Shown here one piece after another: positions 1 to 64,000 of a stretch of DNA of 64,000 nucleotides. A program made the position numbers and the translations under genes. The stretch spans positions 1 through 64,000 of IMG/VR virus record IMGVR_UViG_3300042473_001265. One strand, 5' to 3'. Each line of letters begins with the position of its first letter. Within the stretch, counting starts at the first letter, position 1. The notes below the pieces were generated by a model. It was given only the letters and a program-made list of their open reading frames with translations. It made no database searches and was not told the origin of the DNA.

Positions 1-2210
1 GTATTGGCCACCGCAGGAGAGGCATTGCTGATAGCGCCGGCTGTGCCTATGATTTGAGCAGGGATGCTGGTAAACATCAATATGTTGCCACCGCCTGTAT
101 AGTTCCAGGCAAACTGTTGACCTATCACTGGCACGTTGGTATTGGACACACTGACCGTGGCATTGTAGACTATGATACCGTTGGGTATGTTGCTGTTGAC
201 CCATAGTTGATATGTGTTGTTGATCGGCACTGTGAAACTGTAGTTGTTGGTACCTGCAGTCACCGTCCAAGCCCCTTCGACCCTTGTAATCACATCCACT
301 GGTGTGTTGTTGGCATAGTTAACTGCAAAAGTATTGCCGGGTAGTGTTAGATTGCCAGTGTTGTCAAACACAGTTGAATACGCACCAGCAACCAAGGTCA
401 CATTGGCCGTGGTTCCTTGGACATTGCCAGTGATGTTGATGTTACCTGTGAAGTTTTGTGCTGTGATGTTGCCCGTTGCACTGATGTTACCCACGTTGCT
501 GACGTTGAATCCAGCACCGGCCAAGTTGCCACCCAAGGTAGGTGTGGTGGCCAAACTGATGTCCAGGGCTGTGTTTTCCCAACGATTGCCGACATAGACC
601 AAAAACTGGTTGGTCGCAGGTGTGGTAATTTGCACATCACTGAGATCTGTCATGTTAAGATTGGTAGTGGGTCGCACAAACAACACACCTGAGGTTTGAT
701 TGCGGGTCATGATAGAGGCCACGCAGATCTTCACATTGGGTGCGGCAGGTTCTACATTGGTCAGTTTACCAACCGCAGTAGGGTGAACATACAACTGATC
801 ACCCACTGCCCAGGTTTCGTCGCCCACTGATATGGCTGTGTTGGCTGTGCCTCTGGTATCTAATCCACGCACATAACCAAAGTATGTGATCACACCGTTG
901 ACACCGTTGCTGATATCTTGTGTGGCCAAGCCCAAGAATTTTATAGGGTCTGTTGATCCTGTCATAGGACTGGCTTCAATACGACCGGATCCAGCAGTGA
1001 CTCCTGAACAATATACAGCAGTACCGTTTTCGATAATGTTGCCGGTGTCGTTGCGAACCACATAGTGTGTTTCTTGTCCTACCTGTAACACCACGTCGGC
1101 ATAGCTTAAACCAATGTCCAAGGTGCCATCGGAACTATTCCAGGCCATTTGCCCGGCTGCTACATTGATACCGGCTGCGGTGTTGAAAGAGATCACATTG
1201 GCTGTGATGTTGGCTATGTTACCCGAGATACCAGTCAACTGACTACCATTACCAAAGATATAGTTGCCGGTGACGTTACCGGTAGCTGAAATCAGTCCAC
1301 CTGTTAATAAATTACCACTGGTGATATTACCACTTGCGCTCAATGATGTCAGCACACCAACACTGGTAATGTTGCCTTGTGCGGCTGTGGTCACTGTGCC
1401 GGCTGTTGTTGCTGACACAGCCGAAGTGGCATTGGCCACTGTGCCAGTTACATTGGCACCTGTCAAACTGGTCAATGTGGATCCGTTGCCAATGAAGTAT
1501 CCGCCCGAAATATTGCCAGTGGTCGTGATTGTGTTTGATCCAAATCCAGACAACAAGGTAACCACATTGGCGTTGCCGTACGGTACTGGTAATCCGGTTA
1601 GTTGTGATCCATTGCCAATGAAGTACGGTGCTGTGACATTGCCCACAGAACTTAGGCCAATGTTTGTGGTCCATACATTGCCGGTGGCGTTGTACAGCAG
1701 TGTGGCTATGTTGTCACTGGCACCCACTGTGACACCGGATCCATTGGCCGCATTGGCAGTGCTGGCTGTGTTGGACAATTGAATAGTTTTAGAATCGGTA
1801 ACAAGATTACCAATTTGAATGGTGTTGCCAGTCACTGTTAGATTGCCAGTTACCGTCAAGTCGCCCACACCCAATGTGCCGGCCAGCTCTAAGTTTCCAG
1901 AAATGTTGGCATATTGCACATACAACGAACTCCAACGCTGTGTGCTGGATCCTAAGTTGCGAATGTTTGAAGAATTTGGAACAATATTCACATTGCTCTG
2001 CACCACGCCCACGCCGTTGGGCGCCAACACCAAGTTTCCATTGGTGTTGATGGTCAAGATGGTGTTGTTGGCAATCTGCACATTTGAAGCCACTGGGCCT
2101 GCGGTGTAGATTTCTGTGAAATTTGTATTGGTATCAGTAAATGCTGTGCGTAATGGATCGCCCGTTCCGTCATTTGCTGCCGCACCAGTATCTATAATTA
2201 TTTGAGCCAT
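1..2210 (-). CDS. Tail fibre/baseplate-associated structural protein, truncated at the window edge
   Basis: Not in the ORF track because no stop is reached in the window. ATG at 2210 reads MAQIIIDTGAAANDGTGDPLRTAFTDTNTNFTEIY (T4 gp9/gp10-like N-terminal motif), followed by Gly/Asn/Thr-rich repeats. TAAATA lies upstream at 2238-2243. Confidence 0.8.
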   Translation of the reverse strand, partial: MAQIIIDTGAAANDGTGDPLRTAFTDTNTNFTEIYTAGPVASNVQIANNTILTINTNGNLVLAPNGVGVVQSNVNIVPNSSNIRNLGSSTQRWSSLYVQYANISGNLELAGTLGVGDLTVTGNLTVTGNTIQIGNLVTDSKTIQLSNTASTANAANGSGVTVGASDNIATLLYNATGNVWTTNIGLSSVGNVTAPYFIGNGSQLTGLPVPYGNANVVTLLSGFGSNTITTTGNISGGYFIGNGSTLTSLTGANVTGTVANATSAVSATTAGTVTTAAQGNITSVGVLTSLSASGNITSGNLLTGGLISATGNVTGNYIFGNGSQLTGISGNIANITANVISFNTAAGINVAAGQMAWNSSDGTLDIGLSYADVVLQVGQETHYVVRNDTGNIIENGTAVYCSGVTAGSGRIEASPMTGSTDPIKFLGLATQDISNGVNGVITYFGYVRGLDTRGTANTAISVGDETWAVGDQLYVHPTAVGKLTNVEPAAPNVKICVASIMTRNQTSGVLFVRPTTNLNMTDLSDVQITTPATNQFLVYVGNRWENTALDISLATTPTLGGNLAGAGFNVSNVGNISATGNITAQNFTGNINITGNVQGTTANVTLVAGAYSTVFDNTGNLTLPGNTFAVNYANNTPVDVITRVEGAWTVTAGTNNYSFTVPINNTYQLWVNSNIPNGIIVYNATVSVSNTNVPVIGQQFAWNYTGGGNILMFTSIPAQIIGTAGAISNASPAVAN

Positions 2211-2267
2211 TTTGGAATCCTTGTTTGCCGTTTGTATTATTTATGGCTAAATGCTATTCAAAACCGC

Positions 2268-2296
2268 TTGCTTGATGCGCAAAATTGTTGTATACT
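2268..2296 (+). promoter_or_regulatory. sigma70-type promoter TTGCTT-17-TATACT
   Basis: Near-consensus hexamers with 17 bp spacing upstream of the gene at 2354. Confidence 0.6.
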
Positions 2297-2353
2297 AGAT
2301 ACATGCTGTAGTTTAACAGCTAATGTTTATTATCAAAGAAAGGTAACATTTAT

Positions 2354-2620
2354 ATGCGTTTTAACACTGAAACAAAGACTTACAAATTGTTCTCTGCTCT
2401 TCACTCCGGTGAAACAGTGACTGCCAGCCAAGCTGCCAAGCGTTTTGGCATCAAGAACATCTCGGCCGAAGTGAGCCGGATTCGCCAAAGCGGTTTTGCA
2501 GTATATGCAAACAGCCGCAAAGCTGGCAATGGCGTTCAGGTCACTGAGTACGCGATTGGCACACCAAGCCGCAAGTTGATTGCTGCTGGTTACAAAGCCA
2601 TGTCTTTAGGCCTGGTCTAA
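2354..2620 (+). CDS. Small HTH-type DNA-binding protein
   Basis: VTASQAAKRFGIKNISAEVSRIRQSG is an HTH-like pattern; AAGG RBS. Confidence 0.6.
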   Translation: MRFNTETKTYKLFSALHSGETVTASQAAKRFGIKNISAEVSRIRQSGFAVYANSRKAGNGVQVTEYAIGTPSRKLIAAGYKAMSLGLV

Positions 2621-2655
2621 ATCCCCTCGCTGTTCAACTCAAACTGAACACATGC

Positions 2656-2686
2656 AAAAAGGCTGCCGCCCTGGTAGCCTTTTTTC
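2656..2686 (+). terminator. Intrinsic terminator, probably bidirectional
   Basis: AAAAAGGCTGCC-gccct-GGTAGCCTTTTTT. Confidence 0.75.
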
Positions 2687-2715
2687 TTGACTAAAATTCC
2701 TGGTTAGCGTATACT
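2687..2715 (+). promoter_or_regulatory. sigma70 promoter, leaderless
   Basis: TTGACT-17-TATACT; ATG at 2722 follows after 6 nt. Confidence 0.75.
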
Positions 2716-2721
2716 ACAACA

Positions 2722-3177
2722 ATGATAAAACAACTGTTTCAACGCTGGGGTCGACACCGAGTAATTTTGGATCGCACCGCAGAAGAACCCTATCTGGAAC
2801 GATATTATGTATTTCTCAAGGATCGTAAACGTTTTCCGTTCAACATCTTTGTACACAAGTTTTTAAAAAGCGATCCAGATGTGGTGCATGATCATCCGTG
2901 GCCCTATGCCACGCTGATACTGCGTGGTGGCTACTGGGAGTGGGTTCCAGAATTTGATGCTGAGGGTAAGATGGTTGGCGAAACCAGACATTGGCGGGCA
3001 CCGGGTTCGTTTAGAACTGCGGGTGCAAACACCTATCATCGTGTGGAATTGGAACCGGGCGTCACGCCATGGACCTTGTTTATGCCGGGCCCACAGCAAA
3101 GAGATTGGGGATTTTTGGTTGACAATAAATGGATAGCCAATGTGGAATTCTTTGATTTGCGTAGGAAAAAAGCGTAA
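2722..3177 (+). CDS. Cupin-fold phage protein
   Basis: HDHPW...GGYWE...YHRVEL cupin metal-binding motifs. Confidence 0.65.
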   Translation: MIKQLFQRWGRHRVILDRTAEEPYLERYYVFLKDRKRFPFNIFVHKFLKSDPDVVHDHPWPYATLILRGGYWEWVPEFDAEGKMVGETRHWRAPGSFRTAGANTYHRVELEPGVTPWTLFMPGPQQRDWGFLVDNKWIANVEFFDLRRKKA

Positions 3178-3199
3178 AAATGTAGCATAAAAACAACGG

Positions 3200-3228
3200 T
3201 TGACCATTAATGCTCGAAATGCTATAAT
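3200..3228 (+). promoter_or_regulatory. sigma70 promoter, leaderless
   Basis: TTGACC-17-TATAAT; ATG at 3235 follows after 6 nt. Confidence 0.8.
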
Positions 3229-3234
3229 ATACAC

Positions 3235-3585
3235 ATGGAAGCAAGAAACACACCCCGTAAAAAACGATCAGATCGTACGCATGTGATCTACATGCTGCAA
3301 TCTGGTGCGGACTTCTACATTGGCGTAACTGCCAAGACCGAAAGCACTGTGGACAAGAGTTTGGCAACCCGCTTCAACAAGCACATCTACCGCTCGCGCA
3401 GTGAGAACAAAAGTTGGACTCTTTACCAAGCCATGCGTGAGCGTGGTGCTGATTCGTTTGTGCAGGTGATCGTGGATGTGGTTCGTGGCAAGGCTGAAGC
3501 ACATGCTCGTGAGCGTGAACTGATCAAACTGCATCAGCCAAACTTGAATACTGACGTTCGTGGCTGTGCCTATTCTGGAGCATGA
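3235..3585 (+). CDS. GIY-YIG family nuclease-like protein
   Basis: VIY...FYIGVT...R...H...[10 protein letters not shown]...LN. Confidence 0.7.
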
Positions 3586-3586
3586 G

Positions 3587-3802
3587 ATGAACAGTTGGGT
3601 GTTAATTATTGCAATATTCAATCCGGCTGGTGTGTGGCAACATCAATATACCGAACGCCACGACACCCAGCAGGACTGTACGGCACGATCCAAAGCATTG
3701 GAAACTGTCACTGCCAACAATAAATATTTCTTGCGGGGCATTTGTGTAACCAACGATCACTGGACCGGTAAGAAACTCATGCCCGGAGTGAATTTGGATT
3801 AA
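3587..3802 (+). CDS. Hypothetical protein
   Basis: ORF packed between neighbours; ATG at 3587. Confidence 0.55.
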   Translation: MNSWVLIIAIFNPAGVWQHQYTERHDTQQDCTARSKALETVTANNKYFLRGICVTNDHWTGKKLMPGVNLD

Positions 3803-3819
3803 TGTAAGGAAATTGTGAT

Positions 3820-4002
3820 ATGATTCACCTGGATCCAGGACAAGAATGGAACGAGCTGGTTCAGTGTCTGATAAAACAGCGCGGCGCCACTTACACCGCA
3901 GGATACCTGATGGCCATCCTGACCCGGGCAACCAAAGCTGATCAGAATCTACAAAGAGAACTCACTGCCAGATTGGAACTTGAAAGAAAAAAAGTCCGTT
4001 GA
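3820..4002 (+). CDS. Hypothetical protein
   Basis: AAGGA RBS and gene packing. Confidence 0.55.
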   Translation: MIHLDPGQEWNELVQCLIKQRGATYTAGYLMAILTRATKADQNLQRELTARLELERKKVR

Positions 4003-4027
4003 TCATTTGAGAAATATGTTGTATAAT
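3999..4027 (+). promoter_or_regulatory. sigma70 promoter
   Basis: TTGATC-17-TATAAT. Confidence 0.7.
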
Positions 4028-4065
4028 AAGTCGGACTGTAGACCCGGACCCATTTTAAGGATTGT

Positions 4066-4440
4066 ATGAGTGAATTTGTAAACTTTCTCACTGTGCTTGT
4101 GACGATTTATTTTGTTGGTAAACTATTATTTTTTGTTGTCCAACAATACATAGTGTATAGATTGATGACACAGCTTCACCAACTGCGATCCGCAGACCCG
4201 GAGTTGGAGTCAGAAACTCCGGATGTTGTGTTGTTGAATATAGAAAAATTTCAAGATCAATACTACTGCTACAATACCACAACCGGTGAGTTTGTGTGTC
4301 AGGGCAAAAGTATTCCTGAGCTGGACGAACAGTTCCATTCTCGTTATCCCGGAATGCGGGCGTTGATTTCTTCTGCTGATGCTACCGCAGTGCAATCTCT
4401 CTGCAGTGAGCCGGAAATTTCAAAGGTGAACAAATTATGA
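4066..4440 (+). CDS. Membrane-anchored hypothetical protein
   Basis: N-terminal TM helix; AAGGA RBS. Confidence 0.65.
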   Translation: MSEFVNFLTVLVTIYFVGKLLFFVVQQYIVYRLMTQLHQLRSADPELESETPDVVLLNIEKFQDQYYCYNTTTGEFVCQGKSIPELDEQFHSRYPGMRALISSADATAVQSLCSEPEISKVNKL

Positions 4441-5150
4441 AAGTAAAAATTGGACCACACACAAATTATTTCGGTCCTTACCAACTGGCCGAACTACTTT
4501 GCTTCTGGGTCAAAGAACAAGAAGGCGAATACGGCATCAAAAGCAAGCCGCATTGGGTACACCAGTTTGGCGAATGGCTGGCGCACGGCAGCATAGCGCC
4601 TGAACCCCAAGTGGGCGAGATTACCCGTTGGAATCACAATCGTCCGGACACTGTGCTGAGTAAATTCCTGACTTGGATTCACAGTCGACAACAGCGTACA
4701 ATCAAAGTCGAAATTGACCCGTGGGATACTTGGAACATGGATCATACACTGGCGTTGATTGTGTTGCCCATGCTGCGACAACTGAAGGAACAGCAACACG
4801 GCGCTGGCAGTGTTGACGACAAAGATGTTCCCAAAGAACTGCGTAGCACATCTGCAGAGCCCAAAGAAAATGAATGGGACACAGATTCCAATCATTTTGC
4901 TCGTTGGGAATGGGTCCTGGACGAAATGATTTTTGCGTTCAACAGCAAGGTTGACGACAGTTGGGAAGATCAGTTTCACTCCGGTGAACATGACCTTCAA
5001 TGGAAGAAACTGGAAAATGGCAATAGTGAAATGATCAAAGGTCCAAAAGACACATTTGAGATTGACATGAAAGGTCGCATGGCCTACGAAAAACGAATCC
5101 AAACCGGTTTTGCTCTGTTTGGAAAATACTATCAAAATCTTTGGGATTGA
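4437..5150 (+). CDS. Conserved phage hypothetical protein
   Basis: DTWNMDHTLALIVLPML...GFALFGKYYQNLWD pattern typical of large myophages; ATGA overlap. Confidence 0.75.
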   Translation: MKVKIGPHTNYFGPYQLAELLCFWVKEQEGEYGIKSKPHWVHQFGEWLAHGSIAPEPQVGEITRWNHNRPDTVLSKFLTWIHSRQQRTIKVEIDPWDTWNMDHTLALIVLPMLRQLKEQQHGAGSVDDKDVPKELRSTSAEPKENEWDTDSNHFARWEWVLDEMIFAFNSKVDDSWEDQFHSGEHDLQWKKLENGNSEMIKGPKDTFEIDMKGRMAYEKRIQTGFALFGKYYQNLWD

Positions 5151-5151
5151 C

Positions 5152-5847
5152 ATGACAACTGCACTGCGTACAATCAACTGGGACGATTTTCTCACCACTG
5201 ACAACGAGCCTCCTGAAGGACCAATTGTGTTCAAAGATGATCCAATTGCCATGGCCTGCGCCAGCTATAGATTGTCGCAAGAAGGTGGATTTGCCTGGTT
5301 GGATCTGCACTCAGTAACAGTAGACCCTCAGGATCGCGACACAGCAGTTGACATTCGCCGATACTATGCTGATCGACTGTTGATGACAGCACTCAAGTCC
5401 AAAGGTGTCATGAGTGAATTTAGACGCAAGCTGTATGGTGTGGTCACTGGCAACTATCAACTGAAGAAATCTGAAGAAGGTCTGCTGTATCGACTGCCAT
5501 ACTTTTATGCTGAAGACACTGGCCTTGATCATGTGATGAGTCAGACACAGTCAGCATCAATGACCGCCGCTGCCACAGCAAAGATTGCAGGAAAGTTTAC
5601 CCTTGTGAAGAAAATATTTTGCAGTCGTGCTGGGGCCGGATCTCATTGGCAGTTTTGGTTTGTGCGCAACAATTCTCCAGAGCCATACTTGGTAGAAATC
5701 AAGAATGACAATGTGCTGTACAAGTTGTTTGACACCCTGACTCAACAGCCGCAGATGTTTTCCGCGGGCACAACGCACTTCAAACATCATCGCGGCCATT
5801 ATCGGGACAGAGTTTACATCAAAATGACACAGGTTGATCTTGCTTGA
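5152..5847 (+). CDS. Hypothetical protein
   Basis: Long ORF; ATG at 5152 immediately after the upstream stop. Confidence 0.7.
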   Translation: MTTALRTINWDDFLTTDNEPPEGPIVFKDDPIAMACASYRLSQEGGFAWLDLHSVTVDPQDRDTAVDIRRYYADRLLMTALKSKGVMSEFRRKLYGVVTGNYQLKKSEEGLLYRLPYFYAEDTGLDHVMSQTQSASMTAAATAKIAGKFTLVKKIFCSRAGAGSHWQFWFVRNNSPEPYLVEIKNDNVLYKLFDTLTQQPQMFSAGTTHFKHHRGHYRDRVYIKMTQVDLA

Positions 5848-5872
5848 CCATTAATCCCAATTGTGTTATAAT
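5844..5872 (+). promoter_or_regulatory. sigma70 promoter, leaderless
   Basis: TTGACC-17-TATAAT; ATG at 5879 follows after 6 nt. Confidence 0.8.
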
Positions 5873-5878
5873 AACAGC

Positions 5879-6109
5879 ATGATAAAGATTACTTCTGGTC
5901 GACCCTTTCGAACAATCAAGTCTGGCGATCCTGACTGGCATTTCAGCCCCAATGAATTTACTTTGGTGCCACGTGCTGGTTTTGAAATCAGTGAAAAATG
6001 TCCAAAAGAATATCGAATGATCCTTGCAGATTGTATCAACTACGGCTGGATCAAACCTGTTGCCTACATGCAAGATTCTGAATATACCTGGGAGTTATTG
6101 AAAAAATGA
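5879..6109 (+). CDS. Hypothetical protein
   Basis: Start placed from promoter geometry. Confidence 0.65.
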   Translation: MIKITSGRPFRTIKSGDPDWHFSPNEFTLVPRAGFEISEKCPKEYRMILADCINYGWIKPVAYMQDSEYTWELLKK

Positions 6110-6504
6110 GCATGCACCTACACCATCCTGCCCTCAGTCTGACAGGCAAACGCAAGGGCAAGGTCAAGTTTCGCAACGCTGCCGAAGCACAACGAGCACG
6201 AGAACTTGATGCCAGCTGGAAAGAGATCTTAAAATCTCAAGGTGTGGCAGCGGAAGAAAAACGCCGGGCTAGAGCCATGCGAGCAGAACCCTTGCAGTAC
6301 AATCTCTCATCCTCAAATGATCGTGCCAACACCAGGCATATTCCCAGTCTGGACACAGGACATTCGGGTGCATTACGCACCAAAGACATTCCCAAATACA
6401 CTGGCACAAAAATTCTCGGTATTGGCACCATGCACAAGAGCAATGCAGTTCCGGTGTTCAGCTCGGAAGAAGCACATGACATCGCAACCATGCGCCGCGG
6501 CTAA
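6106..6504 (+). CDS. Conserved basic phage protein
   Basis: YTGTKILGIGTMHKSNAVPVFS..EA.DIATMRR motif common in T4-like phages. Confidence 0.7.
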   Translation: MSMHLHHPALSLTGKRKGKVKFRNAAEAQRARELDASWKEILKSQGVAAEEKRRARAMRAEPLQYNLSSSNDRANTRHIPSLDTGHSGALRTKDIPKYTGTKILGIGTMHKSNAVPVFSSEEAHDIATMRRG

Positions 6505-6739
6505 ACACACAGTGAGAACCTATCAGCCCTGGGCCGAAGTGCTGAGTTACTTGCAACAGCATGTGGGCAATTTGTTGCACTGCCGGCCTATCATGATGTG
6601 GCACGGCGAAGGATGGCATATGAGACGCGGCACCTCACATAGACAAGTAGCACCAAGAGGCACCGTGGGCACTAGCTTTTATGATGTGGAGTTTGATGAT
6701 CCCAAACAGGCAGTGGCCTTTGCATTGAAGTGGGCATGA
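6476..6739 (+). CDS. Small protein, C-terminal F-x-L-x-W family
   Basis: Ends VEFDDPKQAVAFALKWA. Confidence 0.6.
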   Translation: MTSQPCAAAKHTVRTYQPWAEVLSYLQQHVGNLLHCRPIMMWHGEGWHMRRGTSHRQVAPRGTVGTSFYDVEFDDPKQAVAFALKWA

Positions 6740-6746
6740 CACCACC

Positions 6747-7028
6747 GTGGCCAGCATTGTTCCATTTCAAGATTTTGACGACAGTGATCCTGACATTGAG
6801 TTTCGTCGCCGACGTTGGAAGTATTGGCAGGGCCTGAAAACGACACGCCTGGAATACATGAACAGCTTGATTCCGTTGGGAAAAAAATTTGATGAGCGTG
6901 ATTTTAAAAATTATATCGAAGAAACTTATGGAATACAACTGCATGAAGACGCAGGCGGCAGCATAACAGACACCTATGACATTGTGGATGAAAAAAAATA
7001 TCTTGTGTTTTTTCTAAAATGGTTATGA
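6747..7028 (+). CDS. Small protein, F-x-L-x-W family
   Basis: Ends YDIVDEKKYLVFFLKWL. Confidence 0.6.
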   Translation: MASIVPFQDFDDSDPDIEFRRRRWKYWQGLKTTRLEYMNSLIPLGKKFDERDFKNYIEETYGIQLHEDAGGSITDTYDIVDEKKYLVFFLKWL

Positions 7029-7348
7029 ATATTAAAAGAAAACTTTGGTGGCGATTCATGCCCGGAGTTGTGATCAATGTTCGCTGGCCAACAGGTGCGA
7101 TCGTAGCAGGGCCCGGGCCCGAAGATCCATTCTGGTATGATTTGGGCGGTGCAGCCTATGTGACTTTTGAGTCAGCAGACCCCAATGATCATTACAGACC
7201 TTGGATAGAACAACATGTGGGTCGTCAAGGCTGGGACTGGGACTGGACCGTGGGGCCGTCTATAGATGAGACAAAGAATTATCTGACCATAAAGATTAGA
7301 CGCAAGCATGCCAAATATGCCACAATAGCAGCAATGAGGTGGAATTAG
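7025..7348 (+). CDS. Small protein, F-x-L-x-W-like
   Basis: Ends YATIAAMRWN; ATGA overlap. Confidence 0.6.
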   Translation: MNIKRKLWWRFMPGVVINVRWPTGAIVAGPGPEDPFWYDLGGAAYVTFESADPNDHYRPWIEQHVGRQGWDWDWTVGPSIDETKNYLTIKIRRKHAKYATIAAMRWN

Positions 7349-7351
7349 ATC

Positions 7352-7528
7352 ATGCATCAACCAGCTTGTAAAACTCATCCGGATGCGCCACATGGATTTT
7401 TAAGGAATGCGTCACACACTGAAAATCGATATGTGTGCGAGTGTGAATACTGGACGGAACCCAGCAGTGACCAACATCGACAATTTGATCTGTTTGATAA
7501 CCCAGCGTCCGAGGCATTGAAAAAATGA
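7352..7528 (+). CDS. Small Cys/His-rich hypothetical protein
   Basis: Read manually: MHQPACKTHPDAPHGF...YVCECEYW; fills the gap exactly. Confidence 0.55.
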   Translation: MHQPACKTHPDAPHGFLRNASHTENRYVCECEYWTEPSSDQHRQFDLFDNPASEALKK

Positions 7529-7764
7529 CAATGCAGCGTGGCTACAGTGTGTTCACTGCCGTGGCTGTACAAAATCGAACAACAGCAGTTTCCAAACGGG
7601 ACTACCAAAAATGGCGTAAAGATCACATCTTTAACGCAATAAAATTTGGTGTGGCCTACGGCGATGATTTTTGCAACCACTTCGACATTGTTGACTATAT
7701 ATTGTGTTACACGCGAGACCCTGTCAGGGCCGATGAATACATACAAAAACACTATATCAAATGA
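7525..7764 (+). CDS. Hypothetical protein
   Basis: ATGA overlaps on both sides. Confidence 0.6.
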   Translation: MTMQRGYSVFTAVAVQNRTTAVSKRDYQKWRKDHIFNAIKFGVAYGDDFCNHFDIVDYILCYTRDPVRADEYIQKHYIK

Positions 7765-8159
7765 AGATTGTATTGAATGGGACATTTGACATTGTGCATG
7801 TGGGACATCTGCGCATGTTGGCGCACGCCAGTACGCTAGGCGATCATGTGCTGGTGTGTATTGATTCGGACAGCAGAGTAAAAACGATCAAAGGCCTAGA
7901 CCGACCAATAAACTCCCAACAAGAACGCCAAGAATTGTTGCAAAGTCTTAGAGCAGTGGATCAAGTAAAAATCTTCAACACTGATCAAGACTTGATTGAT
8001 ATTTTAAAAGAGTACAACGCAGACATCATGGTCAAAGGCAGTGACTGGAAAGCTCACGGCTACATTGGACAAGAATACTGCAAACAAACAGAATGGTTTG
8101 ACAGGATCAATGGCTACTCCACAACAGAAAAAATTCAACATATTATTGCTGGGCGATGA
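7761..8159 (+). CDS. Heptose-1-phosphate adenylyltransferase-like protein (HldC/RfaE domain II)
   Basis: NGTFDIVHVGH (HxGH), KGLDRPIN..ER, VKGSDW, YSTT. Confidence 0.85.
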   Translation: MKIVLNGTFDIVHVGHLRMLAHASTLGDHVLVCIDSDSRVKTIKGLDRPINSQQERQELLQSLRAVDQVKIFNTDQDLIDILKEYNADIMVKGSDWKAHGYIGQEYCKQTEWFDRINGYSTTEKIQHIIAGR

Positions 8160-8868
8160 CTGTGTAGACGTTTACCAGTACGGGTCTATAGATCGCATCA
8201 GTCCCGAAGCGCCGGTGCCGGTGTTCAAGCTTCTTTACGAACTGTCACGCCCCGGCATGGCCGGCAATGTCAATGACAATTTGATAGCACTGGGTTGCAA
8301 TGTAAAGTACATCACAGACGGCCCGCCCAGTACCAAAACCAGATTGATCGATGCACGAAGCAAACAGCACATTGTTAGAATAGACAACGATACACAATCA
8401 TCAGGCATACAAGCCGGATCATGGCCCGTGGGCATCAACAACTACGATGCCATTGTGATTTCGGACTACAACAAAGGCTTTGTAAGTTACGAAGCAATTG
8501 AATGGGTACGCAAAGAGTTTCGTGGCCCGATCTTTGTTGATACAAAAAAAACTGAGTTGGCAAGATTGGAAGGATGCATTGTAAAAATCAACGCACTGGA
8601 ACACAGTTTGTTGAAATCCGAATGCAGTGAACTGATTGTGACCAGCGGCAAAGACGGCGCAAAATACAAAGGAAACAGTTATCAAACACCACTGGTCGAA
8701 GTGACAGATGTGTGTGGTGCCGGTGATACCTTTTTGTCTGCACTGGTTGTAGAATTTTTAAATACAGGCTGCATGAAGAAATCCATAGATTTTGCCAATC
8801 GGGCAGCAGCCGTCACTGTGCAACACACCGGTGTGTATGCACCAACACTAGAGGAAATTCAATGTTGA
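8110..8868 (+). CDS. PfkB-family heptose-7-phosphate kinase-like protein (HldA/RfaE domain I)
   Basis: RISPEAPVPV, GMAGNV, ISDYNKG, VTDVCGAGDTF. Confidence 0.85.
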   Translation: MATPQQKKFNILLLGDDCVDVYQYGSIDRISPEAPVPVFKLLYELSRPGMAGNVNDNLIALGCNVKYITDGPPSTKTRLIDARSKQHIVRIDNDTQSSGIQAGSWPVGINNYDAIVISDYNKGFVSYEAIEWVRKEFRGPIFVDTKKTELARLEGCIVKINALEHSLLKSECSELIVTSGKDGAKYKGNSYQTPLVEVTDVCGAGDTFLSALVVEFLNTGCMKKSIDFANRAAAVTVQHTGVYAPTLEEIQC

Positions 8869-9221
8869 GATTAGAAGGTTTTGTAGAAAAAGGCTGGGGT
8901 TCAGAACTGATATGGGCCACCACGGACAAGTACTGCGGCAAGCTGTTGAAATTCAACAAGGATGCCAAATTCAGCATGCACTTTCATGCAGAAAAAGATG
9001 AGTCGTGGTATGTGCTGGATGGAAAGTTTGTTGTCAAGTTTATTGAAACACGCGATGCCAGCCAGCACGAAACAGAACTGACAGCAGGCTGCGTCTGGCG
9101 CAATAGACCATTGCAACCGCACCAGGTGATCTGTTTGGAAGCCGGAACCATCATTGAAGTAAGCACTGCCGACAGTATAGCAGACAATTACCGTGTGGGC
9201 AAGGGTGACAGCCAAAAATGA
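8862..9221 (+). CDS. Cupin, sugar-isomerase-like
   Basis: VEKGWGSE...SMHFHAEKDESWYV...PHQ...EVST. Confidence 0.7.
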   Translation: MLRLEGFVEKGWGSELIWATTDKYCGKLLKFNKDAKFSMHFHAEKDESWYVLDGKFVVKFIETRDASQHETELTAGCVWRNRPLQPHQVICLEAGTIIEVSTADSIADNYRVGKGDSQK

Positions 9222-9700
9222 GAACAGTATATTTAGATATGGATGATGTAATTGCAGACTTCAACGCCTATGCAATCAGTGTGTTGCGTAAAAAACAAGA
9301 TGACGAACGCTGGGAACACAAGGAGTGGACACGACTACGGGATAATCCACGTCTGTATAGAGACTTAGATAAAACAGCAGAAGCGGACACTATTGTTACG
9401 GCTTGCAAAGAAAAATGCAAATCCAATAATTGGAATTTGATGTTTTTAACAGCAGTACCCAAAGGCAATGATGTTAAGTGGGCCTTCTATGATAAAGTGC
9501 ATTGGGCCACCATTCACTACCCGGATATTCCTGTAATGTTTGGACCATATAGTCATGATAAACATGTGCATTGTAACCCAGGTGATGTTTTAATTGACGA
9601 CCGTACCAGCAACTGTGAAGAATGGCAGAATGCTGGTGGTGTTGCTATACAACATCGTGGAGACATTGACAAAACATTACAAGAAATTTTAAATTTATGA
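9218..9700 (+). CDS. HAD phosphatase, 5'(3')-deoxyribonucleotidase-like
   Basis: YLDMDDVIADF, FLTA, K, LIDDR motifs. Confidence 0.75.
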   Translation: MRTVYLDMDDVIADFNAYAISVLRKKQDDERWEHKEWTRLRDNPRLYRDLDKTAEADTIVTACKEKCKSNNWNLMFLTAVPKGNDVKWAFYDKVHWATIHYPDIPVMFGPYSHDKHVHCNPGDVLIDDRTSNCEEWQNAGGVAIQHRGDIDKTLQEILNL

Positions 9701-10473
9701 AAATTTTACTTACAGGTCATAAAGGTTTTATTGGCAGTCACATGTTGACTGCGTTAAAAAACGCAAATCACGAAGTGACCACATACGACTGGAACGACGG
9801 TGCCAGACCCGGTGTGATCGATCAAGATTGGGTCATACACCTGGGTGCCATCAGCAGTACCACAGAGCGTGATGTTGACCGAGTACTGCGTCAGAACTAT
9901 GAATTTTCTGCGGAACTGTTTGACGAATGCAAACGATTTGGTGTGAACTTTCAGTACGCCAGTTCGGCCAGTGTGTATGGCCTGATCAGTGACTTTGCTG
10001 AACACAGTCCAGTTGATCCCAAAACTCCTTACGCCTGGAGCAAGTATTTGTTTGAGCGACATCATGCCCGACATCAAGGTGGCAACACAGCACAAGGGTT
10101 CCGCTATTTCAATGTGTACGGATCTCAAGGTGAAGACCACAAAGGCAATCAGGCCAGTCCGCACAGCCAGTTTCGGCGACAGGCCGAAACCACTGGCACT
10201 ATCAAGGTGTTTGAAAACAGTGAATTGTATCATCGAGACTTTGTGCATGTGAGCAAGATCGTTGACACACACCTGCGGTTCATGTCAATTCCTGAAAGTG
10301 GCATATGGAATGTGGGCACTGGTAAGCCACAGAGTTTTATGGAGGTGGCGAAACAATACGGAGTGCCGATCACCACTGTGCCCATGCCGGATATACTTAA
10401 AGATTCATATCAAAAGTACACCTGTGCTGACATGACCAAATACAATGCCACACTGAAAAAATATTCAGTTTGA
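9697..10473 (+). CDS. hldD: ADP-L-glycero-D-manno-heptose 6-epimerase-like NAD-dependent epimerase
   Basis: TGHKGFIGS, GAISSTTE, YASSASVYG, YAWSK, FRYFNVYG..EDHKG.QAS. Confidence 0.8.
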   Translation: MKILLTGHKGFIGSHMLTALKNANHEVTTYDWNDGARPGVIDQDWVIHLGAISSTTERDVDRVLRQNYEFSAELFDECKRFGVNFQYASSASVYGLISDFAEHSPVDPKTPYAWSKYLFERHHARHQGGNTAQGFRYFNVYGSQGEDHKGNQASPHSQFRRQAETTGTIKVFENSELYHRDFVHVSKIVDTHLRFMSIPESGIWNVGTGKPQSFMEVAKQYGVPITTVPMPDILKDSYQKYTCADMTKYNATLKKYSV

Positions 10474-10499
10474 ATTTGGTCACTGTGTCAAGATAAATT

Positions 10500-10760
10500 A
10501 TGTCCATGTCAACCGCTGTTGCAAAACGATCTAAAACTTTCAGTTTCGAACTGCGAGCAGCTGAGAGTTTTCAACACACCCGAAAAATTTCCAAACCGTT
10601 TGGGGCGCTGGACTCTGTGATCAACTGGTGTAAAAGCGAATGCACCGGTGAGTGGCGCTGGGAATTGGTAACAGTCAGTTCGGATATAAGTCCGGGACAA
10701 TATATTTTTTACTTTGATTCAGATCGCGATTGTGCAGCATTTTCGCTGCAATGGTGTTAG
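10500..10760 (+). CDS. Small protein, F-x-L-x-W family
   Basis: Ends FYFDSDRDCAAFSLQWC. Confidence 0.65.
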   Translation: MSMSTAVAKRSKTFSFELRAAESFQHTRKISKPFGALDSVINWCKSECTGEWRWELVTVSSDISPGQYIFYFDSDRDCAAFSLQWC

Positions 10761-10774
10761 TACTTTTGCTGTAC

Positions 10775-10803
10775 TTGACTCCAAACCCTAGATCAGCTAT
10801 AAT
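10775..10803 (+). promoter_or_regulatory. sigma70 promoter
   Basis: TTGACT-17-TATAAT. Confidence 0.75.
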
Positions 10804-10828
10804 ACAAGCTCACTCACTAGGAAACACC

Positions 10829-11053
10829 ATGGATATTCACCTTACAAATCTCACTCCGTACCAGGTCGAAATGCTGGACACAATGTGGCATCTTGACAGC
10901 GAATCAGAATACCTGGACTGGTACGAACAGCTCACAGCCGAAGAGCAATGCTGTGCCGATGTGCTACAACGCTTGGTGATTCTTGAGGCCATGGAAGAAA
11001 CTCTGGGCAACTGTGCTGAAGCCCGTTCAGTGCTGCAACAATTTCGGTTATGA
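10829..11053 (+). CDS. Hypothetical acidic protein
   Basis: AGGA RBS before ATG 10829. Confidence 0.6.
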   Translation: MDIHLTNLTPYQVEMLDTMWHLDSESEYLDWYEQLTAEEQCCADVLQRLVILEAMEETLGNCAEARSVLQQFRL

Positions 11054-11268
11054 ACCAAGACGGCCGAACAATCGAACATGTGATGCGTGACATCAAGAGC
11101 CTGACAGAGTATCAGGTTCAGATCACTATTCCGGAAGGATTTAGGTTTTCTGGAGTGGTGCCGTTTGACATGAACATTGTGGCCGGCGAAGCTTTTGTCA
11201 CAGTGGTAGCACCCAGCTGGGACGAAGCAGTGTTGAGAGTGCAGGATTTTTTCAAACAACCTCAATAG
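11050..11268 (+). CDS. Hypothetical protein
   Basis: ATGA overlap. Confidence 0.6.
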   Translation: MNQDGRTIEHVMRDIKSLTEYQVQITIPEGFRFSGVVPFDMNIVAGEAFVTVVAPSWDEAVLRVQDFFKQPQ

Positions 11269-11279
11269 GCGAATTTATT

Positions 11280-11624
11280 GTGACTGAAGAAATTGACGAA
11301 CGGCCAACCATGTTTGCCATCATGTGGAACTGCAATGGACTGGAAGCTGTGGTTCGTGTGCCCAATCCGGCTGACCGTACATTTGCACTGTTAAAGGGTG
11401 TTGAACCACCAAGGCCGCCCAACATCATGCATTGGGAATTGCGAGCTAGATACAATAGCCAACGCCACTACGAAATCTACGTCATTACTGCACAACCGGG
11501 TATCACTGAAGATGACATTCGTGACATGTTCGAAGCTGATCCACAAACAGCAGCCGACACCATTCGGCGCATTGGTCACAAGCACTACAGTGATAGACAA
11601 ATCAAGAAAGAGGTGATTGTATGA
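11280..11624 (+). CDS. Hypothetical protein
   Basis: ORF packing; start uncertain. Confidence 0.65.
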   Translation: MTEEIDERPTMFAIMWNCNGLEAVVRVPNPADRTFALLKGVEPPRPPNIMHWELRARYNSQRHYEIYVITAQPGITEDDIRDMFEADPQTAADTIRRIGHKHYSDRQIKKEVIV

Positions 11625-11760
11625 TATCTCCATAAATTATTACCAGTTTCAAGTTATAGTTGACACAAATTAATTTTTATGTTAACATACAATTTCAATT
11701 ATCGATGGACATGCCACTGGCTACGCCGGAGAAAATCACAATTTAAAAAGGTATTTAGAA

Positions 11761-12966
11761 ATGACAACAAACTTTATTTCACCCGCTGTACCGCAGAGTT
11801 ATGCGGATCAACAGAACGCACAGTACAATCACAGTGGTTCTAAATTCGTTGACCTAAAACAGCGTTTCAATGACACACTCTCCACTCTTCTGTCCATGAA
11901 GTCCTCAGGAGTTCGAAGTCAACTCAAGAATGCCATTGCGGTATTCCAAAAAAACAATCCACTTGTTAAATGTTTTGAAGACTTGCAACTATGCGTGGCT
12001 GGTCTTACTCCCATGTCGGACATTTTGATCGACATCACAATCCAACGAATTCTTAACCTAACCTGGGTAATTGAAATACTTAGAAACTTCCGCGAGGTGC
12101 AAGCTGATCCTATTAAACTATATGAGGTCACAGGCGGCGGAGATTTAGCCAAATTATATCCTGTGGGCACTAAATTATTTGCAAGTTGGGACGCCCAACA
12201 CACAGCAATTGTGTATTGGATTATTGCAGTTATGATTTTTAATCAAGATCCTCGTAAGGTTATGGTTCCCAGTATTCTTTACAAAATAAAAAATCGTGCA
12301 GATATTCGTGAAAACTTTGTGAGTGGCAATAGTGACATTGGTAAATTGCGTTTAGACAGTATTGACTTGTACCGTCAGATGGTGCTAGGTGTTCGACTTG
12401 ATGGCAGTAAAAAGAGTGAATGGGTTGAAGCCGAGCTAAAACAACAATACCTAGAACAAGCAGGATTGTTTGTTACAGCGGAAAAGTTTGGAGACACACA
12501 TATGTCAGGTGCTATCAGTCGTATGACAGAAATCGACAAATACACCAGTGACACTATTCGTAAATTCTGTATGTACACTACCACCATTCCTACTCCGCGG
12601 AATATTGTTTCGCAGGAGATTGAGATCATGTGTGCATGGTTTAACATGGCCAAAGAAGATGGAATAGACTACACCGATGATGAAATTGTTAGTCTAGGAG
12701 ATCACTTGCATCAATTATTTGGGTCAGACTTTTACGAATCAAGTGATTTTTGGGTAAAGGTGCGCAAGGCTTATGAGAATTGGCATAAAAAATACTATGC
12801 AAATATGCCGGTACAGCATCAACCCAAACACATCAAGGTGGCTAAAAATTGGAATACAGGTGGTACATTTTTGTGGCATCAATTGTCCAAAACGTGGACA
12901 GGTGGACGCATTCCTGCCTTGAACAGTAGCGTTCCATTTATACCTGCTCGAAAGGATTTATATTAA
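11761..12966 (+). CDS. ParB/Srx-fold (DUF262/DGQHR-like) protein
   Basis: IDITIQR...FASWDAQHT resembles the (Y/I)QR...DGQ(H/Q)R motifs; own promoter TTGACA at 11660. Confidence 0.5.
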   Translation: MTTNFISPAVPQSYADQQNAQYNHSGSKFVDLKQRFNDTLSTLLSMKSSGVRSQLKNAIAVFQKNNPLVKCFEDLQLCVAGLTPMSDILIDITIQRILNLTWVIEILRNFREVQADPIKLYEVTGGGDLAKLYPVGTKLFASWDAQHTAIVYWIIAVMIFNQDPRKVMVPSILYKIKNRADIRENFVSGNSDIGKLRLDSIDLYRQMVLGVRLDGSKKSEWVEAELKQQYLEQAGLFVTAEKFGDTHMSGAISRMTEIDKYTSDTIRKFCMYTTTIPTPRNIVSQEIEIMCAWFNMAKEDGIDYTDDEIVSLGDHLHQLFGSDFYESSDFWVKVRKAYENWHKKYYANMPVQHQPKHIKVAKNWNTGGTFLWHQLSKTWTGGRIPALNSSVPFIPARKDLY

Positions 12967-12967
12967 T

Positions 12968-13543
12968 ATGCCTACACTACAAGAAAGCATGCAGAACATG
13001 CGTGTTAAAAATTATACTAGGGTCAAGCGTAACGACAAGGCATATCGTCAGTGCGAGGAATGGGCAGTTGTAGCCCTTGAACGCCTATTAAAGTTATATC
13101 GTAACAATGTCGTTGAAGAAGATATGCAAGCTCGTTTATGGCGTGATGATATGGACAAAGCTATTCGTCGTTATCAGGAGTATGCTATTCAGGGACGAAT
13201 CAAAAGCCACTACAACCAAAGTGGGGTCAGTTTAGCTGCCAAGGATGTGACGTTTGAGCATGTAATTCCACTTTGTGTGGTTCGTGATCTCTTAATTGAT
13301 GGCAAAATAACTATTCAGCAGGCTATCAACATGCCTACCTGTCGGGTGAGCAAAAAAGTCGACAAAGCCTTGCGTGAAGCCAGTTTGCATGATAGCACTC
13401 CAGACGGATGGACTTTTTTCAAACGCTACCAGCTAATTGCACCAGATATTGAAATTAAAACTTTTAACGGCAAGTCAATAGACAATCTTGACACTTGGAC
13501 GTTAGAAGACCACTATCGTTTTTTTAATGTTGTGGAGGAATAA
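12968..13543 (+). CDS. HNH-like (EHxxP) protein
   Basis: VTFEHVIPL motif; coupled to the upstream gene. Confidence 0.45.
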   Translation: MPTLQESMQNMRVKNYTRVKRNDKAYRQCEEWAVVALERLLKLYRNNVVEEDMQARLWRDDMDKAIRRYQEYAIQGRIKSHYNQSGVSLAAKDVTFEHVIPLCVVRDLLIDGKITIQQAINMPTCRVSKKVDKALREASLHDSTPDGWTFFKRYQLIAPDIEIKTFNGKSIDNLDTWTLEDHYRFFNVVEE

Positions 13544-13544
13544 C

Positions 13545-13976
13545 ATGAATACAAATATGGTAAAACCACAACTTTTAATGTTTGCATACGGGATGAATAC
13601 CAATCAGGATGAGATGACACGCCGTTGCCCTGGTGCCCGAAGCATGGGTCATGCTCGCCTGATTGATCATGTGTTTCGTTTTGCGTTTCATGCTGATGTT
13701 GAAGCATGTGAAGGCAGCTATGTTGACGGAGTACTATGGGAAATCACTCCGGAGAATCTTGAGGCACTGGACCAGTTGGAAGGATATCCCAGCTATTACG
13801 ATCGCTGTGCTCTTGAAGTGGTGCATGAGTCAAGGACCTATCATGCACTGACTTATCGGATGCAGCCAGGACACCCGGATGCTGCACCCATCAATCGATA
13901 TTTTGACCTGGTGCTGGAGGGCTATCAATCACACAGTGTACCCGTAGAACAACTGTATAATTCTATAGTACTTTAG
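13545..13976 (+). CDS. Gamma-glutamylcyclotransferase (AIG2-like)
   Basis: FAYGMN.N...M..RCP, GVLWEI, LDQLEGYP..Y. Confidence 0.85.
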   Translation: MNTNMVKPQLLMFAYGMNTNQDEMTRRCPGARSMGHARLIDHVFRFAFHADVEACEGSYVDGVLWEITPENLEALDQLEGYPSYYDRCALEVVHESRTYHALTYRMQPGHPDAAPINRYFDLVLEGYQSHSVPVEQLYNSIVL

Positions 13977-14023
13977 TACTACTTTTTGCACCGTAAAGTA
14001 GTACTTTTTTTATGTGCGAAAAA

Positions 14024-14086
14024 GGTTGACCCCAAATGCCCAAAATGCTATAATATACACATAAACAGCAAACAGGAGTCAGAATG
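14024..14086 (+). repeat. Promoter+leader+RBS cassette, copy 1
   Basis: GGTTGACC-17-TATAATATACACATAAACAGCAAACAGGAGTCAGAATG. Confidence 0.75.
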
Positions 14087-14359
14087 TTTTACATCGTCGC
14101 AAAAGCTACCGGTCTTATCGTAACAGACGGTCCCAACCGAACCCGTGCATACAAAACTTTCCCTGCGGCTCACGCCACCCGCACTCGTCTTTGCCGCAAA
14201 GCAGGTTGGACTGTGGACCAACTGAACATTGTGAGCCGTGACACTTACCGGACTCCCAAGATGACTGTGAAGAATTTGATGACTGGCGCACCTGTGGAAA
14301 TTGATGCAGACACTCCTTGGTCGTGCAACCCTGCGTCAGAAACTTACTGGTCAATGTAA
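14084..14359 (+). CDS. Hypothetical early protein
   Basis: Strong promoter/RBS; C-terminal KNLMTG.PVEIDADTPWSCNPASETYWSM. Confidence 0.75.
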   Translation: MFYIVAKATGLIVTDGPNRTRAYKTFPAAHATRTRLCRKAGWTVDQLNIVSRDTYRTPKMTVKNLMTGAPVEIDADTPWSCNPASETYWSM

Positions 14360-14362
14360 AAC

Positions 14363-14428
14363 GGTTGACAGTAATTGCCAAAACCGTTATAATTAACACA
14401 TACAGAAACAAAACAGGAGTTAGATATG
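14363..14428 (+). repeat. Promoter+leader+RBS cassette, copy 2
   Basis: GGTTGACA-17-TATAATTAACACATACAGAAACAAAACAGGAGTTAGATATG. Confidence 0.75.
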
Positions 14429-14821
14429 GAATTCGCAATCTTTGCAGCAGTAGCAATTTTGTCACATTTTATTTCAGCAGGAATTGTTGGATCACTCCAA
14501 TCAAAGTTTGCTAAACTGCAAGACTTAGGTGGGATTTTATCTGTAATCTTATTCTTTGGGTTGTACTTTGGCGGGTTAGGGATTTATAATCATTACAATA
14601 AATCCGCCAACATGGAAACAACTGCAACTAAGTTAACCAAACAAATTCTTGAACAAAATAAGTTAACATTCTTGAGGTCCGAAGTTATTGCAAATAATGA
14701 CACTACACTTGTTCAAAAGATATTTACAAAAGAACTTACTACACTAGAGTGTACCAGTACCCTCAAAGATGACATTGTGTCGACTAATTGTAAGCAGACG
14801 TTTAAAATTAATCAAAGCTAA
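14426..14821 (+). CDS. Two-TM membrane protein, AT-rich
   Basis: Two hydrophobic segments. Confidence 0.65.
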   Translation: MEFAIFAAVAILSHFISAGIVGSLQSKFAKLQDLGGILSVILFFGLYFGGLGIYNHYNKSANMETTATKLTKQILEQNKLTFLRSEVIANNDTTLVQKIFTKELTTLECTSTLKDDIVSTNCKQTFKINQS

Positions 14822-14839
14822 TTTACAAAAGGAAAAAAT

Positions 14840-15085
14840 ATGACTATTGTAGTATGCATTATAGTATTTGCAGGGCTTGTTTGGTTTCTTCTGAAAGACA
14901 CACACAAATCTCCAGCGCCCATGACCGAGCATGAATTAGATAACGAAGGGTTGAGTCCTCAAGAAATTCGAAGAGAACTCCGAGCTCAAAGAAATGAAGC
15001 AAGGATTCATAGTCAAACGCAGAGTCAAGCTATTAGAACTGCTAACCAAGTTTCTAAGACCGTTGTTAAAATGTTAAAAAAATAA
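14840..15085 (+). CDS. Small membrane-anchored protein, AT-rich
   Basis: N-terminal TM helix; AAGGA RBS. Confidence 0.65.
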   Translation: MTIVVCIIVFAGLVWFLLKDTHKSPAPMTEHELDNEGLSPQEIRRELRAQRNEARIHSQTQSQAIRTANQVSKTVVKMLKK

Positions 15086-15098
15086 TATGACTGATTTT

Positions 15099-15161
15099 GG
15101 TTGACCAATAATTGCCATTCTGCTATAATTAACACTTAAACAGCAACAAGGAGTCACTATG
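15099..15161 (+). repeat. Promoter+leader+RBS cassette, copy 3
   Basis: GGTTGACC-17-TATAATTAACACTTAAACAGCAACAAGGAGTCACTATG. Confidence 0.75.
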
Positions 15162-15416
15162 TCAGCACTGAACACTTACCTGGATCGTAAAAATTCTTTT
15201 GCCAAACTGTTTGGACAGCGAGCCCTGAGCCTGCAGAACGCCACAGATCGTCAGCGTATTGCAGACAGCATTGATGCTGACCTAAGCCCAGAGAATTTGA
15301 CCTGCGATGGTGAACTGAGCCGCAGTCAAGTTCAGACTCGCTACCGTGCCTTGACAGCCGCCGCCAAAGAACTCCAGAAGCTGGACCCTTCAGTTAAGTT
15401 TTACGAATTTGCTTGA
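15159..15416 (+). CDS. Hypothetical early protein
   Basis: Strong promoter/RBS; LSPENLTCDGELS motif. Confidence 0.7.
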   Translation: MSALNTYLDRKNSFAKLFGQRALSLQNATDRQRIADSIDADLSPENLTCDGELSRSQVQTRYRALTAAAKELQKLDPSVKFYEFA

Positions 15417-15426
15417 GAGTCCAAAA

Positions 15427-15714
15427 ATGAAGTGCAATCGATGCGGACACGATGACCTGGGCACAGGCGACACAGCTCACCCATGCGGTCCTGTAAATGT
15501 CATGCCCATCGTGACTGATAATAAATTCAAGTTCTGGGCTGATCCTAGGTTTGAAATCCTGGCAGAAATGGACAAACTATTGAACGGTAGCAAGATCTGG
15601 GGTGGCCAGGAATGGAGCTATCATCCTATTCATCCTGTGAAATATCGTCCTGTGGCTGAAAAAGTTCGAGCAGCAATGGATGCATTAAAAGCAGAATACG
15701 GAATTGAAGAATGA
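15427..15714 (+). CDS. Hypothetical protein with CxxC
   Basis: MKCNRCGH; gene packing. Confidence 0.55.
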   Translation: MKCNRCGHDDLGTGDTAHPCGPVNVMPIVTDNKFKFWADPRFEILAEMDKLLNGSKIWGGQEWSYHPIHPVKYRPVAEKVRAAMDALKAEYGIEE

Positions 15715-15827
15715 CATTGTATACCATAAGTTGGACTCAACCTTACACAGCCTGGACTCCTTGGGAGTTGCCCATAACTGACCTGACTGCGGCTCAGGCA
15801 GTTATCAAAAGGATTCAAGCACTATGA
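15711..15827 (+). CDS. Very small hypothetical protein (38 aa)
   Basis: Read manually: MTLYTISWTQPY...KRIQAL; ATGA overlaps at both ends. Confidence 0.5.
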   Translation: MTLYTISWTQPYTAWTPWELPITDLTAAQAVIKRIQAL

Positions 15828-16177
15828 ACGGATGGACTACAATTGAAAAAGTTCGCAGACTTGAGCAAGAAGTTGATAAGCTCGGACTTAAATTTGCCAG
15901 ATACCCACACGGTGACTGGACCGAAAATCACAACGCACTTAGCCTTATGCCCAAAGACACAGAATCGTTGCCTATATACAGCAGAGATGCTTCGATATAT
16001 GCCGGAAGTTTGGAGGGGGTAGAACATTGGCTAAAGGGAGTTGCGTGGGCTCGTGAATACGATCTTATGTTGGGAGTATCGACCAGCAAAAAACGAGATC
16101 GTAAAGAACAAGACCAGCGCAATAAACACACCTTGAGTCGTGTGCGCGGTGAAACAGTAGTGCAAAAAGAGCAGTGA
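15824..16177 (+). CDS. Hypothetical protein
   Basis: Gene packing. Confidence 0.65.
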   Translation: MNGWTTIEKVRRLEQEVDKLGLKFARYPHGDWTENHNALSLMPKDTESLPIYSRDASIYAGSLEGVEHWLKGVAWAREYDLMLGVSTSKKRDRKEQDQRNKHTLSRVRGETVVQKEQ

Positions 16178-16208
16178 CAATTTTTCATTGAACTAAACAG
16201 GAGACAAA

Positions 16209-16559
16209 ATGGGACTAGACATGAATGCGTATGTGGCCAGTGGACCCGATCAAGAGGCCAGCTCGCGAGAACTGGCCTACTGGCGCAAGCATCCTAATCT
16301 GCATGGCTGGATGGAACAACTCGCTAAATCAAAAAATCTACAGTACGGCTCATTTAACGGCGTTGAACTAGAACTGACCTGGGCAGACATTGATGCACTG
16401 GAGCAGGCAGTGACGCATAAGCAATTGCCGGGCACTGGTGGGTTCTTTTTTGGCCGCGATGCTGATGAACATTATCGAGAAAAAGATCTTGAATTTATCA
16501 AGGCTGCTCGTGCAGAACTGTTTCTGGGCCTGCGAGTGTTTTACAACTCAAGTTGGTAA
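16209..16559 (+). CDS. Conserved phage protein
   Basis: MGLDM...ELAYWRKHPNLHGWM...GFFFG...YNSSW; AGGAG RBS. Confidence 0.75.
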   Translation: MGLDMNAYVASGPDQEASSRELAYWRKHPNLHGWMEQLAKSKNLQYGSFNGVELELTWADIDALEQAVTHKQLPGTGGFFFGRDADEHYREKDLEFIKAARAELFLGLRVFYNSSW

Positions 16560-16738
16560 TGCCCATGTCAAAATACACCATTGAGCAGGACGAAGAGACC
16601 GACATGTATCATGTGGTATCGTGGACAGCCGATCCAGTGGGTCGCACCGGATCAATCTTGGCCCGCTTTCACACCTACCGCAGTGCAGTTGAATACATGC
16701 TGGACCAAGGACTAGTAACAGACAAGGACGAACAATGA
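16559..16738 (+). CDS. Hypothetical protein
   Basis: TAATG overlap. Confidence 0.5.
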   Translation: MPMSKYTIEQDEETDMYHVVSWTADPVGRTGSILARFHTYRSAVEYMLDQGLVTDKDEQ

Positions 16739-16863
16739 TCAAACTTATTACGGGATTTGTGTTGGGTATGGTTGTGAGCCAAGTTGGATTTGGTGGAATT
16801 GCCAAAATTCTGGACAACTCGGTTGAACGGGCCAAGACCCAAGTGGATATTTTAGCCAAGTGA
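16735..16863 (+). CDS. Small membrane protein
   Basis: Read manually: MIKLITGFVLGMVVSQVGFGGIAKILD. Confidence 0.55.
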   Translation: MIKLITGFVLGMVVSQVGFGGIAKILDNSVERAKTQVDILAK

Positions 16864-16989
16864 TTTTGGCAAACCGGAATACAAATTATGGTTGACCATT
16901 TATTACAAATCAACTATAATATGTATATGTGTTAGGAAATGAGTCTTAACATATTTTTAAACTTAGATAGGCAACTTTAAAGGCAATTT

Positions 16990-17337
16990 ATGACAAACGA
17001 AAAGACATTCACGGTAGTTGGTACAGCAAAAAACGCAGACGGTACTGTCAAGGCCCGTTTTGCAAATGACTTGGTATCTCGTATCAAGATTTTGAACAAA
17101 GCAGGCTGCACGGATATCAACCTGCAAGAACTGCCACACGCAATGACCAAGTTGGAAGCTCTACAGTTTCTGACCGCACAAGGCGTGGCGGGCGACGCCG
17201 GCTATGCAGTAGCCAACAAGCTGTCTGAAAAGACAAAAATCGCCAAGCGTGGCGAAGTCAAAATGACTGGCAAACCTGTCAAGGCTGTCAAGTCCAAGCT
17301 CACTGCTGAACAGTTGCTGGAACAAGCCAGCGCCTAA
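16990..17337 (+). CDS. Hypothetical basic protein
   Basis: Promoter TTGACC(16892)-17-TATAAT upstream and terminator downstream. Confidence 0.75.
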   Translation: MTNEKTFTVVGTAKNADGTVKARFANDLVSRIKILNKAGCTDINLQELPHAMTKLEALQFLTAQGVAGDAGYAVANKLSEKTKIAKRGEVKMTGKPVKAVKSKLTAEQLLEQASA

Positions 17338-17354
17338 GCAGACACTGGGTACAT

Positions 17355-17380
17355 AAAAAAGCGGCTTCGGTCGCTTTTTT
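17355..17380 (+). terminator. Intrinsic terminator
   Basis: AAAAAAGCGGC-TTCG-GTCGCTTTTTT. Confidence 0.85.
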
Positions 17381-17407
17381 ATTTTGTTCAAACTGATAAC
17401 TAATGCT

Positions 17408-17647
17408 ATGCTAGAAGATGACACAGACCTAACTGACGATTTAAAAATCCAAATGCTTGGACTAATGTATGTACTTTATGAACACGGCATTGCCGAAGTA
17501 CACATGGGCGGGCTGTTGCGCATTTTGGGAGTGCCAGATGACCTGTCATTGCAGTGGGACGATCGGGTGTTGTGTCTAGATGAGAACTTTGCTAAGTATA
17601 TGAGCGACATGCAGTCGCAACAAAATACCGGCCAATTTCTACATTAA
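17408..17647 (+). CDS. Hypothetical protein
   Basis: ATG 5 nt after TAACTA, a variant of the late motif. Confidence 0.6.
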   Translation: MLEDDTDLTDDLKIQMLGLMYVLYEHGIAEVHMGGLLRILGVPDDLSLQWDDRVLCLDENFAKYMSDMQSQQNTGQFLH

Positions 17648-17892
17648 TGACCATACCATCATACAAAAGCACCACGGCAATTTATATCATAGCAGTGAGA
17701 GATGATAACGCTAAAGAAAAACTCAACCAATGGCTGGCCAGCAATCGCAATGCCAGTGCCAAAGTTGAGGATCATCGCCTACAAATTTATGACCAAAACA
17801 CCCTGAATCTTTTTACCGTAACTTGGTCACACAACATCAGCAACATTACCATTTGGGACTGTTGGAATCGGCGACATATCTATTTGAATTGA
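17647..17892 (+). CDS. Hypothetical protein
   Basis: TAATG overlap. Confidence 0.6.
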   Translation: MTIPSYKSTTAIYIIAVRDDNAKEKLNQWLASNRNASAKVEDHRLQIYDQNTLNLFTVTWSHNISNITIWDCWNRRHIYLN

Positions 17893-17968
17893 CTTGACTT
17901 CTGTGAAAAAATCAGGTATACTGTGAACAGTGTTAAGTAAAACACAAACTTTATAAAGGAAAATCAAA

Positions 17969-18157
17969 ATGACACAACACGAAACAATCGTAGCCGCTTA
18001 TGAATCTTACATCTCTGAAAACGAGAAGTTCACCACCAAAGGTGTAAAAGCTGCGGCTGCTCGGGCTAGAAAAGCTCTACAGGAAATGAGCAAAGGCATC
18101 AAAGAACGCCGCAAAGAAATCACTGCCGAAAAAGAAGCAATGGCTGTTGCCAAGTAA
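17969..18157 (+). CDS. Histone H1-like (Hc1-type) protein
   Basis: KFTTKGVKAAAARARKALQEMSK..KERRKEI; promoter TTGACT(17894)-17-TATACT. Confidence 0.7.
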   Translation: MTQHETIVAAYESYISENEKFTTKGVKAAAARARKALQEMSKGIKERRKEITAEKEAMAVAK

Positions 18158-18280
18158 ACTGCGCAGATAACGGCAAAAACATGCCGTTATTCTAATCAAA
18201 TGAGCAGAACAGGGTTGTTGGTACTAAGTATCTAACGAACCTTTGTTCGTCTAATGTGGTCAGACCACAAAGGAGAAAAT

Positions 18281-18856
18281 ATGATAGCAGTAGCAGATCA
18301 TAATTTTAGTTACAGCAATTGGGTAATTAAAATTATCAGTTTAGTCGGTGTAGTTTTTGCATTGGTAGCAGTTACATCTTGGAAGTTGGACATGTTGTCG
18401 TTTGGACTGGAGTCTTCTCGATACGAGTTTGTTTCGGCCAGTGATCGGGCCAAACAGCTGGAGTGCCTAACACGCAATATTTACTATGAAGCAGCCTCAG
18501 AACCGTTTGAGGGCAAGGTCGCTGTGGCTCAGGTCACGCTGAATCGTGTGGAAAGTGGAAACTTTGCCAACACAGTATGCGGTGTGGTCTATGAAAAAAA
18601 TGTAGTTTACCAACGGGTCATTTGCCAGTTCTCTTGGTTCTGTGATGGCACATCGGTACACAAACCCATACACGCCGCAGCGTGGAATGAAAGTTACGAA
18701 GTAGCCAAGCGGGTGCTGTTGGAAAACTTTAGACTGCCTAGTCTTACCACAGCAGTGTATTATCACGCCGACTATGTAAATCCGCAATGGGGCAAACCCA
18801 AGGTTGCCAAAATTGGACGCCATATTTTTTATTCTGAAAAGGCACAAAAAACATGA
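18281..18856 (+). CDS. Cell wall hydrolase, SleB/Hydrolase_2 family
   Basis: N-terminal TM; CLTRNIYYEA..EPFEGKVAVAQVTLNRV, CQFSW, YYHADYVNPQW, IGRHIFY. Confidence 0.9.
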   Translation: MIAVADHNFSYSNWVIKIISLVGVVFALVAVTSWKLDMLSFGLESSRYEFVSASDRAKQLECLTRNIYYEAASEPFEGKVAVAQVTLNRVESGNFANTVCGVVYEKNVVYQRVICQFSWFCDGTSVHKPIHAAAWNESYEVAKRVLLENFRLPSLTTAVYYHADYVNPQWGKPKVAKIGRHIFYSEKAQKT

Positions 18857-19173
18857 TGTCTGAAAATGTAATGAACAAAATTCGTGAACAGGTGCAATCG
18901 TTTGTGACCATTCAACTCAGCAGGATCACAGCAGATACTCTGGGCTGGCTGGCTGCAATCTTGATTCATTTTTCAACCATTCCCACACTGTTGGCCTTGT
19001 TGAAAGGTGTAACTGATCGTACTCCAGGATTGGATATTGTGTTGTTTTTATGGACCGGATTGTTGTTGTTGTTCATACGAGCAGTGGTACTCAAAGACAT
19101 ACTCAATATCTTGACCATTGGCATAGGGTTCATACTACAAGCTGCGATAATGGCCGGTATTTTATTCAAGTAA
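18853..19173 (+). CDS. Three-TM membrane protein, SemiSWEET/PQ-loop-like
   Basis: LGWLAAILIHFSTIP; three hydrophobic helices. Confidence 0.5.
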   Translation: MMSENVMNKIREQVQSFVTIQLSRITADTLGWLAAILIHFSTIPTLLALLKGVTDRTPGLDIVLFLWTGLLLLFIRAVVLKDILNILTIGIGFILQAAIMAGILFK

Positions 19174-19175
19174 AC

Positions 19176-19970
19176 ATGACACCAAAAAAACAAATCAATC
19201 ACATTGTCAAGTGGTTGAAGCAGTATGCCCGGAGTGCCAAAATTACCACTTTTGTGGTAGGAATCTCAGGCGGTATTGATAGCAGCGTGGTCAGCGCACT
19301 GTGCGCTCTTACAGGACTGCGAACCATTGTGGTACAGATGCCGATTCGTCAAGCCAAAAAACTCAACAATCGTAGCTCACTGCAAGCTGGGTGGTTGCTG
19401 GAACGCTACTCAAATGTCACACACATGAACATGGACTTGACCCGTATTTTCAATGCATTTGACACCAAGCTCAGTCCATTTTGTGCCGCTGACAACGGTG
19501 ATTATACCAGCACGTCTGAACTGGCATTTGCCAACAGTCGAGCCAGATTGAGAATGATGACTCTGTATCAAATTGCACAGGCGCATAATGGCCTGGTGGT
19601 GGGCACCGGCAATCGGGTAGAAGACTTTGGTGTGGGATTCTTTACCAAGTATGGTGATGGTGGTGTAGACATCAGCCCCATTGGTGACTGCATGAAAACA
19701 CAAGTCTGGGCCATGGCAGCAGAGCTGGGCATACCACAAGAGATCATTGACGCACCACCCACTGACGGACTCTGGGCAGACGGTCGTACCGACGAAAGTC
19801 AACTGGGCATGACCTATCCTGAACTGGAACTGGCCATGCGTCAAGACACATACTCAGAATTAGAACTGTATGCTACCACAGCAGAAAAGAAAAAGCTCAA
19901 ACAGTATCGTGAGATTCGCGCCAGAAACCTGCACAAGATGACGCCTATTCCGGTATGCAAACTGAGTTGA
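19176..19970 (+). CDS. nadE: NH3-dependent NAD+ synthetase
   Basis: VVGISGGIDSSV, NSRARLRM, GTGN..E..VGFFTKYGDG..D, PTDGLW...TDE.QLGMTY. Confidence 0.92.
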   Translation: MTPKKQINHIVKWLKQYARSAKITTFVVGISGGIDSSVVSALCALTGLRTIVVQMPIRQAKKLNNRSSLQAGWLLERYSNVTHMNMDLTRIFNAFDTKLSPFCAADNGDYTSTSELAFANSRARLRMMTLYQIAQAHNGLVVGTGNRVEDFGVGFFTKYGDGGVDISPIGDCMKTQVWAMAAELGIPQEIIDAPPTDGLWADGRTDESQLGMTYPELELAMRQDTYSELELYATTAEKKKLKQYREIRARNLHKMTPIPVCKLS

Positions 19971-20000
19971 CTCGTAATATCAATTTTGTTATAGTTGTAC

Positions 20001-20222
20001 ATGACAGTAGTGAGATTAAACGCAATCAAGATAGACGCTGTGTTGACCATAGTTTCTAAACTGACTGCTCAAGGACTGCAACAACATGTGGATTTTGATT
20101 TTGCATACCATCCCGGGTGGGCCAGCAACTTCACCAATGAAACACAGCATGTGAATTTTAAATTCTACAACCAAGCACTTGCCACTTGGTTTGCAATGCA
20201 GTACAGCGGAATCACTGAGTAA
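20001..20222 (+). CDS. Small protein, F-x-L-x-W-like
   Basis: Ends FKFYNQALATWFAMQYS; promoter TTGACT(19967)-17-TATAGT. Confidence 0.6.
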   Translation: MTVVRLNAIKIDAVLTIVSKLTAQGLQQHVDFDFAYHPGWASNFTNETQHVNFKFYNQALATWFAMQYSGITE

Positions 20223-20247
20223 TTTTTATATCAAACAGGAGCAGGCA

Positions 20248-20667
20248 ATGGAATTGACACACGATACATGGGAACAAAATGAAGTGATGAGATTGTTAAA
20301 ATCGCAACCAGGTACGCAATATCAAGAAAGCAACAATAAAGAACGGGCTGTTATCCGTCACTGGGTATCCAACATGTTGCAGCAGGGTCTGGTCACTGTG
20401 GAATTTGTCAAGGCCGACGGATCTGTGCGTCAAATGCAGTGTACTCTTAATTCCAGATACATTCCAGTCTCACCAGAGCCATCACCAATAAAAAACAACA
20501 CAGCGCAGTCGGTTGACGGGATTGACCGCAAAAGCACTGTTACGGAAGATTCAGCAGAATACAAAGAAGCTACTGCTGTTCGAGTATATGACATTGAAGC
20601 AGCAGCCTGGCGCAGTTTCAGATACGATAGGTTACGCAAGATTTCCGCCACAGTGGACTTTCAATAA
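20248..20667 (+). CDS. WYL_2/SH3-like phage protein
   Basis: VTVEFVKADGSVRQMQCTL...VYDIEAAAWRSFRYD. Confidence 0.7.
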   Translation: MELTHDTWEQNEVMRLLKSQPGTQYQESNNKERAVIRHWVSNMLQQGLVTVEFVKADGSVRQMQCTLNSRYIPVSPEPSPIKNNTAQSVDGIDRKSTVTEDSAEYKEATAVRVYDIEAAAWRSFRYDRLRKISATVDFQ

Positions 20668-20675
20668 ATACTCGA

Positions 20676-20894
20676 ATGGCAAAAGAAGAACCAATCAAGC
20701 TCGAAGGTAAAATTGTTGATGTATTACCCAACACCATGTATCGAGTCAAATTAGAAAATTTCGAAAATCCTGTACTGGCTGTGCTAAACGGCCGCATGCG
20801 ACAAAACAACATCAAAGTACTGCTGGGCGACGAAGTAGAATTGGAATTTAGTCAGTACGATCTAACCCGCGGTCGAATTACCCGGCGGCATTGA
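20676..20894 (+). CDS. infA: Translation initiation factor IF-1
   Basis: MAKEEPIKLEGKIVDVLPNTMYRVKLEN...GRMRQNNIKVLLGD.V..E.S.YDLTRGRIT.R. Confidence 0.95.
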   Translation: MAKEEPIKLEGKIVDVLPNTMYRVKLENFENPVLAVLNGRMRQNNIKVLLGDEVELEFSQYDLTRGRITRRH

Positions 20895-20896
20895 GT

Positions 20897-22441
20897 ATGA
20901 ATCAATTTGTTGAATTGCAAGATCAATCAAAAAAAATATTATTTTTAGGCAACAACGACGAGTCAACTGACCATGAAGTATCCGGTTTGGGCGTACATAA
21001 CAGCATTGTCAATCACGGCTTGTTGACTGATCCTGAAGTTGTACCCAATGACCCCGGATACTATCACACCTCAGTGTCGGATATACCTTTTGGAAAATTG
21101 TTAGTATTTGCTCAACAGTTTGATATTATTGTGATGTTGGATCAACCGCAGGCACAGTGGACGCATTGGAAATGCTTGTCGGCTACATTTAAGCTAATGG
21201 TGCAGTTGGAAGAATTAAAAAAAGTTACCATTTTTAGAGAAAATGCCAATTCAAAGAAAATATTCTACTGGGAAGATTTAGTTTACAATAAAAATAAAAG
21301 TTTTTGTATCTATCCTTGGATCAATTTCAACAACACTGGCGACAAAATGGTGTTGTGTGCGCGATCTTCAAAAAAAGTAACCACAGTAGAACAGTTGCAA
21401 GACTGGTCCTCAGACCCCAACTATAATGTCATTCGTGACCTGATGTCGGAAGGCACTCGGCTGCCGGAACATTGCAGTGTCTGTTACAAATACGAGGATC
21501 TTGGTATTGAAAGCTACAGACAGTTTGAAACTTTGGATTGGGTTTCGCAACTGGACCTTGACTCTGTTGATGACTTGAAGAAAATTGAGCGACCTTATTA
21601 TTATGAAATATCATTGGGAAATCACTGCAACATCAAATGTAGAGGATGCCAGCCAGTGTTTAGTAATCCAATTGGAATCGAATCAAAAAAGTTCAACATT
21701 GTACCTCCGGCCAGACTTCAGTGGGATCCTGCTACTCCATCCATAGATCAAATTGACATCAACAAGCTAGACAAGAAAAGTCAAGTGTATTTTCAAGGTG
21801 GCGAGCCCACAATCATGCCCGAGGTGTTGGAATTTATGCAACGCTGTGTGGAGAAAAATAAAACAGATTTTCAACTGTCCATGTGTACCAATGGTGTCAA
21901 AATATCAGATAAGTTTCTAAAGTTGGTTTCTAATTTTTCCAACACAAATTTCAGTTTCAGCATTGACGGATTTGCTCATGTAAATGACTATTGGAGATCC
22001 GGAAGTCAATGGGACACAGTCATAGCCAATGCAAAGTTGTTGCAGTCGCAGGGACACTTTATCAGCATAAACACAGTGCCAGGAATATACAATGTGACCA
22101 ATCTACATCTGTTGTTTGAGTTCTTGGATCGTGAATTCCCGTTCACTGCTGTTTATTTGCAAATAAATTATTTGCCCTGGCAATCGGTATACAATCATCC
22201 CAACGCAGCCCTAGTGATGGAGTCTATGCAGCGATGTATGAATACTTCAACTTATCTGTCCAATGGAAAAAGTTGTAAAACTGCAATAGACAGCATATAT
22301 ACGCACTACTCTGGTAATCCAACTTGCAATATCAATGAACTTCGAGCATTTTTTAATTACAACGACCAATTGGATCGAGCAAGAGGAGTTCGCTTGGCTG
22401 ATTACATTCCTGAACTAGAAGCTGTTAGAAATTTAATATAA
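20897..22441 (+). CDS. Radical SAM protein with Twitch/SPASM-like Cys region
   Basis: CNIKCRGC, FQGGEPT, TNG, FSIDG; upstream FCIYPW...CSVC. Confidence 0.85.
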   Translation: MNQFVELQDQSKKILFLGNNDESTDHEVSGLGVHNSIVNHGLLTDPEVVPNDPGYYHTSVSDIPFGKLLVFAQQFDIIVMLDQPQAQWTHWKCLSATFKLMVQLEELKKVTIFRENANSKKIFYWEDLVYNKNKSFCIYPWINFNNTGDKMVLCARSSKKVTTVEQLQDWSSDPNYNVIRDLMSEGTRLPEHCSVCYKYEDLGIESYRQFETLDWVSQLDLDSVDDLKKIERPYYYEISLGNHCNIKCRGCQPVFSNPIGIESKKFNIVPPARLQWDPATPSIDQIDINKLDKKSQVYFQGGEPTIMPEVLEFMQRCVEKNKTDFQLSMCTNGVKISDKFLKLVSNFSNTNFSFSIDGFAHVNDYWRSGSQWDTVIANAKLLQSQGHFISINTVPGIYNVTNLHLLFEFLDREFPFTAVYLQINYLPWQSVYNHPNAALVMESMQRCMNTSTYLSNGKSCKTAIDSIYTHYSGNPTCNINELRAFFNYNDQLDRARGVRLADYIPELEAVRNLI

Positions 22442-23151
22442 TGTTTAATCTGTCAGATAAAAAAATAGTAAGTTTTGGTGACAGTTTTGTGTTCGGATCC
22501 GAGCAACAACACAACAATGATGGGTCGTTGGGATGGATTGGCAGAGCTGCAACTAGACTAGGTGTTGCGTACAAAACATTTTCTATTCCCGGGTGTGGCA
22601 ACGATCATATTGCTCGACAGATATATTCATATGTTGCAAATAATCCGGTGGAGGACACACTGGCAGTAATTAATTGGACCTGGTGTAGCCGATGGGACTT
22701 TTACATTGGACAAGCCGAAACATGGATTACACTGGGCCCAACTTGTGTTCCGGAAAAACTAAAAGATCTTGTATCACACACGCAGGCAGAAGACATGATA
22801 GATTTTTATAAACATCGTGCTAACAGTAGTATTCTGTGGAACAAGTTTAGAAACTTACAGACCATATTTGCTGTGCAATCATATTTAAAAAGTAAAAATA
22901 TCAACAGTATACAAACATATATGGATTATATGATGTTTGACCAAGAATATGATATTCATTCTCCTGACTATGTAAAAGAATTACAAGCATTGGTCAAACC
23001 AAACTTAGAACTGTTTGAAGGTCAAAATTTTATTGACTGGAGTTATAACAAGGGATTTGAGGTTACCAAAGTTGGCCTGCATCCGCTTGAAGATGCACAT
23101 ATTGCAGCTTGTGAGTTGTGGATAGATAGATATGCACAAGCGTTGGACTAA
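22441..23151 (+). CDS. SGNH-like protein (paralog of 41141)
   Basis: FGDSFVFG, PGCGN, INWT..SR, HPLEDAH. Confidence 0.65.
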   Translation: MFNLSDKKIVSFGDSFVFGSEQQHNNDGSLGWIGRAATRLGVAYKTFSIPGCGNDHIARQIYSYVANNPVEDTLAVINWTWCSRWDFYIGQAETWITLGPTCVPEKLKDLVSHTQAEDMIDFYKHRANSSILWNKFRNLQTIFAVQSYLKSKNINSIQTYMDYMMFDQEYDIHSPDYVKELQALVKPNLELFEGQNFIDWSYNKGFEVTKVGLHPLEDAHIAACELWIDRYAQALD

Positions 23152-23159
23152 ATATTGGC

Positions 23160-23702
23160 ATGCGTGAACAAATTGACCTAATAGAAGCCAGCACTAGACC
23201 GGCCAAGCTGGAAACTACTCCCTTGCCCTACGGCGAAAAAGATCTGATGCCTGTGTTGAGTGCAGACAGCATCAACTATCATTACGGGCATCTGGCCAAA
23301 GGCTATGCCAAACGCTACAACGCTGGCGAAGGCAATGCAGATTTCAATCGTGCTGGCAGTTTTCTACACAACAAGTTTTTCCCTCAGCTTAGGGCTCCCA
23401 AAGGCGCCAATCGTCCCCGCGGTGCAGTACTTGCACTGATAGAAGAAAAGTTCAAAACATACGAAGATTTTAAAGCGGCTGTGAAAGAAGCCGCAATGAA
23501 AATCCAAGGATCAGGTTGGGTATATTTGAGCACCAGCGGCGAAATCAAAACAATTGCCAACCATGCAGTTCGTACAGATATATGCGTACTTATTGATTGG
23601 TGGGAACATGTGTGGGCTACTGATTACCAGTGGGACAAAGAAGCATACCTTGACAACATCTGGAAAATTATCAACTGGGACGTTTGTAACGAAAGACTAT
23701 AA
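23160..23702 (+). CDS. sod: Fe/Mn superoxide dismutase
   Basis: LPY...[37 protein letters not shown]. Confidence 0.88.
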
Positions 23703-24025
23703 TGATATTAGAAGATACAGCAATAGCAAAACTCAAAGACTTGATTGCGGAAGAACGCAATCCCAACCTCAAACTACGAGTGTTTGTGCAAGGCGGCGGC
23801 TGTTCAGGAATGAGCTACGGGTTCACAATGGATGAAGAGCAAAACGATGATGATTTTGACTTTGAATATGACTCAATACAGGTGTTGGTAGACAGCATCA
23901 GCTATCAATACTTGGAAAAGGCCAGCATACGCTACGAAGAAGGCCCAATGGGCGCCAGTTTTTCTATCAACAATCCCGACGCAGTATCTACCTGCGGTTG
24001 CGGCAGCAGTTTTAGTCCAGGCTAA
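23702..24025 (+). CDS. erpA: A-type Fe-S carrier, ErpA/IscA family
   Basis: [17 protein letters not shown]...[11 protein letters not shown]. Confidence 0.9.
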
Positions 24026-24078
24026 CACAAACCCACGAGCGTGAGTAATCTGGTAAATACAATACCAGAGGATTCTAA

Positions 24079-26136
24079 ATGGCTCAATTAATTATCAATG
24101 TAGGCGCTACTCCCAATGACGGGTTGGGCGATCCTATACGCACTGCATTTATCAAAACCAACACTAATTTTAGTGAGCTTTTTGCTAGATCGCAACCCAC
24201 TGCGCCCACCACATTGGTAGGTGCTGTTGGTGACCTAGCAGGCATGACGGCGTACGATCAAGAATACTTTTATTACTGTTTTGAAAACTACGACGGTTCC
24301 AGCATAATTTGGAGAGAAGTTCCAAATGCAGCAGTGGCCAATGTAGCTGTGCTGTCTGCCACGGGAAACATAACCAGCAACTCATTTTTTATTGGCAATG
24401 GCAGTTTGTTAACTGGCGTCGTTGCATCTGCGCCTGTGGCCTTGATCAATGGCACCACAAACATAACCACAGCCGGCAGTGGCAACGCCAACATTTCTGT
24501 TGCAGGCACCGGCAATGTAGCAGTGTTTACCACAGCAGGCGTCAACGTCACCGGCATTGTGTCGGCCAGTGGTAACATTGTTGCGGCAGCTTTTTCGGGG
24601 CCCGGCACTGGTCTAACAGGAACTGCGGCATCGTTGACTGTGGGCAATGCAACCACAGCAGTCACAGCCACCACAGCAGCCACAGTGACCACAGCAGCTC
24701 AGGCCAATATCACTTCAGTTGGTGCGCTGACCAGTCTAAGTGTTGTGGGAAATACCATAACTGGCAATCTCATAGCACTGAGTGCAATATCTGCCACAGG
24801 ATCAGTCAGTGCCGCTGGCAATGTCTCGGGTAATTTTATCATCGGCGACGGCGGATTCTTAAGCAATGTCACTGTGGTCAGCAATGTGGCTGTGACACAA
24901 ATTCAAAACGGCACAACCCTTTTAAAAATTCCCGTATCTGCTGGCAACATTGTCATGGACGTTGACGGCACTGCAAACTTGATGATAGTCAACCCAGCTG
25001 GATTAGAACTAACCGGCAATGCCAACATCACAGGAAATGTGAATTCAGCAAACGCTTATCTAACAGGACGATTTATAGCAGCTGGCAATGTCACAGGCGG
25101 CAATATCACCACTGGTGGACTGCTGGTATCCACTGCAAATGTGCAAGGTACCAATGTCAATGCTGGACAACAAATGTCGGCTGTTGGCAACATCACCGGC
25201 GGCAATGTGCTGACTGGTGGATTAATCAGTGCCACTGGAAATGTCAGAGGCGGTAACATTTTTACATATGGCAATATAACTGGCACCAATTTAACCACTG
25301 GCAACAGTGTTATTAATAGTGAAATCAGCACATCTGGAAATGTGACTGGTGCTAATTTGGTCACTGGTGGCGTTGCTTCTGTTACAGGCAATGTGCGCGG
25401 CGGCAACATAGTGGCAGTGGGAATCTTCAGTGGACCTGCTGCCAGCATCACTGGCAATGTTGACAGTGGCAATGTCAATGCTGGCGTAGTATCTGCCACT
25501 GGAAATGTCAATGCTGCCAACATCTACTTGTCAGGAAGATTCTTAGCAGTTGGCAATGTCACAGGCGGCAACATTACATCCGCTGGCCAGATTGTTACCA
25601 CCGGCAATGTGCAAGGCGGCAATGTCAATTCAACTGCTGCTATATATGCCACTGGCAATGTAGCAGGCGGCAACATTACAACTCCTGGTATCATTGCTGG
25701 CGCAAGTGTCAGTGTCAGTGGTACAGTAACTGGTACATCGTTTGTTGGTGTTGCAACTTCCGCACAATACGCTGATCTAGCAGAAAATTATCTAGCTGAT
25801 GCTGCGTATGCTCCTGGTACTGTGGTTGAATTTGGCGGCACAGCAGAAGTTACCATCGCATCAGATGAAACCCGGCGCATAGCTGGGGTTGTGTCTACCC
25901 ATCCAGCACATTTGATGAACAGTCATTTGACTGGCGAACATGTGGTAGCAGTGGCACTGATCGGCCGTGTGCCAGTTCGAGTACGCGGCACCGTCCGCAA
26001 AGGTGACATGTTGGTGAGTGCTGGTGACGGCTATGCTAGACCAAAACAAGATCCCATTACAGGCACCATCATTGGCAAGGCCCTGGAGGAATCTGTGGGC
26101 GATAACATTATTGAAGTTGTTGTAGGAAGACTATAA
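24079..26136 (+). CDS. Tail fibre/baseplate protein with GNxTGGN repeats and a C-terminal chaperone-like domain
   Basis: INVGATPNDGLGDPIRTAF N-terminus; ADLAENY...ALIGRVPVRV.G...GDMLV...IIGKALE C-terminus. Confidence 0.8.
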   Translation: MAQLIINVGATPNDGLGDPIRTAFIKTNTNFSELFARSQPTAPTTLVGAVGDLAGMTAYDQEYFYYCFENYDGSSIIWREVPNAAVANVAVLSATGNITSNSFFIGNGSLLTGVVASAPVALINGTTNITTAGSGNANISVAGTGNVAVFTTAGVNVTGIVSASGNIVAAAFSGPGTGLTGTAASLTVGNATTAVTATTAATVTTAAQANITSVGALTSLSVVGNTITGNLIALSAISATGSVSAAGNVSGNFIIGDGGFLSNVTVVSNVAVTQIQNGTTLLKIPVSAGNIVMDVDGTANLMIVNPAGLELTGNANITGNVNSANAYLTGRFIAAGNVTGGNITTGGLLVSTANVQGTNVNAGQQMSAVGNITGGNVLTGGLISATGNVRGGNIFTYGNITGTNLTTGNSVINSEISTSGNVTGANLVTGGVASVTGNVRGGNIVAVGIFSGPAASITGNVDSGNVNAGVVSATGNVNAANIYLSGRFLAVGNVTGGNITSAGQIVTTGNVQGGNVNSTAAIYATGNVAGGNITTPGIIAGASVSVSGTVTGTSFVGVATSAQYADLAENYLADAAYAPGTVVEFGGTAEVTIASDETRRIAGVVSTHPAHLMNSHLTGEHVVAVALIGRVPVRVRGTVRKGDMLVSAGDGYARPKQDPITGTIIGKALEESVGDNIIEVVVGRL

Positions 26137-28827
26137 ATGGCACAACCGGTTTGGCTTACTCCTGCTGGTAATTTAGGAACATACCCCGAAGGTGTGTTTT
26201 TTCAGTTTCCGTTGCTGGCCGAAGAGCCAGAGTTGGGTACTCCTGTACTGTATCAGGTCATTGCAGGTGAACTGCCCAATGGTGTGCAAGTTGCTGCCAA
26301 TGGACTGATTGTTGGTATACCAAAAGCCATTGCCAATGTGCAGGGTGTTCCATCAGAAGTTGCCCGTGATGTCACTAGTAGATTTGCTGTGCGAGCATAC
26401 ACCACAACAACCATTGGAAATGTCACCGTAATCAATCGGTTGGCAGATAGAACATTTAGTATCACTGTTGCTGGACAAGATGCTCCGGAATTTGTTACAC
26501 CATCAGGCACCATTGCCACAGTGTTTGACGGAACCCTAATAACAGATTTACAAATTCAATATGTGGATTCGGACGCTACTGATATTACAATTGTAAAATT
26601 GGCAGCAGGCACATTGCCGCCGGGCACTAGCATTTCATTGACTGGCCTGATCACAGGCTTTGTTCAACCAGTGGCACCAAACTCAGCAACAGCTGGATTC
26701 AGCAGAGACGGTCAGGGATTTTCACAATTTCCGTTTGATTTCCCCACACAGAGCAACAATGCAACCTACGAGTTTGTGCTTGAGTTGACAGATGGCAAAG
26801 CCAGTGCATTGAGAACATTTAATATTCAAGTGCTGAGTCGTAACAGCCTAACAGCCGACACCACGGACATCACAGCCGACAATACTTTTGTAACAGCAGA
26901 TGGTACACCAATCAGAGTTCCTGTATTGTTGACACTGCCCGGCAGTGTTGGCACTGTTCGCAGTGACAATTATTTTGCATTCAAATTCAATGCAGTACAG
27001 GCCGACGGATATCCAATTGTTTATGTGTCAGATAGTGCGGTAGAATTAGCATCAATTGGATTGGAGTTGGATCCTGGAACTGGGTGGTTGTACGGTTATA
27101 TTCCCAGCCAAGGCCTGCAAGAAAACATATATGATTTTCAAGTTCGAGTATACCAAGCCGGAGAACCTGATGTCAGCAGTGTCTGGTCAGATTTTTCTTT
27201 AACTGTACAAGGGCCTATAGATACAGAAATAACTTGGCTCACTCCGGCATCCCCTGCAGATCGGGCCTTGGTGCCAAGTCCATTGGGTACCATTGTCAAC
27301 GGTTCTACCAGCATATTGTATGTGCAAGCAGTAAATGCTTCAGGAATTGTGTTGGAATACCAGTTGAAATCAGGCAGCAACAGCAGTTTACCACAAGGGT
27401 TGACGCTGTTGCCGTCGGGTAATATTGCTGGGCGATGCAGTTTTAACACATTTGCACTGGATGGCGGAGCCACAGTATTTGATGTGGCCAGCAACAATCA
27501 AGGCGTAAGTTCACCAACTACCTTTGATCTTACATTTGTATTCACAGTGGAAGCCTTCAGCACCAACACTCAGGTCAGAGTTGACAAAGTATTTTCAATC
27601 CGAGTTGATAGACAGTACAACCAGCCTTATGAGAATCTGTATATTCAAGCAATGCCTCCGCAGAATGACCGAGACTTGGTCAACAGTCTGTTGCAAGATT
27701 CAACCATCATTGCGCCTACTTTGTTATATCGCGAGGACGACCCAAATTTTGGTCGTGCAACCCAAGTTGTTTACGATCACGCATTTGGATTAACGGCTGC
27801 TACCTATGCTGATTATGTTTCAAGTTTGTACGAAAACCATTATTGGAAAAATCTAGTATTAGGCAGCATTGAAACAGCACAGGCAACAGATGATGCTGGC
27901 AATGTCATATATGAAGTTGTTTATAGTCGTATCATTGACAATTTGGTCAATGACCGTGGCGAAAGTGTCAGCAAAGAAGTGGTGTTACCATATCCTATCA
28001 ATGCCAATGACAGCACAGAAATTGACACAGTATTTCCAAACAGTTTGATAAACATGCGTAATCAAGTCATTGACACTGTGGGACAAGTCAGTAACTTGCT
28101 ACCACGCTGGATGTTGTCTCCGCAGGCCAATGGGCGTGTGTTGGGATTTACTCCGGCCTGGGTGATTGCCTATGTGACACCGGGCAACAGTGGACAGATT
28201 GCCTACAACATCCGTACACAATTTGGACAACAACTAAACTTGGTTGACTTTGAAGTTGACCGATACGAGCTAGATCGAGCATTAACTAAGCATTGGGATC
28301 CGGATACATTTAGCCTGGACATCGCCACCGTCACCGTCGGTGCAGGAACACTGGTTGTAACCTATGGTACAGAACCCACCGCGCCATTTGTTGCTGGTGA
28401 AAATGTAACCATTACTGGTGCAAATTCGTCAACCTATAACGGCAGTTATTATGTGGTGTCATGCACAACCACACAAGTGGTACTGAGAATACCCCAAGGC
28501 AAAACACTTGGCATTTATGTGTCAGGCGGCACTGTAAATTCCAAAGCACATTGGATTCCAACCCCACCAAGTTATACTACTTTTGACCAGACTGGTGTAA
28601 TAGTTTCCTGGGTCAACAGTTTGGGACAAACACTGCCGTGGTACAATAGTAACTTTGGTCAAACAGGCCCAGCTTTTGTGTCCTCGTGGACCACTGCTGC
28701 GCCTGGCACAGAGTTTGATGGCGGCAGCATGCAGTTTATAGCACCAGTAGACATGTACGCAACCACTACCGGCTATACAGACTACGATAAATACCTTGTA
28801 TTTCCCAAACGCAATATTTTAGAGTAA
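26137..28827 (+). CDS. Baseplate/virion protein with Ig-like repeats
   Basis: Repeated W.TP.G.LG and G.LP.G..L...G.I.G units. Confidence 0.7.
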   Translation: MAQPVWLTPAGNLGTYPEGVFFQFPLLAEEPELGTPVLYQVIAGELPNGVQVAANGLIVGIPKAIANVQGVPSEVARDVTSRFAVRAYTTTTIGNVTVINRLADRTFSITVAGQDAPEFVTPSGTIATVFDGTLITDLQIQYVDSDATDITIVKLAAGTLPPGTSISLTGLITGFVQPVAPNSATAGFSRDGQGFSQFPFDFPTQSNNATYEFVLELTDGKASALRTFNIQVLSRNSLTADTTDITADNTFVTADGTPIRVPVLLTLPGSVGTVRSDNYFAFKFNAVQADGYPIVYVSDSAVELASIGLELDPGTGWLYGYIPSQGLQENIYDFQVRVYQAGEPDVSSVWSDFSLTVQGPIDTEITWLTPASPADRALVPSPLGTIVNGSTSILYVQAVNASGIVLEYQLKSGSNSSLPQGLTLLPSGNIAGRCSFNTFALDGGATVFDVASNNQGVSSPTTFDLTFVFTVEAFSTNTQVRVDKVFSIRVDRQYNQPYENLYIQAMPPQNDRDLVNSLLQDSTIIAPTLLYREDDPNFGRATQVVYDHAFGLTAATYADYVSSLYENHYWKNLVLGSIETAQATDDAGNVIYEVVYSRIIDNLVNDRGESVSKEVVLPYPINANDSTEIDTVFPNSLINMRNQVIDTVGQVSNLLPRWMLSPQANGRVLGFTPAWVIAYVTPGNSGQIAYNIRTQFGQQLNLVDFEVDRYELDRALTKHWDPDTFSLDIATVTVGAGTLVVTYGTEPTAPFVAGENVTITGANSSTYNGSYYVVSCTTTQVVLRIPQGKTLGIYVSGGTVNSKAHWIPTPPSYTTFDQTGVIVSWVNSLGQTLPWYNSNFGQTGPAFVSSWTTAAPGTEFDGGSMQFIAPVDMYATTTGYTDYDKYLVFPKRNILE

Positions 28828-28871
28828 AATATGACAAATCATAAAATTAACCCCAATAGGAAGACCACTTA

Positions 28872-29921
28872 ATGGCTACAGTTCCTTACCTTTTTGCAGG
28901 CCAAGTTGGTCCTATACCACTGAGTGAATTAGATGCAAACTTTGCCAGCTGTAAAGCCAGCACTACTTTGGCCAATACCGTGGCGGATGCTGCACAGGCC
29001 AATATTACCAGCGTTGGTATACTATCTTCTCTTAGCGTCACGGGCAATGTCAACGGCGCAAATCTACGAACCGCTGGACAAGTAAGCGCCACAGGAAATG
29101 TCAGTGGCAACACTTTTGTTGGGAATGTAAATTTTGGCGCCGGTATAGTAAGTGGCACTGGAAATATCAGCGGTGGCAATTTATTCATAGCCGGCGACGG
29201 ATTGATCATTGGAGATTTGGTAGTGCAAGGCACCACCACTTCACAAAATTCAAACACAATTACTACAAATGATTTAACTATCACAGTTGGTAACAATCAA
29301 AGCACTGGGTCAGCATTGAACAATGGCGGGTTACTAGTTGGTTCTAGTAACATAGCCAAATGGCAATTTAATAATTTGACCACCAGTTGGCAAAGTAATA
29401 TTGCAATTACTCCCACAGCCAATGGCACACTAAGTTTAGGTGGTACTAGTAACTATTGGGGATCAGCATATATTGCCAATGCTTTTCTTACAGGGGGTAT
29501 TGTTGCAGTGGGCACTGTCACCGGTGGCGGCTTCTCAACTGGAAGTACCGTGGTGGCCACTGGCAATATCACTGGTGGCAATATCCGTACTGGTGGACAA
29601 GTAAGCGCCACAGGAAATGTCAGCGCTGCATCAATCACTGCAACAGGAAGCATTACTGCTGCAAATATTGTCTCAGTGGGGCCAGTTACAGCTTCTGCTT
29701 TCAACGGGTCTGGATCCGGACTAACTGGCATTGCTGCCGGTTTAATTGTGGGCAATTGCGGAAATGCATTGGTTGCAAACAGTGTAAGTGCTGGCGGCTT
29801 TACCATCAATGAGTCTAGTGGAATTTTATATTTCAGCTATAACAACACTACCATTGCTACCTTGGACAGCGCCGGAAACTTCACAGCCAAAGGCAATGTC
29901 ACTGCATTTGGATCAATATAA
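28872..29921 (+). CDS. Tail fibre-like protein
   Basis: IPLSELDANF; AAQANITSVG and SATGNV repeats; C-terminal GNFTAKGNVTAF. Confidence 0.7.
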   Translation: MATVPYLFAGQVGPIPLSELDANFASCKASTTLANTVADAAQANITSVGILSSLSVTGNVNGANLRTAGQVSATGNVSGNTFVGNVNFGAGIVSGTGNISGGNLFIAGDGLIIGDLVVQGTTTSQNSNTITTNDLTITVGNNQSTGSALNNGGLLVGSSNIAKWQFNNLTTSWQSNIAITPTANGTLSLGGTSNYWGSAYIANAFLTGGIVAVGTVTGGGFSTGSTVVATGNITGGNIRTGGQVSATGNVSAASITATGSITAANIVSVGPVTASAFNGSGSGLTGIAAGLIVGNCGNALVANSVSAGGFTINESSGILYFSYNNTTIATLDSAGNFTAKGNVTAFGSI

Positions 29922-30817
29922 TGACGTTGCCTAGTTCGGGCCCTCTCAGTCTCACTGACATCCAAGCCGAGTTTGGAGGATCAGCCCCTGTTGGTCTTGG
30001 CGAGTATTACAAAGGCGGCATCTATGTGCCCAGTAGTAGTTTTGCACCTAATGTGCCCACATCTGGGCCAATATCAATCAGCAACTTTTACGGTGCCCGT
30101 AAACTTTCACTATACACTTTCACTTATACTACCGACATCACAATCACTCTACCACTGACGTTTGCCGGAAACATTGTTGTTACTGATATGCTCGGAGGTG
30201 GTGGCGGAGGTGGCGGAAATGACGCTGCTAGAAATGGCTATCCCGGATCTCCTGGTCGAATTATTGCAGGAAATGTAACCGGTGCTGCAGGAGGAGATAC
30301 TGTGATTATTTCCATTGGTGGCGGAGGTGGAGGAGGCTTAAATGGCGGCGGTCGACCTGGCGGCGGCGGCGGGTCTTCATCTGTTGGTTATAATGGAGGC
30401 GTTGGTGGAAGTTCCGGAGCCGGAGGTAGTTCCGGATCAGGTGGTGGCGGTGGGGGCGCAACAGTGTTACAGGTCAACGGAGTTTCCAAAGCTGTGGCCA
30501 ATGGTGGCGGTGGTGGTGGAGGTGCCGGGGTACAATCTGACGGAAGAGCCAATGGCGTAATTGGCCAGGCTGGCACAGTCAACGGCGGCAACGGCACTAA
30601 CAAATCTGGTGACGGTGGTGGTGGTGGCGGTGGTGGTGGCGGTTATAATGGCGGTCTAGGCGGAGACGTGGTTGCCGGCGATAATGGCGCATATTCTGGG
30701 GAAAACGGTAATAGCTTGGTTCCACTCGGTGGTACACAAATTCCAGGCACAAATGGCGGTGGCGCCAATGGCGGCGCTGGCACTGCTGGGCGCATAACAA
30801 TCAGCTACTACGCTTAA
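29921..30817 (+). CDS. Glycine-rich tail tip/adhesin-like protein
   Basis: MTLPSSGPLSL..I..EFGG N-terminus followed by many GGGGGG tracts. Confidence 0.7.
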   Translation: MTLPSSGPLSLTDIQAEFGGSAPVGLGEYYKGGIYVPSSSFAPNVPTSGPISISNFYGARKLSLYTFTYTTDITITLPLTFAGNIVVTDMLGGGGGGGGNDAARNGYPGSPGRIIAGNVTGAAGGDTVIISIGGGGGGGLNGGGRPGGGGGSSSVGYNGGVGGSSGAGGSSGSGGGGGGATVLQVNGVSKAVANGGGGGGGAGVQSDGRANGVIGQAGTVNGGNGTNKSGDGGGGGGGGGGYNGGLGGDVVAGDNGAYSGENGNSLVPLGGTQIPGTNGGGANGGAGTAGRITISYYA

Positions 30818-30881
30818 AATTCAGTATTTTTTAAGCAGAATACAGTTTTGATAAATATTTAAAGATAACTTAGGACATATT

Positions 30882-31790
30882 ATGACCAGTGCAATTAACC
30901 CAAACAACATCGACGGCGCTTACCCAGTTGCCGGGCAAGATAACAATTCGCAAGGTTTTCGTGATAACTTCACAAATACCAAAACCAATTTCCAGTATGC
31001 TGCTGATGAAATCAACGACCTGCAAAGCAAAGTTGTGTTAAAAGCAGCACTCACAGGAACTGTGCTGGACAACAACATGAACGGATCCTTGTTGAGCAAT
31101 GCTCAGATACAAGATTTTTCCCAAACACGGGCAGCGTTGGGAACACTCACCGGTTCAGTTGGCGTCAACTATGCCAACGGACACTATCAAACTGTGACAA
31201 CTGGTGGCAGCATCAGTTTGGCATTCAGTAATTTTTCAGCAGCAGGCACACTGAGCTTTGTGATTGTGCGAGTTACTGTGTCCAGTACAGCACACACTCT
31301 AACATTACCAGCAGCAGTGGGCACAGGATCTTCTGCTGCCAGCGTTTCAGGTATCCAAGGTATTGCAAGCAATGTCATTACTTTTACCGAAACAGGCACA
31401 TACGAATTCCAATTCCATACTGAAGATGGCGGTTCAACTGTTTACCTAAGTGAACTGACTCGTCCACGCAATAGATTCGTCAATCCATTGTTTGTGTCGT
31501 CCAGTGAAGATTTAGCTGCATCGGCCGCGGCCAGTTTGACCCTTGCCACCAGCTATTTTACAACCAGTGCTGCTGAAACAGCCACACTGGCCGCTGGCGT
31601 TGATGGACAGATCAAAACTTTTGCCATGGTTGCTGACGGTGGCGACATGGTGATCACAGTGACCAATGCTGGATGGAAAACATCTGGCACTGGAACAATT
31701 ACCTTTTCTGCAATTGGCCAAGCATGTACCTTACAGTACATTGCCAGCAAATGGTTCTGCACCGGAAACAACGGCCCTGTATTTGCTTAA
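30882..31790 (+). CDS. Virion structural protein
   Basis: YPVAGQDNNSQGFRDNF; TAAATA at 30852. Confidence 0.65.
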   Translation: MTSAINPNNIDGAYPVAGQDNNSQGFRDNFTNTKTNFQYAADEINDLQSKVVLKAALTGTVLDNNMNGSLLSNAQIQDFSQTRAALGTLTGSVGVNYANGHYQTVTTGGSISLAFSNFSAAGTLSFVIVRVTVSSTAHTLTLPAAVGTGSSAASVSGIQGIASNVITFTETGTYEFQFHTEDGGSTVYLSELTRPRNRFVNPLFVSSSEDLAASAAASLTLATSYFTTSAAETATLAAGVDGQIKTFAMVADGGDMVITVTNAGWKTSGTGTITFSAIGQACTLQYIASKWFCTGNNGPVFA

Positions 31791-31834
31791 CCAAACAGGT
31801 TGACTTTACGGTTAACCTGCTGTATAATTAATGC

Positions 31835-32077
31835 ATGGAACATCCGTTGGTAGGCAGTGTAGACTCGTTGACCATTGACGAGCTAGGCTCAAAAATATCA
31901 GAACTCAATAAGAAAATGGGCATTGCTCGACGATTGGGCAATAACGATCTTTGCCGTCAGATTCAAATGGCCATTGAAACACATCAAAACAAGTATGCAG
32001 AAAAAGCTGCTGCACTCTTTAACAAATCTCAAGACGGCAAAGATACAAACTTTGACCAAATAATAGACATATCATGA
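31835..32077 (+). CDS. Hypothetical protein, leaderless
   Basis: TTGACT(31800)-17-TATAAT, then 6 nt, then ATG. Confidence 0.65.
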   Translation: MEHPLVGSVDSLTIDELGSKISELNKKMGIARRLGNNDLCRQIQMAIETHQNKYAEKAAALFNKSQDGKDTNFDQIIDIS

Positions 32078-32685
32078 ATGTAAGATTACAATACGAAGTT
32101 GACTTTACCGCTGGCTTTTTCTTCAATGACATGTTGAGGATGAATAACTACAAGATCCGTTTATGGATGATGACTGCTACCACAGATAGCGAAAGTCATA
32201 ATATCGCATTTGATCGTATCAAATACTTTATTGGACAGTCGTTGGATTCTGGTGTGTTTATCAACAAAGACAATCAAGAACAATGTAAACTGCTGGCCAC
32301 GGCCGGTGTTAAGATCATCACACTGCCCGATGAACCAGTTGACCAGCTGGTTGGCATTATGTTATACTGTAAACTAAATGCAATCTGCGAAGATAGAATG
32401 ATCATTGGTGAAGTAGAAGTACGCAGTGAGCTGGGCGGCGAAGTTACTTACATGCATGGCGAGGACGAACCCATTGGACCATACGATCAAGCTGGTTGGT
32501 GGAACGATGCTAATTTGATTCATTACCATAGTAAAATAACAGAAACTGAAAACATTGTAAGCCTCAGCACCATTGCATCTTGGAGAGAATTAGATCTGCA
32601 TTGGCCCGAAGACGAAATTGACAATTCTCAGAACACCGGCAACACCATAGTGTTTGGTAATTTTGGTAAAGATAACACAAACTGA
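32074..32685 (+). CDS. Hypothetical protein
   Basis: ATGA overlap; long ORF. Confidence 0.7.
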   Translation: MNVRLQYEVDFTAGFFFNDMLRMNNYKIRLWMMTATTDSESHNIAFDRIKYFIGQSLDSGVFINKDNQEQCKLLATAGVKIITLPDEPVDQLVGIMLYCKLNAICEDRMIIGEVEVRSELGGEVTYMHGEDEPIGPYDQAGWWNDANLIHYHSKITETENIVSLSTIASWRELDLHWPEDEIDNSQNTGNTIVFGNFGKDNTN

Positions 32686-33184
32686 ATTTGGACAGTTGAT
32701 ATTCAATCAGGCAGATATTTGTGATCTTTTAATGAAGGGTCATCAACCTGCTGACCTGTCAGGCATGATAGTGGATTCCAGCGTGGCATTGGATGTCATG
32801 AACAATTTATTGGATCCTGCGCCGGAGTTTTATCAACAACACAATCACAATTGCTCAGTTGAACAATGGCATCGGCAACAACAGAGTGTATGGCACATGC
32901 CCGAACAGTATCAAACAATGGATATTGCCGCACATGTGTTATCGCTATGCACAACAGAAGAAGAATTACAACGCTGTGGGCACGAACTGCTGTTGTATCA
33001 AGAACGCAATCTTTTTGATCTGTTGCGGTATATGGTGTACATGGTAGATGTCATGACTGAACACAAGATCATTTGGGGTGTGGGGCGCGGATCAAGTGTG
33101 GCAAGTTATGTTCTTTACAAATTAAAAGTACACCGGATCAACAGCATGTATTATAAATTAGATGTAGAAGAATTTCTGCGTTAA
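32654..33184 (+). CDS. DNA polymerase III alpha (DnaE)-like fragment
   Basis: RC..EL.L......LL.Y..Y.VD......I.WGVGRGSSVASYVLY.L.V..I......L..E.FL; start uncertain. Confidence 0.8.
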   Translation: MVILVKITQTEFGQLIFNQADICDLLMKGHQPADLSGMIVDSSVALDVMNNLLDPAPEFYQQHNHNCSVEQWHRQQQSVWHMPEQYQTMDIAAHVLSLCTTEEELQRCGHELLLYQERNLFDLLRYMVYMVDVMTEHKIIWGVGRGSSVASYVLYKLKVHRINSMYYKLDVEEFLR

Positions 33185-33211
33185 ATAGCTGTATATTTCA
33201 AGGGGATAAAC

Positions 33212-33820
33212 ATGGCAACAAAAGTATATAAATCAGCAATGGGTCGAGTGGTTGACATGGGCGCATTGATGTTGGAAAACGAAAACACTCGAGCAGTAGG
33301 CAACATGAATGTCAACGCCCGTGGCGATGTGCTGGACAGTGGCAATCGTGTAGTGGAAACCAAAAACAGACAGGTTGCCAAACATTATCAACGACAAGTG
33401 GCTGCTCCGGCCAATCATTTGCCAACCACCAGCACCATCGCTGCTAAAAAACAACAAAGTCAAAAAAAAGCTGCCAAAGAAAAAGTTGCAAAAGACACAC
33501 CCGCACCTGTCAAACCTCGTGCTGTGAAAGTTGTCAACGAATCTGTGTTAGATGCGTACAACGATGAACGATTGGTTTCCAACTATGACAAGATGCAAGC
33601 AGGTGAGGATGCGCCAGATATTGAATCAATGGACGAATTGACTGAGTTTGAAGCTGCTATTCCTGAACTGACAGAGGACCCTGTAGTGGTGCCGGAAAAA
33701 GTTGCGGTTCCCCGCGGAGGACTGGCAGCGGCCATAGCACGAACACAGTCAGTCAAACAAGAATTAATGAAAACCCCACGCCAGCTTGCTCAAAACAAGC
33801 CTGGTGTTAATAAAATTTAA
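33212..33820 (+). CDS. Hypothetical protein
   Basis: YKSAMGRVVDMGAL...AVGNMNVNARGD; TAAATA at 33182. Confidence 0.7.
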   Translation: MATKVYKSAMGRVVDMGALMLENENTRAVGNMNVNARGDVLDSGNRVVETKNRQVAKHYQRQVAAPANHLPTTSTIAAKKQQSQKKAAKEKVAKDTPAPVKPRAVKVVNESVLDAYNDERLVSNYDKMQAGEDAPDIESMDELTEFEAAIPELTEDPVVVPEKVAVPRGGLAAAIARTQSVKQELMKTPRQLAQNKPGVNKI

Positions 33821-33822
33821 AT

Positions 33823-34224
33823 ATGAATCAACTTAAAAAAACAGCCTACGGGCACTATGAACTCACAGCAGCCAATGTAAAACCTCTTAGAGATTTTGTT
33901 ATTGTAGCTGACATGGATTTCTCAGAACGCAAACTATCATCTGGTCTAGTACTGTTAAATGACAATGGCACTGGATTAGGTATTCGTCCACGGTGGGGCA
34001 AGGTCTGGGCAGTAGGTCCGCAACAACAGGATGTCAAGCCCGGAGACTGGATTTGTGTGGCACACGGTCGTTGGACTCGCGGTATTGACATCGAAGACAA
34101 CGGCGTTAAAACCAGTATTCGCCGAGTTGACACTGACGACATTTTACTGGTGTCGGATGAAAAGCCCGATGACGATACCATGAGCACTGCGGAACATGTG
34201 GAATCCAAACACAGATTTGGGTGA
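33823..34224 (+). CDS. GroES-like co-chaperonin
   Basis: KPLRDFVIV...SSGLVL...GKVWAVGP...DVKPGD...DILLV. Confidence 0.8.
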   Translation: MNQLKKTAYGHYELTAANVKPLRDFVIVADMDFSERKLSSGLVLLNDNGTGLGIRPRWGKVWAVGPQQQDVKPGDWICVAHGRWTRGIDIEDNGVKTSIRRVDTDDILLVSDEKPDDDTMSTAEHVESKHRFG

Positions 34225-34226
34225 AC

Positions 34227-34703
34227 ATGATTTTTAATCACATCAAACAGCTCAAGGCCGATGGCAAAAAGATTGGCATCACCTTTTCCACCTTTGACAT
34301 GTTGCATGCAGGCCACATTGCCATGCTGTCAGAAGCCAAGAATCACTGTGACTATTTGATATGTGGCTTGCAAACTGATCCCACAATTGATCGACCTGGC
34401 ACCAAAAATGCACCCATACAAAGCATTGTGGAACGACAGATACAATTGAGTGCATGCCGCTATGTGGATGAAGTTGTAGTGTATCAAACTGAACGAGATC
34501 TTGTGGACCTGCTGTTGATTCTTCCTGTAGATGTGCGTATTCTCGGTGTCGAATACGAAGAAAAGGATTTTACTGGTCGAGATCAAGGTGCCATGCGAGG
34601 AATTGAACTGGTATTCAACGGACGAGATCATTCATTCTCCAGTTCAAGCCTGCGCAGGCGTGTGGTGGCTGCCGAAAATGAAAAAGTATTGCTGGCAAAA
34701 TAA
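34227..34703 (+). CDS. Cytidylyltransferase, TagD-like
   Basis: TFSTFDMLHAGH, CDYLICGLQTDP, ER, YVDEV, RDHSFSSS. Confidence 0.85.
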   Translation: MIFNHIKQLKADGKKIGITFSTFDMLHAGHIAMLSEAKNHCDYLICGLQTDPTIDRPGTKNAPIQSIVERQIQLSACRYVDEVVVYQTERDLVDLLLILPVDVRILGVEYEEKDFTGRDQGAMRGIELVFNGRDHSFSSSSLRRRVVAAENEKVLLAK

Positions 34704-34729
34704 TTTAATTAACTCAACGGAAAACTCAA

Positions 34730-34999
34730 ATGAATATTGAACAGTCTGCACTGTTTTTGGCATCAAGCATCTTGGTCGGACTTGGCACAATTGTGTTGAT
34801 TATTATGGTGTTGGTCATCAACAACTTATTTGTTAAATTTTGGAAACCTATAGATGTGTCCAAACACATGTTTCCCAATTCGCAAGCACTGGAAAAAGGT
34901 CTAAATTCCAGATTTGCTGACGCCGCAGAACCCACCGCAGCACCCAAAATAGAACCCACAATAGAGCCTGATACACGCACGGCTCGAGCCAAGAAATAA
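34730..34999 (+). CDS. Membrane-anchored hypothetical protein
   Basis: N-terminal TM helix. Confidence 0.6.
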   Translation: MNIEQSALFLASSILVGLGTIVLIIMVLVINNLFVKFWKPIDVSKHMFPNSQALEKGLNSRFADAAEPTAAPKIEPTIEPDTRTARAKK

Positions 35000-35075
35000 C
35001 ACAACCAATGGCGTTGACAACTGGAGGTTGGCCAGTGTATAATATGTTATTAGCATTAAACAAGAAAGAAATCGT

Positions 35076-36002
35076 ATGGCAATAGCCAAACTTTGGGTAG
35101 AAAAATATCGTCCAGACACAGTAGACGGATATGTGTTTGTGGACGATAATCACCGGCAACAAGTGGCAGCTTGGATCCGAGACGGCACCATTCCGCATTT
35201 AATGTTTTCGGGCGGTCCCGGCACTGGTAAAACTACTTTGGCCAAACTGTTGATCAACGAGTTGGGAATCGATGACTACGATGTCATGTATGCTAACGGT
35301 AGTAAAGAAGCCAGGAAGGTCGAATGGGTAGACAAGCTGATCAGTTTCTGTCAGACAATGCCGTTTGGTGCATTTAAAGTAGTACTAATTGATGAAGCCG
35401 ACTACATGAATCCCAACTCGGTACAACCAGCTCTGCGCAACTTGATGGAAGACTACAGTCACAGTGTGAGATTTATTTTGACCTGTAACTATCCCAACAA
35501 AATTCTCCCACCGATACACAGTCGTTGTCAGCATATTGCTATTCCCAAAACAGATCATACAGAATTCACAGCAAGAGCAGCCACTGTGTTGGTAACAGAA
35601 GGCATTGAATTTGACATTGATACCTTAGACAGCTATGTGAAGGCAACCTATCCAGACCTGCGCAAGTGCTTGAACTTGACACAGCAAAACAGTCAGTCTG
35701 GCGTATTGTTGGCACCCAATGCCAACGATCGTGCAGTGGGTGATTGGAAGCTGGATTGTGTGGACATGTTCAAGCGTGGCAAAATCCGCGAAGCTAGAAC
35801 CTTGTTGTGTCAGCAAAGCACTCCAGAAGAAGCAGATGTTACTTTCCGTTGGATGTATGACAATCTTGATCTGTGGAGTAAAGACGTGGAAAAGCAAGAC
35901 CAAGCAATTATTATTATTCGCAATGGCATAGCAAATATTCCGCTGGTGGCAGATCAAGAAATCAATCTAAGTGCAACAATTTGTGAACTGGCAAGACTAT
36001 GA
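35076..36002 (+). CDS. Clamp loader ATPase subunit (RFC/gp44-like)
   Basis: LWVEKYRP, GGPGTGKTT, LIDEAD, SRC, DLRK. Confidence 0.9.
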   Translation: MAIAKLWVEKYRPDTVDGYVFVDDNHRQQVAAWIRDGTIPHLMFSGGPGTGKTTLAKLLINELGIDDYDVMYANGSKEARKVEWVDKLISFCQTMPFGAFKVVLIDEADYMNPNSVQPALRNLMEDYSHSVRFILTCNYPNKILPPIHSRCQHIAIPKTDHTEFTARAATVLVTEGIEFDIDTLDSYVKATYPDLRKCLNLTQQNSQSGVLLAPNANDRAVGDWKLDCVDMFKRGKIREARTLLCQQSTPEEADVTFRWMYDNLDLWSKDVEKQDQAIIIIRNGIANIPLVADQEINLSATICELARL

Positions 36003-36304
36003 GATATCTAACACTGACTTACTATAAAAAAGCCAATGGTCAAATCGACGAAGTTATGGCTGTTGCTAAAAATTTAAAAACATCAGACTGGCAATTGGCC
36101 AGCGTCATTTTAGATTTCAAACTGCAAAAAGTAGAAAAGTGCAGCATGAATGGCGTACAAGTTCCTAAGGTATGGGACACAGTTGTCAGCTATTACTATC
36201 AACACTACGCCAATATCATTGAACGATTGTTTGAAGAAAACGGACATCCAATTGATATCAAAGTGGATGCTACGGCTGCCCAAAAGCCACTTGACGACAT
36301 GTGA
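35999..36304 (+). CDS. Hypothetical protein
   Basis: ATGA overlap. Confidence 0.65.
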   Translation: MRYLTLTYYKKANGQIDEVMAVAKNLKTSDWQLASVILDFKLQKVEKCSMNGVQVPKVWDTVVSYYYQHYANIIERLFEENGHPIDIKVDATAAQKPLDDM

Positions 36305-36325
36305 ATTTTGTAGTATAATTATGTC

Positions 36326-36958
36326 ATGAAATACAAAAATCTCAACAATGTAGTCCTAATAAAAGCACCTTGCAACAAGGTAATCTTAACAGATGTTGAC
36401 GGCGTGTTGTTGGATTGGGAGTGGGCTTTTAATGTTTGGATGCAAGAACACGGCTTTGAAGAAGTTCCTGGCAGCAAACTCAACTATGATATGTCAGTGC
36501 GCTATGGCATTCCAAAAGAGCAAGTTACCAAATTGATTCGTATCTTTAACGAAAGTGCTGCCATTGGGTTCTTGCCAGCTCTGCGTGATGCCATGTACTA
36601 TGTCAAAAGACTACACGAAGAACACGGATATGTGTTTCACTGTATCACCAGTTTGAGTCTTGATCCCAATGCCGGCAAACTACGCGAAATGAATCTGCAC
36701 AAGTTGTTTGGCAAACAGGCGTTTGAACGAATTGTGTGCTTGGATACCGGTGCAGACAAAGTTGATGCCCTGATGGAATACCAAGACACCGGCTGTTACT
36801 GGATCGAAGACAAACCTGAAAATGCTGTTGTAGGACACAGAGCAGGACTACGCAGCCTCCTGGTAGAACATGGACACAACATGCATTTCTACCACGGAGG
36901 CGTTAGGATAGTCAAAAACTGGAAAGAAATTTACCAGTTGATTACAAGTCAAGAATAA
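36326..36958 (+). CDS. HAD-superfamily nucleotidase
   Basis: ILTDVDGVLLDW, ITS, WIEDKPEN; promoter TTGACG(36291)-17-TATAAT. Confidence 0.8.
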   Translation: MKYKNLNNVVLIKAPCNKVILTDVDGVLLDWEWAFNVWMQEHGFEEVPGSKLNYDMSVRYGIPKEQVTKLIRIFNESAAIGFLPALRDAMYYVKRLHEEHGYVFHCITSLSLDPNAGKLREMNLHKLFGKQAFERIVCLDTGADKVDALMEYQDTGCYWIEDKPENAVVGHRAGLRSLLVEHGHNMHFYHGGVRIVKNWKEIYQLITSQE

Positions 36959-37680
36959 AGTCGTAGCACATTGCCAATAATGGCATGACGCTGAACATCC
37001 CTTGCTTCCAGTGGGCATACTGCAATGCCCTCAACTGCCAGACGGTCTAGCCGTAGACACAGATCCATTAGTCCGTTGTTGCTGCCCGGGCGATCAGTTT
37101 GTTCCACATCACCTGTGACCACAATCTTGCTGCCCACTCCGATACGAGTCATCAGCATTTTCATTTGATTTGGTGTGGCATTCTGCATTTCGTCAGCAAT
37201 GATCCAACTGTGCTTGAATGTTCGCCCACGCATGAACGCTAGCGGTGATATTTCTATCAACTGATTTTCTATCATAGCAGCTATGTCCTGTGCGCGGTAA
37301 GTTTCTCGCAGCACATCTATTAAGGGTCTTGTCCAAGGTTCCATCTTTTGGTTTAGGTCTCCTGGCAAGAATCCGTGTGATTCATCTTCTACACCCACCG
37401 CCGGGCGTGTTAGTACTATGCGTTCGCAAGAGCCTTCCTTAAGGGCTTTGACTGCGGCTTGCATGGCCAAATAGGTTTTGCCGGTGCCCGCAGGCCCAGC
37501 AGTCACTATTATGTGTTGATTTGCATCAAGCAATGCCAACACCAACCGTTCTTGATTTCGTGTTCGCGGAACCAGCGTGATCGCTTTGGGACGATGATAG
37601 TGTCGTTCCTGAGAGAAATCAATGGTGTTTTCTACTTGTGCCATGCGTTTTTGTGCTTTTGCTGATCGTTGTCTGCTCAA
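36949..37680 (-). CDS. phoH: PhoH family ATPase
   Basis: GPAGTGKT, LTRPAV, GFLPGDL..KM.PW, RGRTF, DEMQN, GDVEQTD; likely TTG start at 37680 after GGAG. Confidence 0.93.
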   Translation of the reverse strand: MSRQRSAKAQKRMAQVENTIDFSQERHYHRPKAITLVPRTRNQERLVLALLDANQHIIVTAGPAGTGKTYLAMQAAVKALKEGSCERIVLTRPAVGVEDESHGFLPGDLNQKMEPWTRPLIDVLRETYRAQDIAAMIENQLIEISPLAFMRGRTFKHSWIIADEMQNATPNQMKMLMTRIGVGSKIVVTGDVEQTDRPGSNNGLMDLCLRLDRLAVEGIAVCPLEARDVQRHAIIGNVLRLYS

Positions 37681-37879
37681 AGTGTTTCTCCAAAGTTGAG
37701 GATTTTTAGAATAACAGCAACATGCTGTCACAAGTATTTAGGCATTAACTACAGGAATTCTAGTGGTATTGATATTTGAAATCCACAGCATAAGTATTAG
37801 ACTTGGCTGGTCGTTCACTGTTGACAATTGCTGTGTGTTTTGCTATAATTAACGCATATGATAACAACCGGGATTGACA

Positions 37880-38638
37880 ATGGGCAGTAACGAATATTGG
37901 GCTGGCCGCAACTTAGAAAAGAACCAGGTTCTTCAAGAAACCATTGCTAGGATATTCAGTTTTGAACGAGTAGACGCCGACGGCGGCACTGGAACCAAAG
38001 GTGACATGATCGGCATCAATGGTGACCAACGCACTCACATCAGCGTAAAATATGCTTCGGGCAGCAACACCCAAGTACATCTGCCCACCTTGCACAGTTT
38101 ATCTCAACAATTGGATATGCCACTCAACATCTACCACAAGCTGGATCGTTTTTTGGGTACAAATGATGCAGTGCAATGGGCAGAATGGTCTACTGGATTG
38201 AAACTGTCAACCGACGAAATCAAATACAAACGATTAAACAGTGTCAACATTGCAAATTGGCATGAAGTACCTGCATGGTTCAATGCCAACAGTCGAAAGA
38301 TTGCTGTACTGCTGTTGCAAAGCGTAAAGGAAGAAGAAAAAGCACCGTGGCTTATCTGGGCCAACAAGCGAAAGGGCGGCTTTCAAGCAGTGGATGTAAA
38401 TCAACTGGTGGACTGGATTGTGGAAACTTGCACCTGGGTCACAATGCCGCGGGGCACAGTATTGAGGTGTGCAATGCCCAGCAAAAAAGAAGGAAAGCTG
38501 GGTCGGCCTATCTTTTTTATGCAAATGAAAAATTCTGGTGGCCCACCGGGCGGATATAATCATTGTCCTCAGTTTCATTTGCACAGCAACTGGCCCACAA
38601 AATTTGTTGTGTATCAAGACACTGCCATTCAATTTTGA
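37880..38638 (+). CDS. PD-(D/E)xK restriction-endonuclease-like protein (MspI/HinP1I-like)
   Basis: G..LE, KGD...ISVK...TQVHL, FMQMKNSG....HCPQF; promoter TTGACA(37821)-17-TATAAT. Confidence 0.55.
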   Translation: MGSNEYWAGRNLEKNQVLQETIARIFSFERVDADGGTGTKGDMIGINGDQRTHISVKYASGSNTQVHLPTLHSLSQQLDMPLNIYHKLDRFLGTNDAVQWAEWSTGLKLSTDEIKYKRLNSVNIANWHEVPAWFNANSRKIAVLLLQSVKEEEKAPWLIWANKRKGGFQAVDVNQLVDWIVETCTWVTMPRGTVLRCAMPSKKEGKLGRPIFFMQMKNSGGPPGGYNHCPQFHLHSNWPTKFVVYQDTAIQF

Positions 38639-38685
38639 TACAATAGGTTGGAATTGACGTAAATACAATTTCAACAACATACATT

Positions 38686-39942
38686 ATGACACAACAATTA
38701 ATTTTTACACTGGATGATTTTCTAGCGCTGTTTACATTCAACAAACAGATTTCTTACGAGGATTTTTGCAAACAACTGTCGGTGTTGGACATCAGTGACA
38801 AAACTGGCAATTTTGCAGTGAGAAGCGATATTGACACATTCATTGATCGTGTGGCAAAGAAAGACAATCGTAAACAACGACTGGATTTGTACAAACAAAA
38901 AATGTACCGGATGCTGGTGCTGGAGCCAGAAAAAGCACTGGCAGAATGGTTCCGTCGTTATGGATCAATGACCAACGATTTGAAATTTTACTTTGACATT
39001 CCCAACAACAACATATTCAACGGAACCACTTTCAGCGGAAGAACAAACAGCAAATACGGCAGAGTTTGTAAAAATATCAATTTTGAAACATTTTACAATA
39101 CCAAAAAACTCTACAACAACGATAGTGAATTTTGTTTTGGACTGCTGAAAATAATGTTTGAACAGTTCAAGATACGAAACAGTCTGGCAGCACCGGCTTT
39201 TTTTGATCATATTTGCAAAATTGACGATGACTACGGACAATTCTGTTTGGACTTTATGATCGGCGCCAACAGGGCCAGCATCTTTAATCCAGCCACCTAC
39301 AAAGGCATAATGGAAAATGTATTCCGTGGTGATACTGTATTTGCTCCGGTGATGGGGTGGAATGCTTATCAGCTGGGATTTTACAGCACCAACTGGAAGA
39401 ATTTTGTTGCCACTGATGTTATTCCTGGTGTGGTTCACAACGGCAATTTGTTGCACACTGAATACAACAGTATTAGAAACAACAGCATGTTTGAACTGCC
39501 AGAAAAAACAGTAGATTTATACCTGTGTCCCAGTGAACAATTGGCCAGCCGGCACCAGTTTGATGTCAAGTATAAAAATCAAGTTGATGCAGTGTTGTTT
39601 TCGCCACCGTATTTTGATTTGGAAATCTACGACAGCAAAGATCAAAGTTTTGCTAACTTTCCCAACTACCAGGATTGGCTAACAGGCTATTGGGAAGAAA
39701 CAGTTAAACTGTGCTGCGAAGTGCTGCGACCCGGTGCCAAGTTTGGCTTTGTCATTTCCAACTATCGAAACAAAGCCAAACAAGAAGTGCAGATCAGCCA
39801 AGACATGCGAGATGTAGTGCTCAAACATTTGCCGCTGAGCTCGCAGTACAGAGTGCAATGGAGCGCCATCAGCGGTACTAGACAGGCCAAGAAAACTGTG
39901 GGTGGAAATTTTGAAGATCTATGGGTTTTTGAAAAGAAATAA
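38686..39942 (+). CDS. DNA amino-methyltransferase (N4C/N6A)
   Basis: Motif I-like FAPVMGW, motif IV FSPPYFDLEIY, LRPG. Confidence 0.75.
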   Translation: MTQQLIFTLDDFLALFTFNKQISYEDFCKQLSVLDISDKTGNFAVRSDIDTFIDRVAKKDNRKQRLDLYKQKMYRMLVLEPEKALAEWFRRYGSMTNDLKFYFDIPNNNIFNGTTFSGRTNSKYGRVCKNINFETFYNTKKLYNNDSEFCFGLLKIMFEQFKIRNSLAAPAFFDHICKIDDDYGQFCLDFMIGANRASIFNPATYKGIMENVFRGDTVFAPVMGWNAYQLGFYSTNWKNFVATDVIPGVVHNGNLLHTEYNSIRNNSMFELPEKTVDLYLCPSEQLASRHQFDVKYKNQVDAVLFSPPYFDLEIYDSKDQSFANFPNYQDWLTGYWEETVKLCCEVLRPGAKFGFVISNYRNKAKQEVQISQDMRDVVLKHLPLSSQYRVQWSAISGTRQAKKTVGGNFEDLWVFEKK

Positions 39943-40000
39943 GTCACTGTTCAATTTGGTGAGTTTTTGGTTACAGTGCGGAATTTGACTAAATAACAGT

Positions 40001-40582
40001 ATGGATTTAAGCGACGAAAAAATATTCAAAGACGGTGCAGATTATTGGCAAGTGGCCGACAATATTCGCGACATTTACATGAGCGAAGGTAGCCTGTTGA
40101 CCCTGCTGGACTTTGAACGGGTACTGGACGAACTGGACATGTATGCATTTCAAAACTGGCAGATTGGCGAACTGGTTTCCGGTCCCGACATTGGCAAATA
40201 CATGGTGACTTGTGTGTTTATGTGGCCGGAAAAGCGCATGCCGGATCCGCGTGGCGCCCTTAGATTGTTGCCGTTTGATTGCACTGTAAAGTTCAAGAAA
40301 ACCACAATGAATATTCCCATGCGCATCGAAGAACCGTCGGATTACCGGCCTGGCACACACAAAGCAAGAATGATGACACAAAAAATTTGGTTGGTTGAAA
40401 TCACCATGCCAAAGAGTTTGATGAGCGATATTCGCACAGGTTCAATTGAAATGGAAGATCAAGATATTGACCTAGCAGATCTAGATGACGCCTACGAGCA
40501 GGATCTAGATCAAGAAGAATACCAAAATGACGGACAAGCACAAGATGCACAAGCAAATCTTCTCCAACAACCAGCTGTCTGA
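40001..40582 (+). CDS. Conserved late phage protein
   Basis: LLDFERVLDELDMYAF.NW..GELV.GP...MPDPRG; TAAATA at 39990. Confidence 0.7.
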   Translation: MDLSDEKIFKDGADYWQVADNIRDIYMSEGSLLTLLDFERVLDELDMYAFQNWQIGELVSGPDIGKYMVTCVFMWPEKRMPDPRGALRLLPFDCTVKFKKTTMNIPMRIEEPSDYRPGTHKARMMTQKIWLVEITMPKSLMSDIRTGSIEMEDQDIDLADLDDAYEQDLDQEEYQNDGQAQDAQANLLQQPAV

Positions 40583-41102
40583 AAGCCTCAGCTTTAAAGA
40601 CATGGAGGGCTTGATGAAGCCCACAGTTCATGTGGACGAATTCAGTTCCAAAATGGGCGACGATGATGATATCATTGTGGTCAGCTTCTTTGTGCGCGAT
40701 GCCACTGCGGCCAAGGATCTGATGGCCTGGTTCGAAAAGGGCTATGACTTTGTGTTGGATGCTGACAAAAGCCCAGGCGAAATCAAGCCCAATCGCTATC
40801 TGGTGTATGTGGAACTACGCAGACGCAGCACAGCAGGCCAGCATGTGGAAACATTGATAAAAGATCTAGACACACTGACCGAATACGAGCCAGACGACTG
40901 GACCATGCACTACAAAGGCAACTCGCAGCCGTTCAGCAGAGACGCATTTGACAACACAGTGCCACTGAGTCCCAAAGCCTACAGAGAACGCTACGAAAAG
41001 GATCTCAACGAAGTGCGTGTGGCCGCTGGCCTACACTACAAGCAGATCTACGAAACTGACGCTGAATTAAAATCCCTACAAATGGCCGCTGGCCTGCGTT
41101 AA
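40545..41102 (+). CDS. Putative virion protein
   Basis: QLSE|SL N-terminal segment; VDEFSSKMG.DDDIIVVSF. Confidence 0.65.
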   Translation: MHKQIFSNNQLSESLSFKDMEGLMKPTVHVDEFSSKMGDDDDIIVVSFFVRDATAAKDLMAWFEKGYDFVLDADKSPGEIKPNRYLVYVELRRRSTAGQHVETLIKDLDTLTEYEPDDWTMHYKGNSQPFSRDAFDNTVPLSPKAYRERYEKDLNEVRVAAGLHYKQIYETDAELKSLQMAAGLR

Positions 41103-41140
41103 TCCAACACACACTGCATAAAGCAGGTATATAATTATCT

Positions 41141-41845
41141 ATGAATCTAAAAAGTTTTGGCTGTAGTTTTATCTATGGCAGTGAATTGAGTGACGAAGTT
41201 TTGTGGGATAAAACTGTTGGCCGCAACCCAAAACACAGTAAATCAACATGGCCAGCACACCTAGCACGCCATTTGAACTATAATTATTTGTGCTACGCAA
41301 GGCCAGGCGCAGGTAATTTACAAATTGCTGAACGAGCACTAACGCATTTGGCCACCAATGAACAGGCATTGTTTGTTATAAATTGGTCGTTCATTGACCG
41401 GTTTGACTATTTCATGCTAGACAATCCAAATAAATTTTATGACAATGAATGGAATGAATGGGCTACGCTTATGCCTATCGACGAAACGGATATATCAAAA
41501 ATTTATTACAAACAGTTGCATTCAGAGCTTCGTGATAAACTAACAACTTTGATGAGCGTCAAGTTAGTGGTGGACACACTTAAACAAAAAAATTGTCCAT
41601 TTATAATGACATACATGGACGACTTGATGTTTGATAAACGGTGGCATACTACTCCAGCAATAACAGATATACAAGACTATATTCGTCCGCACATGACCCA
41701 ATTTGACGGCCTGACCCTACAACAATGGAGCAAAAAAAATGGATACCCTATCACTAGTGTAGGACATCCATTGGAGCAGGCACATGCAGCAGCTGGCCAG
41801 TTAATGATTAAAGTTTTTGATACACAAAATACAAACGATCATTAG
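41141..41845 (+). CDS. SGNH-like protein (paralog of 22441)
   Basis: FGCSFIYG, PGAGN, INWS..DR, HPLEQAH. Confidence 0.65.
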   Translation: MNLKSFGCSFIYGSELSDEVLWDKTVGRNPKHSKSTWPAHLARHLNYNYLCYARPGAGNLQIAERALTHLATNEQALFVINWSFIDRFDYFMLDNPNKFYDNEWNEWATLMPIDETDISKIYYKQLHSELRDKLTTLMSVKLVVDTLKQKNCPFIMTYMDDLMFDKRWHTTPAITDIQDYIRPHMTQFDGLTLQQWSKKNGYPITSVGHPLEQAHAAAGQLMIKVFDTQNTNDH

Positions 41846-42545
41846 CATCGCGTTTGAACTCCAACAATTTTAGATTGTATTTTTCAGCAAACTCATTGGC
41901 TATTTCAAAGTTCCATGGGAATATATCCACATACGGTCCTGTTTTGTGTGTGATGCCGGGATTGGCTCTCAAGTAAAATTTGCCTGCAGGCATGAGCAAG
42001 TTCACACAGTGAGCAAATCGTGCTTCGATCTCATCCCGGCTGTTGAAATTGATAGATCCCAGTGCAATAATATGATCATGACTGCTGGGTTTGACTCGGT
42101 AATCTAAAATATCTACTTCAAAGTCCGCAGCATGATTGTACGGATCGATGCCAATTAAATTGTCAATGCGGCCCTTGAACGGATGATAACCGCAGCCCAC
42201 ATCCAGTACAGATTTGGGATTTTGCTTTTGAATTTCTTCTGCCAGCGCCCAGCCTGTATAGTCGTAGTCACCGGTGCGCGGGCGCCAAATTTCTCTAAAA
42301 AATCGATTGGTATAACGTTCACTCAGTGTGTCCACAATGCTGATCAAGGTGCCGGTGAAATCGCAATCTTCCATGGCCAGTTTTGCTTCCACAGCATCTT
42401 TGAATTTTCTGTAGCGGACTGGTGTCCATGGCAATTGATCCACTACTGTGTTTTCTGTAATGTCTGCACAAATTTTGGAGTACTTGGCTAGATTAAAGGC
42501 AATCTCTAAATTTTCTTTAATTAGATTAAAAATCTTGGTATTCAT
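41808..42545 (-). CDS. Class I SAM-dependent methyltransferase
   Basis: VLDVGCG, GIDP, LGSINF, L.P.G. Confidence 0.75.
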   Translation of the reverse strand: MNTKIFNLIKENLEIAFNLAKYSKICADITENTVVDQLPWTPVRYRKFKDAVEAKLAMEDCDFTGTLISIVDTLSERYTNRFFREIWRPRTGDYDYTGWALAEEIQKQNPKSVLDVGCGYHPFKGRIDNLIGIDPYNHAADFEVDILDYRVKPSSHDHIIALGSINFNSRDEIEARFAHCVNLLMPAGKFYLRANPGITHKTGPYVDIFPWNFEIANEFAEKYNLKLLEFKRDANDRLYFVYQKL

Positions 42546-42642
42546 TAAATTTTTCCGTTGTTTGATAAATAAAATTACAAGGAGATAAAAAATTTCTTAT
42601 CTTGCTGTAATTCATCATAACTATTTAATCAAAGGACCGATC

Positions 42643-43596
42643 ATGAAAAAATTACTAGTATCACTTCTGCTGGCCCCGCTAATGGCGGCAGCTTGGCAAC
42701 CCACCAAGCCCGTCACAGTTGTCTACCCCAATGGACCCGGTGCCGGCAATGAAATATCATTCCGTATTGTGGCTGACATTGTGGAAAGAAAGACCGGTAT
42801 CGTATTCAAGGCAGAACACCGGCCAGGTGCGGATGGCAACATTGCTATCAATCACTTTGTAACAGTGCCGCGAGACGGACATACCATTGCAGTGCCAGCT
42901 TGCCAGTCAAACTGGGTCACACCCGAAGTATGGTATCTCAACATGATCAAGTACAATCCCATGGACCTAGAACCCATTGCCAACATTGCTCGCAGTCCCT
43001 TGGCATTCTGGGCGCATCCTTCGAGCAAGATTAACACCCCTGAAGAATTTGTTGCAGCCATTCGCAATCGGCAAAAAATGTCAGTGGCTATAGGAGGTGG
43101 CGGTCACAAACTGGCAGTGGAATATCTTGTGGACAAAGTAAGTGTACCCGGCAGTGACAACCTGCAAACTATAATGTACAAAGGTCCTGCACAGGCCTTG
43201 CTAGATGTCATGGGCGGGCATGTGGAGTTTGGTGTAACTCCTGTGGCTGTGGGATACCCGCTGGTCAAAGCAGGCAAACTCAAATTCATTGGAATTGCTG
43301 ATACTCAACCACTAGCAGGATTGGAAAATATTCCACTAATGAGCAAGGCTGCACCAGGGCTCAGTATTCATGGCTGCTGGAACATGGTATTACCACCCGG
43401 TACTCCTCAAGAAATACAAACATGGTATCAAGATAATTTTGTTCCTGCTATACGATCAGCCGAAGCTGCGGCCAAGTTTCGAGAAAACATGATGTACACA
43501 ACCCCTGTTGAACATACACCGGCTGGTGTCCGTGCCAGTATGGCACGACTACAACAGACCTGGCAACCAGTTGCTCGACGGATCAAACCCGAATGA
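42643..43596 (+). CDS. Tripartite tricarboxylate transporter substrate-binding protein (Bug/TctC)
   Basis: Signal peptide; P.KPVTVV.P..PG, EHRPGADG.I, DGHT, YKG.A.AL.DVMGGHV, P.GTP. Confidence 0.88.
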   Translation: MKKLLVSLLLAPLMAAAWQPTKPVTVVYPNGPGAGNEISFRIVADIVERKTGIVFKAEHRPGADGNIAINHFVTVPRDGHTIAVPACQSNWVTPEVWYLNMIKYNPMDLEPIANIARSPLAFWAHPSSKINTPEEFVAAIRNRQKMSVAIGGGGHKLAVEYLVDKVSVPGSDNLQTIMYKGPAQALLDVMGGHVEFGVTPVAVGYPLVKAGKLKFIGIADTQPLAGLENIPLMSKAAPGLSIHGCWNMVLPPGTPQEIQTWYQDNFVPAIRSAEAAAKFRENMMYTTPVEHTPAGVRASMARLQQTWQPVARRIKPE

Positions 43597-44219
43597 AGTA
43601 TATTTTTCTAGCTGGTGCGCCGGGTTCTAAATGGAGCAGCGTGAGCAAAAACATCTACTACAGCGCCAGTATCGATCGCTCGGACTATCGTGATGAATGG
43701 ACCTATTGGCATGATGCATCGGGCCAGCGTGAACTCATGCACCTGGGAGCATACTGGGATCCTGGCATGGCATGCCCACTGCCCGAAGATCTCACTGTGT
43801 TGAGCCGTCCGCAGCTTGAAGAAAGTTTTGACTATCCGTTTGATAAAAATGCAACCGGAATACGAATTATCAAGAGCCATATCTTTTGCAACCACATTGA
43901 TTTTCTACGAGCCATATTTCCCGAATCACCCATAGTATTGGTGCAACGCAGTAATGATGCCTGCCTAGGATGGTGGGTCAAATGCGGTCATTTTAACATC
44001 ACATACCCCCGGTATGATAACTACTATGTTGATTTAAAAAACATGGCAGTACAAATCAAACAGCAGAATCACTGCATTGACCAGGTCATAGCTGATAGTC
44101 ACAATCCGCAACAGGTTTCAAACAATCAGCAATTATGCAAGACCTTGGGCATTGCACTGCCGCCAGAAGAACATTGGCAAAATTATGCAGCATCGGACAT
44201 AACAGTAACAGTAATATGA
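43593..44219 (+). CDS. Sulfotransferase-fold protein
   Basis: FLAGAPGSKWS, IIKSH, FPESPIVLVQR pattern. Confidence 0.55.
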   Translation: MKYIFLAGAPGSKWSSVSKNIYYSASIDRSDYRDEWTYWHDASGQRELMHLGAYWDPGMACPLPEDLTVLSRPQLEESFDYPFDKNATGIRIIKSHIFCNHIDFLRAIFPESPIVLVQRSNDACLGWWVKCGHFNITYPRYDNYYVDLKNMAVQIKQQNHCIDQVIADSHNPQQVSNNQQLCKTLGIALPPEEHWQNYAASDITVTVI

Positions 44220-44902
44220 AAAATCAAGCCGAATACAACAGCAGTTGGCAATGGTGTGTTGACCACAGCAATTATCACTTTGACAATCGTCGAGTTGAAA
44301 AAACTGGCGAATGGTTTCAAGTGCTGGGACGCTTTGTAGGTAATTGGACAGACGAAGTACAGCAGGCACAAGGCCAGCCCATTACCTGGGCCACTCGTAA
44401 ATTCTACAGTAATGATGATGACACAGTTAGTCCCATGTTGGCACAGGAGCAAAACGATTTGCGCGACACAGGTGCACCAGTTGATCTGCAATTGACCGAT
44501 GCAGTATTTGACATCAGTGCATTTCCCACACTGACAAAGATGAGCAATTATTTTGGAATAGAAGATCCCAAAATTCGCATGCACTTTCAGCAGCCGGGTC
44601 AAATGTTTAATTTGCATATTGACAAGTTGCAAGAACGCTGTCCCGACAATCCCGAGCGTGTTATCCGTATGAGTGTTATGCTGACAGATTGGGAACCCGG
44701 ACAGTTTTACTTGTATGGTACAACAACCTACTCAAGATGGCGAGCAGGCGATGTGCATGTGTTTGACTGGGCCAATGTTCCGCATGCCACTGCCAATGCC
44801 AGTCGCAGTATGCGTCCAGTATTGCAAGTTACCGGACTCAAAACAGACAAGACTCGAGAAATGTTCAAATTAGCAGGACCACTGGTAACATATCCAGTAT
44901 GA
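44216..44902 (+). CDS. 2OG-Fe(II)/cupin oxygenase-like protein
   Basis: QQPGQMFNLHID...W.AGDV..FDW..VPHATAN....R. Confidence 0.65.
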   Translation: MKNQAEYNSSWQWCVDHSNYHFDNRRVEKTGEWFQVLGRFVGNWTDEVQQAQGQPITWATRKFYSNDDDTVSPMLAQEQNDLRDTGAPVDLQLTDAVFDISAFPTLTKMSNYFGIEDPKIRMHFQQPGQMFNLHIDKLQERCPDNPERVIRMSVMLTDWEPGQFYLYGTTTYSRWRAGDVHVFDWANVPHATANASRSMRPVLQVTGLKTDKTREMFKLAGPLVTYPV

Positions 44903-44927
44903 AAAGACAATTATCAAAGGAGTTAAC

Positions 44928-45782
44928 ATGACACAACGCATATTAGTAATGGGCTTACCAGGTTCGGGCAAAACATTCTTTGCAACCGCACTTAAAAAAT
45001 ATTTAGAAGAAAATTCTAATACACTTACTATGCCAGTGAGTCGTATGGTAAATTTAGAACACCCACCATTGACATACACTAGCAAAGTTGACTGGTTCAA
45101 CGCAGACGAAATTCGCAAACAATACAACGACTGGGACTTCAGTCGCGAAGGCCGTATTAGACAAAGTATTAGAATGTTTGATTTTGCTGTGCGATGTTCC
45201 GGAGACTTTGTAATCTGTGACTTTGTGGCACCGCTGGTGGAGATGAGGAACAACTTCAAAGCTGACTGGACCATATGGATGGACACTATTGATGCTGGCC
45301 GGTTTGAAGATACTAATAAGGCATTTGTTCCACCTGAACAGTACGATTTTAGAATCACAGAACAACATGCTGAAAAATGGGCAGAGTTTGTAGGCGATCA
45401 CATTTTGTATAATCGTAGGAGACCGCGGTTTGACTGGCAACGAGAAACGGTGCAGATGCTGGGCCGCTGGCAACCGTGGCATGCCGGGCATCGAGCCCTG
45501 TTTGAAAGACTAATTGCTCGAACAGGACAGGTTGTTATTCAAGTGCGTGATGTGCAAGGTTGGCAAGGATCTAATCCGTTTGCAATCGAACAGGTCAAGA
45601 ATTTTATACGGCGTGATCTAGATCCATTGTTCCAAGGACAATATGAAATACAAGTGGTGCCCAACATTGTACACATTGGCTGGGGCCGCGGAGTAGGCTA
45701 CACATCAGGTGAAGAAACATTTGACGAAACAGTAACCAGCATCAGCGCTACAAATATCAGAAAAAGTATGGGACTGTCGTGA
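44928..45782 (+). CDS. APS kinase (CysC)-like domain fused to an HxGH nucleotidyltransferase domain
   Basis: GLPGSGKT, DFSREGRIRQ, FVAP, F.PPE; C-terminal LGRWQPWHAGH...NPF...ISAT.IR. Confidence 0.75.
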   Translation: MTQRILVMGLPGSGKTFFATALKKYLEENSNTLTMPVSRMVNLEHPPLTYTSKVDWFNADEIRKQYNDWDFSREGRIRQSIRMFDFAVRCSGDFVICDFVAPLVEMRNNFKADWTIWMDTIDAGRFEDTNKAFVPPEQYDFRITEQHAEKWAEFVGDHILYNRRRPRFDWQRETVQMLGRWQPWHAGHRALFERLIARTGQVVIQVRDVQGWQGSNPFAIEQVKNFIRRDLDPLFQGQYEIQVVPNIVHIGWGRGVGYTSGEETFDETVTSISATNIRKSMGLS

Positions 45783-46216
45783 TTCGATATTTAAATCTTC
45801 CTGCTATCCCTGTTGATATCATGTCTCGGTTAAATCGAGACTTTGGTCAATATAAAACAAAGGCCAATCCATTGAATAAAGTCTATGTGTGGAGTGACGA
45901 TTTTAACGAAGAAGTTAACCGCTGGTGTCAACAAAATATATGCGACACTATGTATTGGGGGTTTCAGATCATGACTGGAGATCAACCAATGCACAAAGAT
46001 AATGTCACACTGACCAAGTTAATTTACTTGATCAACACAGGCGGCGACAATGTTTACACTAGATTTTATGATGATGACAAAAATCTCACACACAGTTATA
46101 AAATTGAATGCAATCGTTGGCATTTGCTCAAAGCAGACAGCTATCACAGTGTTGACGGTGTTGAGTCAGGGCAGACGAGATTCAGTCTGACTGGCAGAAT
46201 ATTCCCGGAAGCATAA
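45779..46216 (+). CDS. Small 2OG-Fe(II)/cupin-like protein
   Basis: HKD...YHSV....R.S. Confidence 0.55.
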   Translation: MIRYLNLPAIPVDIMSRLNRDFGQYKTKANPLNKVYVWSDDFNEEVNRWCQQNICDTMYWGFQIMTGDQPMHKDNVTLTKLIYLINTGGDNVYTRFYDDDKNLTHSYKIECNRWHLLKADSYHSVDGVESGQTRFSLTGRIFPEA

Positions 46217-46264
46217 CCGCAATTGTGTTAAATAACTGAGATACACTATTAGAAAGAGCTTATT

Positions 46265-46432
46265 ATGTCGGAAAACAAACCAACTTTTATACAGGCAATC
46301 AAAGCAGCACAGGCAATTAAAACCAAAATTTCACCTGAAACTGCTGCAACTATACAGCAAACAAAGAAAACACCCAAGTCACAGGTCACCACCAACAAGC
46401 CCACCACAAGAACTACAGGGCGCGGCAGATAA
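46265..46432 (+). CDS. Small basic protein (55 aa)
   Basis: Read manually: MSENKPTFIQAIKAAQ...TTGRGR; TAAATA at 46229. Confidence 0.6.
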   Translation: MSENKPTFIQAIKAAQAIKTKISPETAATIQQTKKTPKSQVTTNKPTTRTTGRGR

Positions 46433-46559
46433 GCTGCTAAATAAACTTAACACGGCCCAAGCCTCTGCGGACTGATCATCCTGGCACGCTTGGGTTTTTC
46501 TACGACTGCACATTTTTGTTGCCTGGATAAATACCAGTATCTAACAAGGTGTCAACACT

Positions 46560-47174
46560 ATGCAAATCAGCACTGCACAACTGCAACAAATCATACCCAG
46601 CAATCCATATGTTTCGCAATGGACCGAAGCACTAAACAAAATCTTACCCGACTACGGCATAGATACTCCGCAGCGAGTCAGCGGATTCTTAGCACAATGC
46701 GCCCATGAAAGTGCAGGGTTTACTGCGCTGAGTGAAAATTTAAACTATCGCAAAGAATCTCTACGCCGTGTTTTTGCCAAATATTTCACCAGTGATTCAG
46801 TGGCCGAACAGTATGCACACAAAGAATCCATGATTGCCAACCGTGTGTATGCCAACAGAATGGGCAATGGTGACGAAGCATCTGGTGACGGATATCGCTA
46901 TTGCGGTCGTGGCCTAATTCAGCTCACAGGCAAAGACAACTATCAAGCATTTGCCGAAAGTGTAGAAATGGCTGTGGAAGATGTGCCAGCATATCTGGCC
47001 ACATTTGAAGGTGCAGTGCAAAGTGCCTGTTGGTTCTGGGAAACAAATAATCTAAACCAATGGGCTGACAAGGGCGATATTGTTACACTGACCAAACGCA
47101 TCAACGGCGGCACCATTGGTCTAGAAGATCGCATCAAGCACTACGAACACGCACTGCATGTACTAGGACTATAA
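46560..47174 (+). CDS. Endolysin, glycoside hydrolase family 19
   Basis: FLAQCAHES.GF..L.ENLNY, RMGNG...GDG.RY.GRGLIQLTGK.NY, TKRINGG..GL..R. Confidence 0.92.
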   Translation: MQISTAQLQQIIPSNPYVSQWTEALNKILPDYGIDTPQRVSGFLAQCAHESAGFTALSENLNYRKESLRRVFAKYFTSDSVAEQYAHKESMIANRVYANRMGNGDEASGDGYRYCGRGLIQLTGKDNYQAFAESVEMAVEDVPAYLATFEGAVQSACWFWETNNLNQWADKGDIVTLTKRINGGTIGLEDRIKHYEHALHVLGL

Positions 47175-47175
47175 C

Positions 47176-47658
47176 ATGTGGTTACTGCATTTCTTTTCAG
47201 ACAGTTTTTTACAGTTCGTAGTCAATGCAGTATTAATAACTGGCGCCGTTAGCACAGTTTTATTCTGTTTCTTTCTCAATAAGATTTTACAATTTTTTCC
47301 GCCATTGGCGCCATACTACAAAGCATTGCAAATTGGCAGTATAGTTGTGCTGTTGGCTGGCGTGTACTTTAAAGGTGGCTACACTACTGAAATGATCTGG
47401 CGTGACAAGGTAAAAGAAGTAGAAGCCAAGTTAGCTGCGGCCGAAGCTGAAAGCAAAAAAGAAACTGTAAAAATTGTAGAACGAGTTGTCAAGAAAACCG
47501 AAGTTGTTCAGCGGCGTGGTCAAGATGTTGTTCAATATATTGATCGAGAAGTTGTCAAGTATGATACAAAATTTTTACCTGGTGGTGTATGTGAAATACC
47601 TAAAGAATTTGTCAAAGCACACAATGACTCTGCTACTCCGGTTGAGGCAAAGAAATGA
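47176..47658 (+). CDS. Putative inner-membrane spanin (Rz-like)
   Basis: TM helices, coiled coil and C-terminal Cys; follows the endolysin. Confidence 0.6.
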   Translation: MWLLHFFSDSFLQFVVNAVLITGAVSTVLFCFFLNKILQFFPPLAPYYKALQIGSIVVLLAGVYFKGGYTTEMIWRDKVKEVEAKLAAAEAESKKETVKIVERVVKKTEVVQRRGQDVVQYIDREVVKYDTKFLPGGVCEIPKEFVKAHNDSATPVEAKK

Positions 47659-47924
47659 AATATCTATTATTACTATCAGTAGTACTATTACAGGCCTGTG
47701 GCACAACAGTGCCAGTCTCTGCAAAATTTCCCGACGCCCCGGGCGCGATTGCAACACAAACATGCCCTGCATTACAGCAACTACCGCAGGATCCCAAACT
47801 AAGCGAAGTATCTAAAACAATCACCATCAACTATACCACATACTATGAATGTGCAGTCAAAGTCGATGCCTGGAATGATTGGTATAAAATACAAAAAAAT
47901 ATTTTTGAAAAGGCAGCAAAATGA
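47655..47924 (+). CDS. Putative outer-membrane spanin lipoprotein (Rz1-like)
   Basis: Lipobox LQAC; Pro-rich; follows the Rz-like gene. Confidence 0.65.
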   Translation: MKYLLLLSVVLLQACGTTVPVSAKFPDAPGAIATQTCPALQQLPQDPKLSEVSKTITINYTTYYECAVKVDAWNDWYKIQKNIFEKAAK

Positions 47925-48418
47925 GTGAAGAACTAAAAAGCGCAAGCGAAACAAAAAAAGAAGACTGGATGAACTCAAAATGGCGTCCAGCCATGGGTTG
48001 GATGTACATGCTGACCTGTGTGACTGACTTTGTAATATTCCCAATTCTGTGGAGCCTGCTGCAGACCTTACTCAAACAACCTGTTACTCAGTGGAGTCCA
48101 TTGACACTGCAAGGTGCAGGACTATTTCACCTGGCCATGGGCGCGGTGCTAGGGGTTGCTGCATATGGTCGTACACAAGAAAAACTTGGTGGAGCCAACA
48201 ATGGCGGAATACAAACACCACCAACAGGCTTTTCGCCTGGGCTTACAACAACCAGCACACCATCAACAGGATTTGGTGCCACTACTGGGGGCTTTGGCCC
48301 TCATGCACCCAGCACAAGTTTTGCACCAGCCCCTAGCTGGGGTACAACTCCGGTCTCAACAGCACCATCACAGACATTTGGATCTGGGCCGGCGCCTGCA
48401 CAAAAACCTGAACTTTAA
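47921..48418 (+). CDS. Putative holin (3TM/GTA-holin-like)
   Basis: WRPAMGWMY...TM...LGVAAYGRTQEK. Confidence 0.6.
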   Translation: MSEELKSASETKKEDWMNSKWRPAMGWMYMLTCVTDFVIFPILWSLLQTLLKQPVTQWSPLTLQGAGLFHLAMGAVLGVAAYGRTQEKLGGANNGGIQTPPTGFSPGLTTTSTPSTGFGATTGGFGPHAPSTSFAPAPSWGTTPVSTAPSQTFGSGPAPAQKPEL

Positions 48419-48430
48419 AAGGAACTTAAT

Positions 48431-48553
48431 ATGTTAGATACATTATTTTGGATAGCAGTAGGAGCATTCGTAGGATGGAATTTTCCGCAGCCTTTCTGGG
48501 CAAAGATTATTCAAGAAAAAATTCAAGCCATGATAGCCAAGAAGGGAGCATAA
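48431..48553 (+). CDS. Small membrane protein
   Basis: Read manually: MLDTLFWIAVGAFVGWNFPQPFWAK; AAGGA RBS. Confidence 0.6.
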   Translation: MLDTLFWIAVGAFVGWNFPQPFWAKIIQEKIQAMIAKKGA

Positions 48554-48554
48554 C

Positions 48555-48755
48555 ATGAAAACATTATTAACATTAGTATTAGCCTCGGCATTTGCAATGC
48601 CAGTTATGGCAGCAGACGAAGCACCAAAAACTAAATTTGTATGCAAAGAAGTCAAAGACAGCAAGACAGGCAAATTTAAAAAACAATGTAAACAAATTAA
48701 GATACACAAAAAATACGAAGGCACTGCTGTTCCTGACAAAAAGTCTAAAAAGTAA
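48555..48755 (+). CDS. Small secreted basic protein
   Basis: Sec signal peptide; Cys pair. Confidence 0.65.
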   Translation: MKTLLTLVLASAFAMPVMAADEAPKTKFVCKEVKDSKTGKFKKQCKQIKIHKKYEGTAVPDKKSKK

Positions 48756-48766
48756 CAACTAACTCA

Positions 48767-48801
48767 GCAGTCAGCATAACTATTGTGTTGACTGCTTTTT
48801 T
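48767..48801 (+). terminator. Intrinsic terminator
   Basis: AGCAGTCAGCATAA...TGTGTTGACTGCT-TTTTT. Confidence 0.65.
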
Positions 48802-48812
48802 ACGACTTAAAT

Positions 48813-49601
48813 ATGGATCACTACAAAACACTTGATGTTGCCCGTACTGCCACTCCGGATGAAATAAAAAAAGCCTATCGCAAGCTGGCTTCTCAGCATC
48901 ATCCCGACAAAGGTGGCAACACTGCCAAGTTTCAAGAACTACAAACTGCTTACGACACCCTAAGCGATCCTGCCAAACGACAGCAATACGATAACCCTAG
49001 GCCCAATTTTGGACAACACCCGCATCCGGGCGGACAACAGTTTGACTTTGACACTATATTTGATGTGTTTGGCACTAGGTTTACTCAGAGCACTAGGCAG
49101 CGACCACAAACAGTCATCAGCAGAGTAGGACTGACCATCAGTCTAACTGACGTGGCCACTGGTGGCAAACGCACCATTGGGCTGGGCCACGGGCAAGCCA
49201 ACACTATCGAAATAGACATACCCGCAGGTATCAATCAAGGCGATAGTGTGCAGTACAAAGGCATTGCTCCGGGTGGTGGAGATTTGATAATAACATTCAG
49301 CGTTCGCGACGATCCCAAATGGCAACGGCAAGGAGCAAATTTACATACCGAACAGTTGGTGAATATTTGGGATCTGATTGTGGGTGGTGAATCTGTGGTC
49401 CGGGACCTGTTCAACGAAGAGATAACCATTCTAATACCGCGGGGCACACAGCCCGGTAGTAGATTACGGTTAAGGGGTCGTGGACTGCCCAGCAAAACTG
49501 GCCCAGGCGATATAATTGTGCAGGTACAGGCTGTTATTCCCGATCACATACCCGAAGATTTGTTAAATATGATAGAACAAAAACGAACAACTGTTGGTTG
49601 A
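48813..49601 (+). CDS. DnaJ/CbpA-type co-chaperone without zinc finger
   Basis: J domain with HPD; C-terminal IP.GTQPG..LRLRGRG. Confidence 0.9.
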
Positions 49602-49655
49602 TCTAAAGTTTAGATCGTAGTATAATACTTTAATTGAATACTCACGAAAGACACA

Positions 49656-51929
49656 ATGCAAAATAATCCAGAAATCGATGCTGTAGTCAACAACGCCACT
49701 GCCATTGCTGTGGGACACAAACACGGATATGTGCTGACAGAACATGTGCTGCTGGCCATGGTACAGTATCCATCGTTCCGCAAAATACTAGAAAAATACG
49801 GAACACCAGTTGAACAACTAGAATCTGAATTGCACAACTACCTGCAGAGTCAAACCAGCCTGTTGACAGACCGCACAGATCCCCCACGCAAAACCAATGC
49901 ACTGGAGCGAGTGTTTAATCGGGCGCTGACACAGGTACTGTTCACGGGCCGTAGAACAATTACCTTGTTGGACTTGTATTTGGCCATGATGTCTGAAACC
50001 AACAGCCATGCACATTACTACTTGTTGAAGTATAATGTTCGCAAAACAGAATTTGCTGAATTCTTCCAAAAGAATTACAACATCACTGATGTGGAATTGA
50101 CCAGCGCCAAGGCCGACGAAATTCTTGAAGAACACTGTGTCAATTTGAGTCGCAGAGCAGCCGAAGGTCAACTTGAACCCATGATTGGGCGCACAGCCGA
50201 ACTGGAAGAAATGATCACTGTGCTGGCCCGCAAGTTCAAGGCCAATGTGCTGATGGTGGGCGATCCGGGTGTGGGCAAAACTGCCATCATTGACGGACTG
50301 GCACAAGAAATTCATGCTGGCTCTGTGCCAGAGTTTCTCAAAGGTGCAGAAGTTTGGGGACTGGAAATTGGATCCCTGTTGGCTGGCAGCAAGTATCGCG
50401 GCGAGTTTGAAGAAAAGTTCAAAGATGTTATCACAGCATTGAAAACCAAGAAGAACTGTGTGCTGTTCATTGACGAAGCACACACCATGATGGGTGCGGG
50501 TGCCAGTGGATCCAGCAGTCTGGACTTTGCCAACATGATCAAACCGGCCATCACCAGTGGCAACTTGAAAGTGATTGCCAGTACCACCTGGGAAGAATAC
50601 TACGAATCATTCGAGCGTGATCGTGCGCTAATGCGCCGTTTTCACAGAGTCACCATTGGTGAGCCGGATGCTGCCACCACTGAGCAGATCCTGATTGGCA
50701 TCAGCCCTAGACTGGAATCATTCCACAATGTGATGATTGACACAGACGCCATGTGTGCAGCAGTGGAACTGAGTGGACGCTACATACACGATCGTAAGAA
50801 TCCTGACAAGTCAATTGATCTGCTGGACGGTGCCTGTGCTGCACAGCGAGTGTTGGATCAAGGCACAGTCACAGTGAACAAACACATGATCATGGCACAG
50901 GTCAGCCGTGTGACCAGTATTCCACTGGACCGCTTGCAAAACGAACGCAGTATCAAAATTACCGAACTTGAAAGCAATGTCAAACAATTCCTGTACGGGC
51001 AGGATGCAGCAATTGACACTGTGCTGGAACGAGTGTACATCAACTTCTCTGGCATTGGCAATCCCAAAAAGCCGGTGGCCAGCTTTTTGTTCCTGGGTCC
51101 AACTGGCACAGGCAAAACAGAATTGGCCAAGCTGCTGGCAGAGAATCTTGACATGCACCTGCTGAAATATGACATGAGCGAGTTTCAGGAAAAGCACAGC
51201 ATTGCCAGCTTGATTGGTGCACCGCCGGGCTATGTGGGCTTTGATGACGGCAATGTGGGCGGCGGCAAATTGATCAGTGACATATCCAAGAACCCATTCA
51301 GTGTGCTGCTGTTTGATGAAATTGAAAAGGCACATCCTGACGTGGTCAACATCATGTTGCAGATGCTGGACGAAGCCAAAATTACTGGCAGCAGTGGCAA
51401 ATCAGTTGATGTTAAAAACTGCATCATCATCATGACCAGTAATTTAGGTGCCAGAGACAATGAAAACAACAACATTGGCTTTGGCAAATCGTTGGAAAAA
51501 TACGGCGAAGAAGATCGTGCAATGAAAGACTTCTTCAAGCCGGAACTGCGTAACCGCATTGATGCTGTGTGCAAGTTCAACAAGTTGGATCCATTGGCCA
51601 TCAAGAAAGTTGTGGTCAAGTTCACACGAGAACTACAGCAGAGCCTGTACGCCAAGAACATCAAGCTGATGTTTGATGAAAGTGTTATCAACATGCTGTC
51701 GGAAAAAGGATACGATCCCAAGATGGGTGCTAGACCGCTGAGTCGCAAGATTGACGAACTGATTCGTGTTCCGCTCAGCAAGCGCATACTGTTTGATCAG
51801 ATCAAAGACTGTTCTATATTGGCCATCATGGTTGCTGACGAGCTGATGTTTGTGACCAAACCGCTGACTGGTCCCCTGCCAATTGTGGACGGAAAAGGAT
51901 ATATTTTACTCGATGCCCCTGCTGTCTGA
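49656..51929 (+). CDS. clpA: ClpA-like AAA+ unfoldase
   Basis: Clp N domain, GDPGVGKT, GPTGTGKT, DMSEF.EKH, IGF loop; no ClpB middle domain. Confidence 0.88.
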   Translation: MQNNPEIDAVVNNATAIAVGHKHGYVLTEHVLLAMVQYPSFRKILEKYGTPVEQLESELHNYLQSQTSLLTDRTDPPRKTNALERVFNRALTQVLFTGRRTITLLDLYLAMMSETNSHAHYYLLKYNVRKTEFAEFFQKNYNITDVELTSAKADEILEEHCVNLSRRAAEGQLEPMIGRTAELEEMITVLARKFKANVLMVGDPGVGKTAIIDGLAQEIHAGSVPEFLKGAEVWGLEIGSLLAGSKYRGEFEEKFKDVITALKTKKNCVLFIDEAHTMMGAGASGSSSLDFANMIKPAITSGNLKVIASTTWEEYYESFERDRALMRRFHRVTIGEPDAATTEQILIGISPRLESFHNVMIDTDAMCAAVELSGRYIHDRKNPDKSIDLLDGACAAQRVLDQGTVTVNKHMIMAQVSRVTSIPLDRLQNERSIKITELESNVKQFLYGQDAAIDTVLERVYINFSGIGNPKKPVASFLFLGPTGTGKTELAKLLAENLDMHLLKYDMSEFQEKHSIASLIGAPPGYVGFDDGNVGGGKLISDISKNPFSVLLFDEIEKAHPDVVNIMLQMLDEAKITGSSGKSVDVKNCIIIMTSNLGARDNENNNIGFGKSLEKYGEEDRAMKDFFKPELRNRIDAVCKFNKLDPLAIKKVVVKFTRELQQSLYAKNIKLMFDESVINMLSEKGYDPKMGARPLSRKIDELIRVPLSKRILFDQIKDCSILAIMVADELMFVTKPLTGPLPIVDGKGYILLDAPAV

Positions 51930-52572
51930 ATTTCAATCCGTCAGTAGAGATCGCTTATTTTTCGATCAATACAGGTATTGCATGACCGCTGGCCTTAGCG
52001 AAGCCACTTGTCTGCGACGGCTCACACACAAGTGGATAGATGAAGTGGTACAGATGCGCCGCACCTATCACACCCCCCTGCTGTCTGCCAGAAACCCCGG
52101 CATGCCCGCTGATGTAATTGACAATTTACACAAAATTTGTCAACTGCTGATAGACACTGCATATCCTTTCAAATTGCTAGTGGAATGGGGCAACATTCGT
52201 CTGTACACAAACGATGCTGTGTTGTTTGATCAGTTGTTGGCTGTGGGTCATTTTGCATGGGTCAATTATAAACAGGCCGTGATTGATCGTGTGCGAGACA
52301 CTGTGACATTGAAGAATCCACAACATCAGTATCGCAGCTATTTTGCAAGAGCAAAACTGACCGATCAGCAAAAGCAATCGATTGTGCAGTTCTTAAACAA
52401 TAACCGTGCTGATTTCAGACTGAGTCCCTGTTTGGCCGATTGGACAACACAGCCGTTCAAATGGACAGAACCTTACTATTTCATTGATCATAATGACGCT
52501 GCTTGTTTGACCATGTTGAGCTTGATCAACTCTCGTTTGATAAAAAAGACAAATACCATCGTACAAGGATAA
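51913..52572 (+). CDS. Hypothetical protein
   Basis: Long ORF overlapping the clpA end. Confidence 0.65.
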   Translation: MPLLSEFQSVSRDRLFFDQYRYCMTAGLSEATCLRRLTHKWIDEVVQMRRTYHTPLLSARNPGMPADVIDNLHKICQLLIDTAYPFKLLVEWGNIRLYTNDAVLFDQLLAVGHFAWVNYKQAVIDRVRDTVTLKNPQHQYRSYFARAKLTDQQKQSIVQFLNNNRADFRLSPCLADWTTQPFKWTEPYYFIDHNDAACLTMLSLINSRLIKKTNTIVQG

Positions 52573-52582
52573 GTAATACACT

Positions 52583-52747
52583 ATGGCAAAAATACACGAA
52601 GAAACAGTTGTGATCACACTGAGCAAGTTGGTCAAAGATAGCGATACTGGCACGGAAATTGTCAGCAACGACATTGTGGCAGCCCTGCAAAGTGTAACCG
52701 AAGAACTGCTGGGCGCAGGCATTGTGGTGGAAGTTGTGAGAGCATAA
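52583..52747 (+). CDS. Small hypothetical protein
   Basis: Read manually: MAKIHEETVVITLSKLVKD; TAAGTA at 52570. Confidence 0.65.
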   Translation: MAKIHEETVVITLSKLVKDSDTGTEIVSNDIVAALQSVTEELLGAGIVVEVVRA

Positions 52748-52748
52748 C

Positions 52749-53123
52749 ATGTCTATGACCACACTGACCTTGTTGAGCAATGTAGTTGTGGGCACTCCCA
52801 ACGGCAATTACGATGGCAGCACCACATTCTTTGAAAGTGACCCAGTCAAAGGGGTGGGCTATTATCAGGGTCAGGGCAGTTTACAAACTATATTTGTAAC
52901 AGTAACCAACTTTCCCGGTTCAATGAAATTTCAGGCAACATTGGATTTTGATCCAGTCACTGCCCACTGGTTTGACGTGTATGATCTCACTGACGATTCA
53001 ACAGAATTTCGTTTGCCTGTAAACTTGACTGGCAATTACACATGGCTCAAAGCAGTGGTCACTGGGTTTGAAAACGACGGATCCACGGTGGCCGAGATCA
53101 ACACAGTGGCTGTCACTTACTGA
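52749..53123 (+). CDS. Hypothetical beta-rich protein
   Basis: Gene packing. Confidence 0.65.
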   Translation: MSMTTLTLLSNVVVGTPNGNYDGSTTFFESDPVKGVGYYQGQGSLQTIFVTVTNFPGSMKFQATLDFDPVTAHWFDVYDLTDDSTEFRLPVNLTGNYTWLKAVVTGFENDGSTVAEINTVAVTY

Positions 53124-53124
53124 T

Positions 53125-53559
53125 ATGAACACAACATCAATCACATTTGACCTAGACAGCACTGATTACACTGCTCGATTGGCGTTTGAAGTGTTGTTAA
53201 ACGACACGGTTGTGTTTGCCACAGAGCATGTTACACAACCCACCGCTGTTGAGATCAACATTGCCGATGACGAAGGCGAGCATGAACTTAAATTTGTGCT
53301 GAAAAATAAAACACAAGATCACACCGTTATTGACGAAAACGGCAACATCATCAGTGATGCTGTGTTGTCAATTGCCAATGTAGCAATGGACGAGATCAAG
53401 CTGGGACACATGTTCTTTGAACAAACAGTCTATCATCATGACACCAATGGATCTCAATTGTTTGTTAAGGACAAGTTTTTTGGTGTTATGGGTTGCAATG
53501 GATATGTGAGTTTAAAATTCTCTACTCCGCTTTTCCTATGGTTGTTGGAAAACATGTAA
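53125..53559 (+). CDS. Hypothetical protein
   Basis: Ends FSTPLFLWLLENM. Confidence 0.65.
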   Translation: MNTTSITFDLDSTDYTARLAFEVLLNDTVVFATEHVTQPTAVEINIADDEGEHELKFVLKNKTQDHTVIDENGNIISDAVLSIANVAMDEIKLGHMFFEQTVYHHDTNGSQLFVKDKFFGVMGCNGYVSLKFSTPLFLWLLENM

Positions 53560-53575
53560 GCATAAATATGCTACA

Positions 53576-54352
53576 ATGAATTATCTTGTAATCTACCCTG
53601 GTCGTTTTCATCCATTTCACCGCGGTCATATGGCCAGTTATGATTGGCTGACTAAAAAGTTTGGAGAAAATAGCGTGTATATTGCCACCAGCAATGTGCA
53701 GGCACCCATCACCAGTCCGTTCAATTACAGTGACAAAGTGATGATGATGACCAAGTTGGGTGTTCCGGCTAGCCACATTGCCAATGTGAAGAATCCTTAT
53801 CAAGCAACAGAAATCACTGGTAATCTGTCCGACGACGAAAAAAACAAAACAGCATTGGTATTTGCAGTCAGTGCCAAAGACGCTGAACGCTTCAACTTTG
53901 CTCCAAAAAAAGACGGCACGCCAGGTTATTTGCAACCACTGCCCAAGACTGGCAAAGGCGTAAAGCCCATGACCAAACACGGTTATGTGGCCATCACTCC
54001 CACCATCAACTTCCAAGTAAACGGAGTAGATGCCAACAGTGCCAGTGAAATACGCAGCATGTATATCAAAGGCAATGACCATGACAAGGATCAGGTCATT
54101 GCTGATCTGTACGGACAACCAGATCCGGCAATTCGAGCAATGTTTGATAAAAAGTTAGGCATTGGTGAGCAGATACAACAGCAGATCAACGAAGCACGCC
54201 GCAGTGTTGGCGCTGGCAGACAGTTTGGTAAAACTCAGCTTGCAGAATGGATGCAAAATGTGTTACAATTAGAAAAACAAGCAAACAGTATTGATCTTGA
54301 TTTTTCCCACATCAACCCAGATTATATAGACGAAAAAACTTATAATCGTTAA
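53576..54352 (+). CDS. HxGH nucleotidyltransferase-like late protein
   Basis: YPGRFHPFHRGH, SPF, SASEIR; TAAATA at 53563. Confidence 0.75.
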   Translation: MNYLVIYPGRFHPFHRGHMASYDWLTKKFGENSVYIATSNVQAPITSPFNYSDKVMMMTKLGVPASHIANVKNPYQATEITGNLSDDEKNKTALVFAVSAKDAERFNFAPKKDGTPGYLQPLPKTGKGVKPMTKHGYVAITPTINFQVNGVDANSASEIRSMYIKGNDHDKDQVIADLYGQPDPAIRAMFDKKLGIGEQIQQQINEARRSVGAGRQFGKTQLAEWMQNVLQLEKQANSIDLDFSHINPDYIDEKTYNR

Positions 54353-54364
54353 CGCACAACAAAC

Positions 54365-55240
54365 ATGAAGATAGCAGTAGCAAGTGACATTCACCTAGAG
54401 TTCGGTGACTTGGAAATCGTCAATGACCAAAACGCACAAGTCTTGATATTGTCCGGCGACATCCTTGTGGCCCGGGACATTACGCAACAGGATCCGTATG
54501 GAATAATGGGTCCAGAATATCGCAGCAATCGTTATCATGACTTTATGCAACGCTGCTCTGCACAGTTTCCGCATGTGATCTACATCATGGGCAATCATGA
54601 GCACTACAACGGAGACTTTGCCACAACAGAAAAACACCTAAAAGATGTGTTGGGCTACCTCAAAAATGTGCATGTGTTGGAAAAAGAAACAGTGGTCATT
54701 GATGACATCACTTTCATTGGCGGCACACTGTGGACCGACATGAATCGTGAAGACTCACTCACACTGTACCACATGAGCAGCATGATGAACGATTTTAGGA
54801 TCATCAGCAACAGCACCAGAAATGTCAATTATAGAACCTTTGATGATGTTGACAATCCCGACAAACCAACTTTTAAAACTCGGCCAGCTAGATTCAGCCC
54901 AGAGGATTCTGTAGAACAACATCGTCAATCTGTGGCCTACATTCAGCACTGTGTCGAAGGTCGAGCAGATCAAAAGTTTGTGGTGGCAGGGCATCATGCA
55001 CCCAGCAGACTCAGCACACATGCACAGTATGCCAATGCGACTTTGATGAACGGTGCCTACAGTTCTGAGCTGGATGCGTTTATTGAAGATCATCCGCAGA
55101 TTCGACTGTGGACGCACGGGCACACACATCACCCATTTGACTACACAATTGGCAAAACCAGAGTGTTATGCAATCCACGCGGCTACATCAATCACGAACC
55201 TGCTGCCAGTGATTTCAAACTGCTCACAGTGGAAGTGTGA
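54365..55240 (+). CDS. Calcineurin-like metallophosphoesterase
   Basis: SDIHLE, GDI, GNHEHY, HHAPS, HGHTH, NPRGY. Confidence 0.9.
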   Translation: MKIAVASDIHLEFGDLEIVNDQNAQVLILSGDILVARDITQQDPYGIMGPEYRSNRYHDFMQRCSAQFPHVIYIMGNHEHYNGDFATTEKHLKDVLGYLKNVHVLEKETVVIDDITFIGGTLWTDMNREDSLTLYHMSSMMNDFRIISNSTRNVNYRTFDDVDNPDKPTFKTRPARFSPEDSVEQHRQSVAYIQHCVEGRADQKFVVAGHHAPSRLSTHAQYANATLMNGAYSSELDAFIEDHPQIRLWTHGHTHHPFDYTIGKTRVLCNPRGYINHEPAASDFKLLTVEV

Positions 55241-55306
55241 TTGGCAAAGAAATTTTGCCAGTGGCACAACACATATTAAATATTGCTAACCAACTTTAAG
55301 GAAAAC

Positions 55307-56173
55307 ATGGCTGACGCACAACCAACAACAGAATTGCCCTCAACTCCCGTCGGCGGGCAACAACAAATCCAAGTAAACATTGACTACTTGAAAACCACGC
55401 GAGTACACATCTGTATGCCATGCTATGGCGGTCAGTTAACTGAAAGCACATTCATGAGCTATATCAAATGGAGCAACACTGCACGCCAGTTGGGCATTGA
55501 TTGGACCATGGAAACGCTCACAAACGAAAGTTTGATCAGTCGTGCCCGTAACACACTCACTGCTAAGTTTTTGCACAACAAAGACAGCACACACCTGTTG
55601 TTTATTGATGCTGACATTGGCTTTGAACCCTGGCATATTTTGGTGTTGTTGAACCGACAAGTTGATGTGATCGGCGGCCTGTATCCAATGAAGAGCCTGC
55701 CCATCAAATGGTGTGTAAACGGCATCGAAGGCGGAGAAGAAGGCACCGACGGCCTGCAGGAAGTGAGCAAAACTGGTACAGGATTCTTGTTGATCAAGCG
55801 TGATGTTTTTGAAAAACTAAATGCACACCCTGCTACTAAACCATTTATCAATGACATTGGCTTGTCTGCAGAACTCAACCCCTACATGAAAACCTACTTT
55901 GACACAGCAGTGCGTGAGAATCGCTACTATAGTGAAGACTGGACATTCTGTGAAAACTGGCGTGATCTAGGTGGTAAGGTCTGGGTAGACAAGCGTGTGT
56001 TGTTGCGCCATACAGGCACATATACTTTTGCTCACGAAGCACAAGAAACGCTGATTGACGCATTTACGCCCAATGTGCTGGCAAAACAATCGGCCCTGGC
56101 AGCCCAGGTTGCAACTGCTACACCTGCTGTGGCAGAAACCAAAGTTATTGCTGCCAGCAAGAAAAAGAAATAA
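55307..56173 (+). CDS. GT-A fold glycosyltransferase-like protein
   Basis: PCYGG, SLISRARN, LFIDADI, GTGFLLIKR.VF, SEDW.FC, H.G. Confidence 0.8.
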   Translation: MADAQPTTELPSTPVGGQQQIQVNIDYLKTTRVHICMPCYGGQLTESTFMSYIKWSNTARQLGIDWTMETLTNESLISRARNTLTAKFLHNKDSTHLLFIDADIGFEPWHILVLLNRQVDVIGGLYPMKSLPIKWCVNGIEGGEEGTDGLQEVSKTGTGFLLIKRDVFEKLNAHPATKPFINDIGLSAELNPYMKTYFDTAVRENRYYSEDWTFCENWRDLGGKVWVDKRVLLRHTGTYTFAHEAQETLIDAFTPNVLAKQSALAAQVATATPAVAETKVIAASKKKK

Positions 56174-56193
56174 AACAAACTGCAACACTCCAC

Positions 56194-56217
56194 AAAGCCA
56201 CTTTAACAGTGGCTTTT
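56194..56217 (+). terminator. Intrinsic terminator
   Basis: AAAGCCAC-tttaaca-GTGGCTTTT. Confidence 0.7.
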
Positions 56218-56227
56218 CCATTTGCGC

Positions 56228-56233
56228 TAAATA
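56228..56233 (+). promoter_or_regulatory. Late-type promoter motif TAAATA (representative copy)
   Basis: Same motif precedes many structural and lysis genes (20665, 23149, 24054, 30852, 39990, 46528, 53563); resembles T4 TATAAATA. Confidence 0.65.
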
Positions 56234-56240
56234 TTACATA

Positions 56241-59200
56241 ATGAATATTCTTGAACTTGATTCCTACAATTTGGCCGACGCTGTTAAGTTTAACCAGCGT
56301 TTGAATCCGCGTCTGTGGGACAACAACGAACAGTTACGGCCCGAAGTGCATGATCATTTGCTGCAAATAGCTGATGATTTCCGCGAGTTTTTAGGAGTAA
56401 GCGGATACGATCTCAAAGATATAACCATCAGCGGATCCAATGCTGCGTACACATACACTCCCAATTCTGACATCGATCTACACCTGGTGGTTGATTTGCC
56501 CGAAGCTGACAACAGCGAAGTGTATCGCGAACTGTTTGATGCTAAAAAGTTTCAATACAACCAACAGCACAACATCACCATTGGCAGTCATCCTGTGGAA
56601 CTGTATGTACAAGATGCTAATAAAACACATGTGAGTCAAGGCATTTACAGTGTGTTGAACAATCAATGGATTGATGTGCCCAAGCGTAGAGATGCTGGAG
56701 TAGATGACATATCCACTCGCAGCAAATACGAAGATTTGGCTGCACGAATTGATAGTGCTGTTGCATCTGGTGATCATGATGACATGGCCAAATTGATGAG
56801 CAAAATCAAAGCCATGCGACAAGCCGGACTGAATCAGCATGGCGAGTTTGGTGCAGATAATCTAGCATTCAAAATGCTGCGCAACCAAGGCGCTATCAAA
56901 CGATTGATTGACGCTAGAAACGCTGCCAGAGACCGGGAGTTGAGCCTGCGTGAGCGTGAAATAGTTGTTAAACGACCATTCACATACGGATTCAAAACTG
57001 AAGATGTCAGCAGCAATCCCAGTGGTGTGAGCCCCGAAACAAAAATGTTCTTAAGCGAAAAGCCCGCAGCCAGTGTCGTTGACATTGTGTCATCGTTCAT
57101 TGATTACTGTGTGGAGCAGTTGGGCATTGAGCAACCGCCTCAAGTGAAGTTCAAGAAGGATCCGCAGTGGAGCGCTCGTAACAAAACTTTTGGCCGTTAC
57201 AATTCTGACCATAATCTATTGGAAGTGAGCCTAGCTGGACGCCATGTGATGGACATATTGCGCACAGTGGCACATGAACTCACCCACACCAGACAACACG
57301 AAATAGAAACAGTGCCAGACACTGCCGGCGCCACTGGTAGCCGATGGGAAAATCAAGCCAACGCCCAGGCCGGTGTGCTGATGCGTGACTATGCCGAACA
57401 GCATCCGGAGTTTTTCAACGATGACGGGTTAGAAGAAGGTATCCGGGACAAGTTAGCCACGGCTGCATTGGCAGCATGTGTTGCTGGTTCACCAGGCTGC
57501 GCCACAACCACTCCGATCAACACTGGCGCTGACGCTGTGAAGGCTGCTGTGCGAGCCAGCCAATTGACTCGTGCTGGGTTGGAACACGGAGCAAAACAAG
57601 AACTTAAGAATGTGCTGCGCCGTGGTGCAAATGCCAATGAAAGTTCTGGTTATATTCCAACAAAAAAACAAGCTAGAGATCCACGCTTTAGCATGGCTCT
57701 TACAAAAGATGTACAACCTGGTGCCACAGGTCGAGAAGCCAACAAATTAAACCTTCGCACAGACACGCAAGGCAAGCCGGCACTGTTGATGAAGACTGCC
57801 AACCTGCGTGAAGATCGCATGCAGCGGCAACGGACTGACCCCACATACAATGTGGCTGAAGATGACTTGTCCGAAGTTGATCGCCGGGCTGCGTTAAAAG
57901 CGTTGGGTGCAGGCGCAATGGCTGCTGCGGTACCGGGCGTGGCCAAAGCCGGACCTTTTGTGGATGTTGCTGCCCTAGGAAACACCAATCCTGACCAGTT
58001 CAACAAAGTATGGGTGCCCAGGTACAAAGAACTCACTACTCGATGCCAAGACATCCTGCGCCAATTGATTGCAGCAGCAGGCCCCAAATGGGCGCCGCTG
58101 TTGAAAGGCACTACCATTCGTGTAGTCTCAAGTGAAAATTATGCACAGGCCAGTGCAATTTCGCGCACCATCACTATTGATCTTTCGGTGTTCTGGGATG
58201 CTCCAGATGCGGCCTTGGCATTTACCATAGCACATGAGCTGGGACACATTGCCCTGGAACATGCCACTGGTACCGATGATGCGTCAGCGGACTACAAGAC
58301 TCAAGTACGAGTGGCTGCACAGTATCGGCAAGGCGAACTAGACGCAGACGAGTTCGCAGTGCGCCTGTGCAAGACACTGGGCTACAACAAGGCCGAAGTA
58401 TTCAAATTCATTGCCAAGAACGAAGCAGAATTGCAACTGTTGGATGTTCTGACACAGTCACCTACCAGCAGTCACCCCAGCCAAAAGACACGAATTGAAC
58501 GAGCCAGGATGAATGGGTTTCAGTTGAGCCGGGGCGGCATCGAACAGATGAATGTGTTGAAGCAACACCTGGCCGAAGATGACACTGAACACCGTGATAT
58601 AGTCAACCGCCTGAGTCGTGAACTGAAACTGTATGAAGATCAGGACCTGTTTGAAATCAACATGAGTCCCACAAATCTAAAGAAACTGGCAGCACAAACA
58701 GGCGCCATGGCTGGCATGGAATTTGAGATGATTGTGCCCGGTGCTGATGGCGGCGACGATGCTGCGGATATGGAACCCGACTACGACGCCGACGAAAATG
58801 TCATGAGCATCGAAGATGCAGCGCAGTTCTTTTTTGACGGTGACTTCAACGGTCGAAGAGACATTCAACGCCTGCGTGACAGCATGAGCGAAGATTATCA
58901 GACATGGCTAGGCGATGCATGGATGGAGTATTTTGAAACCTACAAAAACACCATTGTGTTTAGATACGGCAAAGAAAATTGGTCAGAGGCAGACATTGCT
59001 GAAATATTGGGCCTGGACGAAGCCGCAGCAGAAGCGTTGGAAAATCGTGGAGCAAGCCCTGAAGATTACATGGACGCTGCCGAAAAAGTCATTGAAGACG
59101 GTTTGGATCCCTGGCTGAATGATGCGCAGGAAGATGCACAAGAAGACTATTACAATGATGATCATGAAGAGGATTGGCTGAGAAGTGAAGGCATTCGCTC

Positions 59201-60584
59201 AATGAGCGATGTTTCGAGTCAGTACGATATTTCCTGGCCCTATTGGAGCACTCCTGGCAGCGAAGGCGCCAGCATTGAAGAAGTTGCTGATGAATTCCGT
59301 GAGGCCATTGGTCGCAAGGTAAACTGGTCTGCCAACTATCATGGTGGCCGCCGCGAACCCGATGCTTATGTGGTTGAGCCTGACGGCAGCCTGGAACCAG
59401 ATGACAGCAACGATTCTGGACTGGAGTTTGTGAGCCCGCCCTTGCCTGTTGACGACATGATTAGTGATCTAAACAAGGTCCGGGCCTGGGCCAAACAACG
59501 AGGCTGCTACACCAATGATTCAACCGGCCTGCACATCAATGTGAGTGTGCCGGGCTTTGACAACGACAAACTGGACTATGTTAAACTAGCTCTGCTGCTG
59601 GGTGACCAGTATGTGCTGGATCAATTTGGACGCACCGGCAACACCTATGCCAAAAGCGCCATGGGCATGATCAAAGAGCGAATCGCTCAGCGTCCCGAAG
59701 ATGCTGCTGCCATGTTGCAAAAAATGAAAACAGGCCTGGGCGAACTGGCCACCAAAGTTATACACAGCGGCACGACCAGCAAGTATACCAGTATCAATAC
59801 CAAGACTGGATACATTGAGTTTCGCAGTCCCGGCGGCGATTGGCTAAATGAAAACTTTGACAAGATTGAAACCACGCTGTTGAGATTTGTAGTGGCATTA
59901 GATGCTGCCATGGATCCGGCAAAGTATCGCGACGAATACCTGAAGAAGCTGTACACTGTACTCAAGCCTAAAGACCAAAATGATACCTTGAGTTATTTTG
60001 CTAAATTTGCTGCTGGTGAATTGCCCAAGGCTGCACTAAAGAGTTTTATCAAACAAGCACAACTGGAACGCAACAAGGTCAAAGATACCTATGCTGAACT
60101 CACGCCCGGACAAAGCAACTACAAGATCTATCAAATCTCTGATGGTAGAACAGTGGGCACATTCTATGCTGCTGATCAAGCACAGGCCAATGCTGAATTC
60201 ACTGACTGGTTGATGAGTCCCGAAGCTGGCGGCAGAGATGACTTTAGATACGCACCAATTGACACACCAATTCAAGGTCCTGTGGCCACAACACCTGTGC
60301 CCGGCGTCATTGACATTGAGCCAGATGTAGAACAGAACTTTGTTCCTGGTAGCACCCTGGATCTGCAACGCCAACGTCAACAAGCAGCACAGCAATCTGC
60401 CGCTAGTGGAACATTTAGAGGCACATGGGCAATCAAAGACAGCCAAGGCAATACACTACACACCTTCAGCGGCATTGGCAATTCACAAGCAGATGCCAAC
60501 AGAGTTGCAGCAGGATGGCTGGCTCGTGCAGGATACCAAGATGGTATCGAAGTTGCGGTTGTGCCAGTCATGGAGCCGTCGTGA
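56241..60584 (+). CDS. Multidomain polyprotein-like protein (1447 aa): Pol-beta-type nucleotidyltransferase, HExxH zincin, Tat-like signal plus M48-like peptidase, amidoligase
   Basis: SGSNA...SDIDLH; AHELTH; DRRAALK...AKA; AHELGH...ELDAD...SHP...RI; GMEFE...EPDGSL...GLEFVSPP...TGLHINVS...IEFRS. Confidence 0.8.
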   Translation: MNILELDSYNLADAVKFNQRLNPRLWDNNEQLRPEVHDHLLQIADDFREFLGVSGYDLKDITISGSNAAYTYTPNSDIDLHLVVDLPEADNSEVYRELFDAKKFQYNQQHNITIGSHPVELYVQDANKTHVSQGIYSVLNNQWIDVPKRRDAGVDDISTRSKYEDLAARIDSAVASGDHDDMAKLMSKIKAMRQAGLNQHGEFGADNLAFKMLRNQGAIKRLIDARNAARDRELSLREREIVVKRPFTYGFKTEDVSSNPSGVSPETKMFLSEKPAASVVDIVSSFIDYCVEQLGIEQPPQVKFKKDPQWSARNKTFGRYNSDHNLLEVSLAGRHVMDILRTVAHELTHTRQHEIETVPDTAGATGSRWENQANAQAGVLMRDYAEQHPEFFNDDGLEEGIRDKLATAALAACVAGSPGCATTTPINTGADAVKAAVRASQLTRAGLEHGAKQELKNVLRRGANANESSGYIPTKKQARDPRFSMALTKDVQPGATGREANKLNLRTDTQGKPALLMKTANLREDRMQRQRTDPTYNVAEDDLSEVDRRAALKALGAGAMAAAVPGVAKAGPFVDVAALGNTNPDQFNKVWVPRYKELTTRCQDILRQLIAAAGPKWAPLLKGTTIRVVSSENYAQASAISRTITIDLSVFWDAPDAALAFTIAHELGHIALEHATGTDDASADYKTQVRVAAQYRQGELDADEFAVRLCKTLGYNKAEVFKFIAKNEAELQLLDVLTQSPTSSHPSQKTRIERARMNGFQLSRGGIEQMNVLKQHLAEDDTEHRDIVNRLSRELKLYEDQDLFEINMSPTNLKKLAAQTGAMAGMEFEMIVPGADGGDDAADMEPDYDADENVMSIEDAAQFFFDGDFNGRRDIQRLRDSMSEDYQTWLGDAWMEYFETYKNTIVFRYGKENWSEADIAEILGLDEAAAEALENRGASPEDYMDAAEKVIEDGLDPWLNDAQEDAQEDYYNDDHEEDWLRSEGIRSMSDVSSQYDISWPYWSTPGSEGASIEEVADEFREAIGRKVNWSANYHGGRREPDAYVVEPDGSLEPDDSNDSGLEFVSPPLPVDDMISDLNKVRAWAKQRGCYTNDSTGLHINVSVPGFDNDKLDYVKLALLLGDQYVLDQFGRTGNTYAKSAMGMIKERIAQRPEDAAAMLQKMKTGLGELATKVIHSGTTSKYTSINTKTGYIEFRSPGGDWLNENFDKIETTLLRFVVALDAAMDPAKYRDEYLKKLYTVLKPKDQNDTLSYFAKFAAGELPKAALKSFIKQAQLERNKVKDTYAELTPGQSNYKIYQISDGRTVGTFYAADQAQANAEFTDWLMSPEAGGRDDFRYAPIDTPIQGPVATTPVPGVIDIEPDVEQNFVPGSTLDLQRQRQQAAQQSAASGTFRGTWAIKDSQGNTLHTFSGIGNSQADANRVAAGWLARAGYQDGIEVAVVPVMEPS

Positions 60585-61468
60585 GAGCACTAGAATTTTT
60601 ACACGAAGACGAACCAGCAAGAATCAAGATTGGTGGTGCTGAAGCAGCAGCCCGGGCACGAACCTGGATTGAAAAGGTGTATGCCCGTTATCCGCAAACC
60701 ATGCAGAACAATCATGTGATGACCTGGGGCTCGGGAGATGACCAACAGTTTGCAATGTTTGAATTAACTCCTAGCTTCAGCCGGCGTGGCGCAGTTGAAG
60801 TCAAATGGTTTCAAGCGTATCCGCTACGGTCTGGGGTGGGCAGTCGTGCTATGAAAGAACTGCAAGCCATGGCCCGAGAAGATGGAATCAGCCTTACATT
60901 ATTCCCCTGGGACAAAGGACAAGTAAGCCAAAGTAAACTGACCAAATTCTACCGAGGACAAGGCTTTTCTCCAACTGTCAAAGGTGGCAAAGCAATGCAA
61001 TGGAGCCCCGAGCTGGCGGAAGAACTCAGAGTTGATGTACCCAACGAAGAATGGCTTGACGATGCTATTGCGTATGCCAAGCAAAAAAGTCCCGACCGCA
61101 ACGGGTTGCCCTACATGGGCAAGACCACTGCTACTGTTAGACCTGAACCAATGGTATCCATGGATATACTCAAGCGACTACCGGGCATGCGAAACGAACA
61201 GCAAAATGTACGACAAGCGGATCTAGCAGCCATTATGAAAATAATGAAAGACACTGGCAAATTGCCACTGCATAGTTTTACTAATGAAGAATACAAGCCT
61301 TTTATCAATGTGGCCTACGATGGCAGTGCTTGGGTCAACGAAGGTAATCATCGTATCATGGCTGCTGCTGCCCTGGGTTGGAAAGAACTGCCTGTGCAAA
61401 TCAGTTACTTTGATGGCGGCGAACGAGTTGAATCTGGACCCATGTACCCAGGAAAGATTGGACTATGA
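60581..61468 (+). CDS. GNAT-like plus ParB-like two-domain protein
   Basis: GTG start after GGAG; R.GVGS.AM...L.KFY..QGF; NEGNHRIMAA..LG. Confidence 0.7.
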   Translation: MRALEFLHEDEPARIKIGGAEAAARARTWIEKVYARYPQTMQNNHVMTWGSGDDQQFAMFELTPSFSRRGAVEVKWFQAYPLRSGVGSRAMKELQAMAREDGISLTLFPWDKGQVSQSKLTKFYRGQGFSPTVKGGKAMQWSPELAEELRVDVPNEEWLDDAIAYAKQKSPDRNGLPYMGKTTATVRPEPMVSMDILKRLPGMRNEQQNVRQADLAAIMKIMKDTGKLPLHSFTNEEYKPFINVAYDGSAWVNEGNHRIMAAAALGWKELPVQISYFDGGERVESGPMYPGKIGL

Positions 61469-61923
61469 GAGCCAGTGAACTTTTAAACGAAGTAGTTGAT
61501 CTTGACACAGCATTTCCACTAAAGTGGGATCAGCAGTTTGCAGCTCAAGGTGAAATTCATGCGTCGGCCACAGATGCTGACGGCAGAGAAATTGGCATAT
61601 CGTTTACTCCTGCAGGCAATGGTGAAGTAACTGATGTAGCATTTACTCGCGGCGGAACACATGAAATGACTGGGCGTGGTGATGCAGGACGAGTAATGGC
61701 CACTGTGATCAACGCTATCAACACCTATGCAAAAAAATATAAACCACCGTATCTAGCGTTCAGTGCCAAGTCTGGTGGCGGCAGATCCAGTGCATACACC
61801 GCAATGATTCGGCGCCATGCACAGGGATATGAACTAGTGCCCACCGATAAATACCCAGCGGCCTTGAACAACTATCTTGAGTTCATTGGCAGCGATCAAC
61901 CATTTGTGCTGGCAAGAACATGA
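61465..61923 (+). CDS. Putative internal head protein
   Basis: N-terminus MRASELLNE. Confidence 0.6.
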   Translation: MRASELLNEVVDLDTAFPLKWDQQFAAQGEIHASATDADGREIGISFTPAGNGEVTDVAFTRGGTHEMTGRGDAGRVMATVINAINTYAKKYKPPYLAFSAKSGGGRSSAYTAMIRRHAQGYELVPTDKYPAALNNYLEFIGSDQPFVLART

Positions 61924-62705
61924 AAACAAAAGAATTTACCACAGAAGGCTGGAGCCAAAAATACAAAAAAAGTATCAATTGCAGTCATCCCAAGGGCTTT
62001 AGTCAGCGGGCCCATTGCGCTGGAAAGAAGAAGCAAAACGAAAGCGCAGAAATGGAAATGGTGTGTGAAATGTGTGGCCTGTGTGAAACACACGGCGATC
62101 ATTCACAGGACAACTTGGATGAAGCATGCTGGGACACACACAAACAAGTTGGTATGAAGAAAAAAAGCAACAAAATGGTTCCCAACTGTGTGCCTAAAAA
62201 CGAAGAAAAGGAGACCGCAATGACAGAAAATCAAGATGAATTGGCAAGAATACTGGAACTCAGCACAGGAGTAAGTGCAACAGATCGCGTGGAACTAAAC
62301 GAAGAGTTTGATCTAATAGAGTCTATCATTGACAGTCTTGCAGATCGCAATGGGGTAGATGCAGAGACAATATGGGAAGACCTCGACTCACTGACAGATG
62401 ATGAGTTGTATGTGTTTGCAGTGACTACGCCAATCATGGAAGATTGGCAAAAGGCCAACAAAAAGGATCGTACTGCCGGCATGAGTCAGAAAGCTGTCAA
62501 CGCTTATCGCAGAGAAAATCCCGGGTCCAAACTAAAGACTGCTGTAACTACCAAGCCCAGCAAATTAAAGAAAGGTTCGAAGGCGTCGAAACGTCGTAAG
62601 AGCTATTGCAGCCGCAGCCGTGGTCAAATGAAAATGCACAGCATCAGCTGTGCTAAAACTCCGGACAAGGCCATATGCAAAGCACGCCGTAGATGGAACT
62701 GCTGA
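61920..62705 (+). CDS. Putative internal head polyprotein of small Cys/Lys-rich modules
   Basis: MKTKEFTTE; basic modules separated by LDE, LNE and IME linkers. Confidence 0.65.
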   Translation: MKTKEFTTEGWSQKYKKSINCSHPKGFSQRAHCAGKKKQNESAEMEMVCEMCGLCETHGDHSQDNLDEACWDTHKQVGMKKKSNKMVPNCVPKNEEKETAMTENQDELARILELSTGVSATDRVELNEEFDLIESIIDSLADRNGVDAETIWEDLDSLTDDELYVFAVTTPIMEDWQKANKKDRTAGMSQKAVNAYRRENPGSKLKTAVTTKPSKLKKGSKASKRRKSYCSRSRGQMKMHSISCAKTPDKAICKARRRWNC

Positions 62706-62706
62706 C

Positions 62707-62994
62707 ATGAGACTGTATGAATTTGCATTCGGTTCCGGCGTGGACGTCAATGAAAATCTTCGCGACTGGTTCAAAGATAAATGGGTACGCTTTGGTCCCG
62801 ATGGTAAGATACGCGGCGACTGTGCTAGAGGGTCAGAATCTGAAGGCAAGCCCAAGTGTTTGCCACAGTCCAAAGCACATGCACTGGGCAAGAAAGGTCG
62901 TGCAAGTGCAGCAGCCAGAAAACGCAGACAAGATCCCGACGCCAATCGTTCAGGCCCAGCAATAAATGTCAGTACAAAAGGAAAGAAAAAATGA
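62707..62994 (+). CDS. Small basic putative internal head protein
   Basis: MRLYEF...VNE|NLRDWFKDKWV...C.R...PKCLP. Confidence 0.65.
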   Translation: MRLYEFAFGSGVDVNENLRDWFKDKWVRFGPDGKIRGDCARGSESEGKPKCLPQSKAHALGKKGRASAAARKRRQDPDANRSGPAINVSTKGKKK

Positions 62995-64000
62995 ACATAA
63001 ATGATATCATTACAGAATCACAACAAAAATGTCCGCACTGTGGTGGACCTGTGGTGGAATATTCAGAACTAGGCGAGGGCAAAAAAGATGCCTGCTACTA
63101 CAAGGTCAAGGCATCGGCCAAAGTATGGCCCAGTGCCTATGCATCCGGTCGATTAGTTCAGTGTCGCAAAAAAGGTGCTGCCAACTATGGCAACAAGTCA
63201 GAAGGTGTGGCGGAAGGCTTATTAAACGAATTCGCACCAGGTGGAGCTGAAGGTGCTGGACCATATGCATATGGTATAGCTCTAAAAGAAATGGCAAAAT
63301 TGTATGCTGAAGGTGAGTTTGATTTAGTTGACGTCAGCGGCATGGACACAACAAGTCAAAACCAAAGTGATGCCGAAGAAATAAACAGCGTAGCAGATGC
63401 TTTTATCAATCGTGGAATGGAAGCTGGTAGAGAAGCATACCGCATGGTTGACACCATGGTGCAAGAGGACATGGATGAATACCTTGACGGCCAAGGATTC
63501 AATGTTGATGCTGATATCCATGTTGCATACAAAAATGACGTTGACCGTTATAATGCTTCTCCAGAGGGTCAGGCAGGAATCGCTGCGCATGAGGCTCGAC
63601 GAGAAGCCTGGCGGCGGTCAAAGCCGGCCAACCAAGTGATAATACAAGCAATTGATCCCAAAGGCAATTTGCCCATTGACAACACTCGCGTAGTGTTTGA
63701 TGCTAGAGAGTTTAACCTTGAGCCTGGCTTTCTTAAATACTCAATTGAACAAGATATTAAAAAGATCAAAAAGACAGCACCCGGTAGCTTGATTCAAATC
63801 ACCTTGGGCGGCAAACCAACTGATATTCAGGGTATTCTTGACCAATATAAACAGCTCAGCAAGGGGCCACACGATGTGGCGGAAAACTTTGCTGATGGGC
63901 GAAATCCCCAAGACAAGGGCGATGCCAAGCGTCACGGTATCAACACCAAGGCCAGTGTAAGCAGTCTACGCAAAACTGCCAAGCAAGGTGGACGCAAGGG
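62991..64000 (+). CDS. Putative internal head polyprotein, truncated at the window end
   Basis: Read manually: MNINDIITE|SQQKCPHCGG...LGE|GKKDACYYKVK...GVAE|GLLNE|FAP...DVAE|NFADG; open to the window end. Confidence 0.75.
   Translation, partial: MNINDIITESQQKCPHCGGPVVEYSELGEGKKDACYYKVKASAKVWPSAYASGRLVQCRKKGAANYGNKSEGVAEGLLNEFAPGGAEGAGPYAYGIALKEMAKLYAEGEFDLVDVSGMDTTSQNQSDAEEINSVADAFINRGMEAGREAYRMVDTMVQEDMDEYLDGQGFNVDADIHVAYKNDVDRYNASPEGQAGIAAHEARREAWRRSKPANQVIIQAIDPKGNLPIDNTRVVFDAREFNLEPGFLKYSIEQDIKKIKKTAPGSLIQITLGGKPTDIQGILDQYKQLSKGPHDVAENFADGRNPQDKGDAKRHGINTKASVSSLRKTAKQGGRK

What the first reader, a model, noticed from the sequence alone, without database searches (positions are those of the whole stretch)
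41808..46216. Possible phage-encoded sulfation/modification pathway
A Bug/TctC binding protein, a sulfotransferase-fold protein, a 2OG-Fe(II)-like oxygenase, a CysC-like kinase fused to an HxGH nucleotidyltransferase and a second oxygenase lie in one run, with a divergent SAM methyltransferase. Established: ATP sulfurylase (HxxH superfamily) plus APS kinase produce PAPS, the sulfotransferase donor. Inference: the fusion is a minimal PAPS synthase, and the cluster hydroxylates, sulfates or methylates a surface glycan, virion protein or small molecule. No TctA/TctB membrane partners are present, so Bug must use host partners or act as a sensor.
Basis: partly seen in the sequence, partly recalled or inferred. 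Interest (0 to 1): 0.65.

Follow-up and report, generated by a model that had tools for sequence, protein, structure and literature searches.

The report
Phage sulfation module with minimal PAPS synthase
A 340-kb freshwater jumbo phage carries a conserved gene run (periplasmic binding protein, sulfotransferase-like enzyme, iron/2-oxoglutarate oxygenase) beside a two-domain enzyme that most likely makes the sulfate donor PAPS with a tiny, previously unrecognised sulfate-activating domain, which also occurs in marine bacteria that lack the usual enzyme.

Summary
The gene run exists as described, in a 340,172-bp virus record. TctC/Bug is solid (Pfam 3e-24). The 208-aa protein has a sulfotransferase fold (pLDDT 91; tyrosylprotein sulfotransferases Z 11.1). 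The 228-aa protein (true start 44216) keeps an invariant HxD...H...R oxygenase motif. The 284-aa fusion is an APS-kinase-like domain (Z 16.9) plus a roughly 113-aa HxGH nucleotidyltransferase.

By sequence that small domain is closest to archaeal NMN adenylyltransferase, not to ATP sulfurylase. The same domain is fused to canonical CysC in marine bacteria. It is overlapped by an APS-kinase-like gene in more than 20 Marinimicrobia and other genomes. It lies within 10 kb of a sulfotransferase gene in 24 of 34 cellular loci. It occurs in genomes where canonical ATP sulfurylase and CysD were not found (16 of 17 genomes).

Corrections:
- The conserved core is MTase-like | TctC–sulfotransferase-like–oxygenase (72–78 of 80 related loci).
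- The fusion is adjacent in only 31 of 80 loci.
- The second oxygenase is unique to this genome.
- This genome does encode TctA, 70 kb away.

The acceptor and the role of TctC are unknown. Nothing has been tested biochemically.

The parts
41141..41845 (+). 234-aa DUF6071/SGNH-like protein (N-terminal FGCSFIYGSE motif); upstream neighbour, variably conserved
   Evidence: Pfam DUF6071 at 1.9e-4, below the cut-off. Homologue present in 22 of 80 related loci. A paralogue lies at 22465-23124.
41808..42545 (-). 245-aa methyltransferase-like protein, divergently transcribed; the most conserved gene of the module
   Evidence: VLDVGCGYHPF motif. Only marginal hits: Methyltransf_23 at 0.098, and a profile search against solved SAM-MTases at 0.36-0.39. 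Present in 72 of 80 related loci at 53-79% identity.
42546..42642 (.). AT-rich 97-bp divergent intergenic region between the MTase-like gene and tctC; presumed regulatory
   Evidence: Sequence read. The sigma-70 and terminator scans did not exceed chance.
42643..43596 (+). 317-aa periplasmic TctC/Bug-family solute-binding protein with signal peptide
   Evidence: PF03401 at 3.2e-24. Nearest solved relatives TphC and Bug27 at 2e-21. Present in 73 of 80 related loci.
43593..44219 (+). 208-aa minimal sulfotransferase-fold protein (ST208). Invariant motifs: GAPGSKWSS, RIIKSH, R119..D122, GWWVKCGHF
   Evidence: AF2 pLDDT 91.4. VIA: TPST1/2 Z 11.1 and 10.6, OLS-ST 9.7, Stf1 9.2. Sulfotransfer_3 hit in 27 of 35 family members. 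Atlas look-alike clusters carry Sulfotransfer_3. 3450 metagenomic homologues.
44216..44902 (+). 228-aa Fe(II)/2-oxoglutarate oxygenase-like protein (Oxy228), translationally coupled to ST208
   Evidence: Invariant H134-x-D136, H190 and R200 in 31 homologues. Atlas look-alike carries Asp_Arg_Hydrox, 0.96. Immediately downstream of ST208 in 78 of 80 loci. A paralogue at about 319 kb of the genome matches at hhalign 97.5%.
44928..45419 (+). Fusion protein, residues 1-164: APS-kinase-like P-loop domain. Walker A GLPGSGKT; D60, R63, F71 and R76 conserved; shortened lid; 25-aa insert at residues 30-55
   Evidence: VIA: M. tuberculosis CysC Z 16.9, rmsd 1.9, 25% identity. Family profile against solved APS kinases 1.4e-15. 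PF01583 hit in 41 of 44 family members.
45438..45782 (+). Fusion protein, residues 171-284: minimal HxGH nucleotidyltransferase ('mini-NT'; GRWQPWHAGH ... GRGVGY ... ISATNIR). Proposed sulfate adenylyltransferase
   Evidence: VIA: PPAT Z 10.3, NMNATs Z 9.6. Family profile against M. jannaschii NMNAT 9.7e-12. 45% identical to the N-domain of NT-CysC proteins. Invariant residues in alignment A4.
45779..46216 (+). 145-aa small 2OG-Fe(II) oxygenase-like protein (Oxy145); a variable accessory gene, not part of the conserved module
   Evidence: 2OG-FeII_Oxy_3 at 0.002, below the cut-off. Found in 1 of 80 related loci. A paralogue lies next to TctA at about 116.7 kb.

Best explanation
The region is a phage-borne sulfation module that sits in a variable 'moron' site between virion genes and the lysis cassette of a freshwater jumbo phage.

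Proposed mechanism (inferred):
- The 284-aa fusion acts as a compact PAPS synthase. Its C-terminal mini-nucleotidyltransferase, about 113 aa, adenylylates sulfate (ATP + sulfate -> APS + PPi).
- The physically coupled APS-kinase-like N-domain phosphorylates the 3'-OH of APS to give PAPS, which pulls the unfavourable first step forward.
- The 208-aa sulfotransferase-fold protein uses PAPS to sulfate an acceptor.
- The translationally coupled Fe(II)/2OG oxygenase probably hydroxylates that acceptor first.
- The co-transcribed periplasmic TctC-type binding protein most likely brings in a carboxylate: either the acceptor or precursor, or a co-substrate. It would do this through host TctAB, or in this genome through the phage's own TctA.

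Shown: the folds and families of the parts, their conservation and synteny, and the recurrent linkage of the mini-NT to APS kinases and sulfotransferases.

Inferred: sulfurylase activity, the order of the reactions, the acceptor, and the ligand of TctC.
For: 1. Kinase domain. APS kinases are the best structural and sequence relatives (Z 16.9; 1.4e-15). The APS-contacting positions D60, R63, F71 and R76 are conserved.

2. Rosetta stone. The same mini-NT (45% identity, E 6e-34) is fused to a canonical CysC that passes the TIGR00455 cut-off (233.6 bits against 138.7). This holds for 177 protein clusters, including OCS116 and PS1 bacteria.

3. Split form. In Marinimicrobia, Flavobacteriales, a marine group III archaeon and others, a 112-118-aa mini-NT gene is overlapped by an upstream APS-kinase-like gene of about 150 aa (PF01583 1.9e-18). 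The kinase is fused or adjacent in 30 of 34 loci.

4. Neighbourhood. Sulfotransfer_5 lies within 9 kb in 22 of 34 loci, at varying distance and orientation, inside capsule-type loci. Sulfotransfer_1 lies near the two Verrucomicrobiota loci.

5. Missing enzyme. Of 17 such genomes only 1 has PF01747, and only 1 has a strong CysD/CysH-type hit. The set includes a record of about 0.97 Mb titled 'chromosome 1'.

6. In the phage lineage ST208, Oxy228 and the fusion are all core genes. The fusion is present in 4 of 4 near-complete relatives and lies within 10 kb of ST208 in 31 of 80 loci.

7. ST208 has a sulfotransferase fold and Sulfotransfer_3 signals.

8. The phage genomes encode no Sat and no CysD/CysH.
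Against: - No biochemical data exist.
- The mini-NT is not detectably related to ATP sulfurylase beyond the superfamily HxxH motif. There is no PF01747 hit, and hhalign against a real Sat gives 2.4%. Its closest sequence relatives are NMNATs.
- The phage kinase domain lacks the first Asp of the DGD motif and much of the lid. It fails the TIGR00455 cut-off (17.5 against 138.7).
- The fusion is not adjacent to ST208 in most related loci. In other relatives it is translationally coupled to a carbamoyltransferase in a radical-SAM and sugar gene cluster.
- Sano-like phages carry the fusion without any recognised sulfotransferase nearby.
- One singleton protein fuses the kinase to a sugar-1-phosphate nucleotidyltransferase instead.
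- Most of the cellular genomes are incomplete SAGs or MAGs, so absence of Sat or CysD is not proven.
- The ST208 phosphate-binding loop (P-G-S-K-W-S) differs from the canonical sulfotransferase loop, and the conserved 3'-phosphate-binding Ser is not evident.
Confidence: 0.55

Rival explanations
1. Only the kinase half is sulfur-related. It phosphorylates APS made by the host's own CysDN or Sat, supplying PAPS to the phage sulfotransferase. The mini-NT domain has another role: regulatory nucleotide binding, oligomerisation, or an unrelated adenylylation.
For: The kinase domain is clearly of APS-kinase type. The mini-NT shows no specific similarity to Sat. Most bacteria can make APS, so a phage would not strictly need a sulfurylase.
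Against: The mini-NT is fused to or overlapped by an APS kinase in 30 of 34 cellular loci. It occurs in genomes where no Sat or CysD was found, and those genomes would then have no source of APS. Its catalytic HxGH and ISATxIR motifs, plus a GRxxGY loop, are invariant, which argues for a working active site.
Confidence: 0.17
2. Kinase-first activation of a non-sulfur substrate. The P-loop domain phosphorylates a sugar, hydroxy-acid or other alcohol, and the mini-NT couples the product to AMP or CMP (the logic of HldE, NadR or RibF). This would feed the phage's extensive sugar and glycan modification genes and would be unrelated to ST208.
For: - In many relatives the fusion follows a carbamoyltransferase within a radical-SAM, DegT and epimerase cluster.
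- One protein fuses the same kinase type to a PF00483 sugar-1-phosphate nucleotidyltransferase inside a sugar-nucleotide locus.
- Gluconate and shikimate kinases are the next structural neighbours (Z 13.9 and 12.0).
- The cellular gene pairs lie in capsule loci.
- The genome has four other cytidylyltransferase-like genes.
Against: A canonical CysC, an equivalog-level match, replaces the divergent kinase in 177 clusters, and a sugar-kinase model has no use for it. The residues that bind adenine and phosphosulfate in APS kinases are conserved. The PF00483 fusion is a single contig.
Confidence: 0.12
3. NAD-related enzyme. The C-domain is an NMN adenylyltransferase, and the kinase is a ribosylnicotinamide kinase or an NAD-kinase analogue (a NadR-like arrangement). 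The enzyme would rebuild NAD(P) during infection.
For: The best sequence relatives of the C-domain are archaeal and NadM-type NMNATs, with the shared GRFQPFHxGH motif. In Salvovirus phages the gene follows a COG3236/NADAR-type gene.
Against: - Only the N-terminal, ATP-binding part of NMNAT is matched: positions 3-82 of chains 168-181 residues long. The TIGR01527 score is 21.4 against a cut-off of 181.2.
- The domain is about 113 aa long, so the rest of an NMNAT is absent.
- The genome has no NAMPT or NAPRTase.
- The constant partner is an APS kinase, and the neighbours are sulfotransferases, not NAD genes.
Confidence: 0.06
4. There is no pathway. The genes are independent accessory 'morons' collected at a recombination hot spot between the structural and lysis modules, and their adjacency has no functional meaning.
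For: The site is highly variable among relatives, which carry GATase, DctP, carbonic anhydrase, DUF2061 and unknown genes there. The fusion moves between two genomic sites, and Oxy145 is unique to this genome.
Against: TctC-ST208-Oxy228 keep their order, usually with overlapping or abutting ends, in 73-78 of 80 loci despite 38-68% protein divergence. A sulfotransferase-like gene and an Oxy228 paralogue recur together at a second locus of the genome.
Confidence: 0.1

Closest known systems
Bifunctional PAPS synthase (metazoan PAPSS1/2; also Sat-CysC fusions of Aquifex, Thiobacillus and fungi)
   Same: An APS-kinase-type domain is joined to an HxxH-superfamily adenylyltransferase domain. The domain order (kinase N-terminal, transferase C-terminal) is that of human PAPSS1, which aligned over both domains (251 residues, Z 15.7, though with rmsd 20). 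The proposed product is the same.
   Different: The transferase domain is about 113 aa instead of about 390. It has no PUA-like domain, no PF01747 signal, and GRxVGY in place of the GRDHAG loop seen in a real Sat. The kinase lid is shortened. Activity is untested.
Archaeal/NadM-type NMN adenylyltransferase (M. jannaschii MJ0541, M. thermautotrophicum NMNAT, Francisella NadM)
   Same: The GR(F/W)QP(F/W)HxGH and IS(A/G)TxIR motifs are shared. These are the best sequence matches of the C-domain (9.7e-12 to 1e-9; Z 9.6, 20% identity).
   Different: Only the first 70-80 residues or so of NMNAT are matched. The score is far below the equivalog cut-off. The genomic partners are APS kinases and sulfotransferases.
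Adenylyl-sulfate kinase CysC (PF01583, TIGR00455)
   Same: Fold (Z 16.9, rmsd 1.9 over 129 residues); Walker A; the second Asp and the Arg of the DGDxxR motif; the FS...R...Q and (F/V)xP motifs.
   Different: The first Asp of DGD is not conserved, the lid is about 17 residues shorter, and there is a 25-aa insert. The protein passes the Pfam cut-off (24.0 against 21.1) but not TIGR00455.
Sulfotransferases of the Sulfotransfer_3 / TPST type, including phage-encoded Sulfotransfer_3 proteins of cyanophages and OM43 phages (PMC10580990, which states that their function in phages is unclear)
   Same: Fold; a K-x-H motif on a central strand; an Arg after the next strand; sub-threshold Sulfotransfer_3 matches across the family.
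   Different: The protein is only 208 aa, has an unusual phosphate-binding loop (P-G-S-K-W-S), lacks the C-terminal GxxGxxK region, and has no significant HMM hit for the window protein itself.
Tripartite tricarboxylate transporter (TctABC) and Bug-family binding proteins; phage-encoded binding proteins such as cyanophage PstS (from general knowledge)
   Same: A TctC-family periplasmic binding protein, and in this genome a full-length TctA permease.
   Different: The system is phage-encoded. TctC and TctA lie 70 kb apart, no TctB was recognised, and TctA is absent from five related phage genomes. The ligand is unknown.

Membership tests
APS kinase (CysC; PF01583 / TIGR00455) | HMM score above the curated cut-off | tested here: inconclusive
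   PF01583: 24.0 bits against a cut-off of 21.1 for the window protein, and 41 of 44 family members hit (best 2.5e-18). TIGR00455: 17.5 bits against 138.7, not met.
APS kinase (CysC; PF01583 / TIGR00455) | P-loop kinase fold closest to solved APS kinases | tested here: met
   VIA Z 16.9, 16.6 and 15.7 for CysC structures; the next family is gluconate kinase at 13.9. Foldseek top hits are all APS kinases.
APS kinase (CysC; PF01583 / TIGR00455) | Catalytic and APS-binding motifs (Walker A; DGDxxR; GFS; DRxENxRR; FISP; lid KGLY...FTG) | tested here: inconclusive
   Walker A, D60, R63, F71, R76, Q79 and the DFVxP motif are conserved. The first Asp of DGD is not conserved and the lid is shortened. 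The assignment of roles to these residues comes from general knowledge.
ATP sulfurylase (Sat; PF01747) | Family HMM or profile similarity | tested here: not met
   No PF01747 match in the genome at E <= 1. hhalign of the mini-NT family against a real Sat gives probability 2.4%, aligning the HxxH region only. The family profile matched solved Sat-CysC fusions through their kinase domains only.
ATP sulfurylase (Sat; PF01747) | Motifs QxRNPxHxxH, GRDHAG, SGTxxR; PUA-like N-domain | tested here: inconclusive
   A real Sat (L162) shows QTRNPMHRAH, VGRDHAG and LSGTKVR. The mini-NT has GRWQPWHxGH, an invariant GRxVGY and ISATxIR in the same order. It has no PUA-like domain. The motif resemblance was not confirmed by structural superposition.
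Archaeal NMN adenylyltransferase (TIGR01527 / NF002243) | Full-length match above the cut-off, including the NMN-binding part | tested here: not met
   21.4 bits against 181.2 and 22.7 against 127. Only model positions 4-71 of 167 are matched. The domain is about 113 aa.
Cytidylyltransferase-like HxGH superfamily (PF01467) | HxGH and ISxTxxR motifs, Rossmann-like fold | tested here: met
   37 of 44 family members hit PF01467, best 1.5e-7. VIA: PPAT Z 10.3, NMNATs Z 9.6. The motifs are invariant.
Sulfotransferase (PF13469 and relatives) | Sulfotransferase fold | tested here: met
   The seven best VIA matches are sulfotransferases (Z 11.1 to 8.4), against 8.3 or less for kinases. Foldseek alone was ambiguous.
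Sulfotransferase (PF13469 and relatives) | HMM score above the gathering cut-off | tested here: not met
   14.2 bits against 27 for the window protein. 27 of 35 relatives give sub-threshold hits, best 7.7e-5. hhalign against single Sulfotransfer_1 and Sulfotransfer_5 proteins found nothing.
Sulfotransferase (PF13469 and relatives) | PAPS-binding 5'-PSB loop, 3'-PB Arg/Ser, catalytic base | tested here: inconclusive
   GAPGSKWSS, K94-S-H96 and R119 are invariant, but the loop is non-canonical and no Ser sits at R+8. The equivalences were drawn from motifs recalled from the SULT and TPST literature, not from a residue-level superposition.
TTT solute-binding protein (TctC/Bug; PF03401) | Family HMM, periplasmic targeting, membrane partner | tested here: met
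   86.3 bits against 27. A signal-peptide-like N-terminus is visible in the sequence. TctA is present in the genome. TctB was not searched for.
Fe(II)/2-oxoglutarate oxygenase | HxD/E...H facial triad plus a 2OG-binding Arg; family HMM | tested here: inconclusive
Oxy145: 19.4 bits against 27.
Class I SAM methyltransferase | Family HMM or solved relative; motif I | tested here: inconclusive
   The motif VLDVGCGY is present. The best hits are 0.098 (Pfam) and 0.36-0.39 (profile against solved MTases).

The most novel reading that the evidence does not exclude
The HxGH domain of about 113 aa is a third, unrecognised class of sulfate adenylyltransferase, an NMNAT-like 'mini ATP sulfurylase'. It always works coupled to an APS kinase. 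It supplies PAPS for sulfotransferases in jumbo phages and in streamlined marine lineages (Marinimicrobia, OCS116, PS1, a marine group III archaeon) that lack Sat and CysDN.
Probability: 0.5. Interest if true: 0.85.

Novelty: new variant of a known kind. Interest (0 to 1): 0.74.

Why it matters
Sulfate activation is thought to rest on two enzyme types: homo-oligomeric Sat and GTP-driven CysDN. If the mini-domain is a sulfurylase, it would have three consequences.
- It would be the smallest known sulfate-activating enzyme.
- It would explain how abundant, genome-streamlined marine bacteria that appear to lack the sulfate-activation step can still make PAPS for sulfated capsules.
- It would correct the present annotations of these genes ('kinase', 'adenylyl-sulfate kinase', 'CysN/CysC', 'hypothetical').

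For phage biology, it would show that a very abundant group of freshwater jumbo phages brings a self-contained sulfation pathway, together with a periplasmic binding protein, into its host. The fusion has more than 7,900 protein clusters in metagenomes. The role of phage sulfotransferases is an open question in the literature (PMC10580990), and this would give a concrete handle on it.

The key claim can be tested directly with one recombinant protein and radiolabelled sulfate.

Tried and rejected
- Nucleotide search of the phage collection: no match.
- DNA-hypermodification reading. It was prompted by a P-loop kinase lying near radical-SAM, carbamoyltransferase, ThyA-like, DHFR and dCMP deaminase genes in relatives. 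It was dropped because the kinase is specifically APS-kinase-like and recurs in cellular capsule loci.
- CoA-synthase-like reading (PPAT plus dephospho-CoA kinase logic; PPAT is the top structural hit of the C-domain at Z 10.3). No sequence support: PPATs are absent from the profile hits at E < 0.01, apart from one marginal NCBIfam row for P0382.
- ADP-heptose (HldE-like) reading, based on an adjacent PfkB kinase in some Marinimicrobia loci. That adjacency is not conserved, whereas the adjacency of the APS-kinase-like gene is.
- NAD salvage: see the rival explanations.
- The 208-aa gene on the minus strand of L004 is not an ST208 homologue.
- The 229-aa protein at the second locus is not demonstrably related to ST208 (hhalign 0.4%).
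- Profile searches of the ST208, Oxy228 and MTase-like families against solved structures found nothing significant by sequence. The weak AtsK match of Oxy228 (E 0.3) reflects only the generic distal-His strand motif.
- The promoter and terminator scan was at chance level.
- The genome search could not reach the ENA contigs or draw relatives of a virus.
- DUF2061, which is fused to the mini-NT in P0324 and encoded next to the fusion in some relatives, gave no useful literature.

Full report
**Setting.** The window is the first 64 kb of a single 340,172-bp virus record that CheckV rates 98% complete. The region lies between virion genes (40527-41102, phrog_13138) and the lysis cassette: a GH19 endolysin at 46560-47174 and a spanin-like gene at 47176. 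No cultured phage matches at the DNA level. Metagenomes from stratified freshwater lakes hold thousands of close relatives, and IMG/VR holds several genomes of 338-374 kb of the same group.

**The observation.** The ORFs are real and tightly packed.
- *42643-43596* is a TctC/Bug-family binding protein (PF03401, 3.2e-24) with a signal-peptide-like N-terminus. Its nearest solved relatives are the terephthalate-binding protein and Bug27, at 2e-21.
- *43593-44219 (ST208)* overlaps the TctC stop codon. With 34 homologues it folds confidently (pLDDT 91.4). An exhaustive structural comparison puts tyrosylprotein sulfotransferases first (Z 11.1 and 10.6; 165 residues aligned; rmsd 3.3-3.4). Five more sulfotransferases follow before the first kinase, at Z 8.3. 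Foldseek alone was ambiguous. 27 of 35 family members give sub-threshold Sulfotransfer_3 hits and no other family recurs. Protein-language-model look-alikes include viral clusters that carry Sulfotransfer_3.
- *The next gene starts at 44216*, not 44135, with an ATGA overlap. It has no Pfam hit, but H134-x-D136, H190 and R200 are invariant in 31 homologues of 32-75% identity. This is the signature of Fe(II)/2OG oxygenases.
- *45779-46216* is only weakly oxygenase-like (0.002).
- *The divergent 41808-42545 gene* has a methyltransferase motif I but no significant family or structure match.

**The fusion protein (44928-45782).** The model (pLDDT 90.7) has two domains.
- *Residues 1-164* match APS kinases best: M. 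tuberculosis CysC at Z 16.9, rmsd 1.9 and 25% identity, with gluconate kinase next at 13.9. The family profile hits solved APS kinases at 1.4e-15. In the family alignment K15, R63 and F71 are invariant, and D60, R76 and Q79 nearly so. These align with the DGDxxR, GFS and DRxEN positions of CysC. The lid is shorter, and the first Asp of DGD is not kept.
- *Residues 171-284* form a minimal HxGH nucleotidyltransferase. Structural matches are PPAT at Z 10.3 and NMNATs at Z 9.6. Sequence profiles point to archaeal NMNATs (9.7e-12) but cover only their N-terminal 70-80 residues or so.
- There is no signal for the ATP-sulfurylase family. Solved Sat-CysC fusions were matched through their kinase domains only.

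**Evidence from elsewhere changes that.** The representative search found variant architectures.
- *Fusion to canonical CysC.* P0382 (311 aa) carries the same small domain at its N-terminus (45% identity over 114 residues, E 6e-34). It is followed by a canonical CysC that passes the equivalog-domain cut-off (TIGR00455, 233.6 against 138.7 bits). This architecture forms 177 clusters, many from Tara Oceans. It occurs in OCS116, PS1 and gammaproteobacterial genomes in cellular contexts.
- *Split form.* In more than 20 Marinimicrobia genomes, and in Flavobacteriales, a marine group III archaeon and others, the domain is a free-standing gene of 112-118 aa. Its start is overlapped by an upstream APS-kinase-like gene of about 150 aa (PF01583, 1.9e-18). 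In Verrucomicrobiota the two are fused in the phage's order.
- *Counts over 34 cellular loci.* A kinase is fused or adjacent in 30. A Sulfotransfer_5 gene (1.6e-48), paired with a class IV aminotransferase, lies within 9 kb in 22, at changing distance and orientation, in loci with Wzi, glycosyltransferases and epimerases. A Sulfotransfer_1 gene lies near the two Verrucomicrobiota loci.
- *Missing enzyme.* Of 17 of these genomes, one has a canonical ATP sulfurylase, and only the verrucomicrobial one has strong CysD/CysH-type hits. A Fidelibacterota record of about 0.97 Mb titled 'chromosome 1' has neither. Organisms that encode an APS-kinase-like enzyme and a sulfotransferase need a source of APS. 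The gene that always travels with the kinase is the obvious candidate.
- *Thermodynamics.* From established enzymology, sulfate adenylylation is strongly unfavourable and is normally pulled forward by an APS kinase. The obligatory coupling seen here fits that.

**Motifs.** A genuine Sat fetched from one of these genomes shows QTRNPMHRAH, VGRDHAG and LSGTKVR. The mini-domain family has an invariant GRxQPxHxGH, an invariant G-R-x-x-G-Y (mostly GRDVGY; GRGVGY in the window) and ISATxIR, in the same order. Profile comparison does not support family membership (2.4%). The proposal is therefore 'works like', not 'is a member of'.

**Synteny in the phage lineage.** Among 80 IMG/VR loci that carry an ST208 homologue:
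- Oxy228 follows immediately in 78.
- TctC precedes in 73.
- The MTase-like gene lies divergently upstream in 72.
- The fusion lies within 10 kb in 31.
- Oxy145 appears only in the window's own duplicate record.

The fusion is present in all four near-complete relatives tested, but about 70 kb from ST208 in two of them. In those lineages it follows, with overlapping ends, a carbamoyltransferase gene beside radical-SAM, DegT, epimerase, dCMP deaminase, ThyA-like and DHFR genes. In the window's genome that cluster lies at about 125-143 kb.

So the fixed unit is MTase-like | TctC-ST208-Oxy228. The PAPS-synthase candidate is a core gene of the phage group that is often, but not always, parked next to it. 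The site itself is a hot spot: relatives carry glutamine amidotransferase-like genes, a DctP binding protein, a carbonic anhydrase and DUF2061 there.

**TctC and its partner.** It is flanked by a PP-loop-motif protein, a 273-aa protein with a signal peptide, and a paralogue of Oxy145. Five related genomes lack TctA, so in most of the lineage TctC must rely on host TctAB or act alone. Its ligand cannot be inferred; its solved relatives bind aromatic or aliphatic carboxylates.

**A second locus.** A second locus (genome about 316.4-319.5 kb) holds a GDSL-like gene, a 417-aa protein with a weak Sulfotransfer_1 phosphate-loop match (0.05; 'TPDRVGST'), and a clear Oxy228 paralogue (hhalign 97.5%). 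This hints that sulfotransferase-like and Oxy228-like proteins work as pairs.

**What the genome lacks.** It has no Sat, no CysD/CysH, no CysQ-type phosphatase and no NAMPT.

**Conclusion.** The most economical reading is a phage sulfation module.
- The fusion makes PAPS. The kinase step is well supported; the sulfurylase step is inferred from fusions, neighbourhoods and missing-enzyme patterns.
- ST208 transfers the sulfate.
- Oxy228 prepares or further modifies the acceptor.
- TctC links the module to uptake of a carboxylate.

The acceptor (envelope glycan, protein or peptide, or small molecule) is open. I put 0.55 on this reading. The main alternatives are that the mini-domain does something other than activate sulfate (0.17), or that the kinase and transferase pair activates a non-sulfur substrate for glycan synthesis (0.12). 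No paper in the searchable library describes such a sulfurylase or this fusion. One paper notes that the role of phage sulfotransferases is unclear (PMC10580990).

**Limits.** Most of the cellular genomes are incomplete.

Noticed in passing
outside the window: genome G000 112969-117198 (locus L030): A phage-encoded full-length TctA permease (441 aa; PF01970 4e-50). It is preceded by a 378-aa protein with a PP-loop SGGTDS motif. It is followed by a 273-aa protein with a signal peptide and no family hit, and then by a paralogue of the 145-aa oxygenase-like gene. TctA is absent from five related jumbo-phage genomes.
   Followed up: partly
outside the window: genome G000 316365-319592 (locus L119): A second possible sulfotransferase and oxygenase locus. 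It holds a GDSL-like gene, a 417-aa protein with a weak Sulfotransfer_1 phosphate-loop match ('TPDRVGST', E 0.05), a 229-aa unknown, and a 170-aa paralogue of Oxy228 (hhalign 97.5%).
   Followed up: partly
window 7761-8159, 34221-34703, 53576-54352; genome 258483-259343: Four further cytidylyltransferase-like (PF01467) genes. One (53576-54352) has a GRFHPFHRGH NMNAT-type motif. One at 258 kb appears fused to a cupin-like C-terminus. Together they suggest extensive nucleotide-activated sugar or cofactor chemistry in this phage.
   Followed up: partly
outside the window: genome G000 about 125000-143000 (minus strand); loci L002 and L004: A cluster of three or four radical-SAM/SPASM genes, a NodU/CmcH-type carbamoyltransferase, dCMP deaminase, DegT aminotransferases, a sugar epimerase/dehydratase, a ThyA-like gene and DHFR. 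In several relatives the kinase-NT fusion sits inside this cluster, overlapping the end of the carbamoyltransferase gene.
   Followed up: partly
loci L013, L021-L026 (site equivalent to window 41800-46500): The site between the module and the endolysin is a hot spot. Relatives carry class I glutamine amidotransferase/peptidase C26-like genes next to TctC, a second binding protein of the DctP (TRAP) family, a carbonic anhydrase, and small DUF2061 membrane proteins. DUF2061 is also found fused to the mini-NT in P0324.
   Followed up: no
loci L133-L160 (Marinimicrobia, Flavobacteriales and others): A class IV aminotransferase gene and a Sulfotransfer_5 gene always travel as a pair in capsule-type loci near the kinase and mini-NT pair. 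A plant paper in the library mentions Sulfotransfer_5 in a study of BCAT (branched-chain aminotransferase) genes (PMC13725701, seen only in the search listing).
   Followed up: no
window 48813-49601 and 49656-51929: ORFs of 262 and 757 aa have the same lengths and positions as genes carrying DnaJ and ClpB/AAA domains in the near-identical relatives L007 and L010. The phage therefore probably encodes its own DnaJ- and ClpB-type chaperones. A PhoH-like gene lies upstream in relatives.
   Followed up: no
window 44928-45782, residues 30-55: The kinase domain of this phage group has a 25-residue insert after the Walker A helix (pLDDT 65-70). It is absent from most family members, which are 250-270 aa long.
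   Followed up: no
window 22465-23124: A paralogue (32% identity over 240 residues) of the DUF6071/SGNH-like gene at 41141-41845.
   Followed up: no

What the first reader, a model, noticed from the sequence alone, without database searches (positions are those of the whole stretch)
57426..57645. Second hidden export/lipoprotein-like signal inside the same polyprotein
After the linker GLEE comes GIRDKLATAALAACVAGSPGCATTT: a basic n-region, a hydrophobic stretch and lipobox-like Cys residues (LAAC, SPGC). A short helical segment follows, ending at ANE. Two cryptic signals, each directly after a Glu linker, support the idea that released pieces are routed to the host envelope.
Basis: partly seen in the sequence, partly recalled or inferred. 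Interest (0 to 1): 0.6.

Follow-up and report, generated by a model that had tools for sequence, protein, structure and literature searches.

The report
Embedded lipoprotein signal in phage polyprotein
In the middle of a giant phage's 1,447-residue multi-enzyme protein sits a complete lipoprotein-type export signal followed by a short helical peptide. Relatives keep this unit under selection, which suggests the protein is cut after a glutamate and the freed piece goes to the host envelope, but no experiment has shown this.

Summary
Bases 57426-57641 encode, inside ORF 56241-60584, the junction G-L-E-E, a basic n-region, a 12-residue Ala-rich core, two lipobox-like Cys (C413, C420) and a 47-residue basic helical peptide ending at E467.

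It is not a chance linker:
- The unit is a separable module, present in some homologous jumbo-phage polyvalent proteins and exactly absent in others.
- A profile of it finds 135 clusters. 124 keep [LIVM]-x-E before the signal. 76 keep Cys, placed 19-25 residues after that Glu. 43 have an A-x-A signal-peptidase site instead.
- A few free-standing small proteins align column for column and use the same segment as a true N-terminal lipoprotein or Sec signal.
- The second signal in this protein is homologous to genuine N-terminal Tat signals of free-standing M48/Lit-like peptidases.

The phage encodes a T4-type prohead protease, which in T4 cuts after L/I-x-E. Neighbouring genes start with T4-like capsid-targeting peptides.

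Best reading: an embedded pre-lipoprotein unit that is released by cleavage after Glu and then exported by host machinery. Cleavage, packaging and export are inferred, not shown. In this phage the lipobox is non-canonical (Pro at -2).

The parts
56241..60584 (+). Polyvalent (multi-domain) protein gene, 1447 aa
   Evidence: ORF list and translation. Pfam and PHROG domains. 53 related viral loci share the architecture.
56241..56948 (+). N-terminal nucleotidyltransferase-like unit (aa 1-236). It is a free-standing gene in other phages.
   Evidence: phrog_36119 at E 1.5e-45. tblastn matches to stand-alone genes of Maribacter, Synechococcus and Lak phages. It ends at an L-R-E site (site list).
57069..57413 (+). 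Small zincin-like metallopeptidase fold (aa ~277-391). The HELTH motif lies at 57273-57287.
   Evidence: In the AF2 model on 33 homologues, this stretch has pLDDT above 90, and confidence collapses just before the junction. Weak fold matches to minigluzincins, IrrE and Wss1. Weak SprT-like Pfam match.
57426..57437 (+). Junction G-L-E-E (P4-P1). E399 is the proposed cleavage site, with G400 as P1'.
   Evidence: This Glu is invariant in alignment A1. [LIVM]-x-E followed by G/S/N/D/A occurs in 124 of 131 representatives, with P1' = G in 99 of 122. It fits the T4 gp21 motif L/I-x-E (PMC9026906).
57438..57488 (+). Signal n-region (GIRDK) and Ala-rich h-region (aa 405-416), including C413 in an LAAC box
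   Evidence: The h-region is uncharged in every family member that has one. It aligns with N-terminal signal peptides of P0178, P0187, P0181 and P0172.
57489..57500 (+). c-region and lipobox-like S-P-G-C. C420 is the likely lipidation and cleavage Cys.
   Evidence: C420 aligns with the lipobox Cys of the free-standing lipoprotein precursors P0178 (LPGC) and P0187 (MSGC). Across the family the last Cys sits 19-25 residues after the junction Glu and is followed by A-T in 64 of 76.
57498..57641 (+). 'Mature' basic helical peptide (aa 420-467), ending at E467
   Evidence: AF2 predicts one long helix at low confidence. The motif block is conserved in A1 and A3. Free-standing relatives end a few residues after the equivalent point. 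Those relatives match DUF4148 weakly, below cut-off.
57642..57875 (+). Next unit: the highly conserved 'SGYIPTKKQ' module (aa 468-545), ending in L-S-E
   Evidence: Present in all homologues, at 50-79% identity where the rest is 35-55%. No Pfam, NCBIfam or Atlas lead.
57876..57950 (+). Second embedded signal, Tat-like (aa 546-570): RR-x-x-L-K, an Ala/Gly core, then A-K-A
   Evidence: Aligns with the N-terminal Tat signals of free-standing homologues. P0014 passes TIGR01409 (22 bits against a cut-off of 16.7). The copy here scores 12.3, below cut-off.
57951..58577 (+). M48/Lit-like metallopeptidase unit (aa 571-779), with HELGH at 58233-58247. It ends at L-A-E.
   Evidence: PF01435 at E 5e-11. 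56 free-standing proteins of about 225-245 aa end exactly at the equivalent of aa 778.
58578..60581 (+). Amidoligase_2 domain and C-terminal region (aa 780-1447)
   Evidence: PF12224 at aa 1009-1200. Conserved in nearly all homologues.

Best explanation
Bases 57426-57641 encode a complete pre-lipoprotein-like unit built into a jumbo-phage polyvalent protein. Its parts, in order, are a protease junction (L-E-E, then G), a basic n-region, an Ala-rich core, a lipobox-like Cys (C420, with a second box at C413) and a 47-residue basic helical peptide that ends at another Glu.

Proposed mechanism:
1. The polyprotein is cut after E399 and E467. The likely protease is the phage's T4-type prohead protease; the adjacent zincin domain is the alternative.
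2. The cut leaves G400 as a new N-terminus, so the buried segment becomes an ordinary N-terminal signal peptide.
3. Host Sec, Lgt and LspA export, lipidate and trim the piece. This leaves a small helical lipopeptide at the envelope. The residue at +2 is Ala, which in enterobacteria-like hosts means outer-membrane sorting.
4. The Tat-signal plus M48/Lit-like unit further down would be handled in the same way.

Shown here: the module's anatomy, its modularity, selection on its signal features, and its homology to real N-terminal signals.
Inferred: cleavage, the identity of the protease, any packaging in the capsid, export, lipidation, and the peptide's role. That role might be envelope modification or exclusion of other phages, by analogy with other small phage lipoproteins.
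For: 1. Modularity. Homologues either have the unit or join the zincin end directly to the SGYIP module. The closest relative, L004, keeps only the n-region. In AF2 the zincin fold ends before the junction and the signal lies outside it. The module alone gives two helices and no compact fold.
2. Selection. Among the 135 representatives at 50% identity, 131 have an uncharged core and 124 have [LIVM]-x-E before it. 76 are the Cys type, with a strict lipobox at the last Cys in 41, the Cys 19-25 residues after the Glu, and A-T following in 64. 43 are the A-x-A type.
3. Homology to real signals. The free-standing proteins P0178 and P0187 (lipoprotein type) and P0181 and P0172 (Sec type) align over both signal and helix. 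P0187's cluster lies in a phage-like contig.
4. The sister signal is homologous to N-terminal Tat signals that pass TIGR01409.
5. The same junction plus signal precedes cargo that acts in the envelope. GH19 lysozyme-like genes carry it, and one fusion has a GNAT domain, then the junction and signal, then GH19.
6. Protease context. The genome encodes a Peptidase_S77 prohead protease and a Gp23 capsid protein, plus a scaffold rich in [LIV]-x-E. T4 gp21 cuts after L/I-x-E (PMC9026906). Neighbouring genes begin with peptides resembling the T4 capsid-targeting sequence.
Against: - No experiment or proteome exists. No cultured phage carries the module.
- This copy fails a strict PROSITE-type lipobox rule (Pro at -2 of C420; C413 too close to the junction). 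SignalP and LipoP could not be run.
- The polyprotein itself has no capsid-targeting-like N-terminus, so packaging is unproven.
- The embedded Tat motif scores lower than the free-standing ones.
- Some lineages have lost the signal (L013) or the whole module (L004 and many others), so it is dispensable.
- [LIV]-x-E is a short motif that occurs 21 times in this protein.
- The phage encodes no LspA or SPase I of its own.
Confidence: 0.55

Rival explanations
1. Fossil of gene fusion. The unit was once a free-standing secreted or lipoprotein gene that fused into the polyprotein. The signal no longer drives export and persists only through recent ancestry or a generic structural role.
For: - Every unit of this protein exists as a free gene elsewhere.
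- The embedded Tat copy scores below the family cut-off while the free ones pass.
- L013 has a degraded signal and L004 has deleted it.
- Modules shuffle between positions, so some fusions may be young.
Against: - The embedded state is the norm. About 125 of 135 representatives are embedded, and only 3-4 start at a Met.
- It spans deep divergence (26-40% identity to this copy) with no charged residue in the core, a kept signal-peptidase site of either type, and a fixed distance from junction Glu to Cys. A functionless relic would not keep all of these.
Confidence: 0.2
2. Uncleaved membrane anchor. The Ala/Gly-rich helix acts as a signal-anchor, a SAR-like domain or a membrane-insertion helix. 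It would tether the polyprotein or its pieces to the inner membrane, for example during or after ejection, without signal-peptidase processing.
For: - The cores are weakly hydrophobic and rich in Gly and Ala, like SAR domains (my own knowledge). They occur on GH19 lysozyme-like proteins, a class where SAR endolysins are known.
- A long Gly/Ala-rich segment after V-N-E, G-W-K in another large protein of this genome has no obvious peptidase site.
Against: - An anchor does not need conserved lipobox Cys or A-x-A sites with Pro or Gly at -4 to -6.
- The two signals in this protein both carry their positive charges on the N-terminal side. That is incompatible with a two-pass membrane topology.
- The core here has only 12 residues before S-P-G-C.
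Confidence: 0.15
3. Co-translational internal signal, as in flavivirus polyproteins. The segment engages Sec as it emerges from the ribosome, and signal peptidase itself separates the upstream cytoplasmic enzymes from the downstream part, with no earlier cut after Glu.
For: Internal signals work this way in eukaryotic viral polyproteins (my own knowledge). The positive charges lie on the N-terminal side of the core.
Against: - Everything downstream, about 1,000 residues, would then be translocated. That includes an ATP-dependent amidoligase and a second signal with the same orientation.
- No stop-transfer segment follows.
- This reading leaves the conserved Glu junction unexplained.
Confidence: 0.05
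4. Chance low-complexity Ala-rich linker between domains.
For: Linkers in large phage proteins are often rich in Ala, Gly and Pro. Other such tracts exist in this genome.
Against: 4 of 5000 shuffles match it. The position-specific features are conserved in 131 representatives, and the segment is homologous to true signal peptides.
Confidence: 0.02

Closest known systems
Polyvalent proteins of phages and conjugative elements (Iyer et al. 2017, PMC5512222)
   Same: One polypeptide combines unrelated enzyme domains (nucleotidyltransferase, zincin-type peptidases, amidoligase). It is phage-encoded and has embedded metallopeptidase domains that were proposed to release the parts.
   Different: That paper contains no occurrence of 'signal peptide', 'transmembrane' or 'amidoligase'. 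Here complete export-signal-bearing units are embedded, each bounded by a conserved Glu junction.
T4 internal proteins: N-terminal capsid-targeting sequence removed by prohead protease gp21 after L/I-x-E (PMC9026906, PMC8442874)
   Same: The genome has S77 protease, scaffold and Gp23 genes. Neighbouring genes begin with peptides close to the T4 sequence MKTYQEFIAE, for example at 61465 and 61920, and at 234527 in the genome. The junction fits L/I-x-E.
   Different: - The polyprotein has no such N-terminus.
- The sites are internal.
- What the cut would expose is an export signal, which is not known for T4 internal proteins.
- Cleavage was not tested.
Bacterial lipoprotein (SPII) signal peptides
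   Same: The segment has the three-part layout and a Cys at position 21 from the proposed new N-terminus, followed by small residues. It is homologous to N-terminal lipoprotein signals of P0178 and P0187.
   Different: It is internal, not N-terminal. This copy has Pro at -2, so it fails the strict PROSITE-style rule. A second conserved Cys box lies 7-10 residues upstream.
DUF4148 (PF13663), small periplasmic proteins of proteobacteria
   Same: A small helical mature part sits behind a signal. The free-standing relatives P0178 and P0187 match at E 3e-4.
   Different: All matches fall below Pfam's cut-off (21 bits against 27). The copy in this window gives no match, and only 1 of 16 module sequences matches at E 0.015. 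This is a lead, not membership.
Internal signal peptides of eukaryotic viral polyproteins (flaviviruses, pestiviruses; my own knowledge)
   Same: A polyprotein whose internal hydrophobic signals direct parts of it across a membrane.
   Different: Those act co-translationally at the ER and are cut by signal peptidase alone. Here a prior cut after Glu seems to be required and export would be post-translational.

Membership tests
Bacterial lipoprotein signal peptide (PROSITE PS51257-type rule) | K or R within the first 7 residues | tested here: met
   If the N-terminus is G400, R402 and K404 qualify.
Bacterial lipoprotein signal peptide (PROSITE PS51257-type rule) | Lipobox pattern before a Cys placed at residues 15-35 | tested here: not met
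   C420 lies at position 21 but has Pro at -2. C413 has a good box (LAAC) but lies at position 14 with K404 inside the required uncharged stretch. Relatives L012, L014 and L054 pass. 41 of 76 family members have a strict box.
Bacterial lipoprotein signal peptide (PROSITE PS51257-type rule) | Located at the N-terminus of the translated protein | tested here: not met
   It starts at aa 400 of 1447. There is no in-frame Met or other conserved start in the n-region, and many relatives have W at P2'. It would need proteolytic release.
Bacterial lipoprotein signal peptide (PROSITE PS51257-type rule) | Lipidation by Lgt and cleavage by LspA | not testable with these tools
   Needs palmitate labelling or a globomycin test. 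SignalP and LipoP were not available.
Phage polyvalent protein (Iyer et al. 2017) | At least two domains of disparate biochemistry in one phage or plasmid polypeptide, usually with a peptidase domain | tested here: met
   Nucleotidyltransferase, zincin, M48/Lit-like peptidase and Amidoligase_2.
Phage polyvalent protein (Iyer et al. 2017) | Delivered into the host with the DNA | not testable with these tools
   No virion proteome exists. No cultured relative was found.
Substrate of a T4-type prohead protease | Cleavage motif L/I-x-E at the boundary | tested here: met
   L-E-E at aa 397-399. P3 is L, V, I or M in all 122 scored junctions. The E467 boundary is A-N-E, which fits the phiKZ-type S/A-x-E motif better than the T4 motif.
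Substrate of a T4-type prohead protease | Protease encoded by the phage | tested here: met
   Peptidase_S77 at G000:197443-197898, 84.9 bits.
Substrate of a T4-type prohead protease | Capsid-targeting peptide or another route into the prohead | tested here: not met
   The N-terminus belongs to the nucleotidyltransferase domain. Neighbouring genes, but not this one, carry the T4-like leader.
Tat signal peptide (sister element, aa 546-570) | Match to TIGR01409 or PF10518 above cut-off | tested here: not met
   12.3 bits against 16.7, and 13.2 against 22.7, for this copy. The free-standing homologue P0014 passes TIGR01409 with 22 bits.
DUF4148 (PF13663) | Score above Pfam's gathering threshold | tested here: not met
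   No match for this copy. The free-standing relatives score 21 bits against a cut-off of 27.

The most novel reading that the evidence does not exclude
Two-stage targeting. The polyprotein, and the many neighbouring proteins that carry a T4-like leader, are taken into the prohead. The prohead protease cuts them after Glu, which unmasks Sec, lipoprotein and Tat signals. After ejection into the next host, that host's own export machinery sends the pieces to the periplasm or membranes. The pieces include the helical lipopeptide, the M48/Lit-like peptidase and, in relatives, GH19 lysozyme. This would be the first case of phage-injected proteins routed to the envelope by unmasked signal peptides.
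Probability: 0.3. Interest if true: 0.85.

Novelty: new variant of a known kind. Interest (0 to 1): 0.7.

Why it matters
Polyvalent proteins are thought to act in the host cytoplasm in the first minutes of infection. If conserved, complete export signals are built into them, then some of their cargo is aimed at the envelope: a lipopeptide, a Lit/M48-like protease and, in relatives, a lysozyme. A short Glu junction would act as the switch that turns a silent internal segment into a working signal.

This gives a directly testable model for how large phage polyproteins are taken apart and sorted. It also defines a large, unannotated module family (at least 135 clusters) and suggests a simple sequence rule for finding envelope-directed phage effectors in metagenomes: [LIVM]-x-E, then G, a basic residue, an Ala/Gly core, and a Cys or A-x-A site.

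Tried and rejected
- Megablast of the gene against cultured phages found nothing. tblastn found only the nucleotidyltransferase and amidoligase parts, so no isolate or proteome is available.
- Pfam and NCBIfam on the 69-aa fragment and on the SGYIP module gave nothing usable.
- The word search with profile A1 found only two fragments of polyvalent proteins. The full HMMER search was therefore used.
- The PDB profile search with A1 gave only chance-level rows, with E at least 0.03.
- The Atlas look-up of the SGYIP module gave weak eukaryotic chromatin-domain look-alikes at low recognition. I rejected these.
- AF2 of the module alone had low confidence (pLDDT 52). I used it only to say that no compact fold is predicted.
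- The AF2 zincin model did not place the tail in the active site, so it says nothing on self-cleavage. Foldseek matches were weak, with E at least 5e-3.
- I looked for a phage-encoded LspA or SPase I and found none.
- Internal translation start: rejected. There is no conserved start codon in the n-region, and W is common at P2'.
- Literature searches found no description of embedded signals in phage polyproteins or of the MRAxEF leader.
I repeated the analysis from stored files; its last step crashed and was replaced.
- Read-mapping tools, complex prediction and alternative genetic codes were not used.
Full report
SETTING

The window is the first 64 kb of a 340,172-bp viral record that is about 98% complete. 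The phage has T4-type head genes:
- a Peptidase_S77 prohead protease at genome 197443-197898;
- a scaffold-like protein with 18 [LIV]-x-E sites in 366 residues, and a Gp23-family capsid protein.

The finding lies in ORF 56241-60584 (+), 1447 aa. The domains, in order, are:
- a nucleotidyltransferase unit (aa 1-236; phrog_36119 at E 1.5e-45), which is a free-standing gene in Maribacter, Synechococcus and Lak phages;
- a small zincin fold with HELTH at aa 345;
- the finding (aa 396-467);
- a very conserved 'SGYIPTKKQ' module (aa 468-545);
- a second signal-like segment (aa 546-570);
- an M48/Lit-like peptidase (aa 571-779);
- an Amidoligase_2 domain and a C-terminal region.

This is the architecture that Iyer et al. 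call a polyvalent protein (PMC5512222).

OBSERVATION

- G-L-E-E at aa 396-399;
- n-region GIRDK;
- a 12-residue uncharged Ala-rich core;
- Cys413 in an LAAC box and Cys420 in S-P-G-C;
- a basic peptide to E467, which AF2 draws as one long helix at low confidence.

Only 4 of 5000 shuffles of the protein give a comparable segment. By a strict PROSITE-style lipobox rule, applied to a fragment that starts at G400, this copy fails narrowly. C420 has Pro at -2, and C413 is one residue too early behind too short a core.

IT IS A SEPARABLE, CONSERVED MODULE

Fifty-three related viral loci encode homologues. The zincin always ends in [LIV]-x-E. After that Glu, some homologues continue directly into the SGYIP module and others carry the signal-plus-helix unit. 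The closest relative, L004, keeps only the n-region, and L013 keeps the helix but has lost the signal. The unit also occurs at other positions in other homologues, always behind the same junction.

In the AF2 model built on 33 homologues, the zincin fold has pLDDT above 90 and ends just before G-L-E-E. The signal segment lies outside it with pLDDT below 50. It is therefore not a buried core helix.

FAMILY-WIDE PATTERN

A profile of 16 modules (A1) was searched against 1.84 billion representatives and found 135 proteins with E at or below 1e-3. I re-aligned them locally:
- 131 have an uncharged core.
- 124 have [LIVM]-x-E followed by G/S/N/D/A just upstream. P3 is L 56, V 32, I 29, M 5. P1' is G in 99 of 122. 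P2' is I, W, V or L.
- 76 are the Cys type and 43 carry an A-x-A site instead.
- In the Cys type, the last Cys lies 19-25 residues after the junction Glu, which is a normal signal length.
- 41 of 76 have a strict [LVI][ASTVI][GAS]C box, and A-T follows in 64 of 76.

A switch between lipoprotein-type and signal-peptidase-I-type sites, with a fixed distance to the junction, is what real signal peptides do. An inert linker or a plain membrane anchor would not need either.

HOMOLOGY TO TRUE SIGNALS

A few family members are free-standing small proteins in which the same columns form an ordinary N-terminal signal:
- P0178 (71 aa) and P0187 (75 aa) are lipoprotein type. Their lipobox Cys aligns with C420, and P0178 also has Pro at -2.
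- P0181 and P0172 are Sec type.

P0187's cluster sits in a phage-like contig of small co-directional genes. Other members (P0154, P0162, P0175, P0182, P0188, P0190) have a 10-20-residue leader, then the junction, then the signal. The free-standing forms match DUF4148 weakly, below cut-off. I treat that as a lead only.

THE SISTER SIGNAL

A word search with aa 548-800 found 56 free-standing proteins of about 225-245 aa, at 45-54% identity. These proteins:
- begin with a leader of the type M-R-A-x-E-F-x-x-E, followed at once by a twin-arginine motif, an Ala-rich core and A-K-A;
- end exactly where this polyprotein has L-A-E at aa 777-779.

P0014 passes the TIGR01409 Tat model. The embedded copy here is weaker. 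P0014 lies in a phage contig. The polyprotein is therefore a chain of complete units that exist as separate genes elsewhere, signals included.

JUNCTION AND PROTEASE

T4 gp21 cuts after L/I-x-E, and the T4 internal proteins carry the leader MKTYQEFIAE (PMC9026906; PMC8442874). Many genes next to the polyvalent gene in related loci start with MRAQEF-type leaders. In this genome such leaders occur at 61465, 61920, 65051, 70783, 234156, 234527 and 282655.

This makes the prohead protease the most economical candidate. However, the polyprotein itself lacks such a leader, and the zincin directly upstream is an alternative, as Iyer et al. propose for such domains. The phage has no LspA or SPase I of its own, so host enzymes would be needed.

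CARGO LOGIC

The same junction plus signal precedes GH19 lysozyme-like domains in L014 and L048. In L027 it separates a GNAT domain, which depends on acetyl-CoA and so works in the cytoplasm, from a GH19 start, whose target is peptidoglycan. Two halves that must work in different compartments, split by this element, fit a cut-and-export mechanism.

MECHANISM AND RIVALS

Best reading (confidence 0.55): the protein is cut after E399 and E467; G400 becomes the N-terminus of a 20-residue signal; the host exports it and lipidates C420; a 47-residue helical lipopeptide ends up at the envelope.

Rivals:
- A fusion fossil (0.2). Embedding is the norm and the features are kept across deep divergence, which weakens this reading.
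- An uncleaved anchor or SAR-like helix (0.15). The conserved peptidase sites and the same-sense charges of both signals weaken it.
- A co-translational internal signal (0.05). It would drag the amidoligase across the membrane.
- Chance (0.02).

What the peptide does once exported is unknown. A role in modifying the envelope or excluding other phages is only an analogy.

NOVELTY AND LIMITS

The searchable literature holds no description of export signals embedded in phage polyvalent proteins or unmasked by a Glu-specific cut. All of the parts are known kinds; the combination appears to be new.

Everything beyond sequence anatomy, conservation and homology is inference. SignalP and LipoP, proteomics and export assays are the decisive tests.

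Noticed in passing
window 57642-57875 (aa 468-545): The 'SGYIPTKKQ...DPRF' module is the best-conserved stretch of the whole protein family, at 50-79% identity. It is always preceded by a Glu 1-3 residues upstream and always co-occurs with the amidoligase. It has no Pfam, NCBIfam, PDB or Atlas lead. It might be a docking or substrate peptide.
   Followed up: partly
window 61465-61923 and 61920-62705; genome 65051, 70783, 234156, 234527, 282655: Genes begin with M-R/K-x-x-E-F/L-x-x-E leaders close to the T4 capsid-targeting sequence. Related loci hold dozens of such genes with unrelated bodies, which suggests a large repertoire of capsid-packaged proteins.
   Followed up: partly
family-wide; here C413 (57477-57479) and C420 (57498-57500): 72 of 76 Cys-type modules have two Cys, 7, 8 or 10 residues apart. 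Each sits in a lipobox-like tetrad (first: VIAC, AAAC or LAAC). Why a second box inside the hydrophobic core is conserved is unexplained.
   Followed up: partly
L057 (genome 66000-71000), ORF from 66336, about aa 1120-1160: Another large protein of this phage (about 1466 aa, with a LysM-like stretch) carries I-E-E followed by a textbook twin-arginine motif, a Gly/Ala core and A-Q-A. L004 has the same.
   Followed up: no
L058 (genome 239500-244000), ORF from 239789, about aa 1108-1150: V-N-E then G-W-K is followed by a 32-residue Gly/Ala-rich uncharged stretch in a 1320-aa protein. It has the same junction but no clear peptidase site.
   Followed up: no
L027:11482-12366; L014:8729-9439; L048:9851-10510: GH19 lysozyme-like genes carry the leader, Glu junction and signal. 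In L027 a GNAT domain is fused upstream of the junction.
   Followed up: partly
genome 199167 onward (capsid protein, L060): The likely maturation site of the Gp23-like capsid protein (L-K-E then N-A-S, about aa 40-46) resembles the E-N/S-A-S junction in front of the SGYIP module in several homologues. The T4 cleavage position is recalled from memory and was not checked.
   Followed up: no
L042, L048, L016 and window 57840-57875: The motif T-D-P-T-Y-N-V-x-E recurs just upstream of embedded signals in several homologues and before the Tat-like signal here. It may be a second type of junction.
   Followed up: no
L061:5001-5744 (P0188): A 247-aa protein has a 15-residue leader, L-E-E then G-W-K, and an S-P-G-C signal like the one here. 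It lies between the tail sheath and gp19 tail-tube genes of a T4-like contig.
   Followed up: no
window 57389-57637 and 57489-57716, minus strand: Antisense ORFs of 82 and 75 aa overlap the finding. Protein-level conservation is on the plus frame, so I take them as spurious.
   Followed up: no

What the first reader, a model, noticed from the sequence alone, without database searches (positions are those of the whole stretch)
56241..64000. Candidate capsid-packaged polyprotein cargo system cut by the prohead protease
Seen in sequence: six consecutive late genes begin with similar M-x-x-x-(E/D)-hydrophobic peptides, most continuing to x-x-E (MNILEL, MRALEFLHE, MRASELLNE, MKTKEFTTE, MRLYEF, MNINDIITE). 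Their unrelated domains are joined by short acidic linkers ending in hydrophobic-x-E (FLSE, GLEE, NLRE, VAE, DLSE, HLAE, LYE, LFE, LAEE, LDE, IME, VNE, GVAE, LLNE, DVAE). Established: T4 internal proteins carry a capsid-targeting sequence (MKTYQEFIAE-type), and the gp21-type prohead protease cleaves after (I/L/V)-x-E. Inference: these are modular polyproteins that are loaded into the head, cut into separate effectors (nucleotidyltransferase, peptidases, amidoligase, GNAT, ParB-like, basic peptides) and injected with the DNA, forming a mix-and-match host-takeover or anti-defence toolkit.
Basis: partly seen in the sequence, partly recalled or inferred. Interest (0 to 1): 0.9.

Follow-up and report, generated by a model that had tools for sequence, protein, structure and literature searches.

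The report
Protease-cut capsid cargo polyproteins
A 340-kb phage carries a row of genes whose products all start with a T4-like "pack me into the head" tag and are built from shuffled enzyme modules joined by prohead-protease cut sites, which points to a large exchangeable set of ready-made proteins delivered with the DNA; this extends the known T4 internal-protein system and is supported only by sequence comparison and by virion data from a related cultured phage.

Summary
The six genes start as described. The series runs on to 71.1 kb of the 340-kb genome, so 10 of 13 consecutive genes carry the leader, and at least five more do elsewhere.

The leader (M-x-x-x-E-F/L-x-x-E) matches the propeptides of T4 IPs, gp24 and Alt. 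The genome encodes a T4 gp21-type (Peptidase_S77) prohead protease with an intact catalytic triad.

In 20 related metagenomic loci the modules are reshuffled. A module start is preceded by hydrophobic-x-Glu whether it sits behind a leader or inside a polyprotein (64 of 124 boundaries against 35 expected; control motifs flat). All predicted sites in gene 1 fall in low-confidence AlphaFold linkers.

In the cultured T4-like cyanophage S-CREM2, homologues of two module sets and other leader-bearing enzymes were found in purified virions.

One new feature: the M48-like peptidase module carries a Tat export signal 2-4 residues after the cleavage Glu, both behind leaders and inside polyproteins (52 of 56 family members).

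Cleavage, packaging and injection of these proteins remain inferred. Verdict: a new variant of the T4 capsid-targeting and polyvalent-protein themes.

The parts
56224..56236 (+). Promoter-like GCGCTAAATATTA, ending 4 nt before the gene 1 ATG
   Evidence: The same 13-mer lies upstream of the tail sheath gene at 224838 (phrog_10581, E 2e-212). [CT]TAAATA sits 6-40 nt upstream of many genes, several of them structural. The genome has a gp55-like late sigma factor.
56241..60584 (+). Gene 1, a 1447-aa polyprotein
   Evidence: AlphaFold model with four confident domains separated by low-confidence linkers.
56241..56255 (+). Gene 1 leader MNILE
   Evidence: Homologues start MNINEL, MNITEL, MNIHEL, MDLKEL, MNFHDL. 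Compare T4 Alt MELITE|LFDE.
56256..56954 (+). Nucleotidyltransferase module (aa 6-238)
   Evidence: phrog_36119 E 1.5e-45; Pfam NTP_transf_2 weak. It stands alone in Maribacter phages and cyanophages. The S-CREM2 gp156 homologue (E 1e-40) was detected in virions.
56955..57059 (+). Linker with the sites LRE238 and LSE273
   Evidence: pLDDT below 50 at aa 244-271. The zincin module is preceded by KLHE|, KLDE| or a leader in other contexts.
57060..57422 (+). SprT-like zincin module with HELTH (aa 274-394)
   Evidence: Pfam SprT-like weak. In relatives it is fused behind a gene-13-like domain or stands alone. Foldseek gives minigluzincin leads.
57426..57437 (+). Site GLEE|
   Evidence: It lies in the low-confidence segment 395-401 and marks the insertion point of a module that L009, L011 and L012 lack.
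57438..57641 (+). Inserted small module that starts with a lipoprotein-signal-like stretch (K-LATAALAAC) and ends ANE|
   Evidence: Absent from the closest homologous polyproteins. No homologues were found.
57642..57812 (+). Conserved SGYIP module, ends NLRE|
   Evidence: 62-72% identical in relatives and always preceded by x-x-E (MHE|, VLE|, MFE|, ANE|).
57813..57875 (+). Linker with the sites VAE540| and LSE545|
   Evidence: pLDDT below 50 at aa 526-570.
57876..57950 (+). Internal Tat-like signal (VDRRAALK...AKA|G)
   Evidence: Homologous to the N-terminal Tat signals of stand-alone relatives, which carry Pfam TAT_signal.
57951..58577 (+). M48/U49-like metallopeptidase module with HELGH
   Evidence: Pfam Peptidase_M48 E 4.8e-8, above the cut-off. 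There are 141 representative relatives.
58578..58655 (+). Linker with the sites LAE779|, LYE799| and LFE805|
   Evidence: pLDDT below 50 at aa 762-810. Stand-alone amidoligase genes carry a leader ending x-x-E directly before the same I-x-M-S-P start.
58656..60200 (+). Amidoligase module
   Evidence: Pfam Amidoligase_2 E 4.6e-8, above the cut-off. It is a separate gene in L010, L013, L017-L025 and in RsoM2USA_26.
60201..60581 (+). C-terminal small domains
   Evidence: Conserved in L008, L009, L010 and L012. No cleavage motif separates them.
60581..61468 (+). Gene 2 (295 aa): leader (M)RALEFLHE, GNAT-like half, LAEE, ParB-like half
   Evidence: GNAT and ParB are Atlas leads only, with no Pfam match. 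The gene is absent from the 78%-identical relative L008.
61465..61923 (+). Gene 3 (152 aa) with leader MRASELLNE
   Evidence: The L008 orthologue starts MRAQEFLNE.
61920..62705 (+). Gene 4 (261 aa): leader MKTKEFTTE, Cys-rich basic modules, LDE|ACW, IME|, DUF6321
   Evidence: Pfam DUF6321 E 1.7e-9; phrog_727. Its N-terminal module lies inside fusion proteins of relatives, after ELDE|.
62707..62994 (+). Gene 5 (95 aa, basic) with leader MRLYE and the site VNE16|
   Evidence: phrog_23735 and phrog_727. It is internal in L017-L024 fusions, after SSILE|.
62991..64000 (+). Gene 6 (512 aa, ends at 64529 outside the window): leader MNINDIITE, Zn-ribbon module, GVAE|GLLNE|, DVAE|NFADG
   Evidence: Its N-terminal module is 73% identical to part of the virion protein S-CREM2 gp160.

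Best explanation
The cluster from 56.2 to 71.1 kb encodes cargo for the phage head, and the window holds its first six genes. Each product begins with a 5-9-residue leader, the counterpart of the T4 capsid-targeting sequence. The leader takes the protein into the scaffolding core of the prohead (inferred). The large products are polyproteins. Unrelated modules are strung together by short linkers that end in hydrophobic-x-Glu. The modules include a nucleotidyltransferase, two zincin peptidases, an amidoligase, GNAT-like and ParB-like domains and small basic Cys-rich domains. Inside the prohead the genome's T4 gp21-type serine protease (197398-198045) cuts after these Glu residues, removes the leaders and frees the modules (inferred from motif conservation). 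The freed proteins stay in the head with the DNA and enter the next cell at infection (inferred by analogy with T4 IPs and Alt). Modules behave as cassettes of the form 'module + x-x-E' that are inserted, lost and reordered between relatives (shown).
For: (1) The leaders share the E-[FL]-x-x-E core of T4 propeptides cut by gp21: IPs MKTYQEFIAE (residues 4 and 7 target, 8 and 10 are needed for processing, PMC9026906), gp24 MAKINELLRE and Alt MELITELFDE. (2) Peptidase_S77 scores 84.9 bits against a cut-off of 27. It aligns to T4 gp21 (5JBL) at E 7e-13 with the catalytic His, Ser and Asp present, by my reading of the alignment. It lies within a portal-scaffold-capsid gene cluster. The complete 335-kb relative has one too. 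(3) The same mature module start follows x-x-E behind a leader or inside a polyprotein, for the amidoligase, zincin, SGYIP, gene 4, gene 5 and gene 6 modules. (4) 64 of 124 homology-defined boundaries have [LIVFM]-x-E against 35.1 +/- 4.9 at random positions (0 of 500 trials reach it). The controls x-D, E-x-h and x-Q are not enriched. (5) All comparative sites in gene 1 lie in or at the edge of AlphaFold low-confidence linkers, and every linker has at least one. (6) Identical linkers occur in polyproteins without any peptidase module, so the protease acts in trans. (7) S-CREM2 virions contain gp156 (homologue of the gene 1 module), gp160 (gene 4/5/6 modules) and the leader-bearing gp6, gp13, gp14 and gp154. 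In the first 20 kb, 4 of 6 virion-detected proteins have the leader against 0 of 19 others. (8) An internal Tat signal can work only if it is freed by an upstream cut, and it always sits 2-4 residues after the Glu. (9) The promoter-like 13-mer is shared with the tail sheath gene.
Against: No experiment bears on this phage, which is known only from metagenomes. The cluster lies 120 kb from the head genes, next to replication and nucleotide genes. The nearest cultured relatives by capsid protein, PA5oct and Vibrio phage 2.275.O, show no such leader enrichment. Many hydrophobic-x-Glu triplets lie inside folded domains, so the triplet alone cannot define a site. Enrichment in low-confidence residues of gene 1 is modest, 8-10 of 22 against 5.5 expected. 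The S-CREM2 data show presence with few peptides (6-7), not cleavage, and no peptide lists are held. Stand-alone leader+Tat proteins could be exported in the producing cell instead of being packaged.
Confidence: 0.6

Rival explanations
1. The polyproteins are cut at the same sites, but in the cytoplasm of the producing cell. The modules act late in that cell and are never packaged. For example, the Tat-exported peptidase and the LysM-bearing protein would remodel the envelope, and the leader would be a propeptide or a timing device.
For: Stand-alone family members have leader+Tat at the very N-terminus, which could be export-competent as made. Gene 12 has LysM and membrane-like segments. Distant bacterial relatives of the peptidase have Sec or lipoprotein signals. 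The cluster is far from the head genes.
Against: T4 gp21-type proteases are known to act inside proheads (general knowledge from T4; PMC9026906). Only one S77 gene was found. Homologous modules and leader-bearing enzymes are in CsCl-purified virions of S-CREM2. The leader matches a proven capsid-targeting sequence.
Confidence: 0.15
2. These are classical polyvalent proteins that process themselves with their own zincin or M48 domains, as proposed by Iyer et al. 2017. The prohead protease plays no part.
For: Gene 1 holds two HExxH peptidase modules. The polyvalent-protein paper proposes autoprocessing by such domains.
Against: The same linkers and leaders occur in genes 4, 5 and 6, in the L020 and L022 fusion proteins and in S-CREM2 gp160, none of which has a peptidase module. 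The site matches gp21-type specificity (Glu at P1, hydrophobic at P3). The M48 module carries an export signal, which fits a role outside the cytoplasm.
Confidence: 0.08
3. There is no cleavage. The leaders reflect translational coupling or initiation preferences, and the linkers are just acidic flexible spacers between fused domains.
For: Residue 2 is dictated by the ATGA overlaps, and AGA is used in 7 of 8 Arg codons at that position. Acidic linkers contain Glu by composition alone ('..E' is also enriched).
Against: Positions 5-9 are conserved as a peptide with synonymous codon changes, across unrelated proteins and across distant phages. The controls [LIVFM]-x-D and E-x-[LIVFM] are not enriched at boundaries. 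Intact internal Tat signals would be useless without cleavage, yet they are conserved at a fixed distance from the Glu.
Confidence: 0.1

Closest known systems
T4 internal proteins IPI/IPII/IPIII, Alt and gp24 with capsid-targeting propeptides cut by gp21
   Same: Both have a short N-terminal leader with an E-[FL]-x-x-E core on otherwise unrelated proteins. Both have a gp21-family protease and cleavage after Glu with a hydrophobic P3. The cargo set differs between related phages. The cargo includes basic DNA-associated proteins and enzymes.
   Different: The leader here is mostly 9 residues rather than 10. The cargo includes 1447- and 1466-aa polyproteins with many internal sites, and relatives reach 2006 aa. 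The modules are not known from T4 (amidoligase, zincins, nucleotidyltransferase, HD hydrolase). Some modules carry Tat signals. There is no experimental proof of packaging.
Polyvalent proteins of phages and conjugative elements (Iyer et al. 2017, PMC5512222)
   Same: Both have many unrelated conflict-type domains in one polypeptide, zincin peptidase, GNAT and ParB-type modules, rampant domain shuffling and predicted delivery with the DNA.
   Different: Those were proposed to cut themselves with their own metallopeptidase and are typically tied to MuF or portal contexts. Here a uniform leader and uniform linkers point to trans-cleavage by the prohead protease. 'Amidoligase' does not occur in that paper's text.
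Inner-body and ejection proteins of phiKZ, 201phi2-1 and SPN3US processed by gp175/gp245
   Same: In both, many head proteins are cut after Glu by a gp21-related protease, several sites occur per protein, and the proteins are ejected into the host (PMC5694885, PMC9026906).
   Different: The motif there is S/A/G-x-E or A-x-E. The propeptides are often longer than 100 residues and are discarded. The substrates are not strings of enzyme modules. It is a different phage lineage.
Unannotated multi-module proteins between g16 and g17 of T4-like cyanophages (S-SM2 gp108/109, S-B43 'structural protein', B23 gp266; PHROGs 727, 3477, 10346)
   Same: They hold the same small modules (gene 4, 5 and 6 types, DUF6321) in other orders, with the same x-x-E linkers and T4-type leaders such as MKTLKQFLKE.
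   Different: They sit inside the structural gene block and are described in the literature only as a hypervariable 'hot spot' of hypothetical proteins (PMC3037559). They are smaller and lack the large enzyme modules.

Membership tests
T4-type capsid-targeted internal head proteins | N-terminal propeptide of about 10 residues with hydrophobic targeting residues and [LI]-x-E at its end | tested here: met
   At least 15 genes in the genome carry it. The core E-[FL]-x-x-E is shared with T4 IPs, gp24 and Alt.
T4-type capsid-targeted internal head proteins | gp21-family prohead protease encoded by the same phage | tested here: met
   PF03420 scores 84.9 bits against a cut-off of 27. It aligns to 5JBL at E 7e-13 with the catalytic His, Ser and Asp present.
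T4-type capsid-targeted internal head proteins | Mature protein present in purified virions | tested here: inconclusive
   No isolate of this phage exists. Homologous modules (S-CREM2 gp156, gp160) and leader-bearing enzymes are in the S-CREM2 virion proteome.
T4-type capsid-targeted internal head proteins | Propeptide removed after Glu during head maturation | not testable with these tools
   This needs N-terminal or semi-tryptic mass spectrometry. Only motif conservation is available.
T4-type capsid-targeted internal head proteins | Ejected into the host with the DNA | not testable with these tools
   No data.
Polyvalent proteins (Iyer et al. 2017) | Two to 15 unrelated effector-type domains in one polypeptide | tested here: met
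   Gene 1 has a nucleotidyltransferase, a zincin, an M48 peptidase and an amidoligase plus small modules.
Polyvalent proteins (Iyer et al. 2017) | Domain order and content vary between homologues | tested here: met
Polyvalent proteins (Iyer et al. 2017) | Encoded next to virion or packaging genes | tested here: not met
   Here the cluster is 120 kb from the head genes. In cyanophages the homologues do lie between g16 and g17.
Tat-exported proteins | Twin-arginine motif, hydrophobic region and A-x-A-type end | tested here: met
   Present by sequence in gene 1 (aa 546-570) and gene 12. Pfam TAT_signal is precomputed for P0002, P0003 and P0014, and scores about 21 bits, just under the 22.7 cut-off, in P0050, P0055 and P0062. 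In gene 12 it scores 15.8 bits.
Tat-exported proteins | Signal located at the N-terminus of the translated protein | tested here: not met
   It is internal in genes 1 and 12 and in 13 family members. It would become N-terminal only after the predicted cut.

The most novel reading that the evidence does not exclude
Prohead-protease cleavage does more than separate modules: it unmasks export signals. The M48-like peptidase, and a small module of the second polyprotein, would be packed in the head with a Tat signal made N-terminal by the cut. They would be injected into the next cell's cytoplasm and re-exported by that cell's Tat system into the periplasm. That would be a two-step delivery route for ready-made phage enzymes before any phage gene is expressed.
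Probability: 0.3. Interest if true: 0.9.

Novelty: new variant of a known kind. Interest (0 to 1): 0.75.

Why it matters
If true, the T4 capsid-targeting mechanism is not a peculiarity of T-even phages with three small internal proteins. It would be a general, modular delivery platform used by jumbo phages and by the abundant marine T4-like cyanophages. Under this reading a simple sequence rule, leader plus x-x-E linkers, predicts which of their many 'hypothetical' proteins are virion cargo. It also gives a function to the hypervariable g16-g17 region of cyanophages and names a trans-acting protease for polyvalent proteins. It offers natural cleavable linkers and leaders for loading proteins into phage heads. 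The Tat-signal rule makes a concrete question testable: can injected phage proteins reach the periplasm of a newly infected cell?

Tried and rejected
- Megablast of the region against cultured phages found nothing.
- A search for the leader as a DNA pattern in PA5oct and Vibrio phage 2.275.O gave no more hits than the reversed control, so these cultured relatives and the PA5oct proteome could not be used.
- AlphaFold on gene 2 without an alignment gave pLDDT 46 and was not searched further. GNAT and ParB therefore remain leads.
- The small lipoprotein-signal-like module of gene 1 and the Tat module of gene 12 have no detectable homologues.
- The S-CREM2 supplement holds no peptide lists, so cleavage could not be read from published data.
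- Foldseek with the whole 1200-residue model gave nothing at E <= 0.001, only leads consistent with Pfam.
It was rebuilt from permitted rows only.
- I considered and rejected three readings as the main explanation: chance, a translation-initiation signal, and self-processing by the zincin modules. The reasons are given under the rival explanations.
- I also considered that cleavage after Glu5 would expose Phe or Leu as an N-degron for the neighbouring ClpA-like ATPase. This is pure speculation and was not tested.
Full report
**What the sequence is.** The window is the first 64 kb of a single 340,172-bp virus record that CheckV rates 98% complete. Its major capsid protein is 62-66% identical to those of Vibrio phage 2.275.O, Pseudomonas phage PA5oct and the Rak2-like jumbo phages. 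The phage is therefore a T4-superfamily jumbo phage known only from metagenomes. Megablast against cultured phages finds nothing.

**Checking the observation.**
- Four of the starts overlap the preceding stop codon as ATGA or GTGA. The start of gene 1 coincides with the starts of its homologues.
- All 15 quoted linkers are present.
- The series does not stop at the window end. Genes at 64566, 65051, 66378 (a second polyprotein of 1466 aa) and 70783 carry the same leader, which gives 10 of 13 consecutive genes.
- Further leader-bearing genes start at 234156 and 234527 (beside tail genes), 276448, 282655 and 290809, the last an HD phosphohydrolase.
- The loose motif fits 3.6% of all candidate starts, so the run cannot be chance.
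- Residue 2 (R/K/N/I) is explained by the ATGA overlaps, which force codon 2 to begin with A. Positions 3-9 change synonymously, so the peptide itself is under selection.

**What the leader resembles.** I read the T4 propeptides from the T4 record. They are gp24 MAKINELLRE, Alt MELITELFDE and gp23 cut after FLTE. The IP capsid-targeting sequence is MKTYQEFIAE. In IPIII, residues 4 and 7 are needed for targeting and residues 8 and 10 for processing (PMC9026906). The leaders here, for example MRAREFIAE and MRALEFLHE, share the E-[FL]-x-x-E core and are one residue shorter.

**The protease.** The genome encodes one Peptidase_S77 protein at 197398-198045, scoring 84.9 bits against a cut-off of 27. 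It lies among the portal, scaffold and capsid genes. It aligns to T4 gp21 (PDB 5JBL) at E 7e-13, and I read the catalytic His, Ser and Asp as present. A 95%-complete 335-kb relative has one as well.

**The modules.**
- Gene 1 holds a nucleotidyltransferase (phrog_36119, E 1.5e-45), an SprT-like zincin, an M48/U49-like peptidase (above the Pfam cut-off) and an amidoligase (above the cut-off).
- Genes 4-6 hold small basic Cys-rich modules and DUF6321.
- Gene 12 has a LysM domain.
- Gene 10 is Dps-like.
- GNAT and ParB-like in gene 2 are supported only by language-model neighbours. Clear GNAT modules do occur in relatives' polyproteins.

**Comparative test.** Twenty related IMG/VR loci show the modules in many arrangements.
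- The amidoligase is a separate gene in most relatives. Its product then starts with a leader ending x-x-E directly before the same I-x-M-S-P start that follows LFE| inside gene 1.
- The zincin module is fused behind a gene-13-like domain or stands alone behind MKSDEF.
- The modules of genes 4, 5 and 6 are fused in another order inside 839- and 1085-aa proteins. Recurring linkers join them: QGVAE|G, SSILE|G and LDE|ACW.
- An alignment of gene 1 with its closest polyprotein homologues shows whole modules inserted exactly between x-x-E sites.
- Over 124 homology-defined module starts, [LIVFM]-x-E lies within -12 to +2 residues in 64 cases, against 35.1 +/- 4.9 for random positions (0 of 500 trials reach it). 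[LIVFM]-x-D, E-x-[LIVFM] and [LIVFM]-x-Q are not enriched.
- Motif density is 1.69 times the shuffled expectation in the cluster, against 1.19 in the rest of the proteome.

**Structural test.** An AlphaFold model of gene 1 residues 1-1200, built with a 25-row alignment, has mean pLDDT 70. It shows four confident domains (about 24-243, 272-394, 571-761 and 811-1200). All comparative sites lie in or at the edge of the low-confidence linkers, and every linker holds at least one site. The overall enrichment of the bare triplet in low-confidence residues is modest, so context matters beyond the triplet.

**Link to real virions.** The same small modules occur in T4-like cyanophages, between g16 and g17. 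There they carry T4-type leaders such as MKTLKQFLKE. The literature treats this region as a hot spot of hypothetical genes. For the cultured cyanophage S-CREM2, a published proteome of CsCl-purified virions (PMC10665884) lists two homologues:
- gp156, the homologue of the gene 1 nucleotidyltransferase (E 1e-40);
- gp160, which holds gene 4, 5 and 6 type modules.

The 'non-structural' virion proteins of that phage start with T4-type leaders: gp6 MKDFDSFLE, gp13 MKDLHSFLTE, gp14 KRFDAFLTE and gp154 MKNFSSFLTE. In the first 20 kb, 4 of 6 detected proteins have the leader against 0 of 19 undetected ones. In the 88 kb scanned, four of the five annotated starts that fit the pattern belong to virion proteins. 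In a cultured relative, then, the leader predicts presence in the virion.

**An unexpected feature.** Stand-alone relatives of the M48-like module start with the leader and then, 2-4 residues later, a Tat signal. I surveyed 185 family members drawn from an exhaustive profile search.
- 56 have a Tat-like signal.
- 41 of the 43 N-terminal signals follow a leader.
- 12 of the 13 internal signals follow [LIVFMA]-x-E.
- In 52 of 56 the Glu lies 2-4 residues before the twin arginine. The counts for Asp, Lys and Gln are 9, 0 and 0.

Genes 1 and 12 both carry such internal signals. An internal Tat signal is useless unless a cut frees it, so this argues independently for processing. It also raises the possibility that some cargo is meant for the periplasm.

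**What remains inferred.** Cleavage, packaging and injection of these particular proteins are not shown. The cluster is far from the head genes. 'Late' rests on a 13-nt promoter-like match to the tail sheath gene's upstream region. The closest cultured capsid relatives lack this leader. The rival readings are cytoplasmic processing, self-processing and no processing. I weigh them in the Rival explanations section and judge them less likely.

**Novelty.** The T4 capsid-targeting sequence, variable internal proteins, polyvalent proteins and multi-site processing in phiKZ-like phages are all known. I found no description of leader-tagged polyproteins with gp21-type linkers in jumbo phages or cyanophages, nor of the leader-Tat arrangement. 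I therefore rate it a new variant of a known kind.

Noticed in passing
window 57876-57950; genome 66378-70778 (gene 12, aa about 1108-1136): Internal Tat-like signals sit directly after predicted cleavage sites. In the wider M48/U49-like family the signal always lies 2-4 residues after the leader's or the linker's Glu.
   Followed up: yes
window 57438-57500: After GLEE| gene 1 has a lipoprotein-signal-like stretch: a basic residue, LATAALAA, then Cys. It opens a 68-aa module that the closest homologues lack and that has no detectable relatives.
   Followed up: partly
window 23148, 39989, 48807, 56227; genome-wide: [CT]TAAATA lies only 6-14 nt upstream of many start codons, often with no Shine-Dalgarno sequence in between. 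This suggests leaderless or very short-leader late transcripts. The motif is strand-biased (24 forward CTAAATA against 10 reverse).
   Followed up: partly
window 48813-51929: A DnaJ-like gene and a 757-aa ClpA-like AAA+ gene lie a few kb upstream of the cargo cluster. A cut after Glu5 of the leaders would expose Phe or Leu, the class of N-terminal residue recognised by the ClpS/ClpA pathway. This is speculative.
   Followed up: no
window 53576-54352: This cytidylyltransferase-like gene has no leader. In S-CREM2 the cytidylyltransferase gp154 has a T4-type leader and is a virion protein. In relatives (L009, L011, L013) the enzyme is fused to a gene-4-type or HD module.
   Followed up: partly
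window 46560-48418: A likely lysis cassette: an endolysin-like gene, two membrane proteins and a small lipoprotein (MKYLLLLSVVLLQAC) that looks like an outer spanin. These have ordinary signals and no leader.
   Followed up: no
genome 234156-234913: Two adjacent paralogues (124 and 128 aa) sit among tail genes. They start MRATEFVLE and MRAREFIAE and share the C-terminal ending FKGYPR. They are the most T4-IP-like members of the set.
   Followed up: no
genome 290809-291306: An HD-domain phosphohydrolase (phrog_990, E 2.5e-38) starts MKINELLE, very close to the T4 gp24 propeptide. It is a further candidate cargo enzyme.
   Followed up: partly
L042 7704-10313 (S-CREM2 gp12): The annotated start of this virion protein lies about 17 codons upstream of a leader-like RFASFMAE. 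The true start may be further downstream.
   Followed up: no
genome about 104000-111000: This stretch has only short, implausible ORFs on both strands, which looks like a tRNA or other non-coding array. It was not scanned.
   Followed up: no
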